Below, piece by piece: positions 1 through 64,000 of a stretch of 64,000 nucleotides of DNA. Below the pieces are notes generated by a model that saw nothing but the letters and a program-made list of their open reading frames with translations, searched no databases and was not told the DNA's origin. How positions within the stretch are numbered: position 1 is the first letter of the stretch; the number at the start of each line of letters is the position of its first letter. Source of the stretch: a virus; the IMG/VR virus record IMGVR_UViG_3300045988_023742, positions 1-64,000 of that record; one strand, 5' to 3'. A program made the position numbers and the translations under genes.

Positions 1-1
1 A

Positions 2-211
2 GAGATTATTCCTAGATTAAATGGAGGTAATACAACACAATATAAGTGTAATTATCACTGGATTAATAATGCTACAGGATTAAGAACGCTCGTTCTTGGT
101 GGCAGCGCTATTAGGGGTGGTGATGCTGGCTTGGGTGGCTTCAGCTCTAACGATGGTGTGGGTAATGCTAATGCTAGTCTCGGGTTCCGTTCTTCATGTG
201 TTGTAGCTTAA
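2..211 (+). CDS. 3' end of the DGR target gene: C-terminal Mtd-like C-type-lectin-fold variable domain, probably a tail-fibre or receptor-binding protein. The 5' part lies outside the window.
   Basis: Frame 2 is open from the window edge to TAA at 209-211. The translation ends LVLGGSAIRGGDAGLGGFSSNDGVGNANASLGFRSSCVVA*, a Gly/Asn/Ala-rich stretch closed by GFR, as in known DGR variable regions. The last ~40 codons are repeated at 405-520 beside an RT gene. Confidence 0.7.
   Translation, partial: EIIPRLNGGNTTQYKCNYHWINNATGLRTLVLGGSAIRGGDAGLGGFSSNDGVGNANASLGFRSSCVVA
89..204 (+). repeat. DGR variable region (VR) plus an IMH-like 3' end
   Basis: This is an imperfect direct repeat of 405-520 (offset 316, then 317 after a 1-nt indel). 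Over 89-194, 80 of 106 aligned positions are identical. It lies in the last codons of the target ORF and is much more GC-rich than its surroundings. Confidence 0.75.
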
Positions 212-232
212 AATAAAAAAGTTCTTAAAATA

Positions 233-264
233 TTTGGTCAATTCAAAAACTTTTTGTAACTTTG
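233..264 (+). promoter_or_regulatory. Bacteroidota-type promoter upstream of the TR-RT unit
   Basis: TTTG (233-236), 20 nt spacer, TAACTTTG (257-264), followed by CAC. The same architecture occurs at 7432, 14689, 22001 and on the - strand at 44716. Confidence 0.55.
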
Positions 265-404
265 CACCTGTTAATGTAAGTGGGGTTTGCATACCCCTTA
301 TAAAACTTAACAACAGTGAGTAAACACTGGAGTAAAATCAGGTTATTATGTTATCCTGAATTACAGTATGCTTAGTTATTCTTGAGTTCTCTAAAAAGTA
401 AAAA

Positions 405-520
405 CTCGTTCTGGGTTGCCGCGCCTGTTGGTGGGGGTTTTGCGGGCTTGGGTTGCTTCGGTTCTCTCCTTGGGGTGGGTGCTGCTTTTGCTGCGGTCGG
501 GTTCCGTTCTTAATGTGTTA
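405..520 (+). repeat. DGR template-repeat-like copy (TR position), entirely free of adenine over 405-511
   Basis: It sits between the target gene and the RT, downstream of a promoter, and is non-coding. It shares with the VR the identical 15-nt block tcgggttccgttctt (180-194 = 497-511). There is no A between A404 and A512. Confidence 0.7.
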
Positions 521-624
521 ATGTTCTTGTGATTATAAATCTCCCTGCTGTAGGGAGTGGAGCTTAATAACCTTGCCTCTTGGCAAAAGATAACGTAGTT
601 TTACAAATCAAAATAGTGTTGGTA

Positions 625-653
625 GGTCATAGGGGATTATTTCTCCTATGACC
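625..653 (+). other. Strong RNA hairpin in the TR-to-RT spacer, a candidate DGR RNA structural element
   Basis: ggtcatagggga (625-636) pairs with tctcctatgacc (642-653): a 12-bp stem with one G-U and a 5-nt loop. Smaller hairpins lie at 541-557 (ctccc/gggag) and 573-586 (ttgcc/ggcaa). Confidence 0.4.
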
Positions 654-706
654 GTTTGAAGGCTCTAGAGAAAGTAACACATGAATTGTGTTTGATGTAA
701 AAGAGA

Positions 707-1921
707 ATGAAGAGACTTAATGGACTTCATGACAGAATCTGCACTTTACAGAACATTGAAGAAGCAGATAAAAATGCAAGAAAGGGTAAACATAACTGGG
801 GTATAATTAAGCATGACCAACATGCTAAAGAAGATAATGAGAAATTATTGGAAACCCTAGAGACTCTTTCCTATACTACTTCAGAGTATAGCAAATACAA
901 GATTTATGAACCAAAAGAAAGAATAATATTTAGACTTCCATATTATCCAGACAGAATAGCTCAATGGGCTATAATGAATGTGATGGAACCCATTTGGACA
1001 GCATCTTTTATAGGTCACACTTACTCTTGTATAAAGGAAAGAGGAATCCATAAACTTGCGCAAGATGTAAAGAAAGCTTTAATAACTGATGCAGAAGGTA
1101 CTATATATTGTTTGAAGATTGATGTTAGAAAGTTTTATCCTTCTATCAATCATAGAACAATGAAAAGATTGCTAAGAAGAAAGATAAAGGATGAAAAGCT
1201 ATTAGTAATACTTGATGAAATAGTTGATTCAGCTGAAGGTGTTCCAATAGGAAATTATTTATCTCAGTTCTTTGCCAACTTGTACCTTACATACTTTGAC
1301 CATTGGTTACTTGAACATGTATGTATCAAACATTACTTTAGGTACGCTGATGACATAGTAATACTATCAGATAGTAGAGAATCCTTAGAGAAGATTTTAA
1401 TACTAATTAAAACATACTTTTCTTGTGAGTTACAAATAAAAATCAAACCTAATTATCAAATCTTTAAAATTGAAGATAGAGGTATTGACTTTGCAGGTTA
1501 TGTATTTTTCCATACTCATACAAAATTAAGAAAGAACATAAAGCAAAGACTATTTAAACTCGTTAATAAGTTTATCTCAGGTAAGGTAACAGAAGAGGAG
1601 TTTAGAAAGAGAATAACTTCTTACTTTGGTTGGTTGAAATACTGTGATTCAAAACATCTTTTACAGAAGATAGAAGAAGAAACAGACATTCATTTATCCA
1701 ATTGGAATGGTGAGAAATCTATAATTAGTAATTTCTATGATAAAACAGTAAGAGTAATTGAAGTTATAGAGTATAGTGGTTATTTTCAAGTACACTTCAT
1801 TTATAAGAATAAACCCTATTCTATCAATAGTAGAAATAAAGCTCTGCATGAAAAGTTAAAAAGCAAGCAATATCCAGTAAACTTTAAGATTAGAAAATAT
1901 GTTAGAGCCAAAGAGAATTGA
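707..1921 (+). CDS. DGR-type reverse transcriptase
   Basis: 404-aa ORF with the DGR-RT hallmark IGNYLSQ (1247-1267) and the catalytic YADD box (1343-1354, YADDIVIL). It is adjacent to a VR/TR-like repeat pair. Confidence 0.9.
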   Translation: MKRLNGLHDRICTLQNIEEADKNARKGKHNWGIIKHDQHAKEDNEKLLETLETLSYTTSEYSKYKIYEPKERIIFRLPYYPDRIAQWAIMNVMEPIWTASFIGHTYSCIKERGIHKLAQDVKKALITDAEGTIYCLKIDVRKFYPSINHRTMKRLLRRKIKDEKLLVILDEIVDSAEGVPIGNYLSQFFANLYLTYFDHWLLEHVCIKHYFRYADDIVILSDSRESLEKILILIKTYFSCELQIKIKPNYQIFKIEDRGIDFAGYVFFHTHTKLRKNIKQRLFKLVNKFISGKVTEEEFRKRITSYFGWLKYCDSKHLLQKIEEETDIHLSNWNGEKSIISNFYDKTVRVIEVIEYSGYFQVHFIYKNKPYSINSRNKALHEKLKSKQYPVNFKIRKYVRAKEN

Positions 1922-2279
1922 TTCAAATATAGCACCTGCTATTACTGAAAATCTTGGTAATGGTAATTGGTACTATAACTATGACATTAAGTCTGAGAAA
2001 GTTGAATTACCTCTTCAAGAGGGTGAAACAGTACCTAAAGAGGAAATTAGATATAACTATATTCAGATTAAATTGTCAGAGAAGCCTGAATATAAGAAGT
2101 GTGTAGAACTTCTTATTAGAGAGTTTATTACTCAAACACAGGAATTTGACTTAATTAACTCTGCTAACAAGGCTATCCTGTCAGGAGCTAAGTCAAGTGA
2201 AGACATAACTAAGTACAGAGAATACCTTGATAAGGTGGAGGAAATAAAAGAAAAGGTAACAAAAGACCTTGGTAAATAA
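1899..2279 (+). CDS. Hypothetical protein downstream of the RT, overlapping it by 23 nt. The C-terminal half looks helical.
   Basis: 126-aa ORF with a single Met, followed by a terminator hairpin. I recognised no motif. Confidence 0.45.
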   Translation: MLEPKRIDSNIAPAITENLGNGNWYYNYDIKSEKVELPLQEGETVPKEEIRYNYIQIKLSEKPEYKKCVELLIREFITQTQEFDLINSANKAILSGAKSSEDITKYREYLDKVEEIKEKVTKDLGK

Positions 2280-2285
2280 ATAATA

Positions 2286-2319
2286 ATCCACTTATACTAT
2301 TGTGTAAGTGGATTTTTTA
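2286..2319 (+). terminator. Rho-independent terminator ending the DGR operon
   Basis: atccactta (2286-2294) pairs with taagtggat (2305-2313), with a 10-nt loop, followed by a T6 run. Confidence 0.6.
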
Positions 2320-2322
2320 TTA

Positions 2323-2330
2323 TATCTTTG
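2323..2330 (+). promoter_or_regulatory. -7 box of a Bacteroidota-type promoter (TATCTTTG) directly before the lipoprotein start codon
   Basis: TAnnTTTG followed by CA, as in the other copies. It lies only 4 nt upstream of ATG 2335, and I found no clear -33 element. Confidence 0.35.
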
Positions 2331-2334
2331 CAAC

Positions 2335-2715
2335 ATGAAAAAGTTAGTACTTATAATGTTAGCTATCTTAATGCTTTCAGCTTGCAAGACTACTACAAAG
2401 ATTGTAGAAGTTCCTGTTGAAGTTGTAAAGAAAGAATATATACATGATACTAAAATAGATAGTGTATATATTAGAGATAGTGTTGATAGGTGGCAAAAGG
2501 GTGATACTTTATATATTACTAAGTGGCATACAAAGTTCAAGTATATAAATAAAGTAGATACCATAGTTAAAACTGATTCTATTCCAAAGATAGTACCAGT
2601 AGTGAAGGAAGTAGAAGTGAACCACATCTATTGGTGGCAAAAGACCTTGATGTGGGTAGGAGGTATATTATCAACTTGTATAATAATCTCTTTAATTCAT
2701 AAACTTAAAAAATGA
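2335..2715 (+). CDS. Outer-membrane lipoprotein with a C-terminal transmembrane helix (unimolecular-spanin-like architecture)
   Basis: MKKLVLIMLAILMLSAC is a signal peptide with an LSAC lipobox, and WVGGILSTCIIISLIHKL is a C-terminal TM segment. I prefer the ATG at 2335 over the track's GTG at 2308, which lies inside the terminator hairpin. Confidence 0.55.
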   Translation: MKKLVLIMLAILMLSACKTTTKIVEVPVEVVKKEYIHDTKIDSVYIRDSVDRWQKGDTLYITKWHTKFKYINKVDTIVKTDSIPKIVPVVKEVEVNHIYWWQKTLMWVGGILSTCIIISLIHKLKK

Positions 2716-3092
2716 TGATTGATGTTGATATACTAATAACAGGAGGAGTAGGATTAGTAACAAGCATAGTTTCAAGTTGGACAACTTGGTTTCTTGCAAG
2801 AAAGAAATACAATTCAGAAGTAGACTTAAATCTAGTAGAAAAAATGGAGAAGTCATTAGAGTTCTATAAGTCTCTTTCTGATGACAACAAGACTAGGTTA
2901 GAGGAAATAACAGAAAGGAATAATGAGCTTGAGAAGGAAGTTCAGGAGTTGAGGAAGCAGGTTCTTAACTTGACAATGAATATATGTATGGACTTAGCTT
3001 GTGCTCATAGAATTAGAGAAACAGTTAGAAAATATGGGAAAAACAAGAGTAGGCTCGATGAAACAACTAGCCCTAGTAGAGGGGGATGTTAA
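2712..3092 (+). CDS. N-terminally anchored membrane protein with a coiled coil (lysis-associated; holin or i-spanin-like)
   Basis: ATGA overlap with the upstream gene. It has an N-terminal TM segment (ILITGGVGLVTSIVSSWTTWFL) followed by a heptad-like Glu/Lys/Leu-rich segment. Confidence 0.5.
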   Translation: MMIDVDILITGGVGLVTSIVSSWTTWFLARKKYNSEVDLNLVEKMEKSLEFYKSLSDDNKTRLEEITERNNELEKEVQELRKQVLNLTMNICMDLACAHRIRETVRKYGKNKSRLDETTSPSRGGC

Positions 3093-3255
3093 TCTGTTAT
3101 CTAAGAATGAAATCTTAGTTTCAGAGGAAGAGGGATATACAATCCTAAGAAAGAGGTTAGACTCTGGAGGCATTAAGACTTTTGTAGTTATACCACTAGA
3201 AGATTTTATTAAAAAAGATGGAGATACTAGTAGAAAGAAAGTGGAAAAAACCTAA
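3034..3255 (+). CDS. Hypothetical small protein; the start is uncertain (ATG 3034 or 3058, while the track uses GTG 3001)
   Basis: The ORF overlaps both neighbouring genes and carries no motif. Confidence 0.25.
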   Translation: MGKTRVGSMKQLALVEGDVNLLSKNEILVSEEEGYTILRKRLDSGGIKTFVVIPLEDFIKKDGDTSRKKVEKT

Positions 3256-3682
3256 CTATACAATAGGTGTAATGTCAATAAATGGAAAGAGATTCTGTGA
3301 AACTCTTGAAGATACTGATAGAGGTTTGAAAGATTCTATGTCTGTGGCAGAAATAAAGGCTATTAAGAAGCCTAAGATTACAGCTATTCCTACAGGAACT
3401 TATGAAGTTACATTAAATGTAGTAAGTCCTAAATTTAGCAAGTATCCTTTCTACAATTCTATTAATGGGGGAAGAGTTCCAAGATTACTTAATGTAAAAG
3501 GATTTGAAGGAATCTTAATTCATGTAATGGATGGTCCTAAAGGTGCAGAACTAAGTGAGGGTTGTATAGGTGTAGGTAGAAACCTTATTAAAGGTGGGCT
3601 ACTACAAGGTAAGGAATACTATAAGAAATTATATGATATTCTAAAGAATAATAAGGATAAAATAACTATTAAAATTGTGTAA
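3218..3682 (+). CDS. DUF5675-like protein, a putative cell-wall hydrolase or endolysin component
   Basis: The pattern YTIGVMSINGKRFCETLED ... AIPTGTYEV ... GFEGILIH ... SEGCIGVG matches, as I remember it, the DUF5675 family common in Bacteroidota phages. It is flanked by membrane-protein genes. Confidence 0.5.
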   Translation: MEILVERKWKKPNYTIGVMSINGKRFCETLEDTDRGLKDSMSVAEIKAIKKPKITAIPTGTYEVTLNVVSPKFSKYPFYNSINGGRVPRLLNVKGFEGILIHVMDGPKGAELSEGCIGVGRNLIKGGLLQGKEYYKKLYDILKNNKDKITIKIV

Positions 3683-3684
3683 TT

Positions 3685-3789
3685 ATGGCAAAAAGTTCAT
3701 CAAAGAGAAGACCAAAACCAATGTCTCCTAAAGCAGGTGTAGGTAAGGGAACTAAGTATGGTTGTGGTGGAAAAATTAAGAAGAAGTAA
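3685..3789 (+). CDS. Possible 34-aa extremely basic peptide (below the ORF-track length cutoff)
   Basis: ATG 3685 to TAA 3787-3789 encodes MAKSSSKRRPKPMSPKAGVGKGTKYGCGGKIKKK. It starts 3 nt after the stop of the preceding gene. Confidence 0.2.
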   Translation: MAKSSSKRRPKPMSPKAGVGKGTKYGCGGKIKKK

Positions 3790-4150
3790 TCTTCACAAGC
3801 TATTACTATTAGTATTGAAATACATACCAATGGTAATAGCTCTATGCTATATGCTTAATACAATGTTCTATATAGAACCATTAAGTAATATAGCAGGAGT
3901 GTCTCTATTAACATGGATATTCTTATATCTAGCTTCTGTTGTGTTTGAGTTCTGCTCTTATCATAGAATGTTCCTTTGGTATATCCTAATAGATGACGTA
4001 TTAAATATAGTTGATTATTATTGGAATATACCAATTAGTACTGATAATTTAATCAGAATACATAATATATTAGCAGGAATAACATTATTTATAGTATTGA
4101 TTCTTTATGTTAAAAGTAATAAAGTCATTATTAGAAAGAATAATAAATGA
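3758..4150 (+). CDS. Multi-pass membrane protein (holin candidate)
   Basis: The 130-aa ORF has 3-4 hydrophobic segments and sits in the lysis neighbourhood. The start could instead be ATG 3830. Confidence 0.45.
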   Translation: MVVVEKLRRSNLHKLLLLVLKYIPMVIALCYMLNTMFYIEPLSNIAGVSLLTWIFLYLASVVFEFCSYHRMFLWYILIDDVLNIVDYYWNIPISTDNLIRIHNILAGITLFIVLILYVKSNKVIIRKNNK

Positions 4151-4421
4151 TATAGATTGTGGTAATAGTAACATCACAGAAGATGAAGCTATGGAAATAA
4201 TAAAAGTTATTAAGTCTTATACAGATAAGACTCAAAGACTTAGTAAGTATCAAGCATGTCAGAAGCTCAATGTAAGCAGAGCTACCTTTGATAATTTAGT
4301 TAGAGAAGGTGTTATACCTAGGGGAGAAAAGGTTGTAGGTTTTAAAGAGTTATTCTGGGAGGAGAAGATTCTAGATAAAGTAATAAAGAGTAGAAGAAAT
4401 GGTAACAAAGAAAACAATTAA
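4107..4421 (+). CDS. Helix-turn-helix DNA-binding protein (excisionase/AlpA/MerR-like HTH)
   Basis: LSKYQACQKLNVSRATFDNLVREGVIPRGEKVVG fits the HTH_17-type pattern. The start may be ATG 4191. Confidence 0.5.
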   Translation: MLKVIKSLLERIINDIDCGNSNITEDEAMEIIKVIKSYTDKTQRLSKYQACQKLNVSRATFDNLVREGVIPRGEKVVGFKELFWEEKILDKVIKSRRNGNKENN

Positions 4422-4737
4422 AGTTCCAATCTATGACTACAAAGTGGTCATTGTAGTAGCAGATACTTGGGAGGAAGCACATGAACTCTATCCAAGTATA
4501 GAGGGTGAGGGAAGAGCTTGTGTACTTGAAGGTTCAGACCATTCTATTATAGTTATTCCACCCCATCAACCTGATTCAATAGTTCATGAATGTGTTCACT
4601 TAAAGAACTGCATTTGGAATTATATAGGATATAAACCTGTAGCAGACAATGATGAAGTAGATGCTTACTTAGTAGAGTATCTATTTAATCAAGTATCAAA
4701 AGTTGTAGCTAAACATAACTTAGCAACTCATTACTAA
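4399..4737 (+). CDS. Small HExxH metallopeptidase-like protein
   Basis: Carries HECVH with a downstream acidic helix DEVDAYLVEY. It is a distant paralog of 6977..7372. Confidence 0.5.
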   Translation: MVTKKTIKVPIYDYKVVIVVADTWEEAHELYPSIEGEGRACVLEGSDHSIIVIPPHQPDSIVHECVHLKNCIWNYIGYKPVADNDEVDAYLVEYLFNQVSKVVAKHNLATHY

Positions 4738-4750
4738 ACATATAAATTGT

Positions 4751-4789
4751 AACACTCTTAAAGTCAAGGCTTTAGGAGTGTTTTTTTTG
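4751..4789 (+). terminator. Rho-independent terminator
   Basis: 13-bp stem, aacactcttaaag (4751-4763) with ctttaggagtgtt (4770-4782), with one G-U pair, followed by a T8 run. Confidence 0.65.
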
Positions 4790-4826
4790 TTTATTAGCAT
4801 CATTATGTTTCTTGATAAAATATGTA

Positions 4827-4834
4827 TACCTTTG
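4827..4834 (+). promoter_or_regulatory. -7 box of a Bacteroidota-type promoter (TACCTTTG then CAC)
   Basis: The extended motif TACCTTTGCAC is identical to those at 7456 and 22025. The -33 element is weak. Confidence 0.5.
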
Positions 4835-4887
4835 CACCGTAAGCTTACAAAGATAACTATTTTATAAACTATCAACTGAGAAACATT

Positions 4888-5784
4888 ATGGATAAAACTT
4901 ATGTTTTTGACACTGCTGAAAGTGGAGGTCTTAACTCTTCAGCTCTTATTGCTAGCTTGATGCAGAACAAAGGTGTTGACCCTAATCTAATGGCAATGCT
5001 AACAAATGCTTCTAAGAACCAAGATGCTTGGGGTGGAAGTGGCTGTTGGTTTATGTGGGTAATTCTTCTTTTCTGGCTTTGGGGTGGTAATGGTTATGGT
5101 AATGGCTTTGGCAGAGGTGCTGCTGATGGCATTCCTAACCAATTAAACAATGACTTTGGTAGAGAAGTATTGCTACAAGCTATTAATGGTAATGGTCAAG
5201 CTTTAAGTCAGCTTGCTACTACTCTTAATTGTGATGTAAACTCACTACAGACTGCTATTGGTAATGTACAGAGTTCTGTACAATCTGTAGCTAGTCAAGT
5301 AGGTATGACAGGTCAGCAAATCATCAATTCTATTCAGCAAGGCAATTGTAGTCTAGGTAATCAATTAGCTCAGTGCTGCTGCTCTATAAATGATGCTATT
5401 ACTAGGACTAATTATGAGAATCAAATCTCTAATGTAAATCAAACTAATACTTTACAGAATGCTATTAACTTTGTTAATAGTTCAGTAGAGAGAGGTTTTG
5501 CAGCTTCAAACTATGCTACTGCACAGCAAACTTGTGACTTAAAGAATGCTATTGCACAGCAAACTACATTAATTAATGACAAGTTCTGTCAGTTAGAGAT
5601 GAGAGAGATGCAGAATAAGATTGATGCTTTGAGACAGGAGAATAGCCAGTTAGTTCTAGCTGCATCACAACAAGCACAGACTGCTAGTATAATTAATCAG
5701 GTAAGACCTACTCCTTCTCCTGCTTATATAGTTGCAAATCCTTATTGCAACTGTGGTAATTCCTATAATGGATGTAATTGCTAA
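4888..5784 (+). CDS. Q/N/G-rich protein with one hydrophobic segment and a Cys-rich C-terminal tail; function unknown
   Basis: 298-aa ORF. It contains WFMWVILLFWLWGGNGYGNGFG, then a long Gln/Asn-rich region with scattered Cys including a CCC triplet, and ends NPYCNCGNSYNGCNC. It is the first gene after a promoter. Confidence 0.65.
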   Translation: MDKTYVFDTAESGGLNSSALIASLMQNKGVDPNLMAMLTNASKNQDAWGGSGCWFMWVILLFWLWGGNGYGNGFGRGAADGIPNQLNNDFGREVLLQAINGNGQALSQLATTLNCDVNSLQTAIGNVQSSVQSVASQVGMTGQQIINSIQQGNCSLGNQLAQCCCSINDAITRTNYENQISNVNQTNTLQNAINFVNSSVERGFAASNYATAQQTCDLKNAIAQQTTLINDKFCQLEMREMQNKIDALRQENSQLVLAASQQAQTASIINQVRPTPSPAYIVANPYCNCGNSYNGCNC

Positions 5785-5802
5785 TTTTTAAAGTAAATAA
5801 CT

Positions 5803-6213
5803 ATGGCAGTAACAGTTTCACCAGTAGGATTAGCTGCTGCTCAAGTAGCAAATGTAGCTAATATAATGGCTACTTACAAAGAAAAGCTTTGTAGACCTTA
5901 CTGCATAGACTCAACTATCCAACCTCAAGTATCTGTAGTTTATACTACAGGTACTCCAAGGTTGAATGATACTACAGTCTTTGTTCCTGTAAGAGCTACA
6001 ATTACTATTGTTACACAGATGAATAAATGTGGCTGCAATGCACATACACAATTATTTACTGAAGACTTTGTAGTAGCATTTCAAGGAAGAACAGCATTAC
6101 CTACTACAGTTACTTTAGCTAACTTAGGTAGAGATGCTTTTGGTTCAAATGTTAATTGTGGTAGAGCATATAGCTATACTATCAATGACTCTATTTCAAT
6201 AACATTAGCATAG
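5803..6213 (+). CDS. Hypothetical protein (looks beta-rich)
   Basis: 136-aa ORF packed in the same orientation as its neighbours. Confidence 0.6.
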   Translation: MAVTVSPVGLAAAQVANVANIMATYKEKLCRPYCIDSTIQPQVSVVYTTGTPRLNDTTVFVPVRATITIVTQMNKCGCNAHTQLFTEDFVVAFQGRTALPTTVTLANLGRDAFGSNVNCGRAYSYTINDSISITLA

Positions 6214-6237
6214 TATTAACTAATAAAGAATTAACAA

Positions 6238-6744
6238 ATGTTTTCTAATTTAAGGTCAGGTAGTCAGGTGTACATTCTTCATAAGGATGCTACTCCTTAT
6301 ATAGAAGTAGGTCAAGTAGTTAGTGTATCTCAACCTATTCCTAGGTACCAAGCAAATAACTTTATGGCTCCACAAGAGCTTGTAGTAGATGTAGTAGTTA
6401 ATGTTAATGGTAATAATATTACTCTACAGAAACTTCCTGCTAGTTTAGATGTGGCAGACCAAGGAACAGCCAATGGTTCATTATTTATATCAACTTCTAG
6501 GGAGTCAATGAATACTGAAATAACATCCCTCAGACAGAAGAGCCAAGATATTATAAATAGCATAGATTACCATAAGAAAGTAGTACAAGATTGTGAGATT
6601 CTATTACAAAGATTAAATCCAGAGTTTGCTGAACAAAAGCAACAGAAGCAAGAGATAGATAATCTCAAGGCTCAGATGTCTGAGATGATGAATGGCATGA
6701 AAGAACTAATGGCTCAAATAAAGAAGGAAACACCTAAATCTTAA
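6238..6744 (+). CDS. Hypothetical protein with a C-terminal coiled coil
   Basis: 168-aa ORF with a C-terminal Gln/Glu/Lys heptad-like region. Confidence 0.6.
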   Translation: MFSNLRSGSQVYILHKDATPYIEVGQVVSVSQPIPRYQANNFMAPQELVVDVVVNVNGNNITLQKLPASLDVADQGTANGSLFISTSRESMNTEITSLRQKSQDIINSIDYHKKVVQDCEILLQRLNPEFAEQKQQKQEIDNLKAQMSEMMNGMKELMAQIKKETPKS

Positions 6745-6749
6745 TAATT

Positions 6750-6974
6750 ATGGGAAGAATATTTCGTATAGTAGATGAAGCTGAAGAGTATCAAAGAGGC
6801 TACAATCAAAGAGAGTCTGATGATAAGATGCTTGAAAGAGCTTTCAAGGAAGGCTGTGAGCATGGCTATAAGAAAGCTATGAGAGAAGCTGAAGGTTATA
6901 ATGAGAGAAGAACTCATACTTATAATGAAGGCTTTGAAGAAAAGATTGAAAGGTTAAAGAAAAAGTATGAATAG
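6750..6974 (+). CDS. Hypothetical small charged protein
   Basis: 74-aa ORF, tightly packed with its neighbours. Confidence 0.5.
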   Translation: MGRIFRIVDEAEEYQRGYNQRESDDKMLERAFKEGCEHGYKKAMREAEGYNERRTHTYNEGFEEKIERLKKKYE

Positions 6975-6976
6975 TT

Positions 6977-7372
6977 ATGAGGCAGAATTTCAAGATTAAG
7001 AAGTACAATTGGAGCATAGTCATTTATTACACAGTAAATGAAGCAGAAAAGAAAGAAATCATAGATATGCTTGAAGGTCTAAATTGTGATTCTAGAACTC
7101 TAGATTCAATTAAGAGGAATTTAAGCAATGCAGAACTTGATACAGGTTTTGCTTACTCTAGCTATGATAAACAATGCTCTATTGTGGTTATCCACAAGGC
7201 ATCAAGTATAGGTGAGTTCATCAATACATTTGAGCATGAAAAGAACCACTTGGAGATGCACATCTGTGAGGCATTAGATATTAATCCTTACTCAGAGGAG
7301 GCTGCACACATGAGTGGTGACTTAGCTCAATTAATTCTTGAAGAAGCCTTATATTCTATTGTAGAACTTTAA
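6977..7372 (+). CDS. Small HExxH metallopeptidase-like protein (paralog of 4399..4737)
   Basis: Carries HEKNH plus a downstream acidic helix (SEEAAHMSGDLAQLI). Strand and motif order match the 112-aa protein. Confidence 0.55.
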   Translation: MRQNFKIKKYNWSIVIYYTVNEAEKKEIIDMLEGLNCDSRTLDSIKRNLSNAELDTGFAYSSYDKQCSIVVIHKASSIGEFINTFEHEKNHLEMHICEALDINPYSEEAAHMSGDLAQLILEEALYSIVEL

Positions 7373-7377
7373 TAAAG

Positions 7378-7404
7378 AAGGAGTACTTGTTAGTACTCCT
7401 TTTG
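7378..7404 (+). terminator. Rho-independent terminator
   Basis: Perfect 10-bp stem, aaggagtact (7378-7387) with agtactcctt (7392-7401), a 4-nt loop and a short T run. Confidence 0.6.
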
Positions 7405-7431
7405 TTGTATTATAAGTAACTTCATTAGCTA

Positions 7432-7463
7432 CTTGTTTAGTCCATTTATTCTTACTACCTTTG
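7432..7463 (+). promoter_or_regulatory. Bacteroidota-type promoter of the scaffold and capsid operon
   Basis: CTTG (7432-7435), 20 nt spacer, TACCTTTG (7456-7463), followed by CAC. Confidence 0.6.
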
Positions 7464-7491
7464 CACAGAAGTTTAACAAAGGAGTAAAAAC

Positions 7492-8631
7492 ATGGAAGGT
7501 TTATCATTAGATAACATGATGACTGGAGAAGAGGCAGCAGCACTCTTTGACCCAGAATCTAATAAGGAAGAAACTGAGGAAACTCCCTCAGAGAATCCTA
7601 ATGAAAATAAAGAAGAAAATAAAGAAACTACTGAGGTTATTGATGTAGATACCCTATTTACAGATAAGCCAGAGAGCGTAGGTAGTGAAGATAATAAGGA
7701 ACAGGAAGGCACCTCTTCTAAAGAGGAAACTTCTCCCAACTTCTACTCTTCCATTGCCAAAACCTTTGCAGAAGATGGTGTCTTCCAAGACCTTAATGAT
7801 GAGGCTCTTTCTAAGGTTAATGATGCAGAATCCTTTATAGATTTAATGGAGAAACAGATTCAATCTAAGCTTGATGAAAAGCAAAGAAGAATTGATGAAG
7901 CTCTTAATGCAGGAATAGAACCTACTCAAGTTCAGAAATTTGAGAGTAATATGAAAGTACTTAATAGTATTACTGATGAAGCTATTTCTGAAGAAGGTGA
8001 GAAGGGTGAAAATCTTAGAAAGAACATTATCTATGAGGACTATATTCAGAAGGGTTTCTCTAAGGAGAGAGCTATTAAGGCAGTTGAAAGGTCAATAACT
8101 GCTGGTACTGATATAGAAGATGCTAAAGAAGCTTTGCAGAGTTGTAAAGACCAAGTAACTAAGGCTTACAATGATGCAATTAAAGAAGCAAAGGAAGAAA
8201 AAGCAAATGAAGAGAAAGAGCTAAGAGAGCAAGCAGAAGCTCTCAAGAAATCAATTCTTTCTGATAAGAAACCTTTTGGTGATTTAGAGCTAGATAAGAA
8301 TACTAGACAAAGAGTATTTGATGCTATCTCTAAGCCAGTATTTACTGACCCTGAGACAGGAGATAAACTTACTGCAATCCAAAAGTTTGAAGCTGATAAT
8401 CATAATGACTTTATGAAGTATGTTGGTCTTACTTATGTATTGACTGATGGCTTTAAGTCACTTGATGGTTTAGTTAAAGGTAAAGTAAAGAAGGAAATTG
8501 GTAAGGGTCTAAAGGAGTTAGAGCATACTTTAAACAACACTGCTAGAAACTCAAATGGTACACTTAAATTTGCAAGTGGTGTAGGCTCAGACCCAGAATC
8601 TGCATTTAGAAGATTTACACTTGACATTTAA
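7492..8631 (+). CDS. Putative scaffolding protein
   Basis: 379 aa with a very acidic N-terminus and long charged helical regions. It lies immediately upstream of the capsid-size gene. Confidence 0.45.
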   Translation: MEGLSLDNMMTGEEAAALFDPESNKEETEETPSENPNENKEENKETTEVIDVDTLFTDKPESVGSEDNKEQEGTSSKEETSPNFYSSIAKTFAEDGVFQDLNDEALSKVNDAESFIDLMEKQIQSKLDEKQRRIDEALNAGIEPTQVQKFESNMKVLNSITDEAISEEGEKGENLRKNIIYEDYIQKGFSKERAIKAVERSITAGTDIEDAKEALQSCKDQVTKAYNDAIKEAKEEKANEEKELREQAEALKKSILSDKKPFGDLELDKNTRQRVFDAISKPVFTDPETGDKLTAIQKFEADNHNDFMKYVGLTYVLTDGFKSLDGLVKGKVKKEIGKGLKELEHTLNNTARNSNGTLKFASGVGSDPESAFRRFTLDI

Positions 8632-8647
8632 TATTTAATAAACTATT

Positions 8648-10162
8648 ATGGCTGGACAATTAGGTAAGTTTCAGATGGTTGGTTTTGATGGTTGGAAAGG
8701 CTTAACTAAGCTTAACCACCTGTCATCTATTTTTCAGATGGCACCTCAGAAGGCATCAAACCTAATGGTACAATTGCTAGCAGCAAAGAGAGGTAAAACA
8801 CTTGATACATTCCTTTCTCAATTTCCTGTAAAGGAGTTTGAAGATGATAGTGAATATTACTGGGATGTAGTAGGTTCTAGTAAGAAGAATATTCCTCTTG
8901 TTGAAGCTAGAGATGAAGATGGTAAGAAAGTTGAAGATGGTGATGCACCTGTAGGTGCAGGTACTGCTCCTTTCTATTTGGTATTTGCAGAGGACTACTT
9001 TGCTGATGGTGAGGTTATCTTTGGTAACCTAAATCAAGTTTATCCTTTTAGAATCCTTGGTGATGCTAGAATGGAAGGTACAAATGCTGTATATAAGGTA
9101 GAACTTATGGGTGGTAATACTACAGGCTGTCCTTCAGATAGACTTCAGGCAGGTGAAAGATTCTCTGTAGGTTTTGCTCCTGTTGAAAGAGAGCTTTCTA
9201 GAAAGGTTGGTGACATTAGATTTAGTACACCTGTTTCTATGAGAAATGAGTGGACTACAATCAGAATCCAACATAAGGTTACAGGCTCAATGCTTGGTAG
9301 AAAGCTTGCAGTAGGTATTCCTATGGTAGAGGAAACTCCTAATGGAGGTAAGGTAAGAAAGATTGCTAATATGTGGATGCACCATGTAGACTGGACTCTT
9401 GAGCAGCAATGGGGTGACTATAAGAACATTGCTATGGCTTGGGGTACTTCTAATAGAAATGCTAATGGTGAGTATCTGAACTTTGGTAAGTCAGGTGAGG
9501 TTATCAGAATGGGTGATGGTCTATTTGCTCAGATGGAGGTAGCTAACACTATGTACTACAACAACTTCTCACTAAAGCAACTTGAAGATGCTCTTTATGA
9601 ACTATCAGCAGCTAAGCTTGATATGGGTGAAAGAACATTTGTTATCAAGACAGGTGAGAGAGGTGCTATTCAGTTCCACAAGGCTATTCTTAATACAGTG
9701 TCTGGTTGGACACAGTTTACACTCAATGGTGATGCTCTCAATGTAGTAGAAAAAACACAGAGTAATCTGCATGTTAATTCACTTGCTGCTGGCTTCCAAT
9801 TTGTAGAGTACAGAGCACCTAATGGTGTTAGAGTTAAGGTAGAAGTAGATTCATTCTATGATGACCCAGTACAAAATAAGATTCAGCACCCACTTGGTGG
9901 TCCTGCTAGTTCTTATAGATATGACATCATGGATATTGGTTCTATGGACCAACCTAATATCTTTAAGTGTCAAATCAAGGGAATGCCTGAAGTTAGAGGT
10001 TATGAAAGTGGTTTCAGAAACCCATTCACTGGTGAAGTGAATATTCAGTACATGTCTCATGATGAGGATAGTGCAACCATTCACAAGATGGCAACATTTG
10101 GTGTTTGTGTACTTGACCCAACAAGAACTATGTCACTAATCCCTGCTATCCTACAGGGCTAA
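8648..10162 (+). CDS. Putative major capsid protein
   Basis: 504 aa, the size expected for crAss-like major capsid proteins. It follows the scaffold-like gene, has a dedicated promoter upstream and a strong terminator directly downstream. Confidence 0.55.
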   Translation: MAGQLGKFQMVGFDGWKGLTKLNHLSSIFQMAPQKASNLMVQLLAAKRGKTLDTFLSQFPVKEFEDDSEYYWDVVGSSKKNIPLVEARDEDGKKVEDGDAPVGAGTAPFYLVFAEDYFADGEVIFGNLNQVYPFRILGDARMEGTNAVYKVELMGGNTTGCPSDRLQAGERFSVGFAPVERELSRKVGDIRFSTPVSMRNEWTTIRIQHKVTGSMLGRKLAVGIPMVEETPNGGKVRKIANMWMHHVDWTLEQQWGDYKNIAMAWGTSNRNANGEYLNFGKSGEVIRMGDGLFAQMEVANTMYYNNFSLKQLEDALYELSAAKLDMGERTFVIKTGERGAIQFHKAILNTVSGWTQFTLNGDALNVVEKTQSNLHVNSLAAGFQFVEYRAPNGVRVKVEVDSFYDDPVQNKIQHPLGGPASSYRYDIMDIGSMDQPNIFKCQIKGMPEVRGYESGFRNPFTGEVNIQYMSHDEDSATIHKMATFGVCVLDPTRTMSLIPAILQG

Positions 10163-10169
10163 AATAACA

Positions 10170-10201
10170 AGGGAGGGGACTTAACTCCTCTCCCTATTTT
10201 T
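10170..10201 (+). terminator. Rho-independent terminator after the capsid gene
   Basis: agggagggga (10170-10179) pairs with tcctctccct (10186-10195), with one G-U pair, followed by a T run. Confidence 0.65.
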
Positions 10202-10221
10202 AATTAATGGAGAAGTAAGAA

Positions 10222-11202
10222 ATGGCAAAAGAAACAAAAGTTACAGTAGATGATACTGTGGAAGAGGTAATGATTGAGAAACCAATTGTAGAAACTAAGA
10301 AGGAGGTTACAAAGCCAAAGGTTAGAAAGGAAAGTACAGGTCTTATTAACTGCCTTAGAAATGAAAGGGTTATTGTAAGATATATTCCTAGACAGAGTAG
10401 AATGGTTACTAACCCTAAACACATATTGTATGGTGGAATGGCAGAGAATGCCAAGAGAACTTTTGTAGTTCCAAGATTGACATCAGGTAGATATGTTAAT
10501 GTCCTCACAGACGAGGAGAAGGATTTTCTTGAGGATATTATGGGTCTTGAAGTAAACTCAATGAGTATTTACAATAAGGTTAATAACTTCTGGGATGATA
10601 GTAATGATACTGGTATCTCTAAGGTTACTCTATTAAAGCAGGATAATTATCTTGATTTAAGTGACCCAGAGGATTATATTAGATATAAGATTCTCTTAGC
10701 TAATAAAGACCTCATTGCACCTTCAATGAAGGTTCTTGAAGATTTCCCTAAGGCTACATATCAATTTGTTATTATATCTGAGGATGATGAAACTAAGGCA
10801 GCTAAGAAGGGAATGACTACTATCATGCAGTGCTATACAATGTATGGTAAGCTTGAGGATGATGCAGATGCACTTAGAGTTATTATTGAAACTCTAACAG
10901 GTGTAACTATCCATCCTAATACCAAGAAGGAGTTCTTGCAAGCTAAGATTAATGAGCTTATTCAAGGCAATAGTAAGATGTTCTTAAAGGTAGCTTCTGA
11001 CCCATTGCTACAGACAAAAGTTCTCATTAAGAAATCTATTGAAGCAGGTTTAATTGCACATAGAGGTAATCAGTACTACATTAAGAGTGGTAATGTTCCT
11101 ATGTGTGAAGATGGAGAACCTACATTGAATGTAGCAGCTCAGTGGCTCAATCTACCAAAGAATCAAGATACTAAGTTTAGTCTTGAAGCTAAACTTCAAT
11201 AA
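10222..11202 (+). CDS. Virion-module protein of unknown function
   Basis: 326-aa ORF in the head gene block. Confidence 0.6.
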   Translation: MAKETKVTVDDTVEEVMIEKPIVETKKEVTKPKVRKESTGLINCLRNERVIVRYIPRQSRMVTNPKHILYGGMAENAKRTFVVPRLTSGRYVNVLTDEEKDFLEDIMGLEVNSMSIYNKVNNFWDDSNDTGISKVTLLKQDNYLDLSDPEDYIRYKILLANKDLIAPSMKVLEDFPKATYQFVIISEDDETKAAKKGMTTIMQCYTMYGKLEDDADALRVIIETLTGVTIHPNTKKEFLQAKINELIQGNSKMFLKVASDPLLQTKVLIKKSIEAGLIAHRGNQYYIKSGNVPMCEDGEPTLNVAAQWLNLPKNQDTKFSLEAKLQ

Positions 11203-11218
11203 TATAAATTAAAAGCCC

Positions 11219-12001
11219 ATGACCAACGAAGAATTTAGTAATGAATTTGATGTTCTTTACAATAGTATAACTAGTAATCAGGCTCCTGGGCTTGATGAAT
11301 ATGAGAAGAGTGTCTTCTTAACTAAGGCACAATCTGAGATACTTAGGGAATACTTTAACTCTAGAGTAGATGGTACTAATGGTGGTTTTGATGGAAGTCA
11401 GAAGAGACAATATGACTTTTCATTTTTAATTAAAACTACTATACTAGATGCTAATCTAGCTAATGAGAGTGAAGAAGGATACATTCCTAAGATAGATAAT
11501 AGAGGCTATTTATTTAACTTTCCAGAGGATTACTTTCTTAGTATTAATGAAGTTATTAGGGATGATGAATCCAGCAATAAATTTTATTCTGTAGTTTCAA
11601 TAAGTTATTCTGATTACCAAAGATTAATGACTAAACCTTATGCTTATCCTCCTAAGAGAGTAGCATGGAGATTGTTTATTGGAACAATACAGAAGACCTT
11701 AGAAGATACAACTAAGGTAACAGTTCCTGTAGCAGAAATTATAGGAAAGTTTGTTGGCAACTCAAATAATTGGAATTACACTCTTAGATATGTAAAGAAG
11801 CCTAATCCAATTATCCTTATTAACTTAACTGATGATGATTTGTCTATTGAAGGTAAGAAAACAGAAACTCCTTGTGAGTTTCCTTCTCAGCTACATCAAG
11901 AAATTCTTGAGAGAGCTGTAACATTAGCTAAGATAGCATATCAGGCAGGTTCTACTGCTACTATTGCAGCGCAGTCTAATAAGAATAATCAACAGCAGTA
12001 A
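11219..12001 (+). CDS. Virion-module protein, tandem paralog A
   Basis: Its N- and C-termini align with the next gene: EEFSNEFDVL.., LDEYEKS..LT.AQ, P.PIIL..LTD..LSI.G, ILERAV.LA. Confidence 0.65.
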   Translation: MTNEEFSNEFDVLYNSITSNQAPGLDEYEKSVFLTKAQSEILREYFNSRVDGTNGGFDGSQKRQYDFSFLIKTTILDANLANESEEGYIPKIDNRGYLFNFPEDYFLSINEVIRDDESSNKFYSVVSISYSDYQRLMTKPYAYPPKRVAWRLFIGTIQKTLEDTTKVTVPVAEIIGKFVGNSNNWNYTLRYVKKPNPIILINLTDDDLSIEGKKTETPCEFPSQLHQEILERAVTLAKIAYQAGSTATIAAQSNKNNQQQ

Positions 12002-12003
12002 TT

Positions 12004-12705
12004 ATGACTATAGAGGAATTTAGTAATGAATTTGATGTCCTACTTAATAGTTATGCTGCTAATAATCCTTTTGGTATAGGTCAAGGTCTAACACAACTAG
12101 ATGAATATGAGAAATCAATTCTATTAACAGAAGCTCAAGAATCTATTGTAAGAGACTTATATAATGGCAAACTAACAGGAGATGGCTTTGAATCAACTGA
12201 AGAACAGAGAAGAAATCTTGACTCATTAGTCAATACTCTAGAACTAACATCTAAGGATATTTCAAAACCAAAGATGTCAGATAATTCTGAGTTCTTTCAG
12301 TTACCTTCAGATGTGTGGTTTATTACTTATGAGTCAGTACTTCTATCTGATGAATCTCTAGGATGCAAGAATAATACTAGAGCAGATGTAATTCCTGTAA
12401 GACAGGATGAGTATCATAGTATAAAGAATAATCCTTTTAGAGGACCTTCAGATAAAAGAGTTATAAGAATAGATACTGGCTCTTCAGTAATAGAGCTTAT
12501 ATCTAAATATACAATTCAAAGCTACTTTATAAAGTATCTCAGTAAGCCTAAACCTATTATTCTACAGGACATCACAGATGAAAATCTGTCAATAAATGGA
12601 GAAACAAAGAGGATGGGATGTGAACTAAATACAGTATTACACAGAACTATCCTAGAGAGGGCTGTAGCTTTAGCCATTAAGAGGCTCCCCTCAAAGAATG
12701 TATAA
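12004..12705 (+). CDS. Virion-module protein, tandem paralog B
   Basis: 233 aa, clearly homologous to 11219..12001 when the track translations are compared directly. Confidence 0.65.
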   Translation: MTIEEFSNEFDVLLNSYAANNPFGIGQGLTQLDEYEKSILLTEAQESIVRDLYNGKLTGDGFESTEEQRRNLDSLVNTLELTSKDISKPKMSDNSEFFQLPSDVWFITYESVLLSDESLGCKNNTRADVIPVRQDEYHSIKNNPFRGPSDKRVIRIDTGSSVIELISKYTIQSYFIKYLSKPKPIILQDITDENLSINGETKRMGCELNTVLHRTILERAVALAIKRLPSKNV

Positions 12706-12722
12706 CTTAAATTAATTAAAAG

Positions 12723-13700
12723 ATGGCAACTTTTTCTGTAAATCAGAACAGGCAACTTTTTGTTGCAAAGAAGGTAGTAACCACTACACCAGCAGCAGTT
12801 GGTGACCTTAAGCTTGGTGGTGATAAGGCAAGTACCTATATGTACTTCCAGCATATGGGTTATGGTGGTTTAACAAGGTCAGACAAGATTGACCTAAGTA
12901 ATGTAATGTATGCTAAGACTACTAAGGCGGAGGCACTTTCAAGAAAGTTAAAGAAAGCTACAGTAACTCTTGACTCTGAGGTTAATGGGGGTAACCCAAT
13001 CTCTGGTCAGGACTATGTACTTAGAATTTTCTTCAGACAGTACATTGGCAATTCTGATATTTATCAGGAAGCTAAGTATGGTGTAGTTCATGGCTATAAA
13101 GGCATGACAGCTTCTGACTTCTATAAGACTCTTGCACTTTCATTGGCAATGAATTTCAGTAAGGAGGTTGTTCCTCTTCTTAAGTTTTATCTTAAGACTT
13201 CATCAGGTAATACTGAAGTAACTGCAAGTACAGCTAAGAAAGACTTAACAGATACTTACACTGGTGTTGTAATTGAGGAGGCAGAGCAGCCTTGGAGACT
13301 TGGTGTTAGAAGACAAGAGGAAGTATTCTTTGATGTAATTCCTACAACTGTTCTATTTAATAGTGAGGAAGTTACTTGGGGTACAGTTGAGAATGGTACA
13401 TCTGAAACTACTATCAAGAATGGTAAGAAGATGGCTGACCTTGAGTACTTCTGCATGGGTGAGAGAGGTGACCAATATAGACAAATTGGCTGGCCTCATA
13501 ATCTTGAGACTAAGTACCTTGTAGACCCAGAGAAGGAGTACAATGTACTTGACATTCATTATTACTTCAGTGACAGTGGTGTTAATGTACAGAAGTCTGA
13601 GAAGGATATTACTATCTTATTTGAGAAGTCTGTATCAATGACAGAGCTTGTAGCTGCATTGAAGAAATTGGGTATCACAGTTGAAGACCCTAATGCTTAA
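12723..13700 (+). CDS. Probably an abundant virion protein (an auxiliary capsid role is possible from position only)
   Basis: 325-aa ORF, the fourth gene after the capsid gene, followed by its own terminator hairpin. Confidence 0.55.
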   Translation: MATFSVNQNRQLFVAKKVVTTTPAAVGDLKLGGDKASTYMYFQHMGYGGLTRSDKIDLSNVMYAKTTKAEALSRKLKKATVTLDSEVNGGNPISGQDYVLRIFFRQYIGNSDIYQEAKYGVVHGYKGMTASDFYKTLALSLAMNFSKEVVPLLKFYLKTSSGNTEVTASTAKKDLTDTYTGVVIEEAEQPWRLGVRRQEEVFFDVIPTTVLFNSEEVTWGTVENGTSETTIKNGKKMADLEYFCMGERGDQYRQIGWPHNLETKYLVDPEKEYNVLDIHYYFSDSGVNVQKSEKDITILFEKSVSMTELVAALKKLGITVEDPNA

Positions 13701-13703
13701 TAT

Positions 13704-13733
13704 AAGGGAGGGTAACACCTCCCTTTAATTTTA
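13704..13733 (+). terminator. Rho-independent terminator
   Basis: aagggagg (13704-13711) pairs with cctccctt (13718-13725), with a 6-nt loop and a T-rich tail. Confidence 0.55.
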
Positions 13734-13738
13734 TACCT

Positions 13739-14332
13739 ATGATACAGTTTAATACACTTAAAATAACCCAAGATGGTAAGAATCTTATTATCAATGCATC
13801 AGTGAAGAACTTGAGTTATTATACTAATGTTCTCATAGGTTCAATAGTTATTGATAATCAAGACACTTACTCTGCTAGTGGTCCTAGCAGTAATCCTATA
13901 TATAATCATTCATTTGCTGGTAAGGACTTAGTTACAAATGAAGATATAGCAGGTCTTAAGAATATAAGTATTACAGTCTCTGCAAAGGAACTATTAGATA
14001 ATAATGGAGACTTGAATGATGACATTCTATATGTGTATTTAATAGCAGTAGGAACTCCTTCAGCTGATACTCCATGTGGTATGGATAATGTTAATACATT
14101 AGGTGTAGCACTTAATTTAAGACCTATCTACAACAATGGTATAAACTATATTAAACAAGTAGAATCAACTTGTGAAATACCTAAGGACTTCATAGATTTT
14201 ATACTAAGATATAAAGCACTTGACCTTGCATTAAAGACAGAAAACTATATCCAAGCTAATAAATATTGGAATAAGTTCTTCAAGAATAATAATGTTGTAT
14301 CTCTAAATACTAATAGCTGTGGCTGCACTTGA
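13739..14332 (+). CDS. Virion-module protein of unknown function
   Basis: 197-aa ORF. Confidence 0.55.
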   Translation: MIQFNTLKITQDGKNLIINASVKNLSYYTNVLIGSIVIDNQDTYSASGPSSNPIYNHSFAGKDLVTNEDIAGLKNISITVSAKELLDNNGDLNDDILYVYLIAVGTPSADTPCGMDNVNTLGVALNLRPIYNNGINYIKQVESTCEIPKDFIDFILRYKALDLALKTENYIQANKYWNKFFKNNNVVSLNTNSCGCT

Positions 14333-14672
14333 CTACTTAACTAAAGAAGTTGCAGGAGCTGTTGATAGATATATGTCTATTCTTAGTCATGTTGGATATA
14401 AGTCATATTGTACTGTTGATAAATTATTAGTTTATTCCTTTATAGAAGAAATACTAACTAAATTCAATACAGCAGTTACAGAAGATGATTATAATTCAAT
14501 GGCTAATGTACTTAATTGTCTTTATGGTTCTTGCATGATACCTTTCCCATATTATGTGGAAAGCACAATAGAGCCTGAAGAGACTCCTCTGTTCTATTAT
14601 GATTACTTTAGATTGTCAGAGGATAATAATCTTAGGGCTACAGAGAATAATAATTTAAGGTTAAAAGCATAA
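14319..14672 (+). CDS. Hypothetical protein; the track start is GTG, with ATG 14373 as an alternative
   Basis: 117-aa ORF overlapping the upstream gene by 14 nt. Confidence 0.4.
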   Translation: MAALDYLTKEVAGAVDRYMSILSHVGYKSYCTVDKLLVYSFIEEILTKFNTAVTEDDYNSMANVLNCLYGSCMIPFPYYVESTIEPEETPLFYYDYFRLSEDNNLRATENNNLRLKA

Positions 14673-14688
14673 AAAATTCACTTAAACT

Positions 14689-14720
14689 GTTGTAGATATG
14701 GCAGAATTTTGTTATATTTG
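14689..14720 (+). promoter_or_regulatory. Bacteroidota-type promoter
   Basis: GTTG (14689-14692), 20 nt spacer, TATATTTG (14713-14720), followed by CAG. Confidence 0.5.
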
Positions 14721-14744
14721 CAGCAGTTTTTTATTTATATACAA

Positions 14745-15470
14745 ATGAGTACATTCAGGGAAATTGTCTATATGTGTTCAGACCAATTAAAGTTATCATC
14801 TGATGATACCTTTTTTACTAATGACCACATATTATATTTGCTTAAGAAATACAGAGGACTTTTCTTATCACAAAAATATAAAGATGTTAGAAAAGAAATA
14901 CCTGAGTCAAATTATCAGACTATATGTCTTGACCTGATACAAGTTCCTGCAATAAGTGGAGAACCTTGTGAAGGAGGAGCATTTCTTAGAACTAGAAATA
15001 AGATACCAACATTAATGTCAGTAGGTGCTACAAAGGTATATCCTGTGGATTATTATGTTGGAGATATTACTCTAGTTACAAGAGAAAGAATGAAATATGT
15101 TGGGCATAATAGATGGTTACAGAATATTATCTACTGTTCAATAGCTCCTGATGGATATATGTATTTCAAGTCTTCTAATCCTCAATATCTACATTTAGAG
15201 AATATAAGGGTAACAGGTATCTTTGAAGATATAGATGAAGTAGAGAAGTTATCTTGTGATAACAATAAAACTTGTGATATTCTTGATAGTAAGTTTCCAA
15301 TGGAAGAAGCTTTAATTCCTCAGTTAATAGAAACTGTAGTTAAGTTTATGACAAGTGGTTTATATAAACCAGAGGATGTAGAGAATAATGCTAATGATGA
15401 CTTATCTACTATGATGTCCTTTATAAGGAACAATATGAAGTCTAACTTACAAAAGCAAATAGAAGGTTAA
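14745..15470 (+). CDS. Virion-module protein of unknown function
   Basis: I prefer the ATG at 14745 (MSTFREIV...) because the track start at 14709 lies upstream of the promoter -7 box (14713-14720), so the first codons of that ORF run through it. Confidence 0.55.
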   Translation: MSTFREIVYMCSDQLKLSSDDTFFTNDHILYLLKKYRGLFLSQKYKDVRKEIPESNYQTICLDLIQVPAISGEPCEGGAFLRTRNKIPTLMSVGATKVYPVDYYVGDITLVTRERMKYVGHNRWLQNIIYCSIAPDGYMYFKSSNPQYLHLENIRVTGIFEDIDEVEKLSCDNNKTCDILDSKFPMEEALIPQLIETVVKFMTSGLYKPEDVENNANDDLSTMMSFIRNNMKSNLQKQIEG

Positions 15471-16003
15471 TGGATAACTTTAGGAGAGAAGTACTTAAAG
15501 TGGATAAACCAAGAGTTCATAAAGTAAAGAACTCATTAGGTGTTTATGATGCTTATAAGTGGTTAAGGAAGAATAAATGGTTAGGTATGGAGCCTATATC
15601 AGAGCATGACTTTTATGCAATTATAAGAACTATGAACAAAGCCATTGCAAAAAGCTTTCTTCATTTAGGCTCTATTAAATTGCCTGAAAGAATGGGTGAA
15701 ATAACATTAAGAAAATATCAAGCTAAAATAATATTAAAGAATGGTAAAGTACAAACTAATCTCCCTATTGATTGGGATGCTACTCTTAATCTCTGGTCTG
15801 AGGATAAAGATTCCTATGAAAAAAGAACTCTTATAAGAGCAGAAGAAAGAGAAATATTTAAAGTGATTTATGATAAGAGTAAAGCACTATATAATAACAA
15901 ATCCTTCTATACATTTGAACTTAATAGAGATATTAAAATATCCCTTAAGAGACAATTAAAGAATGGATTATTAGATGCTTTTATGTTATGTGGAAAGACT
16001 TAA
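15470..16003 (+). CDS. Possible HU/IHF-like DNA-binding protein
   Basis: EHDFYAIIRTMNKAIAKSFLHLGSIKLPERMGEITLRKYQAK..NGK resembles the helix-helix-beta-arm layout of HU/IHF. An IHF-like gene is a known component of crAss-like structural modules. Confidence 0.35.
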   Translation: MDNFRREVLKVDKPRVHKVKNSLGVYDAYKWLRKNKWLGMEPISEHDFYAIIRTMNKAIAKSFLHLGSIKLPERMGEITLRKYQAKIILKNGKVQTNLPIDWDATLNLWSEDKDSYEKRTLIRAEEREIFKVIYDKSKALYNNKSFYTFELNRDIKISLKRQLKNGLLDAFMLCGKT

Positions 16004-16005
16004 GT

Positions 16006-16704
16006 ATGTCAGAAAGAGCTGCTTTTATTAAATTAGGTGTAGACAAAGGAGTCTATGATATAAATGAAATAAGAGATAGCTATAATAAATATAAAGATGG
16101 AGGTTATAAACCATCATCTTCAATAAGAAAGAGAATATCTAATTGGGAAGGCTCTTCTATGAAAACTAACAGAAGCTTTGAAGCAGAAGCTAGAGACTTT
16201 AATGCTTCTCTCCCTAAAGGAGCTACATCTAGATTAAGTCAAACACAGCTTGATGGATTATATAGTTATAGCTATAATGTTGGTGCAGGAAACTTCAGAA
16301 AGAGAGTTAACCCAGTTCTAACAAGATACTTAGCAGGACAGGCTACAATACAAGATGTACAGAGGTCTATGTGGGCTAGTAAGGATAATCAACTTAGAGG
16401 ATTAGCTAAAAGAAGAAATGCTGAAAGAGCTATGTTAGGTAATTATACTCCTATGGATTTTGGTCCTATGAGTAATACTACAACTATGATGATTAATCAT
16501 TATCTACCAGAAACCGAACTAATTAAGATTCCTCAATTACAGTTCAATGATATAATCAATATTCCTAAGCCTATAGAATTAGAGCCTTCTACACCTTATT
16601 CTAGTTCTGATATAGATTTTAGTGACCCAGGTAGTTCATTAGCTAATGCTCTTGATATAATACAAATGATAAGACGTCCTAGAAAGATTAATATTTATAC
16701 ATAA
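16006..16704 (+). CDS. Lysozyme-like (GH24-related) protein within the virion module
   Basis: ISNWEGS ... LSQTQLDGLYSYSYNVGAGNF ... AKRRNAERAML parallels the EG catalytic region and the ..QFDALVSFAYNVG.. and ..RR..E..LF blocks of phage lysozymes. ATG 16006 follows the upstream stop directly. Confidence 0.45.
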   Translation: MSERAAFIKLGVDKGVYDINEIRDSYNKYKDGGYKPSSSIRKRISNWEGSSMKTNRSFEAEARDFNASLPKGATSRLSQTQLDGLYSYSYNVGAGNFRKRVNPVLTRYLAGQATIQDVQRSMWASKDNQLRGLAKRRNAERAMLGNYTPMDFGPMSNTTTMMINHYLPETELIKIPQLQFNDIINIPKPIELEPSTPYSSSDIDFSDPGSSLANALDIIQMIRRPRKINIYT

Positions 16705-17390
16705 TGGAAAGATATATTTCAATTAAAGAAGTCTTAGATAATCTGCTTGATAATCCATTACTTCAAGATTTAACTCTTGAAAGAGTAGTCAATTATACAG
16801 TTGACTTCATAAGGAAGGTAGGTATGCCTAAGCTATATATAGAGAAGACAGCAAACCTTGAAATTAAAGAATATAGAGCATTACTTCCTTGTGACTTTCA
16901 TAAGATGATTCAAGTTAGAGCTTTTAAGGAAGGTTATAGTCAAGTATTTAGAAGTTCCACTGATAACTTTCATCTGTCAAAAGATAAAGGAGATTCATAT
17001 GACTTGACATATAAATTACAAGGTCAAGCTATTTATACCTCTATGAAGGATGGTACAATAGAGATAGCTTATCAGGCTATTCCTGTTGATTGTGATGGTT
17101 ATCCAATGATAGCTGACAATAGCTCCTTTAGAGAAGCATTAGAGCTTTATATTACTAAAAAAAGGTACAAAGTATTATTTGATACAGGTAAGATTAAAGG
17201 TGATGTTTATAGCTCTACTTGTCAAGATTATGCTTTTGCTGTAGGTCAAGCTCAGACGAGCTTAATAATGCCTACAATTGATGAAATGGAATCAATAACT
17301 AATTCATGGAATACATTGGTTCCTAGAGTTACAGAGCATAAGATGGGATTCATTAATAATGGTTCAAAGGAAACCTTTAAGCAGCAATAA
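16704..17390 (+). CDS. Virion or tail protein of unknown function
   Basis: 228-aa ORF with TAATG coupling at both ends. Confidence 0.55.
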   Translation: MERYISIKEVLDNLLDNPLLQDLTLERVVNYTVDFIRKVGMPKLYIEKTANLEIKEYRALLPCDFHKMIQVRAFKEGYSQVFRSSTDNFHLSKDKGDSYDLTYKLQGQAIYTSMKDGTIEIAYQAIPVDCDGYPMIADNSSFREALELYITKKRYKVLFDTGKIKGDVYSSTCQDYAFAVGQAQTSLIMPTIDEMESITNSWNTLVPRVTEHKMGFINNGSKETFKQQ

Positions 17391-20300
17391 TGATGAAACA
17401 AGATTTTCATGTTTTCCAAGGTATGAGACAGGATAATCATCCTATTAGACAAGAGTCTAAATACCTTTGGGAAGCACATAATATAAGATTTACAGCTAGG
17501 GATAATAATACTCTATTATCAATGACAAATGAAAGAGGACCTAAGAATGCTGAAGTAATAATTATAGGTTCTTATGTAGGACATTGTGTAGTAGGAGATT
17601 ACCTAGTTGTATTTACTGCTAGTACATCAGTTAATGATGGTGCAACAGAAACAGAGAATCTTATTTACAGATTAGAAAAAAATGAAAAGAGCTGGGCTTT
17701 TGGTGAAAGTAGTTGGGATTCTTCTATAATATATAGAGGAAATCTTAATATGGATACTAAGCATCCAGCTCAAACATTGGGAATTTACGAAGGTGAATTA
17801 GTTCAAAAAGTATATTGGGTAGATGGTAAGAATCAACCAAGGTCAATAAATATTGTAGCTGATAAATTACGCTATAATAAAGATATATCAGAGCTTACAG
17901 AAGAAGAGAAATCTAAATTATATCCTCAAGGCTGTTTTGATTTTACTCAAGAACTAGAACTTAATGAAGAGGTAACTGTTACTAGAGAAGAAGGTGGTGG
18001 AGCATTTTCACCTGGAACTATTCAATATGCTTTTTCCTATTATAATAGATATGGACAAGAAAGTAATATATTTTATACTACAGAGTTATACAATACTTCA
18101 TTTGTTACTAGAGGAGGAAGCCCTGAAGATATAGTTGGCAATACCTTTCATATTAGTATTAAAAATCCAGAAACTAACTTTCAATATCTTAGAATATATT
18201 CTATCCATAGAACATCTCTTGATGCTACTCCTATAGTGAAAATAGTAACTGATATAGAAATTACAGGAAGTGATGAAATAACTTATGTAGATACAGGATT
18301 AACAGGAACTGATATAGACCCTACAAAGATGTTATATATTGGAGGTGAATCTATTATTGCAGGAACTATAACTGAAAAAGATAATACATTGTTCTTAGGT
18401 AATATAGAGTTAAAGAGAGACAGTATTCCTGATTCTATAAAAAATATTCTAAAAAATTCTGTAGCTAATAATAAAATATCAATAGGAACTAGAACAATAG
18501 AACTTAATAGTGTTGATGACTCAGATGCTGTTTATGAATATAATAATCAGCTTGTTGTTGGTAATACATCATCATTTAAAATAGGTGATACCTATAGACT
18601 TGGTATTCAATTCCAACATAAGACAGGAAAATGGTCTGAACCTTTATGGTTAGGTAATTATGATGTTCCTAGAAATAATAAACCACACAGAGATGGAGAT
18701 AACATCGTAGTTCCAAAAATGACATTTAATCTAGATGATGATACAAAGAATACTCTTTCAAGTTTAGGATATAAGAGAGCTAGAGCATTAGTAGTATTAC
18801 CATCTATTTATGATAGAATGGTATTAGCCCAAGGTATATTATGTCCTACTGTATTTTGTGTAAAGGATAGAGTTTCTAATACTCCATTTGCTCAGTCCTC
18901 TTGGTTCTTTAGACCTATGTCTTCAAATATAAATAATTCTACTGATATAGATAAAGGTGCTACTGTAGCATTTGCACACTTAGACCCATTAAAGACAGGT
19001 AGTGATAGAGGAGCTGAAATACAAAGTATGATTTCAACTAACTTTATGGCAGCTAATAACAGTGCAAAAAATGATAAAGCTACTAATAATAATGCATTCT
19101 TTATTGACCAATCTATTATTACTATGCACTCTCCTGATATAGAGTTTGATAATAGTACAAAACAAGCACTAGAAGGTGGAGACTTTGAGCTTGATATAGT
19201 AGGTTTAGTAGAGTTTAAATCAAATGCTGGAGATATTACTATACAGACTTCTTCATCAGTTCCTGCTCCTAATGATAATGGATTCTTCCACAAATCTTTT
19301 CTTACTACAAACTATGAGAATAGAGGAATGGTAGCAGGAATGTTCTATAAGAGTCACTTTATAGATGATACGGATAATGGCAATACATTCTATGCATATA
19401 ATGCTAAAGAACAAAACTGGGAATTAAATTGGTTAGTATATCCTTGGCAGAGGTCAGGTTCATTAAACAATGATGCAGTAAGACCTGAGAAAAGTGGTAC
19501 TAGAACTTCTGTATTAAAAAGAAAGGTAATATCTAATATTAGATTTTCACCTGATACTAGATGGCTTGATTTTCCTTGGAGTTCAGAAAAGAAAACTAAT
19601 GATGACTTAAAGAATGGAATTACTCCAGTATCTATATTTGATAGTAATGAAATCTCTCTTATAAAGATTCCTACTCCTAAGAACTCTGGTATTAGAGCAT
19701 TAAACTATTATGGTAATGTAGATACTTTAGTTACTACAGACGCTAAATATACTTTTTATGTAAGTCCTAATGCTGGTGTAGATATACAAGGTTCAGGTGT
19801 AGTAGCTAATCCATTTACAAGAGTTCCATTACAAAACATTAGAGACAATTATGGAAGTGGTTTTGTAGGTGATTATGCAGCTCAGCTTAAGGAAGCTAAT
19901 GAACCTGTTAGAATGAAATATAAGTCTACAGCCCATGCAGTATTTGCTTTTAATTACTTGGATAACTTTTCTCCTGTTATTTTACCTAGATTAGGAGAAT
20001 TAAATGGGTATACAGGAACTAATGCTATTCCATTTTGGTCTAATGTAAAACCTACAGGACCTTCCCTTGAAAACTATGAAGAAGCTGTTATACAATATGT
20101 ATATTACAATTCTGCTACACCTTCTGAAATAGAGAAAAGTGTGTTGAATATGCTAAAACAGTCCTCTAAATTATATGGTTATACTCAGTCTGGATTATAT
20201 GCTATATGTACTTGTTCAGTAAGAGGTACAAGTACCAGCTATGCTGACTTATATGTATCTACAGGCATTATTGTAGATGGAGTAACTGAATGGATGAAGG

Positions 20301-21946
20301 TGAATCTTTCAAGCAGTGATGTAAATAAAAATTATAGATTCAAGAATACAGAATCATATTGGAAAGTTTCTTATATTGGTTATGGCTATGCTCTAGTTCA
20401 AATAGCTGCTAGTGATAAATATTCTGTTAAACAAGATAATATTGGAGTCTATAATCCAAGAGCTTGCCTATATATGGCTGAATTAAAAAGAAAGTCAAAG
20501 CCTGATAATATGTTTGGTGGAGATACTGAGGAAGCTCTTAAAAGTAATTCTTGGATACCTGCTGGACCTAGTGTTTCATTAGATAGTCCTATTGAGTTTA
20601 AATATGGAGATACATATTATCAAAGATATGATTGCTTAAAAACTTATGCTTTTACTACTGAAGATGAAAATAGTGTAGTAGAGATTGCCTCTTTCATGTG
20701 TGAGTCTAGAACTAATCTAGATGGTAGATATGATAGAAATAGAGGTCAAATTAGTAATCTCAATATTTCTCCTACTAACTTTAATTTAATGAATCCTATC
20801 TACTCTCAAAGAGATAATTTCTTTAACTACAGAATACTTGATAAGGAGTATTATAGAAATAATAAGTATCCTACACAAGTAGTATGGTCAATGGAGAAAT
20901 CTTATCTTGAAGATATAGATACTTGGGCTAATATTACATTAGCCAATTCATTAGATTTAAGTGGAAGTGCTGGTTCTATTACATCTATTGAAACATTCAA
21001 TGATACTCTAATAGCATTTCAAGAGCAGTCAATAAGTCAAATTCTATTTAATAGTAGAGTACAAATACCTACATCTGATGGTACTCCTGTAGAGATTACT
21101 AATAACTATAAGGTTGATGGAACTAGACCAATTAGTGATGTTGTAGGATGTCAAGATAAGTGGGCAATAGCTAAATCTCCTGTAGGTCTCTATTTTGTAG
21201 ATAGCAGTACTGATACATTATATCTATATAATGGTCAACTACAAGATATGAGTACACAACTTGGAGGTAAATCTTGGATGAGAAATTACCATGCAAAGGA
21301 ACAATGGAATCCTAATAGTACTTCAGCAATTAGATTAAGTTATGACCCAAAGAACAAAGACTTATATCTAAGTCCTACTAGTGACAAGGATAATGAGAAT
21401 ACTCTATGTTACTCAGAACAATTAGGTCAGTTCACATCATTAATGAGTTATAGTAGAGCTATAATGTTTCCAGTTGGAAATGATTTCTTCTCTATTACTA
21501 ATGATAGTGAAACTTCAACAAGTCTATGGGAGAACTTTAAGGGAGACTATAATTTCTTCTTTGGTGAGTTTAAAGCTCCGAGATTTACTTATATATGTAA
21601 TGAGGATGCTGCTTATACCAAGATATTTGACACTATTGAGTATAGAGCTGATGTTTATGATAAGGATGGAAACTTAGTATCTAATAGGTCTTTTGATTGG
21701 ATTAGAGCAGCTGATGAATATCAAAATACTGGTAGAAAGAATCTAAGTCAATCTAGAAGAACTATTAATGATACTTCCTTAAGAAAGAAATTTAGAGTGT
21801 GGAGGAGTCAAATTCCTAGAGAAGGAAGAGAGAGAATTAGAAATCCTTGGGCTTCAATTAGTCTAGGTTTTAATGAATCTCCAGACGTAGATTATAATAA
21901 ATTTCATTTCATTTTACATGATATTTCAACTAAATATACAATCTAA
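17390..21946 (+). CDS. Large tail-associated structural protein (1518 aa)
   Basis: Long intact ORF at the end of an operon, followed by a terminator. Its size and position fit the large tail proteins of crAss-like phages, but I recognised no motif. Confidence 0.6.
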   Translation: MMKQDFHVFQGMRQDNHPIRQESKYLWEAHNIRFTARDNNTLLSMTNERGPKNAEVIIIGSYVGHCVVGDYLVVFTASTSVNDGATETENLIYRLEKNEKSWAFGESSWDSSIIYRGNLNMDTKHPAQTLGIYEGELVQKVYWVDGKNQPRSINIVADKLRYNKDISELTEEEKSKLYPQGCFDFTQELELNEEVTVTREEGGGAFSPGTIQYAFSYYNRYGQESNIFYTTELYNTSFVTRGGSPEDIVGNTFHISIKNPETNFQYLRIYSIHRTSLDATPIVKIVTDIEITGSDEITYVDTGLTGTDIDPTKMLYIGGESIIAGTITEKDNTLFLGNIELKRDSIPDSIKNILKNSVANNKISIGTRTIELNSVDDSDAVYEYNNQLVVGNTSSFKIGDTYRLGIQFQHKTGKWSEPLWLGNYDVPRNNKPHRDGDNIVVPKMTFNLDDDTKNTLSSLGYKRARALVVLPSIYDRMVLAQGILCPTVFCVKDRVSNTPFAQSSWFFRPMSSNINNSTDIDKGATVAFAHLDPLKTGSDRGAEIQSMISTNFMAANNSAKNDKATNNNAFFIDQSIITMHSPDIEFDNSTKQALEGGDFELDIVGLVEFKSNAGDITIQTSSSVPAPNDNGFFHKSFLTTNYENRGMVAGMFYKSHFIDDTDNGNTFYAYNAKEQNWELNWLVYPWQRSGSLNNDAVRPEKSGTRTSVLKRKVISNIRFSPDTRWLDFPWSSEKKTNDDLKNGITPVSIFDSNEISLIKIPTPKNSGIRALNYYGNVDTLVTTDAKYTFYVSPNAGVDIQGSGVVANPFTRVPLQNIRDNYGSGFVGDYAAQLKEANEPVRMKYKSTAHAVFAFNYLDNFSPVILPRLGELNGYTGTNAIPFWSNVKPTGPSLENYEEAVIQYVYYNSATPSEIEKSVLNMLKQSSKLYGYTQSGLYAICTCSVRGTSTSYADLYVSTGIIVDGVTEWMKVNLSSSDVNKNYRFKNTESYWKVSYIGYGYALVQIAASDKYSVKQDNIGVYNPRACLYMAELKRKSKPDNMFGGDTEEALKSNSWIPAGPSVSLDSPIEFKYGDTYYQRYDCLKTYAFTTEDENSVVEIASFMCESRTNLDGRYDRNRGQISNLNISPTNFNLMNPIYSQRDNFFNYRILDKEYYRNNKYPTQVVWSMEKSYLEDIDTWANITLANSLDLSGSAGSITSIETFNDTLIAFQEQSISQILFNSRVQIPTSDGTPVEITNNYKVDGTRPISDVVGCQDKWAIAKSPVGLYFVDSSTDTLYLYNGQLQDMSTQLGGKSWMRNYHAKEQWNPNSTSAIRLSYDPKNKDLYLSPTSDKDNENTLCYSEQLGQFTSLMSYSRAIMFPVGNDFFSITNDSETSTSLWENFKGDYNFFFGEFKAPRFTYICNEDAAYTKIFDTIEYRADVYDKDGNLVSNRSFDWIRAADEYQNTGRKNLSQSRRTINDTSLRKKFRVWRSQIPREGRERIRNPWASISLGFNESPDVDYNKFHFILHDISTKYTI

Positions 21947-21951
21947 TTTAA

Positions 21952-21990
21952 TAGGGATATAAGAGAAATCTTATGTCCCTATTATTTTTA
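21952..21990 (+). terminator. Rho-independent terminator
   Basis: 12-bp stem, tagggatataag (21952-21963) with cttatgtcccta (21970-21981), with one G-U pair and a T-rich tail. Confidence 0.65.
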
Positions 21991-22000
21991 TACTTAAATA

Positions 22001-22032
22001 TTTGGTAATATCATCTATTTTATGTACCTTTG
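22001..22032 (+). promoter_or_regulatory. Bacteroidota-type promoter of the operon for the giant virion proteins
   Basis: TTTG (22001-22004), 20 nt spacer, TACCTTTG (22025-22032), followed by CAC. Confidence 0.6.
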
Positions 22033-22052
22033 CACAAGTAAACTTATAAGTT

Positions 22053-24719
22053 ATGGCTAATAGAATTAATAATAGAAGATATAATAAGCTATTAAGTTAT
22101 AGAAATAACTATTATATGTATGGAAGTCAGATGCAAAATAACTCATACAGACTTAATGGTAGATACTCTACTCCTGCTATTGTAGATGGTATGGGTGGAG
22201 CACAGAATCCTAGTCAAGGTTATGAAGCACCTCAGCCTCCTTCTATAAAGCAACCAGGATTATTTGGTAATCTTGGAGAAACACTAAAGAGTGGGTTTCA
22301 GTCAGGTGCTCTTAATGGTGCTGCTACTGCCGTTGGTGGTATGATAGGAGGTGCTATTGGAGGTGGAATGTCTAGTGGTGTAGGAAATACAATAGATAGT
22401 TTGGGTAACTTAGCTAGTGCCATTCCAGGACCTTGGGGTGCAGTAGCAGGAGCTGGTCTAAAAGTCATTGGAGGCTTAACAAATAGAATGTTTGGTTCTA
22501 AAATGAACAAAGAAAATATTGCTAATGTTGAAGGTACCATTAATAGACTTAATAGTTTCCAATCAGATGCAAGTAACTTTGATACTTTAGCTGATACTTG
22601 GGGAAGCACTGCTATGGGAAATAATTTCTCTAATAAGTATATTGGTAAGGATGGTTGGTTCTCTCATAAGGCAAAGAAAAAAGCAAGAAAGCTAAGAGAA
22701 CAAATGGAATTAGCTAATGCTTTTGCTGAGAATACATTACAAAACAATGCTGATAATATTACAGAAACTACAATGAATAATCTAGAAGCAAACTATGCAG
22801 CTTTAGGAGGATTTCTTAATCAATATGCTGATGGTGGAGGTATTTATATCAATCCTAAGAATAGAGGTAAATTCAATGCCACTAAAGAAAGAACTGGAAA
22901 AACTACAGAGGAGCTAACACATAGTAAGAATCCATTAACTCGAAAGAGAGCAATATTTGCTCAGAATGCAGCAAAGTGGCATCATGCTTTTGGTGGTGAG
23001 TTAAATACTAATGGTGGAGATTTTTCTACAGGACTTATGTTTATTGATGAAGGAGGCACACATGAAAGTAATCCTTATGAAGGTGTTCCTATGGGTGTAG
23101 CTCCTGATGGTAAACCTAACCTAGTTGAGGAAGGAGAGGCTATATACAATGACTATGTATTTAGTAATAGATTAACTGTTCCTAAAGCTATAAGAAATAA
23201 ATATAAGCTAAGAGGAACTAAAGATTTGACTTTTGCTGATGCTGTTAAGCAGATTTCTAAGAATGCCACAGAAAGACCTAATGACTCTATTAGTCAAGAA
23301 ACCTTACATGAGATAATGTCTGATTTAGCTCAGACACAAGAAGGTGTTAGAGAAGAAGCTCATGAAGGAAATAGATTTGATACAGGTGGTTTCACATATA
23401 AACCATATAAATATGTAGCTGGATATAATGGTGGATGGTTTGATAGTGATAGCAATTATACTAAAGACTACTTAGATAAAGTCAATAGTATGAATATTGC
23501 TGATATAAATAATGCCTTTAATGAACAATATAAATTCTATAGTAATGATGCTAATAAAGGCACTGATAGATGGAAAGCTATTGATGCCTTCTACACAGCT
23601 AATCCTCAGTATAAAGTATCTAGTACTAATCTTACTGATGCTGCTCTGCCAAGTATTAGAAAGTTAGCAACTGATGGTAATCCAGGATTTATGCATCAAT
23701 TCTTTAATGATGCAACTCCTATAAAGAGAGCTAACAGATATTTCTTAAGAGGTACAGATGCACAAGGTAATCCTATTGCAACTCCTATGAAAACAACTCC
23801 TTGGGAAGGTCTTAATGAGAAAGGTCAAAGTTTTGCTGAAGCTTTTCCTACTTATAGCTTCAAGGGAAAACAAGAAAGACCTGTAGAAGGAAATACTATC
23901 TATACTGATTATTACTATGATGAAAAGAAACCTTTAGAAACTCCTTCTCCTGAGGAGAAGCCTGAAGATACTCAGGAGATTAAAAATAGTTATGAAGGTT
24001 GGAGATTTGCTCCTGCTATTGGTTTAGGTATGGCAGCATTATCAGATGCTTTGGGTATTACTAATAATCCAGATTATACTGAGGCAGCTCAAATAGAGGC
24101 AGCTACAAGAGGAGGTTCTTATATGCCTGTATCATGGAATCCTATTGGTAACAAACTTACCTATAGACCATTTGATAGAGATTACTATATTAATAAACTT
24201 AATGCAGAAGCTGGTGCTACAAGGAGAGCTCTAGCCAATCAAAGTGGTGGCAATAGTGGTAGAGCAATGGCAGGCATTCTTGCTGCTGACTATAATGCTC
24301 AAGATAGATTAGGTGACTTATTTAGAAAGTCTGAAGAGTATAATCTAGAACAAAGACAAAAGGTTGAAGACTTTAATAGAGCTACTAATCAAGCTAACTC
24401 ACAAGGTGAACTGCAAGCTGATATGGCTAATCAGCAAGCCTATGCAAGTGCAAGAGACTATGCTCTTAAGGGCATAATGGCTGCTGCTGAAATGAGACAA
24501 AAGGCTAGAATGGCTGCTGAAGCTGCTAAGTCTGCTAATCTAAGTGGGTTCTTATCTGCTCTTGGTGATATAGGTTATGAGAATAAAGGTATGAACATGG
24601 TGAGACAACTTTATGCTACTGGTGCTCTTGGTCCTATGTCTAGAGCACAGGCAGAAGGGTTCAATCTTGTGAAGTCAAAGCCTAAGAAGAAAAAGTCAAA
24701 GAGTTTAACAAGAAAGTAA
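22053..24719 (+). CDS. Virion protein with an N-terminal glycine-zipper region and a poly-Lys tail (candidate ejected or membrane-active protein)
   Basis: 888 aa. GLFGNLG...GAATAVGGMIGGAIGGGMSSGVGN...GPWGAVAGAGLKVIGG contains repeated small-xxx-small spacing. The C-terminus is KSKPKKKKSKSLTRK. Confidence 0.55.
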   Translation: MANRINNRRYNKLLSYRNNYYMYGSQMQNNSYRLNGRYSTPAIVDGMGGAQNPSQGYEAPQPPSIKQPGLFGNLGETLKSGFQSGALNGAATAVGGMIGGAIGGGMSSGVGNTIDSLGNLASAIPGPWGAVAGAGLKVIGGLTNRMFGSKMNKENIANVEGTINRLNSFQSDASNFDTLADTWGSTAMGNNFSNKYIGKDGWFSHKAKKKARKLREQMELANAFAENTLQNNADNITETTMNNLEANYAALGGFLNQYADGGGIYINPKNRGKFNATKERTGKTTEELTHSKNPLTRKRAIFAQNAAKWHHAFGGELNTNGGDFSTGLMFIDEGGTHESNPYEGVPMGVAPDGKPNLVEEGEAIYNDYVFSNRLTVPKAIRNKYKLRGTKDLTFADAVKQISKNATERPNDSISQETLHEIMSDLAQTQEGVREEAHEGNRFDTGGFTYKPYKYVAGYNGGWFDSDSNYTKDYLDKVNSMNIADINNAFNEQYKFYSNDANKGTDRWKAIDAFYTANPQYKVSSTNLTDAALPSIRKLATDGNPGFMHQFFNDATPIKRANRYFLRGTDAQGNPIATPMKTTPWEGLNEKGQSFAEAFPTYSFKGKQERPVEGNTIYTDYYYDEKKPLETPSPEEKPEDTQEIKNSYEGWRFAPAIGLGMAALSDALGITNNPDYTEAAQIEAATRGGSYMPVSWNPIGNKLTYRPFDRDYYINKLNAEAGATRRALANQSGGNSGRAMAGILAADYNAQDRLGDLFRKSEEYNLEQRQKVEDFNRATNQANSQGELQADMANQQAYASARDYALKGIMAAAEMRQKARMAAEAAKSANLSGFLSALGDIGYENKGMNMVRQLYATGALGPMSRAQAEGFNLVKSKPKKKKSKSLTRK

Positions 24720-24720
24720 T

Positions 24721-26205
24721 ATGCAGTTAGTTATAGATAGTAAATTTAGACCATTCTCTTATGATGAGCTTATTAAGCCTTTAGTACAATATAAGGAGAC
24801 TTATGATAAGGTAGAGGCAGACTACTCTAACTTAGCTGCTCAAACAGAACAATGGAAAGACATTGCAAATCAGACACAGAGTCCTGAAGCTTATGCAATG
24901 TATAGCAAGTATGCTAATGATTTAAATAATATAGTAGATGATTTTAGCAAGGGAATGACTCTTCAAAATAGAAGTCAACTCCTTGCTATGAAAAGAAGGT
25001 ATGCTAGTGATATTAAGCCTATAGAAAATGCTGCTAATAGAAGAAAAGAATTAGCTGATGAACAAAGAAGAATAGATGCTCAAGACCCAACAAGGTTATG
25101 GCAAAGAAGAGCATCAGATATGAGTTTAGATGAATTTATTCATAATCCTTCTGCTGACTATGGAAAGGGAATAAGTGGAGCTGCATTAACTGCACAAGTA
25201 GCAGCAGGTGCTTCTGCTCTAGCTAAGGAGTTTAGAGATAACCCTGAAAAGATGAGAAAGCTTGTAGGAGGTGACTATTATGAGTATGTTAAACAAAGAG
25301 GTTTCAGTAGTCAAGCAGTTCTTGCAGCTATCATGAATAATCCAGATGCTTCTCCTGTATTAACTAATTTAGTAGAGTCTACTATGGATGCTACAGGAGT
25401 AAAGGATTGGGGAAGTAAGTCAACCATAGAACAAGCATATAATTATGCAAGACAGGGATTATGGAATGCTGTAGGTCAGGATGAAGCTCAGTTAGTTAAT
25501 AACTGGAGAGCACAAGAAAATCTAAGTAATGCTCATGCTATGGCTAGACAGAAAGCAGCTCAAGAGTTCCAAAAGAGTGAAAGAGAGGCTACACAAAGAT
25601 TTCAAAGAGAACAGACTGCACCTAGAGAAATAATTGGTGCTGATGGAAAGGGAACAGGTAGTTACTATGACCCTAAGATTGGAATGGTAGTTGATAAAAA
25701 TGGTAGAGTAATGCAAGGACAAAATGGAAATGTTTCAAAGGTAGGAACTGGTAATCAAGGTGGTACTAAGTCTACTCCTGTAGATAACATGGGAAATAGT
25801 CAAAGTGACTTTAAGAAAGTTTCTAGTGTCAAGGGACAGTCTAACAGTATGGAGAAACTAGGTTATACTCCTTTATTTGGTCTTGCTAAGCTTGATGGAA
25901 CTTGGAGTACAGGAGAACAAGGAGATGACCTGCAAGGTGTAGGACTAGGAGGAACTAGAAGTAAATTAAGGTCAAGTTGGTATTGGGGAAACTATAATCT
26001 GAATCAGAAGGATGTGACTTATGTAGACCCAGGTCCAAATAATGATTATCCATCAATTCCTCAAAAAGCTAAAGAAGCTTTAGCTAAGCAGCTACAAACT
26101 TCAAATATAAGGGAAGGACAAGATATTCAAATAGTAAGAGTTCACTCTAGAGGTAGTGGTACTTCTGGAGAAGACTATGATTATGTAATTTGTGTAAGTC
26201 AATAA
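24721..26205 (+). CDS. Virion protein of unknown function
   Basis: 494-aa ORF between two virion-protein genes. Confidence 0.55.
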   Translation: MQLVIDSKFRPFSYDELIKPLVQYKETYDKVEADYSNLAAQTEQWKDIANQTQSPEAYAMYSKYANDLNNIVDDFSKGMTLQNRSQLLAMKRRYASDIKPIENAANRRKELADEQRRIDAQDPTRLWQRRASDMSLDEFIHNPSADYGKGISGAALTAQVAAGASALAKEFRDNPEKMRKLVGGDYYEYVKQRGFSSQAVLAAIMNNPDASPVLTNLVESTMDATGVKDWGSKSTIEQAYNYARQGLWNAVGQDEAQLVNNWRAQENLSNAHAMARQKAAQEFQKSEREATQRFQREQTAPREIIGADGKGTGSYYDPKIGMVVDKNGRVMQGQNGNVSKVGTGNQGGTKSTPVDNMGNSQSDFKKVSSVKGQSNSMEKLGYTPLFGLAKLDGTWSTGEQGDDLQGVGLGGTRSKLRSSWYWGNYNLNQKDVTYVDPGPNNDYPSIPQKAKEALAKQLQTSNIREGQDIQIVRVHSRGSGTSGEDYDYVICVSQ

Positions 26206-26207
26206 TT

Positions 26208-29200
26208 ATGCCAACATTAGGAAATTTAGGATTAAGAGGATTGACAGCTAATGATAGAAGCCAGTCTGATAAACAAGCAATAGCACAACAAAATGGGAGT
26301 AACTTAATGGTTACTCCTATTAATCTTAATATGCCTTCAAATAGGCAATATTTTCAGGGTCTTAGTGATACAAATGCTATAATGCAGAATACCTATCAAG
26401 ATATGCTACAGCAGTATAAAGATGAATATCATATTGATAGGGATAGAAATAGAGTTGGTAATCCAATGAATATAAAGGAGATAGCTGCAAAAGTGTCTCC
26501 TTGGTTTAAGAAGTATGGGTATTCTAGCTATGTAGACCTAAGTGATATGGACTGGGCTGAACTTGCAGCTTCTTATCAAGCTGCTAATGCTACATATAAA
26601 GATAATGGTGCAACTGCTAATGCAATGCTTGATAATGCCATTAAGAATAATGTAGCTAAGAATCAGCCTTGGTATGAACAAGCTTGGTATGGTTTTGCTG
26701 GTATGGGAGCTTCTGCTGCTGGTGCTGTCGTAAGTTTACTAGGCTCAGTGAAGGGTGCAATAGATTACTTTGATGGAGATTATAAAGATAATCCAAACCT
26801 CAATGGTTGGGATAACTTTATGAACTCAGTCATAGATAATGATTGGACTAGATATGGTAATGATATAGTTCAATATGGTACTGTTCTACCAGAAAGATTA
26901 AAGGAGGCTAAAGAGCTTGGAATATCAGATTTACAGATTGTAGAAAGTGATGACCAAGAAAATAGCTTATTAAGTTCAGCTAGTCCTTGGGTAGCATTAC
27001 AATCAGGTGGTTTTACTCTTGCATCAATGTTTGTAGGAGCAGGAGAGGCTAAGCTTGCTTCTATGTTATTTAAAGGTTTAGGTACAGCAACTAAAGCAAT
27101 TAAGACAGGTGAAGCATTAACAAGTGCTCTTACTAAGTTACAGAAAGCAGAGAACCTTACTAATAAGTTTGTTATACCAGGTATGGTAGGTACTATGGAA
27201 GGTCTTTCTGAAGGTCTTAATACCAAACAACAAGCAGAAGAAGAGGGTCTACAAGCTGTACAACAGATGCATCAACAAGAGGTAGGTGCTGAAGTTAATA
27301 GAAGACTTGGGCAATATGACCAGGTAATGATAAAAGATGGTGCTGATAATACTAGACAAGTAGTTAAATACAAAGATAGGAAGACTGGTAAACTATATGA
27401 TATTAATCAGATTTATCAGCAAGTGTGGGATGAATATTCTCCTAAGTATGAGGAGTCTTTAAAGCAAGTTGAATATGCTGCAACAAAAGCAGGAATAAAT
27501 AACTTCTATGTAAACTCTCTTATCAATGGTATGGTAAATAGTACCTTAAAAGCAGGTTTACAAGCCCCTTCTGTTAGAAATGCATTATCTAAGTCTAAAT
27601 TATTTGGTTGGGCACAACCTAGACCTAACTTTACTATTACAGGTAGTGGAGCTACAACAACTGTAACTCCTAAATTTGGTATAGGTAAGAAAGCTTGGAA
27701 TCTAATTAAGGAGCCTCTTGGTGAATTTGGTGAAGAATATATGCAGAGTGTTTCTGATGCTACTATGAGGGGTGGTGCAGAAAACAATATACATCAATTC
27801 ATTGATAATAAATATAAAGGTGATGGTAGTGCAGCAGTAGGAGATAATTTCTCAAGTGATTGGGGAGCTGCTTGGACAGCATTTACAGGTTCTGTTACTG
27901 ATAAGGAAACTATTAAATCTGGTATATATGGAGCTATATCTTCTGTAATGGGAACTCCATCATTAGGTCATAGAACTAGGACAGGTAGAATAGTTGATGG
28001 TAAGGCAGAAACTACTTATTTTGGTAGAGGTCTTAATGAGAAGGGTGAACTAGAATCTAATTGGGAGAGACTTAGAAGAATTACTCCTTGGAGAAGTGGT
28101 TTATTCCAAGCTCATAGAGAGAGTCAAATTCAACAGCATCAAGCTGAAGAAGCTGCTCAAGTATTACAAGAGTGGCTTAGAGACCCTAACAATAAAGATA
28201 AATTTGATGGTCTAGTTGGAACCTTCAACTGGGCTAAAGCTATGGGTGATGCAGGTCTTGGCAGTGATGAATTTGGTTATAGAAACAGTGCCTTAGGTAA
28301 GACTATCAGTGATGCTTTTATGCTACAAAAGCTTCAAGGTACTCAATATTATGACACTTATCTTAACCAGCTTACAGAGATTGCAAATCTTGAAGAAGGT
28401 TCAGAACTAGCAGAAAAATATATATCTGCAATGAGGGATAATGTTAATACCTCTGAAGAAAATCAAAGTGATGAAGACATTCTTAAGACTTTAAAATCAA
28501 ATGCAAATAAAATGTTATCTACTCTTGACACTGTTCAACAAGAATCAGATAGAGTAGATAAGTTACTTGGTAATGTTGATGAAGATACCAAACAATCCCT
28601 TATATATGGTCAGATGATGCTTAAAGATTGGCAACAGAGAGACCAGAAGCTAAAAGGAGAGCTTGCTAATATTCAAATAGAAAATTCAGTAGAGCATAGT
28701 TCTACATTAAGTGCAAAACAGAAAGAAATCTTAGCTGATTATAACTCTATTGCAGAAGCTAAAAAGAGACAGGCTGAAATTCAAAAGAGTCTTGATTCTA
28801 TCAAGGAAGATATTAAGAACATTACTAGTAGGAAGAATCTTACTAATAATGAAAAGAGTATTCTAAAGGATAAAAAAGTTAAAAGTAAATCTCTTGAAAA
28901 AGAACTTAAAAGACTAGATGCAATTAATAATATTGAAGAAGGTACCTCTGAGGTTCTTAGTGAAGAAGAAATCATGAATCTTGACCCTATATCTAGGTCT
29001 ATAATGCTTAGAAAGGGTAAACAAAAGACTTATGTAGCTACTCATGGTGGCAGAGAGGAATATAATAGAAGAGTTGAAGAACTTAATACTAGGCTAGAGT
29101 CTCTTAATGAACAGAAATCAAAGTATATAAAAGACAATGGTAGAGTAAAGAAGGGACATAATAAGCAAGTACAAAAGATAAATGTAGAAATATCTAAAGC

Positions 29201-32200
29201 TCAGAAAGAACTTGATGCTGTTAAGGCTGAAGAGAAGCCTTTCTATAGTGAAGAACAGCAAGCTGTAATAGATAATCTTGTTAATCAAGGAACTGCACAG
29301 GATGAAAACTTTCTTGATAAGATAATAGATGCTGGAAGAATTAAGAACTCTATTAATACATTCAATACTCAGTATCAAGCTATACTAAGTGACCCAGATA
29401 GTTTTAATAACTATGTATATAATGCTAGGCAATCTGCTGCTGATATAGCCTCTAGGAGAAAGTATCAAGCAATGAATAACATTCAGGACTATGCTACTTT
29501 TGCTAGAGAAATGGACAAAATGTATAATGAAAGTTCATTTAGAGAGCAATCATTAATTACAAGAGCTTTCAGAGATAAAGATAATGCTAACTTTGAAAGA
29601 TATAGTCAAGAGAGACAAATGCTTCAAGACCTTATAGAGCAAGTTTCTAGTTCTGATAATCATAAAGGCATGTCAGATAATGATAAAGAAATGTTTGCTC
29701 ATACTATAACTTACTTGTCTGATAAAGGAATTGACTTTAATGATAATCAAGCTGTAGTAGATGCTTTGTCAGCAGTAGATGAAAATGGAGTATCTGAGTT
29801 CAGAAAATATGTGGAAGAAGTTAATTCTACTATACCTGAAGCAGAGCAAACAGCCTTCACAAGTGTTGGAGAAGCCATACAGAACTTTAATGATGTAATG
29901 GCTACTTATAATAAGGAGAATGCTCAAAGAGAAGCTAATGAAGCTCCTATAGAAGTAACTCCTACTACACCAGAACAGTCTGCTCCTGCTGCTAGTCCAG
30001 AGCCAGTAGTACAAAAGGGAGCAACAGAAACTAAGACTAAAAGTATCTTTGATATAGCAGGAAGTAGTACTCCTGAAGGTGGTTATATTGCTGGTGATGG
30101 TTCAGTAATTAGTAATGAAGATATGCCTACTGAAACAGCACAGACTGAAACAGAGAGTAATCAGCCTACTAATAATGCTACTAGTACTGAGGAAAGAAAT
30201 CCAATAATACAAGCTTTTGCTGATAATAGTAATGAGGATGTTGCTAAAGCAGCAGAGATAGCTATTAATATAGCTAAGAACCAACCTGATAGAGGCTTTA
30301 ATGTAAAAGATGATGTAAGACAATTTATTGAAAGTCTAAGTACAAATTCATTTGAAAATGTAGAAGATTTTGTAGATGCTCTTATATCTTCAGCTAATAC
30401 AAGAGAGACTAATTCTGAAGATGGAACAGACCCAAGAGCTGATTTATTAAGACAGATAGCTGCAAAGATTAATGCAGCTAAAACTTCCAAGCAATCTGTA
30501 ACAGAAGAAAAGAAGTCTAAGTCACCTCTTCTTGATAAAAAGAGACAGCAGTTAGATAATACTAATAGACAGTTGAACTCTAACTATAATATGTTTCCTA
30601 ATGCAAACAGTAGTTCATCCTTTATAGCTAGTGTAAACATTGATAACATTAGACAAAGATTTCCTAATAGTCCTACTATAAAGTACTATGAGAAGTATAA
30701 TATAGAAGAAGCTTTAAGAGATGGAATATTGGATAACAATCCAGATATATTCTTTATTACAGATGAAGAATTTTCTGATGCAGTAAAGCAAGATATGGAA
30801 TCTAATGGATACACCTATAATCCTGAAGTATCTATGCCAATTATTGCAGTGGTAGAATCTAAGAATGGTCCTGTTGTTATTGGAGATAAGAAATACCAGC
30901 CTATTAGTGTAATGTCTTCAACTAATCACTTAGGAAGTGCAGGTTCTACACACATGGCTCCTATTAGAAATGCTGCTCAAAGTAATACTGGAACCCAATT
31001 AATATCTATTAATGGTAAAGCTATTGTAACTAAAGCTTATGGAAAGCCAAAAGCTTATTCAGCAGATATAAATTATAGAGGTAGAAATAATGTTACTGAT
31101 ATTGCAATAAATGACCTAAGTCAGGATGAAAGAACTTCACTAGAGTCACAAGATAAGAAGCAAAGAAGAAGAAATCCTGCATATCAGAAGGCAAAGAGAA
31201 ATTTCTTAAAAAGACTTGGAACCAAGATGATAGGTGGTAGAAAAGCATTAGTGTTTAATCAACCAACCTTAAATGGAAGATTTAATCAAATAGAAATATT
31301 TGTAAGTCCTATTAATGAAAGTACTGCTAGAAATTCTGATAATACCTTTGAAGAAGAAGCTAGAGATGGAGACATTATAAACTTCAATAGTAGAACATCT
31401 AGAGCTGCTAAAGCATTAGAAACTTTTGTCAAAAGTTTTAATTCAGATGATTTGGTTTATGAAGAAATTGATGGTCAAATAGTCCCTACAGAAGCAACTG
31501 CTGGAGCATTGCAAACTATGGCTAGTAATCTTCAAAAGAAGATTGATAATTTCATTAATATTCCTATAAAAGATGGGTGGGAATATAGGATAACTCCTAC
31601 ATCTGAAGTTGATGGTGATAATAGAATAATGGATTTAAGTCTTGTAAATCCTAACACCTCTGAAACAATTCCATTAGCTACATTTAATAGTGGAATGACA
31701 GAGCAGGATATTAAAGATTTTAAGAATGACTTCATTAGAAACTTGATACTAGATGATAGTGGAAAAGTCAGAATGACCAGTTCTAATGACTCATTTGCTA
31801 AATGGAATGTTCTATATTCTGATGCTGAAAAAACATCTGAAAGCAAGGCTGCTGCTGATAATATTAGTGACATATATGAGGATGGTATATTGGGAGCTGC
31901 TGCCACAACTTTTAATTATAGAATACAAGGTATTGCAGTACAAAATCCATTTAAAGCTGATGGTACTCCTGCATTCACAGAAACTGCTAATGCAGTAAAT
32001 GCACAATCTCAACAGTCTGTTACTACTCCTACTATTGCAGAAGGTCAGGTAAAATCAGGTAATGCCATAGTTACTGATACTGGTGTAGTTCTTGATGGTA
32101 AACCTAGTACTCCTACTAATCCTGCAAGAGAAAGAGCTGCTAATATAACAACTCAGATAGAAGATGATTCTAAGCATATAAAATTAGCTGATGATAATTC

Positions 32201-33296
32201 TGGATACATTGATACAAGAACAGGAAAGAAATATGCTAGAGTTACTTCTGTAATTTCTGCTGATGAAAGAGCTGGAGAAAGATTTGACCCTAATAGTCCT
32301 TGGGTTGTACCTTCTACTAATATAGGTACAGGCTTTGATGAATTTGTTAGAGACTTCTTTGCTGGAAAATTAGATAATATGACATCTGAGCAATTAGCTG
32401 AAAGTTATCCAAATGCCACAAAAGAAGCACTACAAAAGTTTAAAGAACAATTAATGGGTCTTAGAAATAACTTTATATCAAATGGTCTTACAATAGTTCC
32501 AAGAGATGTAACAGTTACAGGCTCATTAGATGTATTAGATTCCAATGGTAAGATACATACAGTAGATGTTGCAGGAACACTTGACTTGCTTGCTTATGAT
32601 GGAAATGGAAACTTCTTTATCTTTGATATGAAGACAAATAGAAGTGGTATAGACCAACATAAACAAGAAAAGTATTCAAGGCAGCTATCATTGTATAAGA
32701 AGTTCTTAGAAAATAAATATGGAATACAAGTTAAGTCACTTAACTTAATTCCTATTGGTGTTGAATATCCAGCTCCATCAGGTTGGAAGAATGGTTCAGC
32801 AGATTATTCAGTATCTCCTGAAAAGGCTAATCAGTTAATGATTGATGGCAAAAACTATACAGGTGCAAATCCTATATTGCAAGATACTATTGCAGTAAAT
32901 TATACAGAACCTCATATAGTTTGGGAGAAAATGACAGATGAAGAAAGAGCAATGTTTGGTGAGATTGAAAATACTGTCAAAGCAGAGACTAATGACGAAG
33001 CTAAACCAACAGAAGCTATACCTTCAGAGTCTCCAACTGAAACTGTAGACCCTATTTTAGGAACTCCATTTAATGAGGATTACTTGGGAAATATGTTTGG
33101 AATAGAGGTTACTGAACTAAATCATTATAGCATGGATATTACAACTAGGTCTACACCTATACCAGAGAAATATCAATGGAATAATTTAACTCAGGAACAA
33201 AGGGAAGGAATTGAAATGCAAGGTTTCAATGAGACTTCTTGGTCCTCACTTGAGGATGAAGAAATGGAGCATAAATTAAAATGCTTAGGATTATAA
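26208..33296 (+). CDS. Giant virion or cargo protein (2362 aa) with a C-terminal RecB/Cas4-like PD-(D/E)xK nuclease domain
   Basis: The ATG at 26208 lies 3 nt after the upstream stop, whereas the track start is TTG 26190. The C-terminal motifs are in order: ARVTSVI, GTGFDEFV, LDLLAYD, FIFDMKT (D-M-K at 32625-32633) and QLSLY (32682-32696). Confidence 0.6.
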   Translation: MPTLGNLGLRGLTANDRSQSDKQAIAQQNGSNLMVTPINLNMPSNRQYFQGLSDTNAIMQNTYQDMLQQYKDEYHIDRDRNRVGNPMNIKEIAAKVSPWFKKYGYSSYVDLSDMDWAELAASYQAANATYKDNGATANAMLDNAIKNNVAKNQPWYEQAWYGFAGMGASAAGAVVSLLGSVKGAIDYFDGDYKDNPNLNGWDNFMNSVIDNDWTRYGNDIVQYGTVLPERLKEAKELGISDLQIVESDDQENSLLSSASPWVALQSGGFTLASMFVGAGEAKLASMLFKGLGTATKAIKTGEALTSALTKLQKAENLTNKFVIPGMVGTMEGLSEGLNTKQQAEEEGLQAVQQMHQQEVGAEVNRRLGQYDQVMIKDGADNTRQVVKYKDRKTGKLYDINQIYQQVWDEYSPKYEESLKQVEYAATKAGINNFYVNSLINGMVNSTLKAGLQAPSVRNALSKSKLFGWAQPRPNFTITGSGATTTVTPKFGIGKKAWNLIKEPLGEFGEEYMQSVSDATMRGGAENNIHQFIDNKYKGDGSAAVGDNFSSDWGAAWTAFTGSVTDKETIKSGIYGAISSVMGTPSLGHRTRTGRIVDGKAETTYFGRGLNEKGELESNWERLRRITPWRSGLFQAHRESQIQQHQAEEAAQVLQEWLRDPNNKDKFDGLVGTFNWAKAMGDAGLGSDEFGYRNSALGKTISDAFMLQKLQGTQYYDTYLNQLTEIANLEEGSELAEKYISAMRDNVNTSEENQSDEDILKTLKSNANKMLSTLDTVQQESDRVDKLLGNVDEDTKQSLIYGQMMLKDWQQRDQKLKGELANIQIENSVEHSSTLSAKQKEILADYNSIAEAKKRQAEIQKSLDSIKEDIKNITSRKNLTNNEKSILKDKKVKSKSLEKELKRLDAINNIEEGTSEVLSEEEIMNLDPISRSIMLRKGKQKTYVATHGGREEYNRRVEELNTRLESLNEQKSKYIKDNGRVKKGHNKQVQKINVEISKAQKELDAVKAEEKPFYSEEQQAVIDNLVNQGTAQDENFLDKIIDAGRIKNSINTFNTQYQAILSDPDSFNNYVYNARQSAADIASRRKYQAMNNIQDYATFAREMDKMYNESSFREQSLITRAFRDKDNANFERYSQERQMLQDLIEQVSSSDNHKGMSDNDKEMFAHTITYLSDKGIDFNDNQAVVDALSAVDENGVSEFRKYVEEVNSTIPEAEQTAFTSVGEAIQNFNDVMATYNKENAQREANEAPIEVTPTTPEQSAPAASPEPVVQKGATETKTKSIFDIAGSSTPEGGYIAGDGSVISNEDMPTETAQTETESNQPTNNATSTEERNPIIQAFADNSNEDVAKAAEIAINIAKNQPDRGFNVKDDVRQFIESLSTNSFENVEDFVDALISSANTRETNSEDGTDPRADLLRQIAAKINAAKTSKQSVTEEKKSKSPLLDKKRQQLDNTNRQLNSNYNMFPNANSSSSFIASVNIDNIRQRFPNSPTIKYYEKYNIEEALRDGILDNNPDIFFITDEEFSDAVKQDMESNGYTYNPEVSMPIIAVVESKNGPVVIGDKKYQPISVMSSTNHLGSAGSTHMAPIRNAAQSNTGTQLISINGKAIVTKAYGKPKAYSADINYRGRNNVTDIAINDLSQDERTSLESQDKKQRRRNPAYQKAKRNFLKRLGTKMIGGRKALVFNQPTLNGRFNQIEIFVSPINESTARNSDNTFEEEARDGDIINFNSRTSRAAKALETFVKSFNSDDLVYEEIDGQIVPTEATAGALQTMASNLQKKIDNFINIPIKDGWEYRITPTSEVDGDNRIMDLSLVNPNTSETIPLATFNSGMTEQDIKDFKNDFIRNLILDDSGKVRMTSSNDSFAKWNVLYSDAEKTSESKAAADNISDIYEDGILGAAATTFNYRIQGIAVQNPFKADGTPAFTETANAVNAQSQQSVTTPTIAEGQVKSGNAIVTDTGVVLDGKPSTPTNPARERAANITTQIEDDSKHIKLADDNSGYIDTRTGKKYARVTSVISADERAGERFDPNSPWVVPSTNIGTGFDEFVRDFFAGKLDNMTSEQLAESYPNATKEALQKFKEQLMGLRNNFISNGLTIVPRDVTVTGSLDVLDSNGKIHTVDVAGTLDLLAYDGNGNFFIFDMKTNRSGIDQHKQEKYSRQLSLYKKFLENKYGIQVKSLNLIPIGVEYPAPSGWKNGSADYSVSPEKANQLMIDGKNYTGANPILQDTIAVNYTEPHIVWEKMTDEERAMFGEIENTVKAETNDEAKPTEAIPSESPTETVDPILGTPFNEDYLGNMFGIEVTELNHYSMDITTRSTPIPEKYQWNNLTQEQREGIEMQGFNETSWSSLEDEEMEHKLKCLGL

Positions 33297-33312
33297 AGCT
33301 TTTGAAAAAAAG

Positions 33313-33345
33313 AAAGGGTAGGGAGGATTAACCTCTCTACCCTTT
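33313..33345. terminator. Bidirectional terminator between the convergent late (+) and RNAP (-) operons
   Basis: 14-bp stem, aaagggtagggagg (33313-33326) with cctctctacccttt (33332-33345), with one G-U pair. An A-rich tract (33305-33311) lies upstream and a T run downstream. Confidence 0.7.
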
Positions 33346-33359
33346 TTATTTTATAGTTA

Positions 33360-36300
33360 TTATCTTGCCCTCATATTCTGACCATAATCAAATGATTTGG
33401 CTGCTTCATAAGGTTGTTGTAATGTATATACACTTCTAAGATATGGAAACATTCTCCAGAAATGAACATAAGCTTTTGCATCTCCTTCATCATATCTATC
33501 TTCTTTGGAAGATTGATAATAGAAATAAGAATCATCTTCATCAGCAAATGGAAGACCACCAAACTGTATACCCATCTTGGTTATATCAACAAGTGCTGAC
33601 ATACCAACAGGAGTTAAATCAGTAATAGTAGTTGCTTCAGTCCACAATCCCATAGGAGTATTATATGCTTGTTGTTCTCTATTTAATCTATTTGCAAAGT
33701 AATAGAGAATACCTGCAACCTGACTATCTTCATCATCATCGTCATCATCTCCATCTCCCTTAGCTGTTAGAGCTTTTAGTAGTACTAGTAGACTAATTAA
33801 TAAAGCATCACCAAAGTTTCTCCTCATATTAGCAACTTGGTTCTCAGAGAATCCTGCTCTATACATATCAAGCTTAGCTCTTTTTGTCATAGGTAAGCAT
33901 ATAGCTCTCATAGTCATCATAAAGCCACCTTTATCAGTAAAACCATTCCAAATAACCTTACCAAGAGTATTAAGAGAACCTTCTACATCATGTCCTAAAG
34001 CAACACTATAGTGACTAGCTGCATACCTTCTTTCAATCATACCAAGAGCATAACCTCTCATGGCTAAGACAGCATTACCAAACCAATTCTGTTGAAAAGC
34101 AACCTTATCTTGGTTATTATAAATACCATGCATTCTATTATTAATTTCTCTACACTTATCCATGAAAGCTGATTCATCATCAATATTCCATGTTAAGTTA
34201 TAAGCATCATCTTCCAATGAATGTATAGTATTCTCAGTGTCTGCTATATTATAGCCCTTTCTATTGAGATAATCTTGTTGTTCTTGAGTAAGATGTATTA
34301 CTGCTCCAAATGGTCCAGCACTTGCTGAATTTTGCAATTGAGATAATATAGATGTAATCAACTTATGCTCTTTTGCTCCTTCTTTATTCTTATAGAAAGT
34401 GCCATTAAGAGCTAATGTTTTACCACCTTTATTACCTTGAGTATCCTCATTATCTACAACTTGATAAGCTTCCCATAAGGATATTCTTTTACCACTTTCA
34501 TCATATACTTTAGTTTTATATGCACTTGCCAAGTATGATATAGATTGCATATAGTGGTCCCCTGACTTATATGGCAAGAATATACTTTCATTAAACATAT
34601 TATAGAGCCTTCTATACTTAGAATTAACAGTATGCCAATCTCTTTGTTTAGTTCTACTCTCTCCTAACACATTAAAGTGTCTTATGAAAAGATTTACTTT
34701 ATCTTCTTTAAACTCTTTACCATAGTTCCACCAGTTCTTTCCAAAGCTGCTAAAATATAGTTTATTTGCCATACCAAACTCTTTTAGATTGAAATACTCA
34801 GCTGCTATTGCTTCCTTGAATATTTCATTAAAACCAGTCATAGTATTAACAGAACCACCTATAACATTACCACCTAGAAAATATTTAGAGGCAAAACTAG
34901 ATAGAGTAGAAATAACTTTCTCAACTATTATACCCTTAAATATCTTAGTTTTACTAGAACTAACACCATAGACTTGCTTATCTAGAAATTTCAAGTATCT
35001 ATTATATGCTCTAGAAGTACCTTCTTCCTTGGTTCTTTCTTTTTCAGACTTGTCACCTCCAACTTTTCTTTCAGATAAAACTTCTCTACCAACTTCAAGA
35101 GTATCTACAACTTGATTCATTGCTAAATAGGTATTAGCCATGCCAGCATAAGCTAAGGTAGAATGAAATATATCTGTAGAAAGTTCATTCATATTTTGCA
35201 ATTTATTTACGCCATAAATAGGAAGTCTATGTATCTTTTCTTTTTCATGGGCTAGAGTATTAGCAAATCTTTCTTCTTCTTCAGAATTATATGTTTGGTC
35301 ACTACCAAAGTCAGTATCTTCACTACTTTCACAGAAGGTATCTCTTAGTTTACTTCTTAAAGCACTACCTACTGCTTTATCAATTCTACTATTCTGATTT
35401 CTAACAATGTTAGTGAAAGTACCCTTGAATTGAGGCATTCTTACTGCCAATGTACTACCTTCAGGCAATCTATCATCAAGACTTGTCTTCAATATCATAA
35501 AGTCATTGTACCAAGCTCTTAATCCTTGATGATTAGCCATAAAAACATCAAAGTCATAATTCCTATATTGGTCATTAGGAATATACTTCATTTGATTTGA
35601 ATCCCAAGTACTATTATTTTTATGCCAATCCTTAGCTAATGGTCTAAAATATGTATCCCATCTTAGAGCTTTCTCAAACTCTGTAAGGTCATCTATATTT
35701 GGAATACTTTTCTTGAAATTCTCAAATTCAGCATCTTTAAATTCTTTCCAATCTCTCTCATACTCTCCCCAATGGTATTCTGAAATTATATTTCCAGTAA
35801 GAGTCCCATCATCAAATCTTTCAAAAAGGTCTGACTGTTTCACCCCTTCAATATCATTAAATCTTTTTTCTAGAACTCTAAGTTCATCCCAAGCAAGATT
35901 AGTTAGATTATCAGCTTGCATATTAGCCATCTTAGTAGCTTTATCTGCAATTTGACCTATAATATCAGGGTTATTAGACATAGAACCTAAGAACCTTTCA
36001 AACATATTAATATCACTCTCCATACTCTCTAGTACAGAACTTAGGTCAACTCTACCTCCCTTTTGTAGAAATATTCTCTTTGTTTTTCCATCAGGATTCT
36101 TTTTCTGATGCTTCATATTCCATATAACTTTAGATGCTCTATATACATATTTAGAGCCTAAAGTACTCTCACAGAACTTAAGGAAGAATTGCTTCTCTTT
36201 TGTCATTAACTCTGATACTAGATACTCATTAGCATCATTAAGTTCTCTTGCTACCTTAGTTAAATCTATTGTTTGAATATTACCAACAGAATCTGTAACT

Positions 36301-37769
36301 TGTATATTACTAACATCTCCTGTTAATGATTCTTTGCCTGGCAATACTTTCATAGCTTCAGTAACCAATCTTTGTAGATTGAGACTTGCACTTACAAAAG
36401 TATGAACTTGTCTAAGTTTCCTACCATTATCTGACATATTATTATAGAAATCAGCAGTATTAAGGAAGTCAACAGAATCCAATAGATTATTAATTTCCTT
36501 ACCTTGCCCTATCATATCACTTATCATTGATAGAGCCTCTGCTATTCCATCAAGTGCCATGTTATCAGATAAAGTAGTATTAGGAGCAGCATTAATTGCA
36601 GTTAGTCTTCCTGACTCTGCTACACCCAATATAGCATTTACTTTAGCTGTAAGAGCATCATTACTTATGGCTTTAAGCTTAGCAGCTGTTAGAGCTAGAT
36701 TATTGACAACAGTTCTAAATACCTTTGTATTAAGGGAGCTATTAGCACTATATAGAGTTTCTCTTGTTTCAAGAGCATTATCAATGTTGCCTTGTGGATT
36801 TTCAGACATAAAATCTCTTGCAATTCTCTTAGCAATATCTTCTGCTTCTATAGTTGCCTTAGCAATATCATTACCTTTGAATGAGTAGAATATCTTCTTT
36901 GCAAGACTAACAACTCTATCAGCAAGTCTTCCCCAAGGAGTAGTCTTATCTACTTCATCCATTATAGCTTGACCAACAAGATGCCCAGCAGTTTCTCTTT
37001 TACTGTTTGCACCCATAACTTTGCTACTATATTCTTCTCCAAATATTTTTTCTTGTACATCTGGAGTAAGAAGGTTAGTAAGTCTTTCTACTAATGGACT
37101 ATTACCTAGAGATGCTACTGCAAAGTGACCTGCCTCTTCTGCTAATACAGGAGTAATATGCTCTCCATGAGCAACCCTAATAAGATTATACATTCCATCA
37201 GCAGCCTTCTTTGCATTTACAGTACTATATCTTCCATCTACTTTATCATCATTATTAAAGAACTCAACAGAAACTCCTGCTTTATTTAGATGATACATTA
37301 GGCGGTCTCTAAGAGTTCTATTTGCAATCTCTTGCTCAAGAGCCGCCTGATTAGCCTTAGTTTTAGGAACTACTGATAGTTCATACTGATTACCTACCTT
37401 CTTAATAGTAGCCATATATTCATCATTAAATTGACTATCTCTATTAAAACTTGTAAGTTTTCCTAAGGCATCATCATACTCCATTAATCCACTACCAATA
37501 TCTTTATTTAGAGTTGATAGTAACTTCTCTTGCTTAACATCTATCTTAGCAAGTTTTCTTAGTGAGTTAAATGTTATCTCACCATTCTCATCAAATTTGG
37601 CTTTATCCCTAACTTTGTCTAGGAAGTTTTTATCAGTGCCAACTCTGTAAAACTCCTTTGTCAAACCTCTATCAGAGAGGTGGTGAAGCAGGTCATTCCA
37701 TAACCTGCTTTCAACCACTTCACCTTTAGAGTTTTTGACATGACCAATAATTGAACAACTATTACTCAT
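33360..37769 (-). CDS. Large protein (1469 aa) co-transcribed with the virion RNAP; probably a packaged or ejected protein
   Basis: Intact ORF 10 nt downstream of the RNAP gene. It contains a poly-Asp tract, GDGDDDDDDEDS (about 33728-33757). Confidence 0.55.
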   Translation of the reverse strand: MSNSCSIIGHVKNSKGEVVESRLWNDLLHHLSDRGLTKEFYRVGTDKNFLDKVRDKAKFDENGEITFNSLRKLAKIDVKQEKLLSTLNKDIGSGLMEYDDALGKLTSFNRDSQFNDEYMATIKKVGNQYELSVVPKTKANQAALEQEIANRTLRDRLMYHLNKAGVSVEFFNNDDKVDGRYSTVNAKKAADGMYNLIRVAHGEHITPVLAEEAGHFAVASLGNSPLVERLTNLLTPDVQEKIFGEEYSSKVMGANSKRETAGHLVGQAIMDEVDKTTPWGRLADRVVSLAKKIFYSFKGNDIAKATIEAEDIAKRIARDFMSENPQGNIDNALETRETLYSANSSLNTKVFRTVVNNLALTAAKLKAISNDALTAKVNAILGVAESGRLTAINAAPNTTLSDNMALDGIAEALSMISDMIGQGKEINNLLDSVDFLNTADFYNNMSDNGRKLRQVHTFVSASLNLQRLVTEAMKVLPGKESLTGDVSNIQVTDSVGNIQTIDLTKVARELNDANEYLVSELMTKEKQFFLKFCESTLGSKYVYRASKVIWNMKHQKKNPDGKTKRIFLQKGGRVDLSSVLESMESDINMFERFLGSMSNNPDIIGQIADKATKMANMQADNLTNLAWDELRVLEKRFNDIEGVKQSDLFERFDDGTLTGNIISEYHWGEYERDWKEFKDAEFENFKKSIPNIDDLTEFEKALRWDTYFRPLAKDWHKNNSTWDSNQMKYIPNDQYRNYDFDVFMANHQGLRAWYNDFMILKTSLDDRLPEGSTLAVRMPQFKGTFTNIVRNQNSRIDKAVGSALRSKLRDTFCESSEDTDFGSDQTYNSEEEERFANTLAHEKEKIHRLPIYGVNKLQNMNELSTDIFHSTLAYAGMANTYLAMNQVVDTLEVGREVLSERKVGGDKSEKERTKEEGTSRAYNRYLKFLDKQVYGVSSSKTKIFKGIIVEKVISTLSSFASKYFLGGNVIGGSVNTMTGFNEIFKEAIAAEYFNLKEFGMANKLYFSSFGKNWWNYGKEFKEDKVNLFIRHFNVLGESRTKQRDWHTVNSKYRRLYNMFNESIFLPYKSGDHYMQSISYLASAYKTKVYDESGKRISLWEAYQVVDNEDTQGNKGGKTLALNGTFYKNKEGAKEHKLITSILSQLQNSASAGPFGAVIHLTQEQQDYLNRKGYNIADTENTIHSLEDDAYNLTWNIDDESAFMDKCREINNRMHGIYNNQDKVAFQQNWFGNAVLAMRGYALGMIERRYAASHYSVALGHDVEGSLNTLGKVIWNGFTDKGGFMMTMRAICLPMTKRAKLDMYRAGFSENQVANMRRNFGDALLISLLVLLKALTAKGDGDDDDDDEDSQVAGILYYFANRLNREQQAYNTPMGLWTEATTITDLTPVGMSALVDITKMGIQFGGLPFADEDDSYFYYQSSKEDRYDEGDAKAYVHFWRMFPYLRSVYTLQQPYEAAKSFDYGQNMRAR

Positions 37770-37779
37770 ATCTTATAAA

Positions 37780-40700
37780 CTAACATGCTTTCATTGGATT
37801 ACCATTTTCATCAAGAACCACAACACCATCTACTCTACAAGCTTGTCTAAGCTCTTCTACAGAAGCTTTCAAATCAGCTTCTTCAGTATTACTTAAAGCA
37901 GCTTTAAGAACATTTGCTGTATAAAGTTCTCCTTGGTCATCTCTAATACCTGCTTTCTCATAGGCTTTACTCATTTCTTCTGCTATTTCATTTATAACAG
38001 CTTCTCTGTTAAAGCTCTCTACAGTAGACTCTCTTTCTTCAGAACTTTCTGATGTTGAACCTTCTTCAAAAGTTTCAGATACTTCTGTATCTTCTACTAT
38101 ATCTGAAGAAATATTATCACCAAAATACTGAAGAGACTGACCTTTAGTACCAAGTTTATCTACCTTATGATATGTCATTACAGAAGTCTTTGTTTCATCA
38201 AAACTATCTGCCATATAGACAACTTGACCCTGACCAGTATTAATCTTAATCATAGGAACAAATTGTCTTGACTTAGCCATCTTATTTTCTTTTAAAATGA
38301 AGTATTTACCATTTTCTTTATCAATCTTTGACAAATCTAAGGTAAATTCATTTCTAGCAACACCAGCCTGAATAGCAAGTGGCTTAAGAATATCTAAAAC
38401 AGTTTTACTTTTAGCATCTAAGCCAAATCTCTTATTATCCAAGTGATTAAGCATATACTGTCTAGCAAATGTTTCAGCATTGATGTTAAACTTATCTTCC
38501 ATTATATCATTCATAAAGTCTACATAGCTTCTATCACCATCAGCAGTTGGTACTTTAATGTTCTCTTTAACTTCAGTAGGAGCAAGATTCATAAAAGCTT
38601 TAGGGCTAAAATTAAAACCTAACTTATAGAAGTTATATAAGAACAAATCAGTAGCAATCTGTGAAGTCTCAGGATTTCTTGCTAAGTCTGCCCAGCTTTC
38701 TCTAATTTCATCCTTCATATAAGGAGCTAATCCTCCAATACCTTGGATATTAATACTAATTTCATCAGTACTTTCACCAGTAGCAGGATTCTTAACTTCT
38801 TTAACTTCAGGAATCATATAAGCAAAGATAGGTATAGACTTCATTTGAGGATTAGCCTCTAAGTGATTAAGCAAATCTTTTGCAAACCATTTAGTGTAAT
38901 ACTCTCTTGTAGTCATTAAACCATGCTGAGTTTGTTTAGGAAGAGAACCATTAAACTCACTTCTTTCTTGGTTACTTAACAAATAGACCATCATATCACT
39001 ATGAATACTATTTATAGTATCAGCATCAAGACTTCCATAATTGACAAGTCCATTTAGAGTATTTCTAGCATTAACATAAGCCATCTTATTATAAGGGAAA
39101 TATTTACTTAAAATCTCTAATGACTTTCTATTAGCATCAAACATAGCCTGCTCATAAGCAAATGGGTTACCCATCATAGTATCAAGATAATCTGAATTGC
39201 TCATAGTAGTAAGACTATTATCATCCATAATAGGAGAGTCAAGCTTGTCTGTCACTTCCATCTCAACATGACTTGCATCAGTACCAACTTCACTAAGATA
39301 CTTTTGAACTTTAAGCTGCTGAGCATAAAGGTCACCAAATGTAGAACCAACTGCATTAGATGCAGTAAACTTTGTTGATGTTACAAACTTAGATACATCA
39401 TTAGCAACTGCTGAAATATCATTGAACAAATCAAGAACTTCAAGTTGTTCAGTAGCAAATGTATTGTTATCCATAACATTACTGCCTTTTTCTCTGAGAA
39501 CTCTATCATTCAAAATATTCTTAGCAAGTTTATCCATAGAGAAATGTTCAGGATTTAGAGGCTCCTTTCTACTTCTAACAGATGCACCTTGATTCTTATA
39601 CTTTTCTCTTACCTCTCTGATAGCAGTATCAATTCCTACACTATTATTAAAGCTATATTCACATACCTCCTTGATAATAGGCTGATTAAACAGCATACCA
39701 ATTTCAGTAGTAGTATAACCAATTCTAGCAAGAACTGCACCTGCATCAGCAGTAAGAGTATTAAGATTCATAAAGTTAAGAACAGGGTCTTTTACAGCAT
39801 CCACAGAAGCAGACAGAAATTCAGCTACATTCAAGTCTACATCAACTCCATTAGGAGCATGAAGGAAGTCACTAAATCTACCATCACCGTAACTATGACC
39901 AGCAAACTCAATAGGCTTAGAAATCTTAAAAGACTTCATAAGACTAGCAAAAGCATGATTAGTATTTTGATTAGCAAATATACCAATAAGTTTACCTGCT
40001 ACTTGATTCTGCTGATTATAAGTGATAATAGTCATAGGGTCAGAAGGGTCATAATTAGGCTCTGGGTCATTGGATTTATCCTTAGCTCTGTTATTAAGAG
40101 CTTCCCAATTAACCTTCTTATTATCATCTATAATACCCTCAGTACTACCATATAGTAACTCTCTCATGATTCTAGCAGACTTAGAAGCATTAGCAAAACC
40201 ACCTGGAGTAGTTCTTTGCTTCATAGTCTCTGGGTCCATCAATCTTTGTTGAATAAGATTAATAAGCATATTATTTCTAGCAGCTCTAGTATTTTCAAGC
40301 GGAGACTTATTAAAGTCATACTCTTCAAAATCTATAAGCTTAGAAGTATCATCTGAGAATACAGCAGATAGTAGTGCATCAGTAGCTTCATCTGTAGATT
40401 GTTTCTTTAATGCTTTATATTCTCTTCTCATAAAGTAGAGCTTATCAACATCAAAGTCAAAACCTGCAATAGTAGTTCCTTGAGCTGGTACTTTAATAGT
40501 ACCTCCTGCTGTCTTTTGACTAAACCTCTTAACTCTAAGATTAAGCATTGAATAGTCTCTCTCAGTTGGGATTCTATACGCTAGAAGACTTGTAGAACCA
40601 GGAAATCTATGCTCAAGTAATGAAATCTTCTTACCCTCAGATTCAATCATCTTAAGAGTTCCATCAGGATTACAATATTCATTGAAATCAAGATGAACTT

Positions 40701-43700
40701 CATTACCTTCGCTATCCTTATATGATATGTCAAATGGAATCTCACATTCTGCATAAAGAATATTTCCTTTACCATCTGTTACATACTTTAAATCTCCATC
40801 TTCTTCATAGCCTTTAATACCCATTGCAGAAACCTGAACAGCAGAACCTCCTTTTATTTGCTGCTTATTCACAATCTTCTTGAACATACTGAAAGCCATA
40901 GCAGCAGCATCATGCTCCAAACCACCTTCAAACAAAGGCATAGCAAACTTACCATTATCAACAGCATAGGCTAGAACATTGTCCATAGACTCTCTACTGT
41001 TATTAATAACACCTTGAATCAATTTCTCACTAAGTTTATTAGCATCTGAAATACCATCCTTAAAGCTATCAAATGATTCTAAGATGTTGGCAACTATCAA
41101 TCCATTATAGAATGATACTAGGTTTCTACCATTGAGTTTAACTCTACCATGATTTCCACCAAGATTTACAGTACCATCACCACCAATATAATTCATATAA
41201 TGGTAGTCATCCATATTGATATTTGCCATAATAAGCTTTCTAACCTGTGTACCAAAGAGTTGAGAGCTATTAATATGCTCAGGAACATTAGTCTGTATTC
41301 TATAATCACCATAACTTAATTGGTGAACATAGGCTTTACTTAGAGCTTCACCTAGACTCTTTGCATCAGAAGCTTTTGAAATGTCAGTAGAACCAAATCC
41401 ACCAACCTTAACAATTTTAGTAGAACCAACTAGGTCTACATTGTTATCATCCATCCAATAAGCCATATCTCTAAGCTTACTACCTTTAGGTAAAAGTTCG
41501 GGAATTAACACTGCTTCAGCATACTTATGCTGAACTGGAATAATAACTTTGTCCTTATCATTAAGAGCAAGCTTTTCATGAGTAAACATATAAGGTTTAA
41601 TAGGCTGAAATACTACTGCCATAGATGCTATTTCAGCAAGTTTTTCTGATGGAATAGATTTTCCATTATAATCAACTTTAAGCTGTTCAATAGCCTCATA
41701 TACTTTCTGCATTTCTTCAGTCCATTGTCCTGCCATACCCATTACTTTTCTATATGACCTAAGAGTTCTATAGCCTTGTCCATCAGTCAAAGTATTCTTT
41801 TTGTATGCATCATATACATCAGAATCTTTTCCATGAACAGCAGCAATAGCTTCCATAAATTCAGGATTTGATTGTTCTGCATTTATATTAATATCATCAA
41901 AATAAACACATCTTTCAATACCATCCTCAGAGAATTTCTTACCATTACTATCAATAGCTGAAAGACTTAATAGAGAACCAGGAGCATGAATCTCTTTGTA
42001 TCTCTTCTGAAGGTCTTTAGTGCCTTTATAGAATGAAGTATCAATAGTCATGAGTTGAAGCTGATTAATAGTAGCAAACTTAACATTGTTATAAAACTCT
42101 GCAAGTTTCTCATCTAAGTTTTCAGATGTAACATCTTCTCCTAGATAAGTATATCTTTCAACCTCTACTTGCTTATTATTCCTATCAATCTCCTTTACCT
42201 TTACAGTTTCAAGAAGACCTAAGTTAGTTAACTGCTTCTTGAAATCTATAAGAGCATCAGATAAATATGCAGATATAGCCTTCTTAACCTCTGTTTCAGT
42301 CGGTCTATCACTAAGCATACTAGAATACTTTCCTACTGTACCATCAGATGCCTTATAATCTTTATTAAGGAATCCAAGAATACTAAAGGTATCTTCACTA
42401 TCAGAAAAGTTTTCCACTTTACTATAGTTTCTAGAATCAAGCCATTCATTAGTAGCTTTGACTAACTCTTGTCTTCTTCTTTCCTGTTCATAAGCATTAT
42501 AGAGACCATCCATAATCTCTTCATTGCTGTATCTCTTAGCTCTAATATATTTGCTTACACCGCTATCACCAAGAATAAATACAGGATATAATGCAGTATC
42601 AGCTTTATTGCTAAGTTCTTTGTCACTTCTGAACTCTGTAAGCATATCAATCATGTGCTGTTTGCTAGTAAAGTTCTCAAAACTCATATCAGAGGTTCCT
42701 AAGAATCTCAGATAATCAAATTGAGCAGCAAATGTATCTTCTAAGCTTACATTAGTAGGAGTATCACAACACTTAAGCAATTCTTCAAGCCACTTATTTA
42801 ATACCTTACCATTATAAGAGAAGAAAGGAGAGTCAAGATATTCATTAGCTAGGAAAGACCTAAGACCAGCTTTGTCATTTGCTTTAACATAGCTTTGAAT
42901 CTTATCAAACTTATCACCCATAAAAGATGGATTTACCTGAGAGAAAAGAGTAATGTTGTTACCTTTGCTATCCTTATGTCTTACTCTAGACTCAAGTCTC
43001 AAGCCTTCTCTATTCTTGGTAATCATTTCATGTATCTTTCTGATTTTCTCCTCAAATACACCTTCTTTCCTGGAGTTCTGACCTTTAGCTCTAACCAATG
43101 ACTTATATGGAATCTTTTCACCAGCTTCAAGTTTCTTCAACTGATTCTCAGATACACCATATTGAGCTAGTTCTTGGAGAGCATTAGTAAGTTTTCTAAG
43201 GTCTTTAGAATGATTCATTATCTCATCTAGAGTATCAGCATCCACTTCTACTCCAAGAGACTCTAAACTAGTTCTAAGGAACTCTCTTCTTTCAATAGAA
43301 GAGCCACCTCTAGAGTAGAACTTGCTTTGCTTTCCTCCTCCATACTGTTTTTGCTTATCAAAGATACTTCCAGTATTTTCCTTAGGCTGAGCAAGCCACT
43401 CATTTATCTGACTTAGAGTGTTCTTTAAGTTAGATACATTGACATTTCCTTTAGTATCAAATACAGAGGTCTTCTCATTAAGAGGCTTTCCAAGTATAAT
43501 TCTAGACATAAAGGAACCTCCTAACAAATCTTCAACTCTATTAAGAAGTTTAGTCTTATACTTTCTAAGACCTTTCTTAGAAGCTTCCTTATCTTCAACA
43601 AGAATGGAATAAGGCTGAAAGTTCTTCTTGAAATCCCTAAAGAATTGTGTTCTAAGTTGAGGATTCTTTGTTAGAGCATCTAAAATTGGAATCATCCATA

Positions 43701-44661
43701 CAGATTTAGCTTGTCCAGTTCTAGGATTTCTAAAAGCTCCCATCATTTGAGCTTCAGAGGTAATACCTCTAAGTAACTCCATAAGAGCTTGATGTACCTT
43801 AGTAGGGTCTAATGTCTGTACAAATCCAAGGTCATCTCTTTTAGGCTGAGCTTTTTGCATTACTCTACCATCAGCAGCAGTTACATCTACTATCTCCATA
43901 ACAGGAAGACTGCTAATAAGTCTTCTTACCTGATGTCCTACAGAACCAAATGAAGATTCAAGACCATTAGATGTTTGCCAAGCTTCTCTAACAGATTCAT
44001 TTGGGTCAATAAGTTGAGAGAGGTCATTATCTCCATAATTAAGTTCATCTGTCTCATCAACAAACTCCATCTTATTACCCAATTTAATTCCCTCAGTATC
44101 TCTGAGTTTCATTCTAGCAAATGCTGTTAAAGCTGACCAATTAGAGAGAACCTGATTGAACTTTGAAGCTTTCTCCATGTCACCTTTAGCTCTGAACATA
44201 GACTGCATCTGCATTATCTGATTATAGACCTTTTCAAACAGATTAAACTCTCCAACCTTTGTATCAATAATAGCTCTTCTACTAAGCTGTGGATTATTCT
44301 TCTGAATTTCATCTACAACAGCAGAAAACATAGCAGCAATCATATTTACTCTATTAAAGCGTTCTTCTGCTGTAAATACTTTTCTCAATCTTTTATAGCT
44401 TGGAGCTAAATTAGTACCAATACTATTAATTTTAGCTTGATTTCCAATCTTAATCTCCTGTCTGAATTTAGCAAGAGTTAATGCAGCTTCATCAAGGTTA
44501 GTTGTGTCTAGAGGATTATTTTGATTAACTTCATCATACATACCTCTAAGTGTAGCAACTCTAAAGGGGTTAAACTTATCACTAGCATTACCTCTCCATC
44601 CTAATTTAGTTGCTAATACATCATCTATTCCCTTTTGTGGGATATAACAAAAATTTGCCAT
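37780..44661 (-). CDS. crAss-like virion-packaged DNA-dependent RNA polymerase (two-barrel type, related to RNAi-type RdRPs)
   Basis: 2293-aa ORF with AGFDFDVDKLYF. The DxDxD metal-binding motif lies at 40444-40458 (residues ~1402-1406), as in the phi14:2 gp66-type polymerase. It has its own promoter at 44685-44716. Confidence 0.7.
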   Translation of the reverse strand: MANFCYIPQKGIDDVLATKLGWRGNASDKFNPFRVATLRGMYDEVNQNNPLDTTNLDEAALTLAKFRQEIKIGNQAKINSIGTNLAPSYKRLRKVFTAEERFNRVNMIAAMFSAVVDEIQKNNPQLSRRAIIDTKVGEFNLFEKVYNQIMQMQSMFRAKGDMEKASKFNQVLSNWSALTAFARMKLRDTEGIKLGNKMEFVDETDELNYGDNDLSQLIDPNESVREAWQTSNGLESSFGSVGHQVRRLISSLPVMEIVDVTAADGRVMQKAQPKRDDLGFVQTLDPTKVHQALMELLRGITSEAQMMGAFRNPRTGQAKSVWMIPILDALTKNPQLRTQFFRDFKKNFQPYSILVEDKEASKKGLRKYKTKLLNRVEDLLGGSFMSRIILGKPLNEKTSVFDTKGNVNVSNLKNTLSQINEWLAQPKENTGSIFDKQKQYGGGKQSKFYSRGGSSIERREFLRTSLESLGVEVDADTLDEIMNHSKDLRKLTNALQELAQYGVSENQLKKLEAGEKIPYKSLVRAKGQNSRKEGVFEEKIRKIHEMITKNREGLRLESRVRHKDSKGNNITLFSQVNPSFMGDKFDKIQSYVKANDKAGLRSFLANEYLDSPFFSYNGKVLNKWLEELLKCCDTPTNVSLEDTFAAQFDYLRFLGTSDMSFENFTSKQHMIDMLTEFRSDKELSNKADTALYPVFILGDSGVSKYIRAKRYSNEEIMDGLYNAYEQERRRQELVKATNEWLDSRNYSKVENFSDSEDTFSILGFLNKDYKASDGTVGKYSSMLSDRPTETEVKKAISAYLSDALIDFKKQLTNLGLLETVKVKEIDRNNKQVEVERYTYLGEDVTSENLDEKLAEFYNNVKFATINQLQLMTIDTSFYKGTKDLQKRYKEIHAPGSLLSLSAIDSNGKKFSEDGIERCVYFDDININAEQSNPEFMEAIAAVHGKDSDVYDAYKKNTLTDGQGYRTLRSYRKVMGMAGQWTEEMQKVYEAIEQLKVDYNGKSIPSEKLAEIASMAVVFQPIKPYMFTHEKLALNDKDKVIIPVQHKYAEAVLIPELLPKGSKLRDMAYWMDDNNVDLVGSTKIVKVGGFGSTDISKASDAKSLGEALSKAYVHQLSYGDYRIQTNVPEHINSSQLFGTQVRKLIMANINMDDYHYMNYIGGDGTVNLGGNHGRVKLNGRNLVSFYNGLIVANILESFDSFKDGISDANKLSEKLIQGVINNSRESMDNVLAYAVDNGKFAMPLFEGGLEHDAAAMAFSMFKKIVNKQQIKGGSAVQVSAMGIKGYEEDGDLKYVTDGKGNILYAECEIPFDISYKDSEGNEVHLDFNEYCNPDGTLKMIESEGKKISLLEHRFPGSTSLLAYRIPTERDYSMLNLRVKRFSQKTAGGTIKVPAQGTTIAGFDFDVDKLYFMRREYKALKKQSTDEATDALLSAVFSDDTSKLIDFEEYDFNKSPLENTRAARNNMLINLIQQRLMDPETMKQRTTPGGFANASKSARIMRELLYGSTEGIIDDNKKVNWEALNNRAKDKSNDPEPNYDPSDPMTIITYNQQNQVAGKLIGIFANQNTNHAFASLMKSFKISKPIEFAGHSYGDGRFSDFLHAPNGVDVDLNVAEFLSASVDAVKDPVLNFMNLNTLTADAGAVLARIGYTTTEIGMLFNQPIIKEVCEYSFNNSVGIDTAIREVREKYKNQGASVRSRKEPLNPEHFSMDKLAKNILNDRVLREKGSNVMDNNTFATEQLEVLDLFNDISAVANDVSKFVTSTKFTASNAVGSTFGDLYAQQLKVQKYLSEVGTDASHVEMEVTDKLDSPIMDDNSLTTMSNSDYLDTMMGNPFAYEQAMFDANRKSLEILSKYFPYNKMAYVNARNTLNGLVNYGSLDADTINSIHSDMMVYLLSNQERSEFNGSLPKQTQHGLMTTREYYTKWFAKDLLNHLEANPQMKSIPIFAYMIPEVKEVKNPATGESTDEISINIQGIGGLAPYMKDEIRESWADLARNPETSQIATDLFLYNFYKLGFNFSPKAFMNLAPTEVKENIKVPTADGDRSYVDFMNDIMEDKFNINAETFARQYMLNHLDNKRFGLDAKSKTVLDILKPLAIQAGVARNEFTLDLSKIDKENGKYFILKENKMAKSRQFVPMIKINTGQGQVVYMADSFDETKTSVMTYHKVDKLGTKGQSLQYFGDNISSDIVEDTEVSETFEEGSTSESSEERESTVESFNREAVINEIAEEMSKAYEKAGIRDDQGELYTANVLKAALSNTEEADLKASVEELRQACRVDGVVVLDENGNPMKAC

Positions 44662-44684
44662 ATAGTATAATTAAAATTTTAGTG

Positions 44685-44716
44685 CAAAGTTAATTAAATT
44701 TGCTCAGTTTACCAAA
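44685..44716 (-). promoter_or_regulatory. Bacteroidota-type promoter of the RNAP operon
   Basis: On the - strand: TTTG (44716-44713), 20 nt spacer, TAACTTTG (44692-44685), followed by CAC. The ATG is at 44661. Confidence 0.6.
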
Positions 44717-44746
44717 TAAATAAGAGCAAAAGTTGATTGTTTTAAG

Positions 44747-44779
44747 AAAAAATAAGGGAAGAGTATAAGCTCTTCCCTT
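44747..44779 (-). terminator. Rho-independent terminator ending the replication-module transcript
   Basis: Perfect 10-bp stem, aagggaagag (44754-44763) with ctcttccctt (44770-44779), followed on the - strand by T6 (plus-strand A run 44747-44752). Confidence 0.7.
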
Positions 44780-44791
44780 ATATATTATAAA

Positions 44792-45418
44792 TTATATGTA
44801 TATGCTGTCAGGATAATACAATAAAGTTCCCATGGAGTTCTTATGAACATCTACATCAGGAAAATTACTATTAAACTCTTTAAGATTAAAGGGTCTTACA
44901 AGTAAGTGACAACCTTGTTTTGTTGGTATAATACCAGTAAGATATAACTCTTCCCTAGTATCGCAGAATGGTAATGTAGGGTCTAACTTAAAATAGTTAT
45001 CAAACCATCCTAAGAGTAACTCCTTTATTTCCATATTATCAACATCTACAATCCATACAGGATTCCTTGAAGTTAATGCTCCTGCTGCACTATTAAGAGT
45101 CTTTCTTGGATTCTGAATATTACCTTCACATACTAATGAAGCAAGTTTTACTAACATAAGTTTCTGTAACTTTTCAAAGCTCTTTGGGCTTATATTAATA
45201 TATGCTCTTGCTCCATAGTGTTCACAAAGAAGAATCACCTCAGGCATTATTTTCCTGAGATGCTCTTCATTCTTTATGAAGTATGTTTTAATAGCTCCTT
45301 CCTTTACTTTTTCATCCTTATAGTCTTTTGCTCTACACACTATTTGCATATGGCAGAATACCTTTGGATTATCCTTTGGTAGTAAAGGAGCTATTAGTTC
45401 TAGATTATTGATTATCAT
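44792..45418 (-). CDS. Hypothetical protein (208 aa) with a possible archaeo-eukaryotic-primase-like DxD/H/D motif order
   Basis: The ATG at 45418 sits inside the TATGATAATCAATAA overlap with the thyX stop. The track's longer 268-aa version would overlap thyX by 194 nt. Motifs: WIVDVD, QGCHLLV, DVDVH. Confidence 0.45.
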   Translation of the reverse strand: MIINNLELIAPLLPKDNPKVFCHMQIVCRAKDYKDEKVKEGAIKTYFIKNEEHLRKIMPEVILLCEHYGARAYINISPKSFEKLQKLMLVKLASLVCEGNIQNPRKTLNSAAGALTSRNPVWIVDVDNMEIKELLLGWFDNYFKLDPTLPFCDTREELYLTGIIPTKQGCHLLVRPFNLKEFNSNFPDVDVHKNSMGTLLYYPDSIYI

Positions 45419-46274
45419 AACCAAGTTCTTTAAATCTTTTCTGTAATGGAATAGCAATCTCTCTTGCCATAGGATGAGCATCATTAGCGCATCTTCTGTA
45501 AAAGAAATTCTCCCAAGCATCTTTAAATCCACATGAAATAAGCTCCGATTTAACTGATAGAGGAAGAACTTCTCTTGCTTGTTGAGGAGTCCAACCAAGT
45601 TTTAATAAAGATAAATAAGAATTTTGAGCATTTTGTAGTGCATCCATAAATATTATTTCATCTTCATTAATTTCAAATGGAGGATAATTCTGTTCAGACC
45701 CTTCTTTAAGAGAATTACACCAATTTGGAATAACAAAAGTTACTTGGTTATCAAATTTATCCTTAGAATAATTACAATATCTAGTACTCTCAGCAAGATG
45801 ACTTAAACCTACATGAGTTCTAAATTCATCCATTATTCCTCTAGAAAGAACCATGTGAACTGTATATCTACTAGGATAATAACAATTGTCCTGCTCTGTA
45901 AAATACTCAGCTATATAAGGGCACTTCTTTATAATTTGAAGATAATGTCTATAGTTAGTTGTTATATAAGTATACTCTGGAAGTTCCTTGTACTTAATCC
46001 ATGCAGGATTATATAATTTACAATCTACTAGGTCTTGCAAAAACTCCTCAAATAGCATTCCAGAGCTTATCTTAAGATGTACAGTACCAAACTCAAGTGG
46101 TCTAGCATGGTCTCTCTTCACAAGCATATTTACAAACTTCTCATAGGAATCATCTGTAATTCTATCTTCAGATTTGTAGCATACTCTGCCACATCTTTCA
46201 ATGAACTTCTTAATGCCTATAAGACTAAAATCCTTCTGTTCAAGAATCTCAAAACTTTGTTTAATTAGTTTCAT
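45405..46274 (-). CDS. thyX: Flavin-dependent thymidylate synthase, ThyX family (divergent signature)
   Basis: 289 aa. FRTHVGLSHLAESTRY aligns with the ThyX RHR-x7-S-x-R(Y) signature (S-T-R-Y conserved). Overall length fits, and the gene sits among nucleotide-metabolism genes. Confidence 0.7.
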   Translation of the reverse strand: MKLIKQSFEILEQKDFSLIGIKKFIERCGRVCYKSEDRITDDSYEKFVNMLVKRDHARPLEFGTVHLKISSGMLFEEFLQDLVDCKLYNPAWIKYKELPEYTYITTNYRHYLQIIKKCPYIAEYFTEQDNCYYPSRYTVHMVLSRGIMDEFRTHVGLSHLAESTRYCNYSKDKFDNQVTFVIPNWCNSLKEGSEQNYPPFEINEDEIIFMDALQNAQNSYLSLLKLGWTPQQAREVLPLSVKSELISCGFKDAWENFFYRRCANDAHPMAREIAIPLQKRFKELGYDNQ

Positions 46275-46518
46275 ATTCCTTAATCTTACTGTTAATAACC
46301 TCTGACTTTACAATGCCATGCCAAGTCTCTAATACTTCTTCTTTATCATTAAGAAGTAGAATAGTAGGAAGACCTTTAACATTGTACTTGTCAGCTACTT
46401 CAGGATTCTCCACTACATTAATATCCTTAACAGGAGCATCAATAGGATGGTCCTTAAACTCCTTTGCTACAACTTTACATTGTCCACAACAAGGAGAATA
46501 AAACTTCATTACTTTCAT
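46261..46518 (-). CDS. Thioredoxin/glutaredoxin-like redox protein
   Basis: 85 aa with CGQC (CxxC) after a beta-strand near the N-terminus, and a cis-Pro-type GLPT motif. Confidence 0.65.
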   Translation of the reverse strand: MKVMKFYSPCCGQCKVVAKEFKDHPIDAPVKDINVVENPEVADKYNVKGLPTILLLNDKEEVLETWHGIVKSEVINSKIKEYETN

Positions 46519-46700
46519 TTTCTGTAACTATCTAGTTGTTTATTTAAAGCATCCATTAGTGCCTGAAAACACTTGCTTACTTCAGGATTTACAACCTTTG
46601 CTTCTATAGTCATGGCACTATTGTTATAGGTCATTTTCATATCAGCAATAGGTTTAGCAAAGTGTTTATAAATTATATTAAATTTTACCTTATCTTGCAT
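46515..46700 (-). CDS. Hypothetical small protein
   Basis: I prefer the ATG at 46700 (MQDKVKF...) because it starts 4 nt after the stop of the small upstream ORF. The track start is 46730. Confidence 0.4.
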   Translation of the reverse strand: MQDKVKFNIIYKHFAKPIADMKMTYNNSAMTIEAKVVNPEVSKCFQALMDALNKQLDSYRK

Positions 46701-46704
46701 ATTA

Positions 46705-46848
46705 TCAAAACTCTTCAATATAATCAGCATTTGGGAATGTCATATAAACATCATCCCATGCAGCATCTCTTTCATGCTCATCATTCTCATCATAATGGTT
46801 ACTATAGGGTTCCCTATGTCCATCTTTAAAGTGAATTATAAATGTCAT
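46705..46848 (-). CDS. Possible 47-aa acidic, His-rich peptide (below the ORF-track cutoff)
   Basis: It encodes MTFIIHFKDGHREPYSNHYDENDEHERDAAWDDVYMTFPNADYIEEF*, fills an otherwise empty 119-nt gap, and its ATG lies 1 nt after the upstream stop. Confidence 0.3.
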   Translation of the reverse strand: MTFIIHFKDGHREPYSNHYDENDEHERDAAWDDVYMTFPNADYIEEF

Positions 46849-46849
46849 A

Positions 46850-47152
46850 TCATTCCTCCAAATTTACTTCAAAATCATCTTCAACCCAATCATTAAACTC
46901 TCCTACACTATTAGGGAGAGTTACTTGGTCCCTAACTGCTTGCTTTAAGTCACACTCAGAATAATCATAGCTAATACCATGATAACCATCTTCATCAGAG
47001 TATTCTTCAGCAATATAGTCAGTAACCTCTACCTCTACTGTCTTACTTAGTGTTATAGATACAGTGACCTCAATCTTTCTTGGTTCAGGGTCTACTTGGT
47101 TCCAAGGAGCATCTGAGGTATCTGAGCCAATAGGATAATCATAATTATTCAT
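46850..47152 (-). CDS. Highly acidic 100-aa protein coupled to hicA (candidate antitoxin or DNA mimic)
   Basis: ATGA overlap with the HicA-like gene. About 30 Asp/Glu against about 5 Lys/Arg. I saw no HicB motif. Confidence 0.55.
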   Translation of the reverse strand: MNNYDYPIGSDTSDAPWNQVDPEPRKIEVTVSITLSKTVEVEVTDYIAEEYSDEDGYHGISYDYSECDLKQAVRDQVTLPNSVGEFNDWVEDDFEVNLEE

Positions 47153-47352
47153 TTTCTTCGCCTTTTAATGTTTACATCTAAGTTATTTTCTTTAATAAGT
47201 CTATGAGCTATAACACTTTCTAGTTTATGAGGGATAGAGATATGTCTTCCCTTATCATTAACATATATAGCATGGTCACCACTATGTCTACTATAAGAGA
47301 ATCCATTCTTCTCTACTACCCTTATAAACTCTAATTGTGTGTATTGCTTCAT
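47149..47352 (-). CDS. hicA: HicA-like mRNA interferase toxin
   Basis: 67 aa. L.F.RVVEKNGF.YSRHSGDHAIY.N..GR.ISIPH......I.HRLIK matches the HicA/YcfA pattern (KNGW..R..GSH...), including the catalytic His context. Confidence 0.65.
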   Translation of the reverse strand: MKQYTQLEFIRVVEKNGFSYSRHSGDHAIYVNDKGRHISIPHKLESVIAHRLIKENNLDVNIKRRRK

Positions 47353-48077
47353 TTATACTTAGGATTATCAGGCTGTTCAGGATTTGTATTATCCCCATAC
47401 ACAGCCTTAAATTTTTCAAAATCACAGTACTTTATCTTGGTAATAACCCTCTCTCCGTTTCTAAACCTAAGACCACAGGTAGTTCTAAGAACTAAGCCCT
47501 CTGCATTAAGGTCTTTATCTTCAGAAATCTTAGACTTAAAGCCTTTCTTAACAAACTCTACAGCCTGTGGAATAGTCATATAGCCAATAAGAGGAACCAT
47601 AGGTACATTACATTTCTTAGCAATATCTTCACAGTCTTCTCTTTTAAGCCACCAGTCATTAATCTTGACATCAAAAAGAATGAAATCTACATCCTTGCTT
47701 ATATACTTTCCACCACACTTTTGAATGCCTGCACCATAGCCTTCACCATATATACATACAGTATCTTCAGGTGTCAATACAGGAAATACTTTAGCCCAGT
47801 CTACCTTGAAGAAAATACTTTCAAGCTTCTTAACAAGCTTACTAGGAAGCTCTGCTCTATTAGTTCGACCCTTGATAGTCACACCATAAATCCAAGGTTC
47901 TTTACCTTCTCCTGCTACCATAGTTACATAGATTCTGATGTTAGTGCCATCAATCTTCTCTGTACATTCCCAAAGGCAATCCTTTAAATAACTGAACTCT
48001 TCACAAGTATACTGTGAGGGAATAATAACATTCTTACCATCCCTCTTGAATAATGTATTAATTTTCTGATATTCCAT
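47349..48077 (-). CDS. Small ATP-dependent nucleic-acid ligase (RNA-ligase-like nucleotidyltransferase)
   Basis: Motif I is EKIDGTN (KxDG), motif III is FILFDV, motif IV is EGLVLR and motif V is ITKIKY. At 242 aa it is too short for a classical DNA ligase with an OB domain. Confidence 0.65.
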   Translation of the reverse strand: MEYQKINTLFKRDGKNVIIPSQYTCEEFSYLKDCLWECTEKIDGTNIRIYVTMVAGEGKEPWIYGVTIKGRTNRAELPSKLVKKLESIFFKVDWAKVFPVLTPEDTVCIYGEGYGAGIQKCGGKYISKDVDFILFDVKINDWWLKREDCEDIAKKCNVPMVPLIGYMTIPQAVEFVKKGFKSKISEDKDLNAEGLVLRTTCGLRFRNGERVITKIKYCDFEKFKAVYGDNTNPEQPDNPKYK

Positions 48078-48297
48078 CTTCTTTTATTTTAATTAACCTA
48101 TCTGGATAAATGTAATCTGTCCATATATTATTTGAAGTTCTAACAACAACAACTTTCTTTGCACATAGCTTCTTTACTCTATACAATTCTACATTGTTGC
48201 TATAAGCATAGCCAATAACTAAGTCACCAACATGAAGTTGATGACCTAGTTTATCTTTGACTACTCTATGTAATTCTTCATATTCCTTCCTTGTCAT
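48058..48297 (-). CDS. Hypothetical small protein
   Basis: 79-aa ORF, tightly packed. Confidence 0.45.
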   Translation of the reverse strand: MTRKEYEELHRVVKDKLGHQLHVGDLVIGYAYSNNVELYRVKKLCAKKVVVVRTSNNIWTDYIYPDRLIKIKEDGISEN

Positions 48298-48532
48298 TTT
48301 CTATTCTATTTATTTCATCATTGAGATAAAAGACAGCTTTCTTTAAGTCTTCTACTCTCTTTTGTTTATCACTCATTCCTTCTTCAGACTTATGACCTGA
48401 CCTAAGAACATATTTAATTACATTTCCTAGATTGAAGTTCATGTGCCTAGTAATGTCAATGACCTCTATACCACATAACTTTTTAAGCCAAGTGTAATGA
48501 GAAGGATGATTTACTCTATCTGTATTTTCCAT
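48278..48532 (-). CDS. DUF3310-family phage protein
   Basis: VNHPSHYT...IEVIDI...FNLGNVIKYVLRSGHK matches the family pattern as I remember it. Confidence 0.55.
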   Translation of the reverse strand: MENTDRVNHPSHYTWLKKLCGIEVIDITRHMNFNLGNVIKYVLRSGHKSEEGMSDKQKRVEDLKKAVFYLNDEINRIENDKEGI

Positions 48533-48543
48533 ATTTTACGCTT

Positions 48544-50604
48544 TTAATGAATCCAATATGTTGGTAATGTTCCATCTTTAAGCCTAGATACCTCAGCATC
48601 AAGTGGGACAATCCTACAAATAAACTTTCCTGCTTTGACCATACACTCATGGAGTTTATTAGCAACTTCTTCTGCAATTTCTTCAGGAGCTTCAATATTA
48701 AACTCATCATGTGCTGGTATACAGAACTTAACCTTTCCAAACAATCCATTCTTTACTACCCAATTGAATAGATTTACTGCACATATCTTAAATATGGCAC
48801 TTCCCCTGCTCTGAATAGGATAGTTGATTGACTGTCTCTCAGAGGCAGACTTCCTTTTGAAATAGTGTCTTACCTCCTCGACAATAGGGTTAGTTGGGTC
48901 AGTAACTTTAAGTCTTCTGTAGGTATCCCAAAAGTCTTTACCAAACTTGTCTTGGGTAGACTTCAGCTCGTCATAGTCATATATATAAGCTCTATAACCA
49001 ACTTCAGGACATGTGTTTATATAGCCTAGCTGCATCACTATCTTTCTCTGATAAGCTTGATATGCTGCAACTCCCTTGAAACCCTTTCTGTAGTTAGCTT
49101 CAATCTGCCTAGCTTCTTCCTCTGGTATATGGTCTCTACCTATAAGAGTATTAGCATCACCACCATAAGCAAATGTAAACTCAGGAGCCTTAGCTTTCTT
49201 TCTCAAGTCAGGTCTAAGCTTCTTAACATCCTCTACAGGAATATCATGCAACTCTTCTGGATAAACCATCTTAGCTACCAAGCTATGCAAATCTCCGCAA
49301 CCATTAGTAAACAAGTCAATCATTGCAGTATCTTTAGCAATATTGGCAAGGATTACTGATTCCTCTCCACTATAGTCTGCACTAATCCACTTGTTACCCT
49401 TCTCAGCACAGAAGCATGCTCTAGTCTCGGCATCAGCAGGAAGATTTTGTAGATTAACCAATGGTACTTTCTTGCCTGGAATAACCTCTTTATCTTCTCC
49501 TCCACCAGAGCTATATCTATGAGTATCTGTTCCTATCTGATTGAAACTTGTATGTAATCTTCCAGTGACAGGATTTATAAGGTCAAGGAAGTTCTGACCA
49601 TAAGTACTTGTTACTTTCTGAGCAGCCTTGAACTCAAGATAGACTTCAGCTATAGGATGAACACTCTTTTGTCCTTCAATGACTGTTGCATCTACAGATT
49701 TCTTTATATCTCCTGTTGCTTTATCTCTTGTCTCAAGCTTAAAACCCAGTGACTCTAAGAATGGAATTACTTGTCTAGAGCTATTCCAATTGATATTACA
49801 AGCTGGACCAGCTTTAACAAAACCAAATAAGTCAGGCTCTACAATCTTTATGAACTTAGAAAGACTCTTATCTTCCTTATACATATCAACAACAAAGTTA
49901 TCAAGTCTTTCTTTAGCTTTATCTAGAGCTTCTTGGTCTTTAACCATCTTAGCCTTCCACCTTTCAGCATCAAGATTAACTCCACAAAACTCAAAATATG
50001 CAGTAGGAAGAATAGCTCTATTTTCTACCTCAAGAGCAAGCTTCTGACCTCTGGGGAGAAGAATTTCAAGCTGTTTGTTCATAATATCTTCTAGATACTT
50101 AACATCATTGGCAGAGTAAACTATAATCTTATCAGTGAGTTCATTTCTCCAAATGATTTCACCTCTGACAGATTTATCAAGTTCAATACCTAAATAGTTT
50201 TCTCCTGCTGACTTTAAGCTCAAACTATGCATACCACTAGGATAGCCAAGCCACCTCATCTTCTCAGCTATGAAACCATCATATAGTCTAGTAGGAACAA
50301 TACCATGATAGAACAAGAACTTTACATCAAATTTCAGATTCCAACCTATGAATAATCTGTCTGATTCTAGATATTCCTTATAGAGTGTAACATCAACAGT
50401 TGTACAGTCTATTACAACTTGGAAGTCTCGATTGCCAAGCTGTAATAATAAGAGCTTCTTGAGAAATGGGCTGAAACCCTGAGTTTCAGTATCTAGACCT
50501 ACAATAGTTAAAGGATTGAGGAGCCTCAATGACTCCTCAACACTTATAACCTTATAGGTTTCACTCTCAAATAAAGTTCTCTGACTAGTTACTAAGTAAA
50601 TCAT
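48544..50604 (-). CDS. Family A DNA polymerase with a 3'-5' exonuclease domain
   Basis: Exo I is GLDTET, Exo II is NLKFDVKFL and Exo III is YSANDVKYL. Pol motif A is DYSGEES, motif B is RKKAKAPEFTFAYGG and motif C is PAHDEF. Confidence 0.9.
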   Translation of the reverse strand: MIYLVTSQRTLFESETYKVISVEESLRLLNPLTIVGLDTETQGFSPFLKKLLLLQLGNRDFQVVIDCTTVDVTLYKEYLESDRLFIGWNLKFDVKFLFYHGIVPTRLYDGFIAEKMRWLGYPSGMHSLSLKSAGENYLGIELDKSVRGEIIWRNELTDKIIVYSANDVKYLEDIMNKQLEILLPRGQKLALEVENRAILPTAYFEFCGVNLDAERWKAKMVKDQEALDKAKERLDNFVVDMYKEDKSLSKFIKIVEPDLFGFVKAGPACNINWNSSRQVIPFLESLGFKLETRDKATGDIKKSVDATVIEGQKSVHPIAEVYLEFKAAQKVTSTYGQNFLDLINPVTGRLHTSFNQIGTDTHRYSSGGGEDKEVIPGKKVPLVNLQNLPADAETRACFCAEKGNKWISADYSGEESVILANIAKDTAMIDLFTNGCGDLHSLVAKMVYPEELHDIPVEDVKKLRPDLRKKAKAPEFTFAYGGDANTLIGRDHIPEEEARQIEANYRKGFKGVAAYQAYQRKIVMQLGYINTCPEVGYRAYIYDYDELKSTQDKFGKDFWDTYRRLKVTDPTNPIVEEVRHYFKRKSASERQSINYPIQSRGSAIFKICAVNLFNWVVKNGLFGKVKFCIPAHDEFNIEAPEEIAEEVANKLHECMVKAGKFICRIVPLDAEVSRLKDGTLPTYWIH

Positions 50605-50627
50605 GTCTTAACTTCTATTAGGTAGCT

Positions 50628-51140
50628 TTATTTTGTTCTCTTGCATTTTCTCTTAGAATAAGCTACAAGTTCTTTGAAATCCATAACATAGTCATATCTA
50701 CTAAGGAAATCTCCACCAAGAACTCCATGTATTTCAATGTTAAAATCCTTCTTTATAGCTTCTAATTGCTGAGCAAGCTGTTCTGTAACTATAAAATCAG
50801 AATCATAGAACTCTTTATTATATTCTAACTTAAGAATACAATGCTTATTATTGTTTAGCATGCCACCTGCACCTACAGTTTGAACATCCTCTCCAATATT
50901 CTCTAATTTTCCTCCTATATAGTTTACTGCTTCTGGACTTATATGAGAATATGAACTTCCTGAATCAAGAAGGAAATGCAATTTCTTCTCATTACAAACA
51001 AAGGTTATAATGGGAATGTTAAGTAAGTCCATAGTCTCCTTAAATGAAATCTTCCTATAATTTTCATGGTCTTCAACCATATTTATGAAGATTGCAATAA
51101 GAATAATTAGCAGAAATATAATTATCAGCTTAAATATCAT
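50628..51140 (-). CDS. Membrane-anchored retropepsin-like aspartic protease
   Basis: N-terminal TM segment (IFKLIIIFLLIILIAIFI), catalytic FLLDSGSS (D59), GAGG, and the family-typical HGVLGGDFL...VMDF block. Confidence 0.6.
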   Translation of the reverse strand: MIFKLIIIFLLIILIAIFINMVEDHENYRKISFKETMDLLNIPIITFVCNEKKLHFLLDSGSSYSHISPEAVNYIGGKLENIGEDVQTVGAGGMLNNNKHCILKLEYNKEFYDSDFIVTEQLAQQLEAIKKDFNIEIHGVLGGDFLSRYDYVMDFKELVAYSKRKCKRTK

Positions 51141-51670
51141 TACTTAACTCCTGTTTTTCCATGACCACCTCTGTCTGCATTACCAAGATTATCAACCCAC
51201 TCAAACTCTATCTTACTAGAGAAAAGCCACTTAAGCTTCTGCCACATGGTTGCAAACTGATTAGGCACAATTTCAAATTGACAAATTCTATCTCCCTTAT
51301 GAATAGTAATATCATCTATTGAATAACAATAGAATCCCCACTCATCATTATCTCCACAATACTTACCATCAATAAAGCCAGATGAAGCCATTACAAGTCT
51401 CAACTTCTTAGTGGTAGAACTCCTCTGCTTTATCTTTGTACTAAAGCCCTTAGGCAACTGCATTGCAATACCAAGCTTAATCAACTTCTCATCAAACTTG
51501 ACCTTTCTCCTCTTGATACCATCTTTCTGTCTAAGAATATCTGCCATAGGAGCTTCAAATGTATAGTCTTCTGCTGCTCTAAGGTCAATACAATCACCAT
51601 CTGGGTTAATAAAGGGAGCCTCATTATTTGTATAAAGTCCCTTTACAAGTTCTTTTACTTTAATTTTCAT
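51140..51670 (-). CDS. dut: dUTPase (trimeric type, with an insertion after motif 1)
   Basis: Motifs are in order: CIDLRA, QRSS, GFIDGKYCG, GDRICQ. Confidence 0.75.
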   Translation of the reverse strand: MKIKVKELVKGLYTNNEAPFINPDGDCIDLRAAEDYTFEAPMADILRQKDGIKRRKVKFDEKLIKLGIAMQLPKGFSTKIKQRSSTTKKLRLVMASSGFIDGKYCGDNDEWGFYCYSIDDITIHKGDRICQFEIVPNQFATMWQKLKWLFSSKIEFEWVDNLGNADRGGHGKTGVK

Positions 51671-51690
51671 TTTACTTTATTTTATACAGA

Positions 51691-51716
51691 AAAAGGTAGC
51701 ATTTCTGCTACCTTTT
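51691..51716 (-). terminator. Hairpin between nrdG and dut (possible internal attenuator)
   Basis: 11-bp stem, aaaaggtagca (51691-51701) with tgctacctttt (51706-51716), and a 4-nt loop. The U tract on the - strand is mostly inside the stem. Confidence 0.4.
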
Positions 51717-51719
51717 ATA

Positions 51720-52190
51720 TTATCTCCAAAATTTTGCTGTTATGTCTTTCTTAAAAACTTTACCTTGTATAACATCTATTTCAAGCATTACTTGATTAGT
51801 TGTTCTACAATTAAGGGGTCCCTTATCTTTAATATAAGGACCAAGCTTAATATAGTTAAAGTTTTCAAGTTCTATCTCTTTACTTAGTTCCTGCCTTCCA
51901 CTATACCATGCTACCTTAAGCTCTGGATAATACTCCTTTATATCCTGTGCAATATCATCTACTTCACTTGGATTAGCATCACCTCCCATTATACAAACGC
52001 AACTTATTCCATTATTGCTATCAATAAGGTTGGTTAATGCTTCTAAATTAAGAGATTTTCCTATATCTTCTGCTAGGTAAGAAGAATGACATTCTTCACA
52101 ATGACAAGGGCAGTTGCTTATATTAATACATAGTGTGATTTCATCAGGAATTTCAGTAAAAGTAACTTTACTATCTACATATTTTAGCAT
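51720..52190 (-). CDS. nrdG: Anaerobic ribonucleotide reductase activating protein (radical SAM)
   Basis: 156 aa. CPCHCEEC provides the CxxxCxxC cluster, and the gene is directly coupled to nrdD. Confidence 0.8.
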   Translation of the reverse strand: MLKYVDSKVTFTEIPDEITLCINISNCPCHCEECHSSYLAEDIGKSLNLEALTNLIDSNNGISCVCIMGGDANPSEVDDIAQDIKEYYPELKVAWYSGRQELSKEIELENFNYIKLGPYIKDKGPLNCRTTNQVMLEIDVIQGKVFKKDITAKFWR

Positions 52191-54364
52191 TACTCTATGT
52201 GTTCATAAATTCTTTTCTCAAACTCCTCTTGCCTAGGACTGCTCCAATTATCTACTGCTGTAAGATACCCTATAATTCTTGTATAGTACTTTAAACTCTT
52301 ACTGTGACAAATAGGACATTCCTTGATAGGGGCATTAACTATATGGTGACACTCCTTACACTCTGAGATAGGAATATTAAAGGTATAATAATTACAACCT
52401 TCTTCCTTAGCTATATCCATCAACTTAAGGTACTGTTCTTTGCTAAGATGTGTATCTAAGTTAATATGACAAGCTTGACCTCCACTGAGTGCAGTGCTCA
52501 CTTGCCTACCATGTAATTTAATCTTATCTAGTACTGAAGTATCATCCCAAGGATTATAGAAGTAACAGTTATAGAGATTTTGGTCTTCAGGAACAATATA
52601 ACCATCCTTTTTATCCCACTTATACAACTTCACTCCTAGGTTTTCTCCAGGAATAGCTTCTATATTAAACAAGAAAGGTCTCTTTTTATCATTGATATTA
52701 TGAGCTTTTACTTCCTCCTTAATAACATTAAATATAATAGAGAGGAACTTCTTATATTCCTCATTATTATTAGTATTAATGCCTAAGAATTTAGCAGCTT
52801 CAAAATAACCAATAACACCTATGGTAGAGTATAGTTTCTTCATGTAAATATAGCCACCATTAGATGAAGCAAGCATACCTTTATCCTCCATATCATACAA
52901 CATTGTCTTATAAGCTATATGATACTTAAATACTCTCTCAAGTATATCCTGGATATAAGCCCTAAGTCCCACATAAGGAATATCTTTATTCTTCCTAAAC
53001 TCCTCAAGGTTATTCTCCTTATAGAAGTCTTGTATAATCCTATTAAGGTTAAGGGTAATAACATTACAACTGCCAGTCATTACACCTGTCATACCTGTTG
53101 TGGAGCTAAATATATTATCTGACATCTCATTGAGAACTCTACAGCAACTTGCTAATGATGTAGGATTATCACTATTATAGCAGAAGAAGCTACCTCCTTT
53201 AGACCACTCTTCAGCACAGAGTTCCTTATAGTCTCTATCAAGAAACTCCTTATTATTGTGAACTAATGCCATAGTAGTTACAGGGAATGTAATAGGTTTA
53301 ATAAGCCTTATACCTCTCATTAATTTCATAGACATTCTCTGCAAGGTATCTATTGCTTTCCATTCAGGTTGTGTACCGTCTGGATAATAGAAATCACCAA
53401 ATAATGACTCAAAGTAATATTTATCATACCAAGAGATATTAGTAAATGGACTATTATAGCTTCTATTACCTGCTGGCTGATTAACTCCCCAAATGAATTG
53501 CTTCATTCCTTTTTCAATAGCATTTCTTATAGTTCTAGAGATAAGACAATGGGGTGAAGTGACTTCACAGTCCAACTTTTCATACCATTTAGGTCCAAAC
53601 TCCTTAACTACATAATAGTTGAGTGCAATAAAGTAGTCACCAAAAGCAACTGCTCCCTTACATTGAGAAGACAATAAGAATGCTAAGTTAGTAATCTGAC
53701 CACTAAATGATTGAATATCATTAGGCTCAGTAGGAGTGACCCCATCAATATTACCAACACCCTCAAGCATCAATGGATAAAGAGTTACTGCCATACAATA
53801 AGGCTTCAATACAGGAGTAGAGGCTTCATCATGGGTATAAATAATATGATGTTCCAAGTCTACTTCATATTGTTTTGCAACCTCAGGAAATATCCTATAG
53901 AGCATATCTTTCATCCTCTGTCTTTGAATAATCCTATTGGTACTCTTGTAAACCTCACCCTCAAGATTAGCTACATTCTTTGAAGCTACATTTGAATTAG
54001 GGTCAGTCTCTGAAGAACTAGCAGCATTATCATCAGAATCTGCATAGTTAGACATATAATCAATCCTTTCTCTAATAAATCTAGACTCTTCATGCTTATT
54101 TCTATAAATAATATAAGCCTTTGCTACATCATAAGGTGCTAAATCCATAAGAATCTTCTCTACTTCTGTCTGTATAGTAGCAACTCCTACTGTACTAGCC
54201 CCTACATGATAAGAAGGAATATAGGCTAATTCCTTCAAAACTTCTTCATCAGGCTCTTTACCTTGAGAAGCATAAGCCTTCTTGACAGAATTGATTATTT
54301 TATTCAAATCAAACTCTTCAAGTTGGCTTGCTTTATCTTTCTTTGTTCTTTTTAATACTTTCAT
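52190..54364 (-). CDS. nrdD: Anaerobic ribonucleoside-triphosphate reductase (class III)
   Basis: 724 aa with an N-terminal ATP-cone-like segment, a C-terminal Zn ribbon (CKECHH...CPICHS) and a glycyl-radical motif, RIIGYL. Confidence 0.85.
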   Translation of the reverse strand: MKVLKRTKKDKASQLEEFDLNKIINSVKKAYASQGKEPDEEVLKELAYIPSYHVGASTVGVATIQTEVEKILMDLAPYDVAKAYIIYRNKHEESRFIRERIDYMSNYADSDDNAASSSETDPNSNVASKNVANLEGEVYKSTNRIIQRQRMKDMLYRIFPEVAKQYEVDLEHHIIYTHDEASTPVLKPYCMAVTLYPLMLEGVGNIDGVTPTEPNDIQSFSGQITNLAFLLSSQCKGAVAFGDYFIALNYYVVKEFGPKWYEKLDCEVTSPHCLISRTIRNAIEKGMKQFIWGVNQPAGNRSYNSPFTNISWYDKYYFESLFGDFYYPDGTQPEWKAIDTLQRMSMKLMRGIRLIKPITFPVTTMALVHNNKEFLDRDYKELCAEEWSKGGSFFCYNSDNPTSLASCCRVLNEMSDNIFSSTTGMTGVMTGSCNVITLNLNRIIQDFYKENNLEEFRKNKDIPYVGLRAYIQDILERVFKYHIAYKTMLYDMEDKGMLASSNGGYIYMKKLYSTIGVIGYFEAAKFLGINTNNNEEYKKFLSIIFNVIKEEVKAHNINDKKRPFLFNIEAIPGENLGVKLYKWDKKDGYIVPEDQNLYNCYFYNPWDDTSVLDKIKLHGRQVSTALSGGQACHINLDTHLSKEQYLKLMDIAKEEGCNYYTFNIPISECKECHHIVNAPIKECPICHSKSLKYYTRIIGYLTAVDNWSSPRQEEFEKRIYEHIE

Positions 54365-55413
54365 ATTTTATTAATCCAATCTTCAAGTTGATTAGGACTT
54401 ACCTTACTTATACCATCTGGAACAGTAGGTTTATCCTTTAGGTAATGTGACAGTTCCTCACCTATTGTAAATGGGTCTCTAAGAATTATCTTTGTAACCT
54501 TGCCAAGTGTTAAGTCTCCCATAGTTTCAGTTGACCTAAAATTCCATACAAGTGGTGTTAGAGTTCTTTTATTTGCTACTATGAACTTATAAGGAGCTAA
54601 TTTGAAATCCTTAAAATAAGGGTCTCTATCCATATTGTCTCTTATGATTCTCCAATATAGTCTAGCCTGTATGTCATAATGCCATTCAATGAAACTCTTA
54701 TAGAAATCCCACTCTGTTTTAGAACTAGTCTTTAAATCTACAGGGACAACTAATTTCTTATCATGAAATACAATTATCTCATCAGCCATACATCTGTAAT
54801 CAATACCATTGAAAGTTGCTTTGAACTTTAACTGATAAAACCTTTGTATACTATCATCAAACATATTGTCTGGCTCAAAGTAGAATTTGGTTGCATCAGA
54901 AGTCTCAAGCTTATCTACAGTATTTTGAACATCATTATAAGTCTGAGTACTGATAATTTTCTTTCCATCAGCTAAATATAATAGACCATAGTACCCAGCA
55001 CAGTCTTCTTTAATCTTCTTAGCTCTTGTCTTGGGTAACCAATGATTATTCCACTGTATATCTTCGATAGATGTTATAATATCATCATCAGGAATATCCT
55101 TTAGTGCATGATATTTATCCTTGAAGTCATTAAACAGCTTCTTAACAATGGTAACAAGAGTATCTGAAAGACTATTGTCAAGCTCTGCTACCATAAATAG
55201 TTGATTAAACTCTTCCTCATTACCAGTAATAAGAGTATCAACACAAGAGCCAAAAACAAGAGAAGGAGTATCTATCCTATCAAATAGTTTGTCTAGGTTA
55301 TTAAATCCTTCTCTTTCATAGCGTGCTAAAGTACTATATGACAAGGCAGGGTCTGCTCTATAAGTAGGCTCATCTACCCGCCAAGATATGTCTCTTAAGC
55401 TTTTTCTTTCCAT
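54361..55413 (-). CDS. RecB-like PD-(D/E)xK exonuclease
   Basis: Carries VPVDLKT (D-x-K) and QARLY (QxxxY). The 350-aa length is typical of phage recombination exonucleases. Confidence 0.65.
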   Translation of the reverse strand: MERKSLRDISWRVDEPTYRADPALSYSTLARYEREGFNNLDKLFDRIDTPSLVFGSCVDTLITGNEEEFNQLFMVAELDNSLSDTLVTIVKKLFNDFKDKYHALKDIPDDDIITSIEDIQWNNHWLPKTRAKKIKEDCAGYYGLLYLADGKKIISTQTYNDVQNTVDKLETSDATKFYFEPDNMFDDSIQRFYQLKFKATFNGIDYRCMADEIIVFHDKKLVVPVDLKTSSKTEWDFYKSFIEWHYDIQARLYWRIIRDNMDRDPYFKDFKLAPYKFIVANKRTLTPLVWNFRSTETMGDLTLGKVTKIILRDPFTIGEELSHYLKDKPTVPDGISKVSPNQLEDWINKI

Positions 55414-55697
55414 TAAAATTCCTCTTCTAAGTCATTAGAAATATCAGATAAATCCAAGTAAGAGGTATACTCTCTTACATCAAGAGTTAGCTGCTCTAAC
55501 TGACCTCTATCCACATTTAACCACTTATCTTTATGTACATCTTTGTAATCATCCCTCTTCTTCATAATAAGACAAGATTCTACTATTTCAAGAAGATTCT
55601 CAAATTGTCTATTCCTTAGGAACTGATTACATAGCTCTACATCTTTAGGTGGTAGACATTGTAGATTCTGTTGAATCCTTTGATAAAGTTGGTTCAT
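55413..55697 (-). CDS. Hypothetical small protein
   Basis: 94-aa ORF overlapping the upstream gene by 53 nt. Confidence 0.4.
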   Translation of the reverse strand: MNQLYQRIQQNLQCLPPKDVELCNQFLRNRQFENLLEIVESCLIMKKRDDYKDVHKDKWLNVDRGQLEQLTLDVREYTSYLDLSDISNDLEEEF

Positions 55698-56184
55698 ACT
55701 CCCTGATTATTTCTATAGCTTGAAGTAGCTGTTTCTTAGTATATATCTCGAAGTATATTGAATGTTGTTTGGTTTTAATAAACCAATCATCTAGGTACTT
55801 TATAAACAGTTTCTTCTTTATATAGAAGACATCATTTTCTATACCTTTAGCTTCAATATATACATCTAATTTACCATACCTAAAGTAGAAGTCTGGTGTA
55901 TATCTAATACCAACAATCTTACCTGTCTTTAATACCAACATTCTATTTTTTACAGTGTCACCACCTTCAATTCTCTTAGCCTGCTGAGTATCTGTTTCTT
56001 TATCATAGAATGGAGTTAATGGCATGAATCCACCCCATAATTCATAGGTTCTAGGCTCATATTGTGGATTAAATCCCTGCTCTACAAGAGTATTATAAAC
56101 ACTCTTTTCAAGCTGGGATTTAAAGGTCAGATTGCCAGACTTGCACTCTGTGGCATTTCTGATTTTCTTATTACTTTTAGGCAT
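55645..56184 (-). CDS. PD-(D/E)xK endonuclease (phage endonuclease I or resolvase-like)
   Basis: Carries YTPDF ... YIEAKG (D ... ExK). I prefer the ATG at 56184, inside the AGTAATGCCTAA overlap with the upstream stop. Confidence 0.5.
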   Translation of the reverse strand: MPKSNKKIRNATECKSGNLTFKSQLEKSVYNTLVEQGFNPQYEPRTYELWGGFMPLTPFYDKETDTQQAKRIEGGDTVKNRMLVLKTGKIVGIRYTPDFYFRYGKLDVYIEAKGIENDVFYIKKKLFIKYLDDWFIKTKQHSIYFEIYTKKQLLQAIEIIREYEPTLSKDSTESTMSTT

Positions 56185-56707
56185 TACTGAAAATTGACTT
56201 AAGATGCTCTCTGATAAGACTGAAAGCAATCTTAGCATCCTCAATACTTCTGAAAGCAGGAAATGCCTTATAATTCTTTACAGTCTTCTTGTTGACTTCA
56301 TGAATCCTTCCATCCTGAGGAGAGATAGCATAAATCTTCTCACTCTTATTGATGTGGTCATCATATTTCTTATCAAGCTCAATGGCAATCTCTCTCAACA
56401 CCATCTGGGTTGCAGCCCAAGGATTAGCAAGGTGAAGAGTAGCAAGGATATTCAAGAGTTTCTCCTCCTTCCAATTAGTTTTCTTAGCAAGGCTCTTGAT
56501 AGCATCATTCCAAATCTTATTGATACCATTCTCCTCTACTACATTTACTTTACCATCCTTAATAAGCTTACCCATAAGCTCCTTGGTAACAACAGCAACT
56601 CTCTGAACTTTTGCTACACTAAGAGGAGTATTTACATTTTCTATAATAAGGACTTTATCACCAAAATTAATCTCTTTGCCACTATTGGCTAAAATAAACT
56701 TCTTCAT
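56177..56707 (-). CDS. Hypothetical protein
   Basis: 176-aa ORF in the replication block. Confidence 0.5.
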   Translation of the reverse strand: MKKFILANSGKEINFGDKVLIIENVNTPLSVAKVQRVAVVTKELMGKLIKDGKVNVVEENGINKIWNDAIKSLAKKTNWKEEKLLNILATLHLANPWAATQMVLREIAIELDKKYDDHINKSEKIYAISPQDGRIHEVNKKTVKNYKAFPAFRSIEDAKIAFSLIREHLKSIFSNA

Positions 56708-56724
56708 CTTTTCTTTGTATTTAA

Positions 56725-57402
56725 TTAAAACTTTTCTTCTTTAAACCACTCTATCCTTTCTCCATAAAGGTCATAGAGTATTTTATTTATATCCTTCCAT
56801 ATATGATAAGGCATCTTTTTGTTTGTTCTTGCAAAGTATGCAGGATGTTCAATCTTGAGCACATAATTGTTCTTACTGATATAAGGCTCTAATATCTGAG
56901 CTTGACTACCAAATAAAACATAGATAATTCCTGGATTAATCATTGACATCTGCTTTAAGAAAGCAATCATAAAGGGTCTCCATTTCATCATGTGAACACC
57001 TATCTTACCAACCTCTGTAGTCAATGCTGAATTAATCATAAGAATACCTTGTTTAGCCCAACTCTCTAAAGTGGGGTCAAAGGTAATCAAATTATGTGGA
57101 ATCTCAAAATTTATAACTGATTCTTTTATTATTTGTAAGGAAGGAGATAATTTATTTTCTGGAGTATCAGATGAATTACCAAATAGAACTCCCTGAGCCA
57201 CACCTCTTTGAGGATATGGGTCTTGACTTATAAAGACAACTCTACATTTATTATAAGAACAAAGCTTGAATGCTTTAAACACATCTTTTATTGATGGGCA
57301 TAGAGTAGATTGATTAATATTTCTTAACCAACCCATTATCTTCATAGTTTCATTTCTATCTAGTACTTTCATCCAATCTCCAAAATACTCATCTATTGTC
57401 AT
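56725..57402 (-). CDS. ung: Uracil-DNA glycosylase
   Basis: Carries SQDPYP (compare GQDPYH), GVLFGN, a later L..N..LT block and EHPAY (compare HPSP). The 225-aa length fits. Confidence 0.7.
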   Translation of the reverse strand: MTIDEYFGDWMKVLDRNETMKIMGWLRNINQSTLCPSIKDVFKAFKLCSYNKCRVVFISQDPYPQRGVAQGVLFGNSSDTPENKLSPSLQIIKESVINFEIPHNLITFDPTLESWAKQGILMINSALTTEVGKIGVHMMKWRPFMIAFLKQMSMINPGIIYVLFGSQAQILEPYISKNNYVLKIEHPAYFARTNKKMPYHIWKDINKILYDLYGERIEWFKEEKF

Positions 57403-58361
57403 AGTTCCCTACATACAATACACTCCTTGGCAATCTCAAGAAGCTTATCCTGTATGCTTTCAACTGTAATTCCAGGTATCTCAGGAATGTTAATCTTATA
57501 AGTAGAATCTTCCTTTGTTCCCATAGTACCTTCATAGATTACCTTAGTAACATAACTACAGTCAAAACCATCTTCTACATCCAATGGAATAACATTTGAT
57601 GTTTCATCATAATGTATAATATCCATAGGAAGATAAGCACAAGTTCTAAGCTTTCCATAATTATCATAAGGAGGAACAGCAACTACATCAGCAGGATTAA
57701 TAAGACAAGCTAATCCAGTATCACCATAGTAATTCTTCTTCAGCCATCCTCTACCTCCAATATGAAGTCCTGTACTACAAGTATTCTCTTGTACAGTATC
57801 ACACTTATCTCTGTCCATAGTAACCATCTCACCAATTCTAATCTTGAAAGTGTGAGAATGATGGTCAGTAAATACATTTTCCTCCTCTGTTTTATCTACA
57901 TTTCTGTAGCCAACAAAGAAACCACACCTTGAGATAGTCATACCATACTTCTGCAAGAACCAAAATAGATTCTTTCTACATCTTTCATCGGGATTAAGTG
58001 ACATAAGAGTCCAGAAGTTTCTATAAGTAGAAATCTTCAACTCATTATGCTCTTCCTCAGCCTTTATAATAGCTTTTGCAAGCTCTTCAGGCACAGAAAG
58101 ACAAGACACTTCTTCCCAATAAACAACATCACCTCTCATACTGAGGAGTTTAGACTTTTGTATCTTCTCAATTAGAGTCAAAGCATTATTATGTGACTCT
58201 ATGCTCTTTTGATATTCTGGGCATAGAAGCTTTAATACTTCTTCATCTGTTTGAGCTTCAACAACCTTCTTGAACTCATCTTCAGTAACTTCTTTCTCTA
58301 AGACTTCTCCATTTTCAAGAAAGACAGTGACTTTGTTGTCAATTTTAATTACTTTCTGCAT
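57399..58361 (-). CDS. Hypothetical protein
   Basis: 320-aa ORF, coupled by overlaps to the UDG gene and the GHKL ATPase gene. Confidence 0.5.
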   Translation of the reverse strand: MQKVIKIDNKVTVFLENGEVLEKEVTEDEFKKVVEAQTDEEVLKLLCPEYQKSIESHNNALTLIEKIQKSKLLSMRGDVVYWEEVSCLSVPEELAKAIIKAEEEHNELKISTYRNFWTLMSLNPDERCRKNLFWFLQKYGMTISRCGFFVGYRNVDKTEEENVFTDHHSHTFKIRIGEMVTMDRDKCDTVQENTCSTGLHIGGRGWLKKNYYGDTGLACLINPADVVAVPPYDNYGKLRTCAYLPMDIIHYDETSNVIPLDVEDGFDCSYVTKVIYEGTMGTKEDSTYKINIPEIPGITVESIQDKLLEIAKECIVCREL

Positions 58362-60532
58362 AATACTCTTAAAAGTTTGTTGTTCTTTACTTTGTTATAT
58401 ATTTTAGGGTTAACCCTATAAGCTTTACTTCTAACTATAACTGCTGCCATAAGTAAACCTTTCAATGGTTCCTCTCCATCAATCTTAAGTTCAACTTCCT
58501 TACTAAGATTATTGTATATCTCAATATGGTCCTTAAACTTTTCACACATTGATTTAACATAAGGGTCTATCTTTGTGCATTTACTTGCAACTTCCATGTA
58601 AGTCCTGTTTTCACTATACTTATAATAGAAGTTAATTATGTCTTTGAATTTACTCTTTAATGGAGGAGGAACAGTGTTTAACATTTCAAAGCTACTATAA
58701 TTAGTTGGCATACCTACATCCTTGAAAGACTCAATTATGGTATGAAGCTTAACTATAGTAGGGTCTTCCTTTAATACCCAGTCTTTATTAACCAAGAATG
58801 TTGGCTTAAGCTCATGAAAAGCATCTATTATCTCTTTTCTAGCTCTAATAAATACAAATCCTCTAGCTTCTGCAATACTATACCAACTATCTGATTCCTT
58901 CATATCAGCAAGTATGACACCTTTCTTCAGGCTCTTTATATACTTTATACAGCAATCAATGTCCTTAAAGTATCTTCTTTCTCTATACTCAGGACTTTTC
59001 TGAATGTACAATATAAAGTCTTTAATCTTAACTACAGGTATCTTATTGGACTTTAATTCTTCTTTATAAGCTAAAAACTCAGTATTTGTATCTAAGTTTA
59101 TAATTTTTACTTTAGACATAATGTAATCATACATATAGCCTATAAGTATATCCTTAGATGGATAAAACTTCAAGTTTATGATATTAGCTTCTATATAACT
59201 TGTAAACTGAGTCTTATCAAAGCTTGTAATTATAGTATATTCGTCATAGTTCTCTTGTAGCCAAGACTTAGCTGCTGCTGTTAATCTAGGACTATCAATT
59301 AAAATAATTGAAGCTTCTCCCATCTTTGTTCTATCTTGTGCATTAAATGGAATCTTGTTTTGATAGAATCTATCATTATAGAATAGTCCCTTAAAGTTAG
59401 GGAGTTCCATACCAAAGAAAGAACTAAGAAAGTTCTTACAATCTCTGAGAATTGTAGAACCCTTGAATGTTAGAGTACTAGAATCAACAATAGAGCAATA
59501 GCCTTTTACTCCATAATAAGAATATACTCTGATAGGATAATAGGAATCATCCAAGGGATTATAACATATCTTGTTTGATGTTACTTTATAGTATTCATAA
59601 AGATTGTCATAGTCTTTACTGAATTTATTGCTTATCATAGCATCCAGTTCATTCCTAGCTGCTTTGATTCTGTCTTCTATTTTGCTTATTGTATCACTTG
59701 AATAAATAATACTTTCTCTATTAGGAGTAATACTTATTTCTCCAACATTAAACTTGATTACAATTCCTGAAGATTCTATATTATTCAAGAAATCCTTTGA
59801 TGCAACAGACAAGAGTCTAGTATTACAAGGATAGAGTATATTACCTAAAAGAATCTTAGTGTCTATAGACTCTGAAGCTACAGCGAAGTTATTGAATCTT
59901 TTAAGTTTAGTGTTATTTACTTTATTATCAATACCATCAACATAAACATTAGGAAAGAAAACTATATACTTTAAAGCTTTCTTATATGGGTCTATATTAG
60001 ATATGTTCTTGATAGTTACTTCAACACCATTCTTTTCTTCTGTTGGCTTCTCCATTACTAAGTTAGTGGTAATTGTATTTCCACTCTTAACCATAACATA
60101 GAGAAATGCTGTACCTTCATAGTAAGAAGTTATATATACTGTATTAGTACAAGCTAAACTTGAGTACTTTCCAATACCAAAACCTCCAATGAACTCATTA
60201 CTTTCTCTCTTAGTACTACTTCCAATATTGCAATAGACTTCTTGGAATCTCTCTGGGCTAAGACCTGTACCAAAATCTCTAATAGTTACTTCCCAACCAT
60301 TATTACCTTTCTTAAATCTGACAATAACAGGGGTATCTGTTGTTCCTGCTTCTACATGACTATCCCAAGCATTACTAACAATCTCTCTAATGAATGATTG
60401 CTCTGGGTCAGAATATAAGTTAGATGATAACAATGTGGTAATAAACTCAAGATTCTTTGGGTCTATTGAGGTCTTAAATTCTCGGATGTCTCCTAAAACT
60501 TTTATATTACCTTTATCTGCATTTATTATCAT
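58349..60532 (-). CDS. GHKL/HSP90-like ATPase fused to a ~550-aa region of unknown function
   Basis: The N box is REIVSNAWDS, G1 is IRDFGTGLS and G2 is IGGFGIGKYS (compare Hsp90 IGQFGVGFYS). All lie within the first ~125 residues (about 60150-60400). Confidence 0.6.
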   Translation of the reverse strand: MIINADKGNIKVLGDIREFKTSIDPKNLEFITTLLSSNLYSDPEQSFIREIVSNAWDSHVEAGTTDTPVIVRFKKGNNGWEVTIRDFGTGLSPERFQEVYCNIGSSTKRESNEFIGGFGIGKYSSLACTNTVYITSYYEGTAFLYVMVKSGNTITTNLVMEKPTEEKNGVEVTIKNISNIDPYKKALKYIVFFPNVYVDGIDNKVNNTKLKRFNNFAVASESIDTKILLGNILYPCNTRLLSVASKDFLNNIESSGIVIKFNVGEISITPNRESIIYSSDTISKIEDRIKAARNELDAMISNKFSKDYDNLYEYYKVTSNKICYNPLDDSYYPIRVYSYYGVKGYCSIVDSSTLTFKGSTILRDCKNFLSSFFGMELPNFKGLFYNDRFYQNKIPFNAQDRTKMGEASIILIDSPRLTAAAKSWLQENYDEYTIITSFDKTQFTSYIEANIINLKFYPSKDILIGYMYDYIMSKVKIINLDTNTEFLAYKEELKSNKIPVVKIKDFILYIQKSPEYRERRYFKDIDCCIKYIKSLKKGVILADMKESDSWYSIAEARGFVFIRARKEIIDAFHELKPTFLVNKDWVLKEDPTIVKLHTIIESFKDVGMPTNYSSFEMLNTVPPPLKSKFKDIINFYYKYSENRTYMEVASKCTKIDPYVKSMCEKFKDHIEIYNNLSKEVELKIDGEEPLKGLLMAAVIVRSKAYRVNPKIYNKVKNNKLLRVLCRK

Positions 60533-60540
60533 ATCTTAGT

Positions 60541-60580
60541 GAAATAAAAAAGGTGAGTAGGACTTAAATCCCACTCACCT
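60541..60580 (-). terminator. Rho-independent terminator or attenuator inside the replication module
   Basis: Stem aggtgagtagg (60551-60561) with cccactcacct (60570-60580), with one mismatch, followed on the - strand by TTTTTTATTTC. Confidence 0.5.
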
Positions 60581-60589
60581 AGTACTTTG

Positions 60590-60847
60590 TTAAGAGTTGA
60601 TATATGCAACTTCTGAGCCAAGAAGAATGTGTTTCTTCTTCAAGACTTCAATGAGCTTATCACACTTACAGCCTTTACCACAACCACCCTTTACTCCTCC
60701 TGTAGTTGAAGACTTATCTGTATACTTTGCAATAATAGCTTCAAGCTCTGTGTTGCCTACTCTAGTATAGTTATCACCATACTTCTTTTTAATCTCCTCT
60801 TGAAGGTTAAGCTCCTTAACCTTTGCATAAAGTTCTTTTCTACTCAT
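60590..60847 (-). CDS. Hypothetical small protein with a Cys-rich C-terminal part
   Basis: 85-aa ORF containing GGCGKGCKCDK. Confidence 0.45.
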   Translation of the reverse strand: MSRKELYAKVKELNLQEEIKKKYGDNYTRVGNTELEAIIAKYTDKSSTTGGVKGGCGKGCKCDKLIEVLKKKHILLGSEVAYINS

Positions 60848-61827
60848 TTGAATAAACTTAAAATTGTTTGTTTGAACTGTTCCTTATTACCTAGAACCTT
60901 ATATAGGTCACTGATGTCCTTACCACCTTTGAATTGAGGAATTACTACATTAATGAAACCTGTTTTATTGGCTAAATGAACTCCATCCTTTAAGCCAGCT
61001 TTATCATTATCAAGACAGATGTAGATTTTGTTAAATCTTCTTTTTAGTTCATTAATAGCAGTATCACTCATTCCATAGCCCTCACCTTGAATAGATAATG
61101 ATGGAATACCTGTATTAGCCCATAGACATAAAGCATCTTTCAAGGAGGAACATATACATATTTTATCTCCTTCCTTAGGTACTTTTGTCCATAGACTAAT
61201 AACAGACCTATCATGTCTATTTGACCATTTGAAACCATTCTTATTAAATGGTTGATATATTTTCAATGTAGTTCTTCCTTCCTTAAACTCTACATAAGCA
61301 TAAGCATATTTGTCAGCTCCAAAAGCATAGCTCTTGTTGTCCTTGATAACTATCTTATGTGATATAGGATATACATCTGCATATTTCAACCATTTTAATG
61401 ATATTCCATAAGAACCCCAGTACTCTAAGTCATAATCTCGCCATTCTCTTACCTTACATTGTAGGTCAATCTGAGTATTTATCTTACAATGTCTTGTCTC
61501 AAAACTACCAACACCAACCTTAGTACCATAGGACTTATCACCTAAATCATTGTATACTCTAGCAGCTGCTTCAGCAACACTACAATTCCACATTTTAGTT
61601 AATAAAGTCCATATAGTACCTGACTCTCCAGTACTGAAATCTCTATAATTAACTTCAGTACCTTTAGGACAGTATAAAGCAAAAGAAGGCTTAGTATCTT
61701 GCCTTAGTGGACTATGTATTAAGCTAGGAATAGACTTAATATTTAGGTAGTAAGCAGCAATATCAGCTTGAGTTAAGTTACTCAAGTTTAAATAAGGTTC
61801 TTTTGATTTGCTGCCTTTACCTATCAT
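60844..61827 (-). CDS. DnaG-like primase (Toprim domain) with a Cys-less N-terminal zinc-ribbon-like segment
   Basis: Toprim Glu context IQGEGYG and DxD motif ICLDNDKAG. The N-terminal HSPLRQDTKPSFALY...YRDFSTGESG resembles CPFH.EKTPSF...CFGCG but has no cysteines. Confidence 0.65.
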   Translation of the reverse strand: MIGKGSKSKEPYLNLSNLTQADIAAYYLNIKSIPSLIHSPLRQDTKPSFALYCPKGTEVNYRDFSTGESGTIWTLLTKMWNCSVAEAAARVYNDLGDKSYGTKVGVGSFETRHCKINTQIDLQCKVREWRDYDLEYWGSYGISLKWLKYADVYPISHKIVIKDNKSYAFGADKYAYAYVEFKEGRTTLKIYQPFNKNGFKWSNRHDRSVISLWTKVPKEGDKICICSSLKDALCLWANTGIPSLSIQGEGYGMSDTAINELKRRFNKIYICLDNDKAGLKDGVHLANKTGFINVVIPQFKGGKDISDLYKVLGNKEQFKQTILSLFK

Positions 61828-61833
61828 AGTTTA

Positions 61834-62781
61834 CTATGCAAATGGGTCAGTTGCATCCTCTGAAGGACCATCAAATGGCATATCACCTGATGGTGCAGCC
61901 TCAGGAGCAGCAGAGAAGTTAGTAGGAGTTACAGAATACTCATGAACTGTCTCAGCAGAATACTCTGTATTAAGTACCTTATTGTTCTCAGCAGCATAAG
62001 ATGCATCTGCCTGCAACATCTTGTCAAGGCTGTTATAGTTTGTAGAGGCATTGCTCATAAACTTCTTAGTATATACAGACTGGAACAACTTACCAGAGTT
62101 TGCATCTGTTCTTACACCAAGACAAACCTTTACCTTATTATTAGGCTGGAATCCAAGAATCTCCTTAATCTCTGAGAAATCACCCTTGAAGAGCTTCTCA
62201 AATGATTCTATTTCAAGCCTACACTCACAATCCTCAGGATTAACATCATTGTCAGGAACCATGCACTTTTCATCATTGTCCCACTTTGTAATATTAGGAA
62301 TACACAGGAATGCTTTGATGAAAGCAGTGAGGTCTTCCTCACCAACAAAGGCAATTCTATAATCATTGCTAATGTCAGCCTTCTTACCATTGCTGTATGT
62401 AGGAATCTCCTTGGCAGAAATCTCTGCTCCTGTTGCCCAAGCAAATCTACCATACTTATCTACCACCTGATACTTACCAGACTTAGCACCAAACTGCTTC
62501 TGATTGGTAACAAAGAGAGGCATAGTTACAAGAGGCATCTCAAAGCCAATCTTCTTCACATCAGGCTGCATTACTATACTGATTCTTACATTCTTATAGG
62601 AGTTGCCCTCAGCATCCTCTTTATCCTGTACATAAATAGGAGCTTCCTCCAAGGTAGTGTTAAAGAGCTTCTCATGCTCTGTCTTGTTAGGATTTACTGC
62701 CTTAACAAACACTGGACAAACACCAATGTATCTCTTAAACTCCTGAGCCTCCTTTGAGGCATTTCCTTTACTAATTGCCAT
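61834..62781 (-). CDS. Putative single-stranded DNA-binding protein
   Basis: 315 aa with an acidic C-terminal tip, DMPFDGPSEDATDPFA, as in the SSB and gp2.5 classes. It lies between the primase and a recombination-type ATPase. Confidence 0.4.
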   Translation of the reverse strand: MAISKGNASKEAQEFKRYIGVCPVFVKAVNPNKTEHEKLFNTTLEEAPIYVQDKEDAEGNSYKNVRISIVMQPDVKKIGFEMPLVTMPLFVTNQKQFGAKSGKYQVVDKYGRFAWATGAEISAKEIPTYSNGKKADISNDYRIAFVGEEDLTAFIKAFLCIPNITKWDNDEKCMVPDNDVNPEDCECRLEIESFEKLFKGDFSEIKEILGFQPNNKVKVCLGVRTDANSGKLFQSVYTKKFMSNASTNYNSLDKMLQADASYAAENNKVLNTEYSAETVHEYSVTPTNFSAAPEAAPSGDMPFDGPSEDATDPFA

Positions 62782-62809
62782 AATTTATATTCTATTTAGT
62801 TGTTTATTA

Positions 62810-63208
62810 TTAGAGTGTTTCTGCTACTTCTGTTGCCTTCTCACTTGTCTCCTCATCATTTGCTATAGTCTCCTCAGTGTCAACAGGAGCTTCTTCCTCA
62901 GTTACAGGAGGAACAATAGTGTCAGGATAAATAAACTCAAATGTGACCTTCTTGATGATGTTACCATTCTTATCTACCTGGTCAGTAGGAGTCACTACTT
63001 TCTTGATAATGTCCTCTGTATGATAACCAGTCATAGCTACAGTAGGAGCATCAGTAAGTTCAATCTGCTGATTAATAACTGCTAATTCCTCCTCAATCTT
63101 AGCCTTTTTCTCTTCCAACTTGTTCTTCTGCTTGAGAAAACCCTCAACATTCTGAGCTGTTCTCTTCATTCTTGCCAGCTCAAACTTTGTAAATTCTTTC
63201 TTTGCCAT
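62810..63208 (-). CDS. Hypothetical protein with a coiled-coil N-terminus and an acidic C-terminus
   Basis: 132-aa ORF. Confidence 0.45.
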   Translation of the reverse strand: MAKKEFTKFELARMKRTAQNVEGFLKQKNKLEEKKAKIEEELAVINQQIELTDAPTVAMTGYHTEDIIKKVVTPTDQVDKNGNIIKKVTFEFIYPDTIVPPVTEEEAPVDTEETIANDEETSEKATEVAETL

Positions 63209-63220
63209 TGTTTATAATGA

Positions 63221-64000
63221 TTAATTATTAATAAATACTTTTGAAGCATCAAACTTTACTTCATTATTCTCATTAGATTCTGCTACTAAAATCTTTTTAC
63301 CTCTAAGATGTGGACATCTAGCCTCTCTTATTGTATTATCTCCTCCTTCAAAAGATATATAGGTCTTATTTCCATCTCTATAGATTAATCCTATTGCATC
63401 TGCTTCTCCACAGATAATGTCTGCTGCTTTACCAGCTAAATCCACTGACATTTCAGACATTTCTTGAGAATCTTTTCTAATCTGTTTATCTTTTACATGA
63501 GTAACTAGGATTAAAGTCTCACAGAGTGGTTTAAACATATCTATCATTTGTCTGATAGCTTTCCTTAAGTAGAGATAACCACTACCATTAGGTAGAAGCC
63601 TAACATCAGCTTTAGGGTCTATTACAGGTTGACCTGTCTTAGGGTCTTTATAAAGCATACCTTTATTATCCTTTAGATAACCCCAACCAGCTCCCATAGG
63701 AGTATTTCTATAAAGCTCTGCTGCATAGGGAATACTCATTTCTTCAAGTCTAGTAGCATTATCAATAGTTATGAACCTATAAGGAGCTTTGTGTAGTTCT
63801 TTACCTTTAGCTATAATAGCAGATTTAATTTCCTGCAAGTCTTTCATTGACCTAGCTTGTACTTTCATTACAGACAATGCTCTATATCCATCCTCTAAGT
63901 CAATAATAAGATTATCATCAATAGCTGCTATAAATGAGCTTTTTCCTTGTTTTGGTCTACCCATTATAATGAGTAGTTTAGGATTGTAGTTATCTACTAC
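63221..64000 (-). CDS. AAA_24/Sak4-like RecA-fold ATPase; the 5' end lies outside the window
   Basis: The reading frame stays open upstream of the track's Met to the window edge (..NPKLLIIMGRPKQGKSSFI). This places the Walker A motif GRPKQGKS after a beta-strand, so the Met at 63964 is internal. LIIDLEDG follows. Confidence 0.6.
   Translation of the reverse strand, partial: VVDNYNPKLLIIMGRPKQGKSSFIAAIDDNLIIDLEDGYRALSVMKVQARSMKDLQEIKSAIIAKGKELHKAPYRFITIDNATRLEEMSIPYAAELYRNTPMGAGWGYLKDNKGMLYKDPKTGQPVIDPKADVRLLPNGSGYLYLRKAIRQMIDMFKPLCETLILVTHVKDKQIRKDSQEMSEMSVDLAGKAADIICGEADAIGLIYRDGNKTYISFEGGDNTIREARCPHLRGKKILVAESNENNEVKFDASKVFINN

Follow-up and report, generated by a model that had tools for sequence, protein, structure and literature searches.

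Diversity-generating retroelements (DGRs) mutagenise only the adenines of a template repeat (TR), and they have been described as good for unlimited rounds, the template never being altered. Doulatov et al. in 2004 reportedly saw the TR of BPP-1, whose DGR comprises Mtd, TR and bRT, become variable only once IMH* had been engineered to IMH. Mutagenesis in BPP-1 is adenine-specific, with an A-to-G bias and an effect of the 3′ neighbour, and a template-slippage bias has been reported for the Bordetella reverse transcriptase (RT) (PMC12875486). DGRs of crAss-like phages are already known, the LMMB type of crAssphage having the order target gene, variable repeat (VR, with IMH), TR (with IMH*) and RT, without avd. 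Many genomes of this group carry decayed cassettes, the decay consisting of truncation or loss of the RT, the TR or the target (PMC7290462). In the stretch described here, positions 1 to 64,000 of the IMG/VR record IMGVR_UViG_3300045988_023742 (the window), every part of such a cassette is present at full length, in contrast to those decayed cassettes, and the TR is without adenines.

Organisation of the cassette

The cassette is a DGR of the known crAss type, in the order target, VR, TR and RT and without avd. It resembles the LMMB type in this order and also in its target, a tail protein whose C-terminus is of CLec type, and in its location at the end of the structural module (PMC7290462). 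The features, all on the plus strand, are as follows.

2–211 (+): 3′ end of the DGR target gene, a tail protein (frame-2 translation, stop codon 209–211)
88–194 (+): variable repeat (VR); 13 template-adenine positions still A, frozen in this lineage
195–206 (+): IMH-like tail CATGTGTTGTAG after the VR, differing from the sequence after the TR
233–264 (+): Bacteroides-type promoter-like motif TTTG-N20-TAACTTTG (consensus match only), a possible start of the TR–RT transcript
282–297 (+): short G+C hairpin GGGGT/ACCCC (fold and strain alignment)
405–511 (+): template repeat (TR), 107 nt, each adenine substituted (0 A)
512–523 (+): IMH*-like tail AATGTGTTAATG after the TR, the same as in sister strains
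569–682 (+): structured spacer RNA between TR and RT, RT-17-like (hairpins 574–585 and 625–653)
707–1921 (+): DGR reverse transcriptase, intact, 404 aa (motifs, Pfam and structure-database match)
2285–2314 (+): terminator-like hairpin 3′ of a 126-aa ORF (1899–2279)

The features described in an initial annotation, which had read the locus as a DGR attached to the receptor-binding gene of a crAss-like phage, were all confirmed in place; its interpretation of the cassette is partly supported. The crAss-like context is upheld, with 90% identity to IAS virus over 1884–2400 and 94% identity to crAssphage cr116_1 over 2400–24000. Both are Crassvirales of the Steigviridae, where the window phage belongs as their relative, whereas the LMMB type belongs to genus I of the alpha crAss group. 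A promoter had been proposed at 233–264; the motif is there, but as a consensus match only, of which the window has seven where three would be expected. The outer pair of the short hairpin (columns 282 and 297) shows a compensatory change from G–C to A–T in strain L084. The terminator, previously placed at 2286–2319, was found as a terminator-like hairpin. The 126-aa ORF upstream of it also occurs in relatives without a DGR and therefore lies outside the cassette. Avd was looked for in two places: the 200-nt gap between VR and TR contains just a 39-aa minus-strand ORF, and the 126-aa ORF downstream of the RT has no Avd-like Pfam match. The missing Avd does not exclude DGR membership, since Avd has been reported absent from crAss-type (lineage 3) DGRs (PMC7290462).

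The reverse transcriptase and spacer RNA

The 404-aa ORF at 707–1921 carries the [LIV]GxxxSQ and YxDD signatures of DGR RTs as IGNYLSQ and YADD, as annotated, and matches Pfam RVT_1. Its best match among solved structures is 8ub7 (E 2.3e-43, residues 2–326), the DGR RT of a Bordetella phage. RTs of the group II intron and retron types match at 1e-17, so that, by E-values of PDB matches, the protein is nearer to the DGR RT than to these classes, as had been proposed. I294V is the only lineage-specific amino acid change in comparison with the sister strains. The spacer at 569–682 aligns across the whole of the Rfam model RT-17 (RF03020), including the conserved ACCUUGCC..GGCAAAA hairpin; the window copy differs in its longer inserts and, at 27.8 bits, falls short of the 40.4-bit gathering score. 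In the relative L054 the motif, likewise located immediately ahead of the RT start codon, reaches 45.8 bits. The RT-17 motif had no known function at the time of its description.

The target protein and the variable repeat

The target gene runs off the left edge of the window (2–208 in frame 2, with the stop codon at 209–211) and is complete on the contig L082 (3316–5505), where it encodes 729 aa with the VR spanning codons 688–720. The protein has a match to PHROG 5302, annotated as tail protein; sequence searches of Pfam, NCBIfam and the PDB yielded nothing of use. An AF2 model, built from an alignment of 76 diverse representatives, has pLDDT >95 across residues 220–729, and the top PDB match in Foldseek is TaqVP (5vf4, probability 1.0), with Mtd and FGE next. 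The C-terminus is predicted with high confidence to adopt a CLec/FGE-type fold whose nearest structure is a DGR variable protein, and the C-type-lectin fold proposed from the sequence came through this comparison of models.

The two repeats pair over 89–202 and 405–519 with 75% identity and a 1-nt indel, much as had been noted. The 15-mer TCGGGTTCCGTTCTT occurs only at 180–194 and 497–511, and the sequences diverge beyond it as described, into CATGTGTTGTAG on the VR side and AATGTGTTAATG on the TR side. A shared 3′ box followed by differing tails makes these the candidate IMH and IMH*. The 15-mer itself, previously taken as the signature of the IMH, proved to be a derived state, intact TRs having TCAGGTTCC there and not TCGGGTTCC. 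In intact strains, the shared box has a single differing position, A in the TR and G in the VR; in the window, both copies have G at this position.

The template repeat has no adenine

The TR (405–511) is an adenine-free run of 107 nt in a window that is 34% A, four-fold longer than any other (the next longest in the 64 kb is 26 nt). The initial annotation overlooked both this and the distribution of the mismatches, which are not confined to the adenines of that copy. Whereas the differences between the TR and VR of a DGR all fall at TR adenines, the 27 substitutions between the two copies in the window lie at G, T and C of a TR copy with none. As a TR without adenine leaves nothing to mutagenise, the element in the window is predicted to be no longer able to diversify the tail protein. 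The suggestion that host range is programmable in this lineage, "at least historically", holds for the past; for the present it is contradicted by the adenine-free TR and its 1-nt insertion.

That the locus is nonetheless a working DGR, now diversifying the receptor-binding protein, was the earlier reading, and the RT is indeed intact and of DGR type, the VR/TR pair, IMH-like tails, spacer RNA and CLec target are all there, and the sister strains are active. However, there is no substrate for mutagenesis, the copies mismatch at G, T and C of the TR, the inserted base would shift the frame of the VR and the same VR is found in three assemblies. Mutagenesis of other bases is opposed by the pattern of mismatches at adenines only, which is seen in about 60 relatives from IMG/VR as well as in 25 sister contigs (TR/VR pairs in relatives were identified with a self-BLAST DGR finder). 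We regard a working element as highly improbable; the sequence already contradicts it, and the locus is best described as a DGR by descent, though not in its present state.

None of 80 IMG/VR relatives has an adenine-free TR upstream of the RT, and their long adenine-free runs are VRs of up to 61 nt. In the literature covered, which took in few subscription papers, neither an adenine-free nor a self-mutagenised TR was found to have been reported from nature.

Comparison with sister strains

Contigs of the same species, all gathered by protein look-ups, provide the comparison. Twenty-five of them, with near-identical flanks and RT, have a 106-nt TR with 30 adenines, and all 30 are non-A in the window; these contigs include strains with only 85–90% RT identity. 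One such contig (L083) differs from the window by about 3% over 1–2400 and has the TR with 30 A between flanks (205–404 and 512–720) that equal those of the window bar one SNP at 385. Against the intact TR, the window TR is altered at 30 A (to G at 16, T at 9 and C at 5), and has in addition five T-to-G changes and one inserted C near 424–425. This gives 36 changes in 107 nt, as against 5–11 nt in 1400 for the spacer and RT between the window and the sister strains. Position 404, the A directly before the TR, is kept in the window; it is G in half of the VRs. Exact-pattern scans with the 3′ flank of the TR gave no match in JGI metagenome contigs, IMG/VR or GTDB genomes.

Among 15 strains there are 15 distinct VRs, the 14 from strains with an intact TR all being different; a comparison of VRs among related genomes had been proposed as a check. 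This argues that the element is clearly active in the sister strains, each of which has its own VR. The adenine-free TR is identical in three assemblies from separate runs (the window, ERR321474 and ERR209463), and the VR is identical in the three as well (window, L082 and L116), with no ongoing diversification of the VR among the assembled contigs of this lineage. Its exact target protein occurs on 9–12 contigs; the other full-length variants occur on one contig each. A separate lineage, in which at least 24 contigs share a single VR, has its TR and RT deleted. Loss of the DGR recurs in the genus, by deletion in IAS virus and the P0123 lineage, and the RT genes of L086, L088 and L111 are broken. 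In the TR of L084 only the first five adenines are replaced, and we read this TR as an intermediate.

Many short contigs of the species break inside the box shared by VR and TR, and the region is hard to assemble. An artefact of assembly or sequencing, such as VR-variant reads collapsed into the TR, nevertheless has a negligible probability: three assemblies, each from a different run, have the same 107 nt bordered left and right by unique sequence, and the VRs in the population contain adenines, so that mixing them could not yield an adenine-free consensus. Alignment with the sister strains shows, at the level of sequence, that the window TR derives from the intact TR through changes at all of its adenines, that the lineage is real and that its VR is fixed.

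Origin of the adenine-free template

The adenines were probably lost as cDNA made by the element itself, and mutagenised at adenines, retrohomed into the TR again and again. In the ancestral state, represented by most strains, the RT would copy TR RNA to cDNA while misreading adenines, and the cDNA would replace the VR in the terminal part of the tail-protein gene. In the window lineage, the mutagenised cDNA would also have replaced the TR itself, several times. With non-adenine bases copied faithfully and adenines not, each rewriting of the TR would strip adenines permanently, up to an adenine-free TR with secondary RT errors (the five T-to-G changes and the 1-nt insertion). The RT gene is still intact although diversification is lost, and any new transfer of cDNA into the VR would leave the tail protein destroyed by a frameshifted sequence without adenines.

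Replacements in the TR are 16 G, 9 T and 5 C, a spectrum similar to that of the VRs, in which G, T and C make up 64%, 19% and 17% of changes at the same sites. About 32% of adenines are retained per rewrite in VRs, and the probability of losing 30 of 30 in one round is about 1e-6. Four of the five T-to-G changes would be synonymous in a VR, yet they are rare there, which argues for many rounds. The joint likelihood of the number of rounds peaks at about 15–20, with a minimum of 4–5, a number made uncertain by a per-round retention taken from VRs that are themselves under selection. All five T-to-G changes are immediately 5′ of a G, and 11 of 11 VRs have G at the four-fold degenerate GTA site; both fit the template-slippage bias of the Bordetella RT (PMC12875486). 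Mutagenesis of the antisense strand was rejected as a source of T-to-G, only 5 of 37 T being changed, all to G and all beside G. From these patterns we infer that the RT of the element itself caused the changes, its cDNA having been integrated into TR DNA over several rounds.

Several observations weigh against self-overwriting, among them the A kept at 404 and the lack of any change outside the TR that would account for self-targeting in this lineage alone. Only one intermediate was found among 29 contigs, and none with, for example, 5–15 adenines left. The VR has never been rewritten from the degraded TR, keeping 13 A and differing from the TR at 7 of 18 non-A sites, which requires that such rewrites were lost by selection.

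Since VR and TR are direct repeats 316 nt apart, the TR might instead have been overwritten from one or more VRs by ordinary homologous recombination (gene conversion), with no reverse transcription. VRs are poor in adenine (5–13 A), and the converted 21-nt stretch in the TR of L084 equals its own VR. However, 0 of 15 VRs is adenine-free, a frameshifting insertion together with T-to-G changes is not expected in a functional VR, and the changed positions in the TR run precisely up to the box that limits cDNA transfer. A window TR copied from its own VR was rejected, because the two differ at 7 of the 18 positions where that VR has no A. We consider gene conversion unlikely. Less probable still is that ordinary point mutations were selected because they shut down a mutator that carried a cost. 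The recurrent losses in the genus make silencing seem tolerated or favoured, but this route needs 30 independent A-specific substitutions in 107 nt, with 0 such changes in 200 nt on either side and one amino acid change in the RT, when a single RT stop codon would suffice, as other strains show.

As for what set off the self-overwriting favoured here, no trigger was found outside the TR: the spacer and the VR–TR gap are without lineage-specific change, and the RT has only its one substitution. Tentatively, directionality of the DGR might be leaky in nature and the template barely protected, a change from TCAGG to TCGGG (A95G) in the TR setting off runaway self-homing; we hold this to be possible but rather doubtful. 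In intact strains and related clades (few independent clades), TR and VR differ in the shared box by one adenine of the TR, at which the VR always has G, or T in other clades (again few independent ones). The RT would convert this adenine deterministically, a TR acquiring TCGGG would become as good a target as the VR, and self-homing would then continue until the adenines were exhausted. If true, the adenine-free lineage would be a natural record of the runaway and of the spectrum of errors that a crAss-phage DGR RT makes in vivo free of selection.

Discussion

The element shares with BPP-1 an RT that is homologous over its full length, mutagenesis that is adenine-specific with an A-to-G bias and a 3′-neighbour effect, a structured RNA in the spacer between TR and RT, a target with a CLec fold and a G+C-rich 3′ box that bounds the transfer. 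It differs in having no Avd, in its spacer type (RT-17 as against RT-10 in BPP-1; PMC5737381) and in that its TR was exhausted naturally while the tail that follows the box stayed as it was.

The adenine-free lineage suggests that the one-way rule for the template can fail in nature, irreversibly and in a self-limiting manner. Exhaustion of the template would be a simple reason for the patchy occurrence of active DGRs even among near-identical phages. Sister strains, distinguished by a single RT residue and by the TR itself, offer near-isogenic controls, and what protects a template may be directly testable in a reconstituted system of the kind set up for BPP-1 in E. coli (PMC12875486). An exhausted, non-coding TR would also record the output of the RT without selection at the protein level. 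DGR finders that need A-specific TR/VR mismatches would miss such loci, and looser ones would mis-call them as active. For the prediction of host range, the receptor-binding protein of this abundant gut phage lineage should be treated as fixed.

Organisation of the cassette

The cassette comprises the end of the target gene, which carries the variable repeat (VR, 88–194), a gap holding the template repeat (TR, 405–511), and the reverse transcriptase (RT) gene.

Features of the cassette in the window
2–208 (frame 2), stop 209–211: 3′ end of the target ORF, open at the left edge
89–202 (last ~40 codons of the target ORF) and 405–519: repeat pair, 75% identity, 1-nt indel
707–1921: RT ORF, 404 aa, with IGNYLSQ and YADD motifs and a Pfam RVT_1 match

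The 15-mer TCGGGTTCCGTTCTT occurs at 180–194 and 497–511 and at no third site in the window. The best solved-structure match of the RT is 8ub7, the Bordetella phage DGR RT (E 2.3e-43, full length); the scores of group II intron and retron-type RTs are near 1e-17. Window 1884–2400 is 90% identical to IAS virus and 2400–24000 is 94% identical to crAssphage cr116_1 (both Crassvirales, Steigviridae), with holin, peptidase, terminase and capsid genes downstream of the cassette. The DGR-type RT, the imperfect repeat of the target ORF end in the gap before it, the shared 15-mer and the crAss-like phage context proposed in the initial annotation are all borne out. No Avd gene was seen adjoining the cassette, and crAss DGRs have been reported without one (PMC7290462).

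The closest deposited genome, cr116_1 (NC_055882, 89500–97500), is 94% identical over the structural module, and its match to the window begins at nt 2266. On the upstream side its gene content differs, and it lacks the target, the RT and the 126-aa ORF. From this comparison the tail-fibre/DGR module appears to be a swapped cassette. A G+C hairpin lies between the VR and TR, and in L084, a strain with a partly degraded TR, it carries a compensatory G-C to A-T change at 282/297, which suggests that the stem matters. It could serve to terminate the target-gene transcript or belong to that of the TR.

The spacer between TR and RT (569–682) aligns to the full Rfam RT-17 model with 27.8 bits, under the threshold of 40.4, and at this place in the cassette relatives reach up to 45.8 bits (contig L054, 2735–2819). 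The spacer RNA in this DGR lineage therefore seems to be RT-17. RT-10 lies in the BPP-1 spacer, and other RT motifs were guessed to serve other DGRs (Weinberg et al., PMC5737381); by its position between TR and RT, RT-17 is likely the counterpart of the BPP-1 spacer RNA.

Fold of the target protein

The 729-aa target belongs to PHROG 5302 (tail protein) and gave no Pfam or PDB match in sequence searches. An AF2 model built from an alignment of 76 diverse homologues has pLDDT >95 over residues 220–729. Its best structural match is the DGR variable protein TaqVP (5vf4, E 1.9e-5, probability 1.0), followed by Mtd and then formylglycine-generating enzymes. The model thus agrees with the C-type-lectin fold that had been suggested, and the target is predicted to be of CLec type. 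Among strains at least 93% identical, residues 196, 467, 471, 534–543, 648 (eight different amino acids) and 681–684 (window 65–76) are hypervariable outside the VR (P0121 numbering of the target). These isolated residues may line the binding surface beside the VR.

An adenine-free template repeat

Window 405–511 is a run of 107 nt without adenine, four times as long as any other in the 64-kb window, whose adenine content is 33.7%. In DGRs, TR and VR are expected to differ only where the TR has an adenine. In the window, the TR copy has G, T or C at the mismatched sites, and 13 adenines of the coding copy stand opposite other bases in the TR-position copy. The initial annotation had placed the repeats correctly but overlooked the absence of adenine from 405–511. 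About 60 IMG/VR relatives of the RT (53–61% identity) have the canonical DGR pattern by self-comparison: the TR (25–33% A) ends ~140 nt before the RT, the VR (5–14% A) lies ~200 nt upstream, and nearly all mismatches fall at TR adenines. None of them has an A-free TR.

Further contigs of this phage species were gathered by way of the RT (whose 90%-identity cluster holds 476 sequences), the adjoining 126-aa ORF and the target protein. A single 106-nt TR with 30 adenines is shared by 25 of the 29 contigs having the region, and it varies among them solely by a T/C allele at one position and, in a single strain, by a C-to-T change. The flanks of the TR in one such sister, L083, are identical to the window over 205–404 and 512–720 except for a SNP at 385. 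Every adenine of the L083 TR is non-A in the window (16 G, 9 T, 5 C), with five further T-to-G changes and one inserted C, and the spacer and RT differ from the sisters by just 5–11 nt in 1400. Changes specific to the lineage outside the TR are at nt 50 (target, D to N), 1586 (RT, I294V) and 1732 (synonymous), with none in the spacer or VR–TR gap relative to the sister strains. The A-free TR is identical in the window and in two Logan assemblies, L082 (ERR321474) and L116 (ERR209463), which rules out an assembly accident. Many short contigs (L098–L110) end in the shared VR/TR 3′ box, ~527–530 nt ahead of the RT start (near window 180). The repeat interrupts assembly, which will bias surveys of the locus.

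A proposed mechanism of adenine loss

The TR changes are confined to the stretch that cDNA transfers. The first changed adenine is nt 408, with the A-rich flank 393–404 kept, and the last is nt 499 in the 3′ box (TCAGG to TCGGG), with AA 512–513 kept. The TR spectrum matches that of VR changes at the same sites (G 64%, T 19%, C 17%). VRs retain 32% of adenines on average; under site-specific rates, a single pass would remove all 30 with a probability of ~1e-6, and the value falls much further if the published misincorporation by the Bordetella RT is used (31% in vivo, 51% in vitro; PMC12875486). Four of the five T-to-G changes would be synonymous in the VR, where such changes number ~0.3 per VR; the five indicate many passes. 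The joint likelihood peaks near 15–20 rounds, and fewer than four are very unlikely.

All five T-to-G changes lie immediately 5′ of G, and at the four-fold degenerate codon that is GTA in the TR, all 11 VRs compared have GTG; therefore A or U before G tends to be read as G. This bias appears strong and not due to selection, and it agrees with the template slippage reported for the Bordetella RT, which depends on the 3′ neighbour (PMC12875486). TR adenines before G (e.g. window 445, 450, 477 and 499) are likewise G in all 11 aligned VRs (among L083–L111).

Given the limits of the changes, the VR-like spectrum, the multi-pass estimates and the G-neighbour bias, we interpret the A-free TR as arising from repeated self-integration. 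Mutagenised cDNA of the element would integrate again and again into its own TR DNA, and adenines would only be lost, never regained, until none remained. The TR of L084 (2008–2113) has lost only its first five adenines and is an intermediate. The 21-nt stretch with these five losses equals the VR of L084 itself (1691–1797), which fits either a later VR rewrite from the partly degraded, still active TR or a short VR-to-TR gene conversion. The window VR keeps 13 adenines and differs from the TR at 7 of 18 non-A sites, and so was not rewritten after the TR degraded. Rewrites from the frameshifted TR would give dead phage and be lost, which fits.

Activity, decay and a possible trigger

All 15 recovered VRs differ from one another, even between strains with identical RT proteins; therefore, the element is active in the species. 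Just one VR occurs in the A-free lineage. The 729-aa target protein of this lineage was recorded in identical form on 9 contigs, or 12 once the contigs themselves were read, and the other full-length variants are on one each. As a control, another target variant occurs on at least 24 contigs (L112–L114 among them) in a lineage with TR and RT cleanly deleted (~310–1868, window equivalent) and one fixed VR, so a VR common to many contigs marks a dead element. Other routes of decay were also seen. In L086, L088 (2309–3523) and L111 (2001–3215), the RT gene is broken up into two or three ORFs beside an intact 30-A TR. IAS virus has a heavily deleted remnant of the same cassette (NC_049978, ~23450–23950; L081 7519–8015) with the target N-terminus, an internal piece, a VR-like stretch and RT fragments. 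Its annotation has nothing between gp081 and the 126-aa ORF, where this remnant sits.

The TR is untouched on 25 contigs and fully consumed in one lineage, whose divergence amounts to three private substitutions over 2.3 kb; this pattern suggests that the loss ran away and did not proceed at a uniformly low rate. The alignments leave two kinds of candidate trigger: the RT change I294V and the changes within the TR itself. The 3′ box that TR and VR share reads TCAGG in the TR of intact strains and TCGGG in their VR, one adenine apart. One adenine of this box is also retained in the TR of related clades, and at that site the VR carries whatever base lies 3′ of the adenine in the TR (G/G at 37 and T/T at 14 of ~53 loci, from few independent clades). 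Loss of this adenine might, as a hypothesis, remove the distinction between TR and VR. Selection for an invariant Gly or Arg codon would explain the VR-side base equally well.

Relation to known DGRs

A 2020 study (PMC7290462) described DGRs of this architecture in crAss-like phages, where truncated cassettes are frequent. The headline of the initial annotation, a DGR in a crAss-like phage, therefore holds as to descent but was already known. In its present state the window locus lacks two of the defining DGR features: its TR/VR mismatches are not A-specific, and the single VR of the A-free lineage gives no sign of ongoing diversification. Literature searches turned up no description of a TR that had lost its adenines in nature. 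Doulatov et al. reportedly observed in 2004 that the BPP-1 TR becomes variable when IMH* is replaced experimentally by IMH (the tails after TR and VR, respectively), so template self-targeting has a laboratory precedent. In BPP-1 the TR was made variable by engineering, whereas in the window lineage it would have been self-targeted in nature. Within one lineage, and by a mechanism that we infer, the locus would thus be an example from nature of a template that targets itself, and near-isogenic strains serve as its controls.

Follow-up and report, generated by a model that had tools for sequence, protein, structure and literature searches.

The invariance of the template repeat (TR) is the central design principle of diversity-generating retroelements (DGRs): a master copy is kept so that the variable repeat (VR) can be rewritten endlessly. 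At the template position of the phage cassette described here lies a repeat that contains no adenine, and the locus raises the question of whether this repeat is the template itself, how it came to lose its adenines, and what became of the tail protein whose gene ends in the VR. The window is the whole stretch of DNA that was analysed, namely the 64,000 nucleotides at positions 1 to 64,000 of IMG/VR virus record IMGVR_UViG_3300045988_023742. Together with about 4.5 kb upstream, it makes up the inspected DNA of a genome of roughly 100 kb, of which about 35 kb lies beyond view. The original prediction held that the template had been through repeated adenine mutagenesis or, alternatively, that an A-free template had been selected.

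The phage and its DGR cassette

The phage is crAss-like, comes from the human gut and is related to IAS virus (Crassvirales, Steigviridae); from window position 1878 onwards, the two share 90% nucleotide identity. Its cassette has the order target-VR-TR-RT, lacks avd, and comprises the following features, with coordinates in the window:

1-211, plus strand: 3' end of the DGR target gene (tail protein); the ORF enters from beyond the 5' end of the window and stops at TAA 209-211
89-204, plus strand: variable repeat (VR), which departs from the ancestral TR within 92-182
183-202, plus strand: conserved 3' end of the VR, GGTTCCGTTCTT-C-ATGTGTT, predicted to act as an IMH-like end
233-266, plus strand: Bacteroidetes-type promoter-like motif (TTTG..N..TAACTTTGCA) between VR and TR, from a motif search
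275-404, plus strand: leader 5' of the TR with small hairpins; it ends in aaaaa (400-404), in which no A is mutated, and one base (385) differs from sister locus L163
405-511, plus strand: A-free template repeat (TR) at the native, orthologous position; 30 A>N (408-499), five T>G and one inserted C (about 424)
500-520, plus strand: 3' end of the TR, IMH*-like, GGTTCCGTTCTT-A-ATGTGTTA; identical to intact relatives, with A at 512-513 unmutated
541-557, plus strand: G+C-rich hairpin CTCCCT-GCTGT-AGGGAG, 30 nt downstream of the TR; kept in relatives, DNA fold z = -2.7
569-682, plus strand: structured RNA element between TR and RT, Rfam RT-17-like, conserved in more than 50 relatives
707-1921, plus strand: DGR reverse transcriptase (RT) ORF, 404 aa, intact; RVT_1, phrog_1423
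1899-2279, plus strand: 126-aa ORF overlapping the RT stop, outside the DGR; it persists in RT-less relatives

The RT matches RVT_1 (E 8e-15) and phrog_1423 (E 6e-106), and its ORF is open throughout with the LSQ and YADD motifs present, in agreement with the original prediction that the RT is still intact. This RT of the DGR clade adjoins two repeats of about 100 nt, the VR ending the target ORF and the TR near the RT. Homologues in IMG/VR and metagenome contigs, at 52-68% identity, lie in classical target-VR-TR-RT cassettes in which the TRs contain 21-35 A and all or nearly all VR/TR mismatches lie opposite one of these. About 160 classical cassettes from the IMG/VR and metagenome scans serve as the background set. 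These collections contain no closer RT relative (none above 61% identity in IMG/VR or 68% in the metagenome contigs), and close relatives were obtained only from a protein-cluster index. The RT, the architecture and the descent of the element all mark it as a DGR, although in its present state the mismatches at template adenines are absent.

The 3' ends of the two repeats read GGTTCCGTTCTT-C-ATGTGTTGTAGC in the VR versus GGTTCCGTTCTT-A-ATGTGTTAATGT in the TR, and this difference is fixed in all relatives: C195 is present in all VRs, and the TRs carry A there. As a putative IMH/IMH* pair, these sequences fit DGR design. A DNA hairpin downstream of the VR was considered as a target signal and rejected; no significant hairpin was found after the VR, where the fold is no better than that of shuffled sequence.

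The motif TTTG-N17-21-TAnnTTTGCA, read by the Bacteroides promoter consensus, has three matches in the window (233-266 and 22001-22034 on the plus strand and 44683-44716 on the minus strand) versus 0.15 expected. The match between VR and TR is kept in relatives in which TR and RT are deleted, and it is likely to mark the start of a TR-RT transcript. Extended repeats around the motif correspond to D10, I1 and I8 of the repeat search. Between TR and RT, the element at 569-682 gives a full-length match to Rfam RF03020 (RT-17 RNA) with 27.8 bits (E 0.0013 in a 221-nt search), which is below the gathering score of 40.4 and counts as a resemblance only. By BLAST, window 565-627 is common to the window and the homologous cassettes, again between TR and RT. 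This RNA presumably recruits or primes the RT as a spacer RNA, and it may be a divergent branch of the RT-associated RT-17 motif.

No Avd was found: there is no ORF between VR and RT, and the 126-aa ORF has no Avd-like Pfam match. The latter ORF occurs at 90% nucleotide identity in IAS virus and is also present in sister loci L185-L187, all of which are without RT. The absence of avd is normal for the crAss/lineage-3 type of DGR (PMC7290462). Far downstream of the cassette, two 71-nt stretches (window 11219-11289 and 12004-12074), 785 nt apart and 72% identical, both start with ATG (ATGAC..GAATTTAGTAATGAATTTGATGT); they may belong to adjacent paralogous genes with a conserved N-terminus.

An A-free repeat at the template position

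The 107 nt at window 405-511 consist of 42 G, 41 T, 24 C and 0 A. They follow directly on aaaaa (400-404) and run into taat at the 3' end, and the base counts confirm the A-free run and edges that had been described in the original prediction. In the window as a whole, A accounts for 33.7% of bases, the second-longest A-free run in the 64 kb is 26 nt, and the computed chance expectation of a 107-nt A-free run is about 5e-15 per window. The exact sequence of the tract has 0 matches in IMG/VR.

A repeat search of the 64-kb window finds two copies only, the VR (89-204) and the copy at the TR position (405-520), which is 186 nt upstream of the RT; a third copy is absent from the window. The two copies differ at 26 mismatch columns and by one extra C. 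All 13 adenines of the VR fall on mismatch columns and the other 13 columns pair a non-A with a non-A base, just as the earlier alignment had it. Consequently, none of the 26 mismatches (0/26) in the present pair faces a TR adenine.

A 43-aa ORF with a TTG start (382-513) lies over the TR, and public contigs have no gene call there; this ORF is a by-product of composition, since A-free sequence has no possible stop codon. With 39% G and seven runs of three to five G, the tract may fold into G-quadruplex-like structures, either as DNA or within the TR RNA.

The ancestral template in sister genomes

Sister loci reveal what the template was before it lost its adenines. At 22 loci from about 20 sequencing runs, with RTs 89-99% identical to that of the window, an A-rich TR lies between near-identical flanks; the set consists of L163 (RT 99% identical), L164 and L165 (89%) and about 19 further loci. 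The ancestral TR reads CTCATTCTTAGTAGCAACGCTAATAATGGTGGTAATGCTAGCTTAGGTAACTTCAA(T/C)TCTAACAATGGTGTAGGTAATGCTAATGCTAATATCAGGTTCCGTTCTT and contains 30 A; read in the VR frame, it has 11 AAY codons. All 22 sister TRs retain 30 of 30 A. Outside the repeats, the window and L163 differ at about 9 positions in roughly 1700 nt (~0.5%). The tract itself carries 36 changes in 107 nt, a density roughly 70 times that of the flanks.

Relative to the ancestor, every one of the 30 A, all within 408-499, is replaced (16 by G, nine by T and five by C), T is changed to G at five positions (413, 435, 444, 474 and 495), and one C is inserted at about 424. Sorted by ancestral base, the substitutions affect 30/30 A, 5/37 T, 0/21 G and 0/18 C. 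Changed adenines run from 408 to 499, those at 400-404 and 512-513 being left as they were, and the columns that vary in the VR (92-182) correspond to this span. As judged from these alignments, the A-free copy is orthologous to the intact TR and is not an extra decayed copy, and its changes are specific to A and T and stop at exact tract boundaries.

The comparison with orthologous cassettes, which the original prediction had proposed as a check, finds A at predicted columns and at 11 more, the latter hidden because both copies carry the same substituted base. The proposal that the template had A at all 26 mismatch columns holds for 19 of them; the other seven were T, five having become G in the 405-511 copy and two having changed in the VR (one T>G and one T>C), and the true total is 30 A. 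The number of AAY codons had been put at five rather than 11. The VR did keep 13 A, as stated, but measured against the ancestral TR the fraction is 13/30 and not 13/26.

Little else distinguishes the lineage from its sisters. The 3' flank of the TR, which is IMH*-like, has no cis change versus intact sisters. The RT differs by 3-7 residues from the RTs of intact-TR sisters, and an RT substitution was rejected as a cause of mis-targeting: the only lineage-specific one, I294V, is conservative. In P0001/L163 (around L163 2800-2835), a G to T change in the RT stop codon (window 1920) lengthens the protein by nine residues; the resulting length of 413 aa is common to several members of the cluster.

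Signature of the substitutions

The changes in the window TR were compared with those in 10 sister VRs, each set against its own TR. Pooled A retention in these VRs is 0.337 (range 0.13-0.47). Their A substitutions (G115/T37/C31) and those of the window TR (G16/T9/C5) have spectra that do not differ by chi-square (p = 0.47). The sister VRs also have non-A changes at about 2% of positions, T>G being the commonest, and the L172 VR has a T>G at the same column as window 413. The window TR has six non-A changes in 76 positions versus the ~2% per VR. Overall, A accounts for 83% of its changes and T for 14%, G and C being unaffected, and a mutated A lies directly on the 3' side of three of the five T>G changes.

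A similar profile has been measured for the RT of Bordetella phage BPP-1. In a screen of 702 templates, 85.5% of mutations were at A and 10.9% at T, extra errors occurred at the +1 base after a mis-incorporation, and 'TR self-mutagenesis' was described when cDNA can recombine into its own locus (10.1101/2025.03.24.644984). Because the spectrum resembles those of the sister VRs and of the BPP-1 RT, and because there is a precedent for TR self-mutagenesis, the changes in the window TR are attributed to the DGR RT.

Two further biases were considered and discarded. An AG-context bias for A>G is a trend only (5/6 versus 11/24) and is not significant. All five T>G changes are at third codon positions, which might have pointed to a coding past (p ~0.1, own count), but 64% of T are at third positions anyway. 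Among the active sisters, the L164 VR (about 2400-2490) has an in-frame 3-nt deletion and the L168 VR (about 880-990) an in-frame 6-nt duplication (GGCTTC), each relative to its own TR; this RT or the homing process thus also makes indels, like the 1-nt insertion in the window TR.

History of the VR and the apparently frozen tail protein

The full target gene, present in the identical contig L162, encodes 729 aa. Its product matches PHROG phrog_5302 'tail protein' (E 8e-75) and has a G-F-R-S motif at its end; a Pfam search gave no match. Versus the ancestral TR, the window VR has 17 A>N changes, one T>G (115) and one T>C (145), and it keeps 13/30 A. The adenine bias of a DGR is therefore visible only historically, in that 17 of the 19 VR tract differences from the ancestral TR are at A. 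On this alignment the VR descends from an intact TR and is not a copy of the present A-free sequence, as the original prediction had argued from the two copies by themselves. At the 17 columns where the VR lost its A, the TR copy has the same base at 11, whereas about 8.5 would be expected from the G bias; a shared history of the VR and the A-free TR was rejected, as the excess is not significant (Fisher p = 0.25).

The A-free sequence and the same VR are identical in three assemblies (the window, ERR321474 and ERR209463). Over 6.5 kb, no difference separates loci L179 and L180, which come from two runs, and a single SNP sets the window apart from both; it lies at position 56 and not in the VR. 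Exactly this 729-aa target protein is encoded on 12 contigs. Ongoing VR diversification was not seen in the window lineage across these 12 contigs and three assemblies, a proxy result because some samples may have been assembled more than once among the 12. Where contigs have one RT protein in common and an intact TR, each has its own VR. Of 14 short contigs from intact-TR lineages, 10 are broken off within the VR or at its edge, as expected if within-sample VR heterogeneity breaks these assemblies. Contigs that start inside the VR or at its 3' edge include L165, L170, L173, L174, L188, L191 and others. The A-free lineage is represented by three Logan loci (two contigs) that run straight through the VR.

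Since the present TR is not what the VR was copied from, no transfer has survived since the erosion, and a template without A generates no diversity. On translation, full transfer of the present TR into the VR would carry the extra C along and would put the last ~28 codons of the tail protein out of frame.

Proposed overwriting of the template and alternative explanations

The history that we consider probable is that the TR, at its native position, was overwritten by adenine-mutagenised cDNA from its own transcript, probably several times. Mutagenised cDNA made from the TR transcript would home into the TR instead of, or besides, the VR. A substituted A could not be restored, which would make the process one-way, and probably three or more hits would leave no A at all. 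The element would still be transcribable with its RT intact, yet no diversification would be possible, and the VR would be frozen in the state that it received from a still A-rich TR. In one scenario, stable selection on the receptor-binding sequence would purge rewritten VRs, while hits on the non-coding TR would be neutral and accumulate. The central claim of the original prediction, that the template itself was adenine-mutagenised by cDNA homing into the TR, agrees with the A-rich orthologue, the confinement of the changes to the tract and their DGR spectrum. From the same data we infer that the TR was overwritten more than once and that cDNA entered it directly and not through the VR; the RT would still be active. 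The broader statement, namely natural and repeated mutagenic retrohoming into the TR of an avd-less crAss-type DGR, acting as an irreversible A-erasing ratchet that freezes receptor specificity, is in our judgement evenly balanced between holding and failing.

The number of hits is where the main alternative lies. At a retention of 0.34, a TR would lose all 30 A with a probability of 4e-6 in one round, 0.03 in two, 0.31 in three and 0.68 in four; at the lowest retention observed (~0.16), one round gives 0.005. Because of these retention probabilities and the excess of non-A changes, several successive hits on the TR are the most likely history. A single catastrophic event, in which one cDNA mis-incorporated at every A, for example under a nucleotide-pool imbalance, and replaced the TR once, is unlikely, though not impossible. 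A single rare entry into the TR would suffice for it, lineages do show an all-or-none pattern, and it is conceivable because A retention in a VR can reach 0.13 (L163, 4/30 kept; L101 keeps 6/31). The VR of L166 has four non-A changes, so that the six of the window TR are not far beyond the range of one event, but the density of T>G (5/37 T) is about 10 times the mean per VR (four in 10 VRs). None of the 22 sister TRs is partly eroded, and the TRs of the nearest RT variants, P0133 and P0134, which share C206, are fully intact and provide no intermediates. No other A-free TR exists among 164 RT loci beyond the window lineage, the other long A-free runs being VRs. With no intermediates the pattern is all-or-none, and the case for repeated hits is drawn from the probabilities only.

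Instead of direct retrohoming, the TR could have been replaced through recombination with a homologous, A-poor VR allele, whether of its own genome or of a co-infecting one, and RT-independent recombination between TR and VR has been noted in an engineered system (10.1101/2025.03.24.644984). Without its extra C, the A-free tract encodes a plausible VR scaffold (LVLGCRAVGGGFAGLGCFGSLLGVGAAFAAVGFRS), and the two copies share the same base at 11/17 columns where the VR lost its A. Such sharing is no commoner than the G bias predicts, however, and the copy carries a frame-breaking insertion. No A-free VR was seen (the minimum kept is 4/30), the exchange would still have to be repeated to remove every A, and the 5' flanking homology is only 3-8 nt. 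Gene conversion is accordingly an improbable source of the tract. A chimera assembled from VR reads, or a spare copy that decayed while the true TR lies elsewhere, would be suggested by the fact that VR heterogeneity does break sister-lineage assemblies and that the inspected 64 kb plus ~4.5 kb upstream is part of a genome of roughly 100 kb. Yet three assemblies give an identical sequence with TR-specific flanks on both sides, and the stretches shared exactly with the VR are 8 nt (405-412) and 15 nt (497-511). Typical assembler k-mers are longer than either. A spare copy is further contradicted by the position of the tract at the orthologous TR site, where relatives have a single TR, and by the lack of a third copy in the window; artefact and extra copy are together very improbable.

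Ordinary decay, in which spontaneous point mutations accumulate or a non-diversifying template is favoured in a stable environment, has the advantage that a model predicts progressive loss of TR adenines (10.64898/2026.02.18.706561) and that loss of the DGR is recurrent in the clade, through RT nonsense (L181/L182) and through deletion of TR and RT (L185-L187 and IAS virus). It conflicts with the 36 changes in 107 nt as against ~0.5% divergence in the flanks and RT, with the absence of any changed G or C, and with the untouched adenines directly outside the tract. Because of this contrast in rate, the slow spontaneous-mutation path is excluded at the window locus, and selection for an A-free template as the source, which the original prediction had offered as its alternative, finds no support in the outcome: the sequence is not an adapted VR, since it is 26 columns off the VR and carries a frameshifting extra C. 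We regard ordinary decay or selection as having hardly any chance of being correct. Repeated overwriting by the element's own cDNA leaves two features to be accounted for. With no cis change in the TR 3' flank and only I294V in the RT, the entry of cDNA into the TR is unexplained, and the VR was not rewritten during the supposed hits on the TR, which requires that rewritten VRs were purged by selection.

Other losses of the DGR in the clade

Two further ways of losing a DGR occur among the relatives. In L181 (1928-3142) and L182 (from ERR13326050 and ERR13325716), the SQ motif of the RT is interrupted by a nonsense codon (GNYLS*FFANLYL), the TR is fully intact, and the VR is identical in the two runs. 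In L185-L187 (e.g., L185 3950-4270), TR and RT are cleanly deleted; the promoter-like motif is kept, as are the final codons of the RT, into which the start of the following gene extends. The target protein of these three loci, 539 aa long, is identical on 24 contigs, and its VR changes do not look DGR-made. IAS virus itself (NC_049978, L001) keeps a VR-like remnant and the promoter region at 5750-6010, and short remnants only of the RT gene (corresponding to about window 1170-1195 and from 1888 onwards), which indicates that its DGR was deleted. The NC_049978 record is dense with N exactly around the VR remnant.

Implications

The finding is sound; it concerns one lineage, and its mechanism is deduced. 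A natural cassette with a hypermutated master copy indicates that the safeguard of the TR can fail. The A-free template represents a third route to the death of a DGR, mechanistically distinct from the RT mutation and the deletions in the clade. The erased tract would be a natural footprint of the transferred cDNA, in which every A at 408-499 is changed and none at 400-404 or 512-513, and such a footprint would fix the limits of information transfer in an uncultured crAss-type DGR to within a few bases. If the proposed history is true, the rule that information flows only from TR to VR fails.

Detection is affected as well. Surveys usually expect at least about 75% of mismatches to be at TR adenines, and only seven genuine clusters are reported below 75% (PMC8144416). 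Because DGR finders and surveys filter on adenine bias (PMC8144416), burnt-out DGRs would be missed, and if the proposed history is true they could be much commoner than one lineage suggests. Modellers of DGR maintenance gain a real case that differs from the predicted path of slow mutation.

Comparison with known systems

Full-text literature searches did not find a natural A-free or self-mutagenised TR, and the cassette is best placed by comparison with four kinds of system. The crAssphage LMMB 'lineage 3' DGR (target-VR(IMH)-TR(IMH*)-RT; PMC7290462) is alike in its gene order, in the lack of avd, in a VR that ends a tail-fibre-type gene, in a TR just upstream of the RT and in a structured spacer RNA. 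The sister genomes are textbook lineage-3 cases, with 30 A, 11 AAY codons and a different VR per sample. In contrast to the crAssphage LMMB element, the window has an A-free TR and lacks the pattern of mismatches at TR adenines, and it belongs to a different crAss family (Steigviridae, IAS-virus-like).

Self-mutagenesis of a template has been obtained by engineering. A swap of IMH* to IMH in Bordetella phage BPP-1 by Doulatov et al. in 2004 reportedly led to mutagenesis of the template itself. TR self-mutagenesis in DGRec (10.1101/2025.03.24.644984) is alike in that cDNA overwrites its own TR locus with about 85% of changes at A, 11% at T and clustered errors. Both of these engineered cases depend on a recombinase or a swapped IMH in a laboratory construct, whereas the window derives from a natural phage with an unaltered IMH*-like flank, in which the process has run to completion.

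Incomplete cassettes are frequent in crAss-like phages, occurring in 66 of 91 genomes (PMC7290462). These decayed cassettes resemble that of the window in that diversification is lost and the VR is frozen, but they have arisen by truncations, deletions and stop codons, whereas in the window all protein and RNA parts are intact and the information of the template appears to have been erased by the element's own chemistry. The theory of TR adenine loss (10.64898/2026.02.18.706561) likewise has TRs lose A and DGRs become inoperative. It proceeds by spontaneous mutation and converges on the adapted VR, whereas the window tract has changed about 70 times faster than its flanks and has become unlike the VR.
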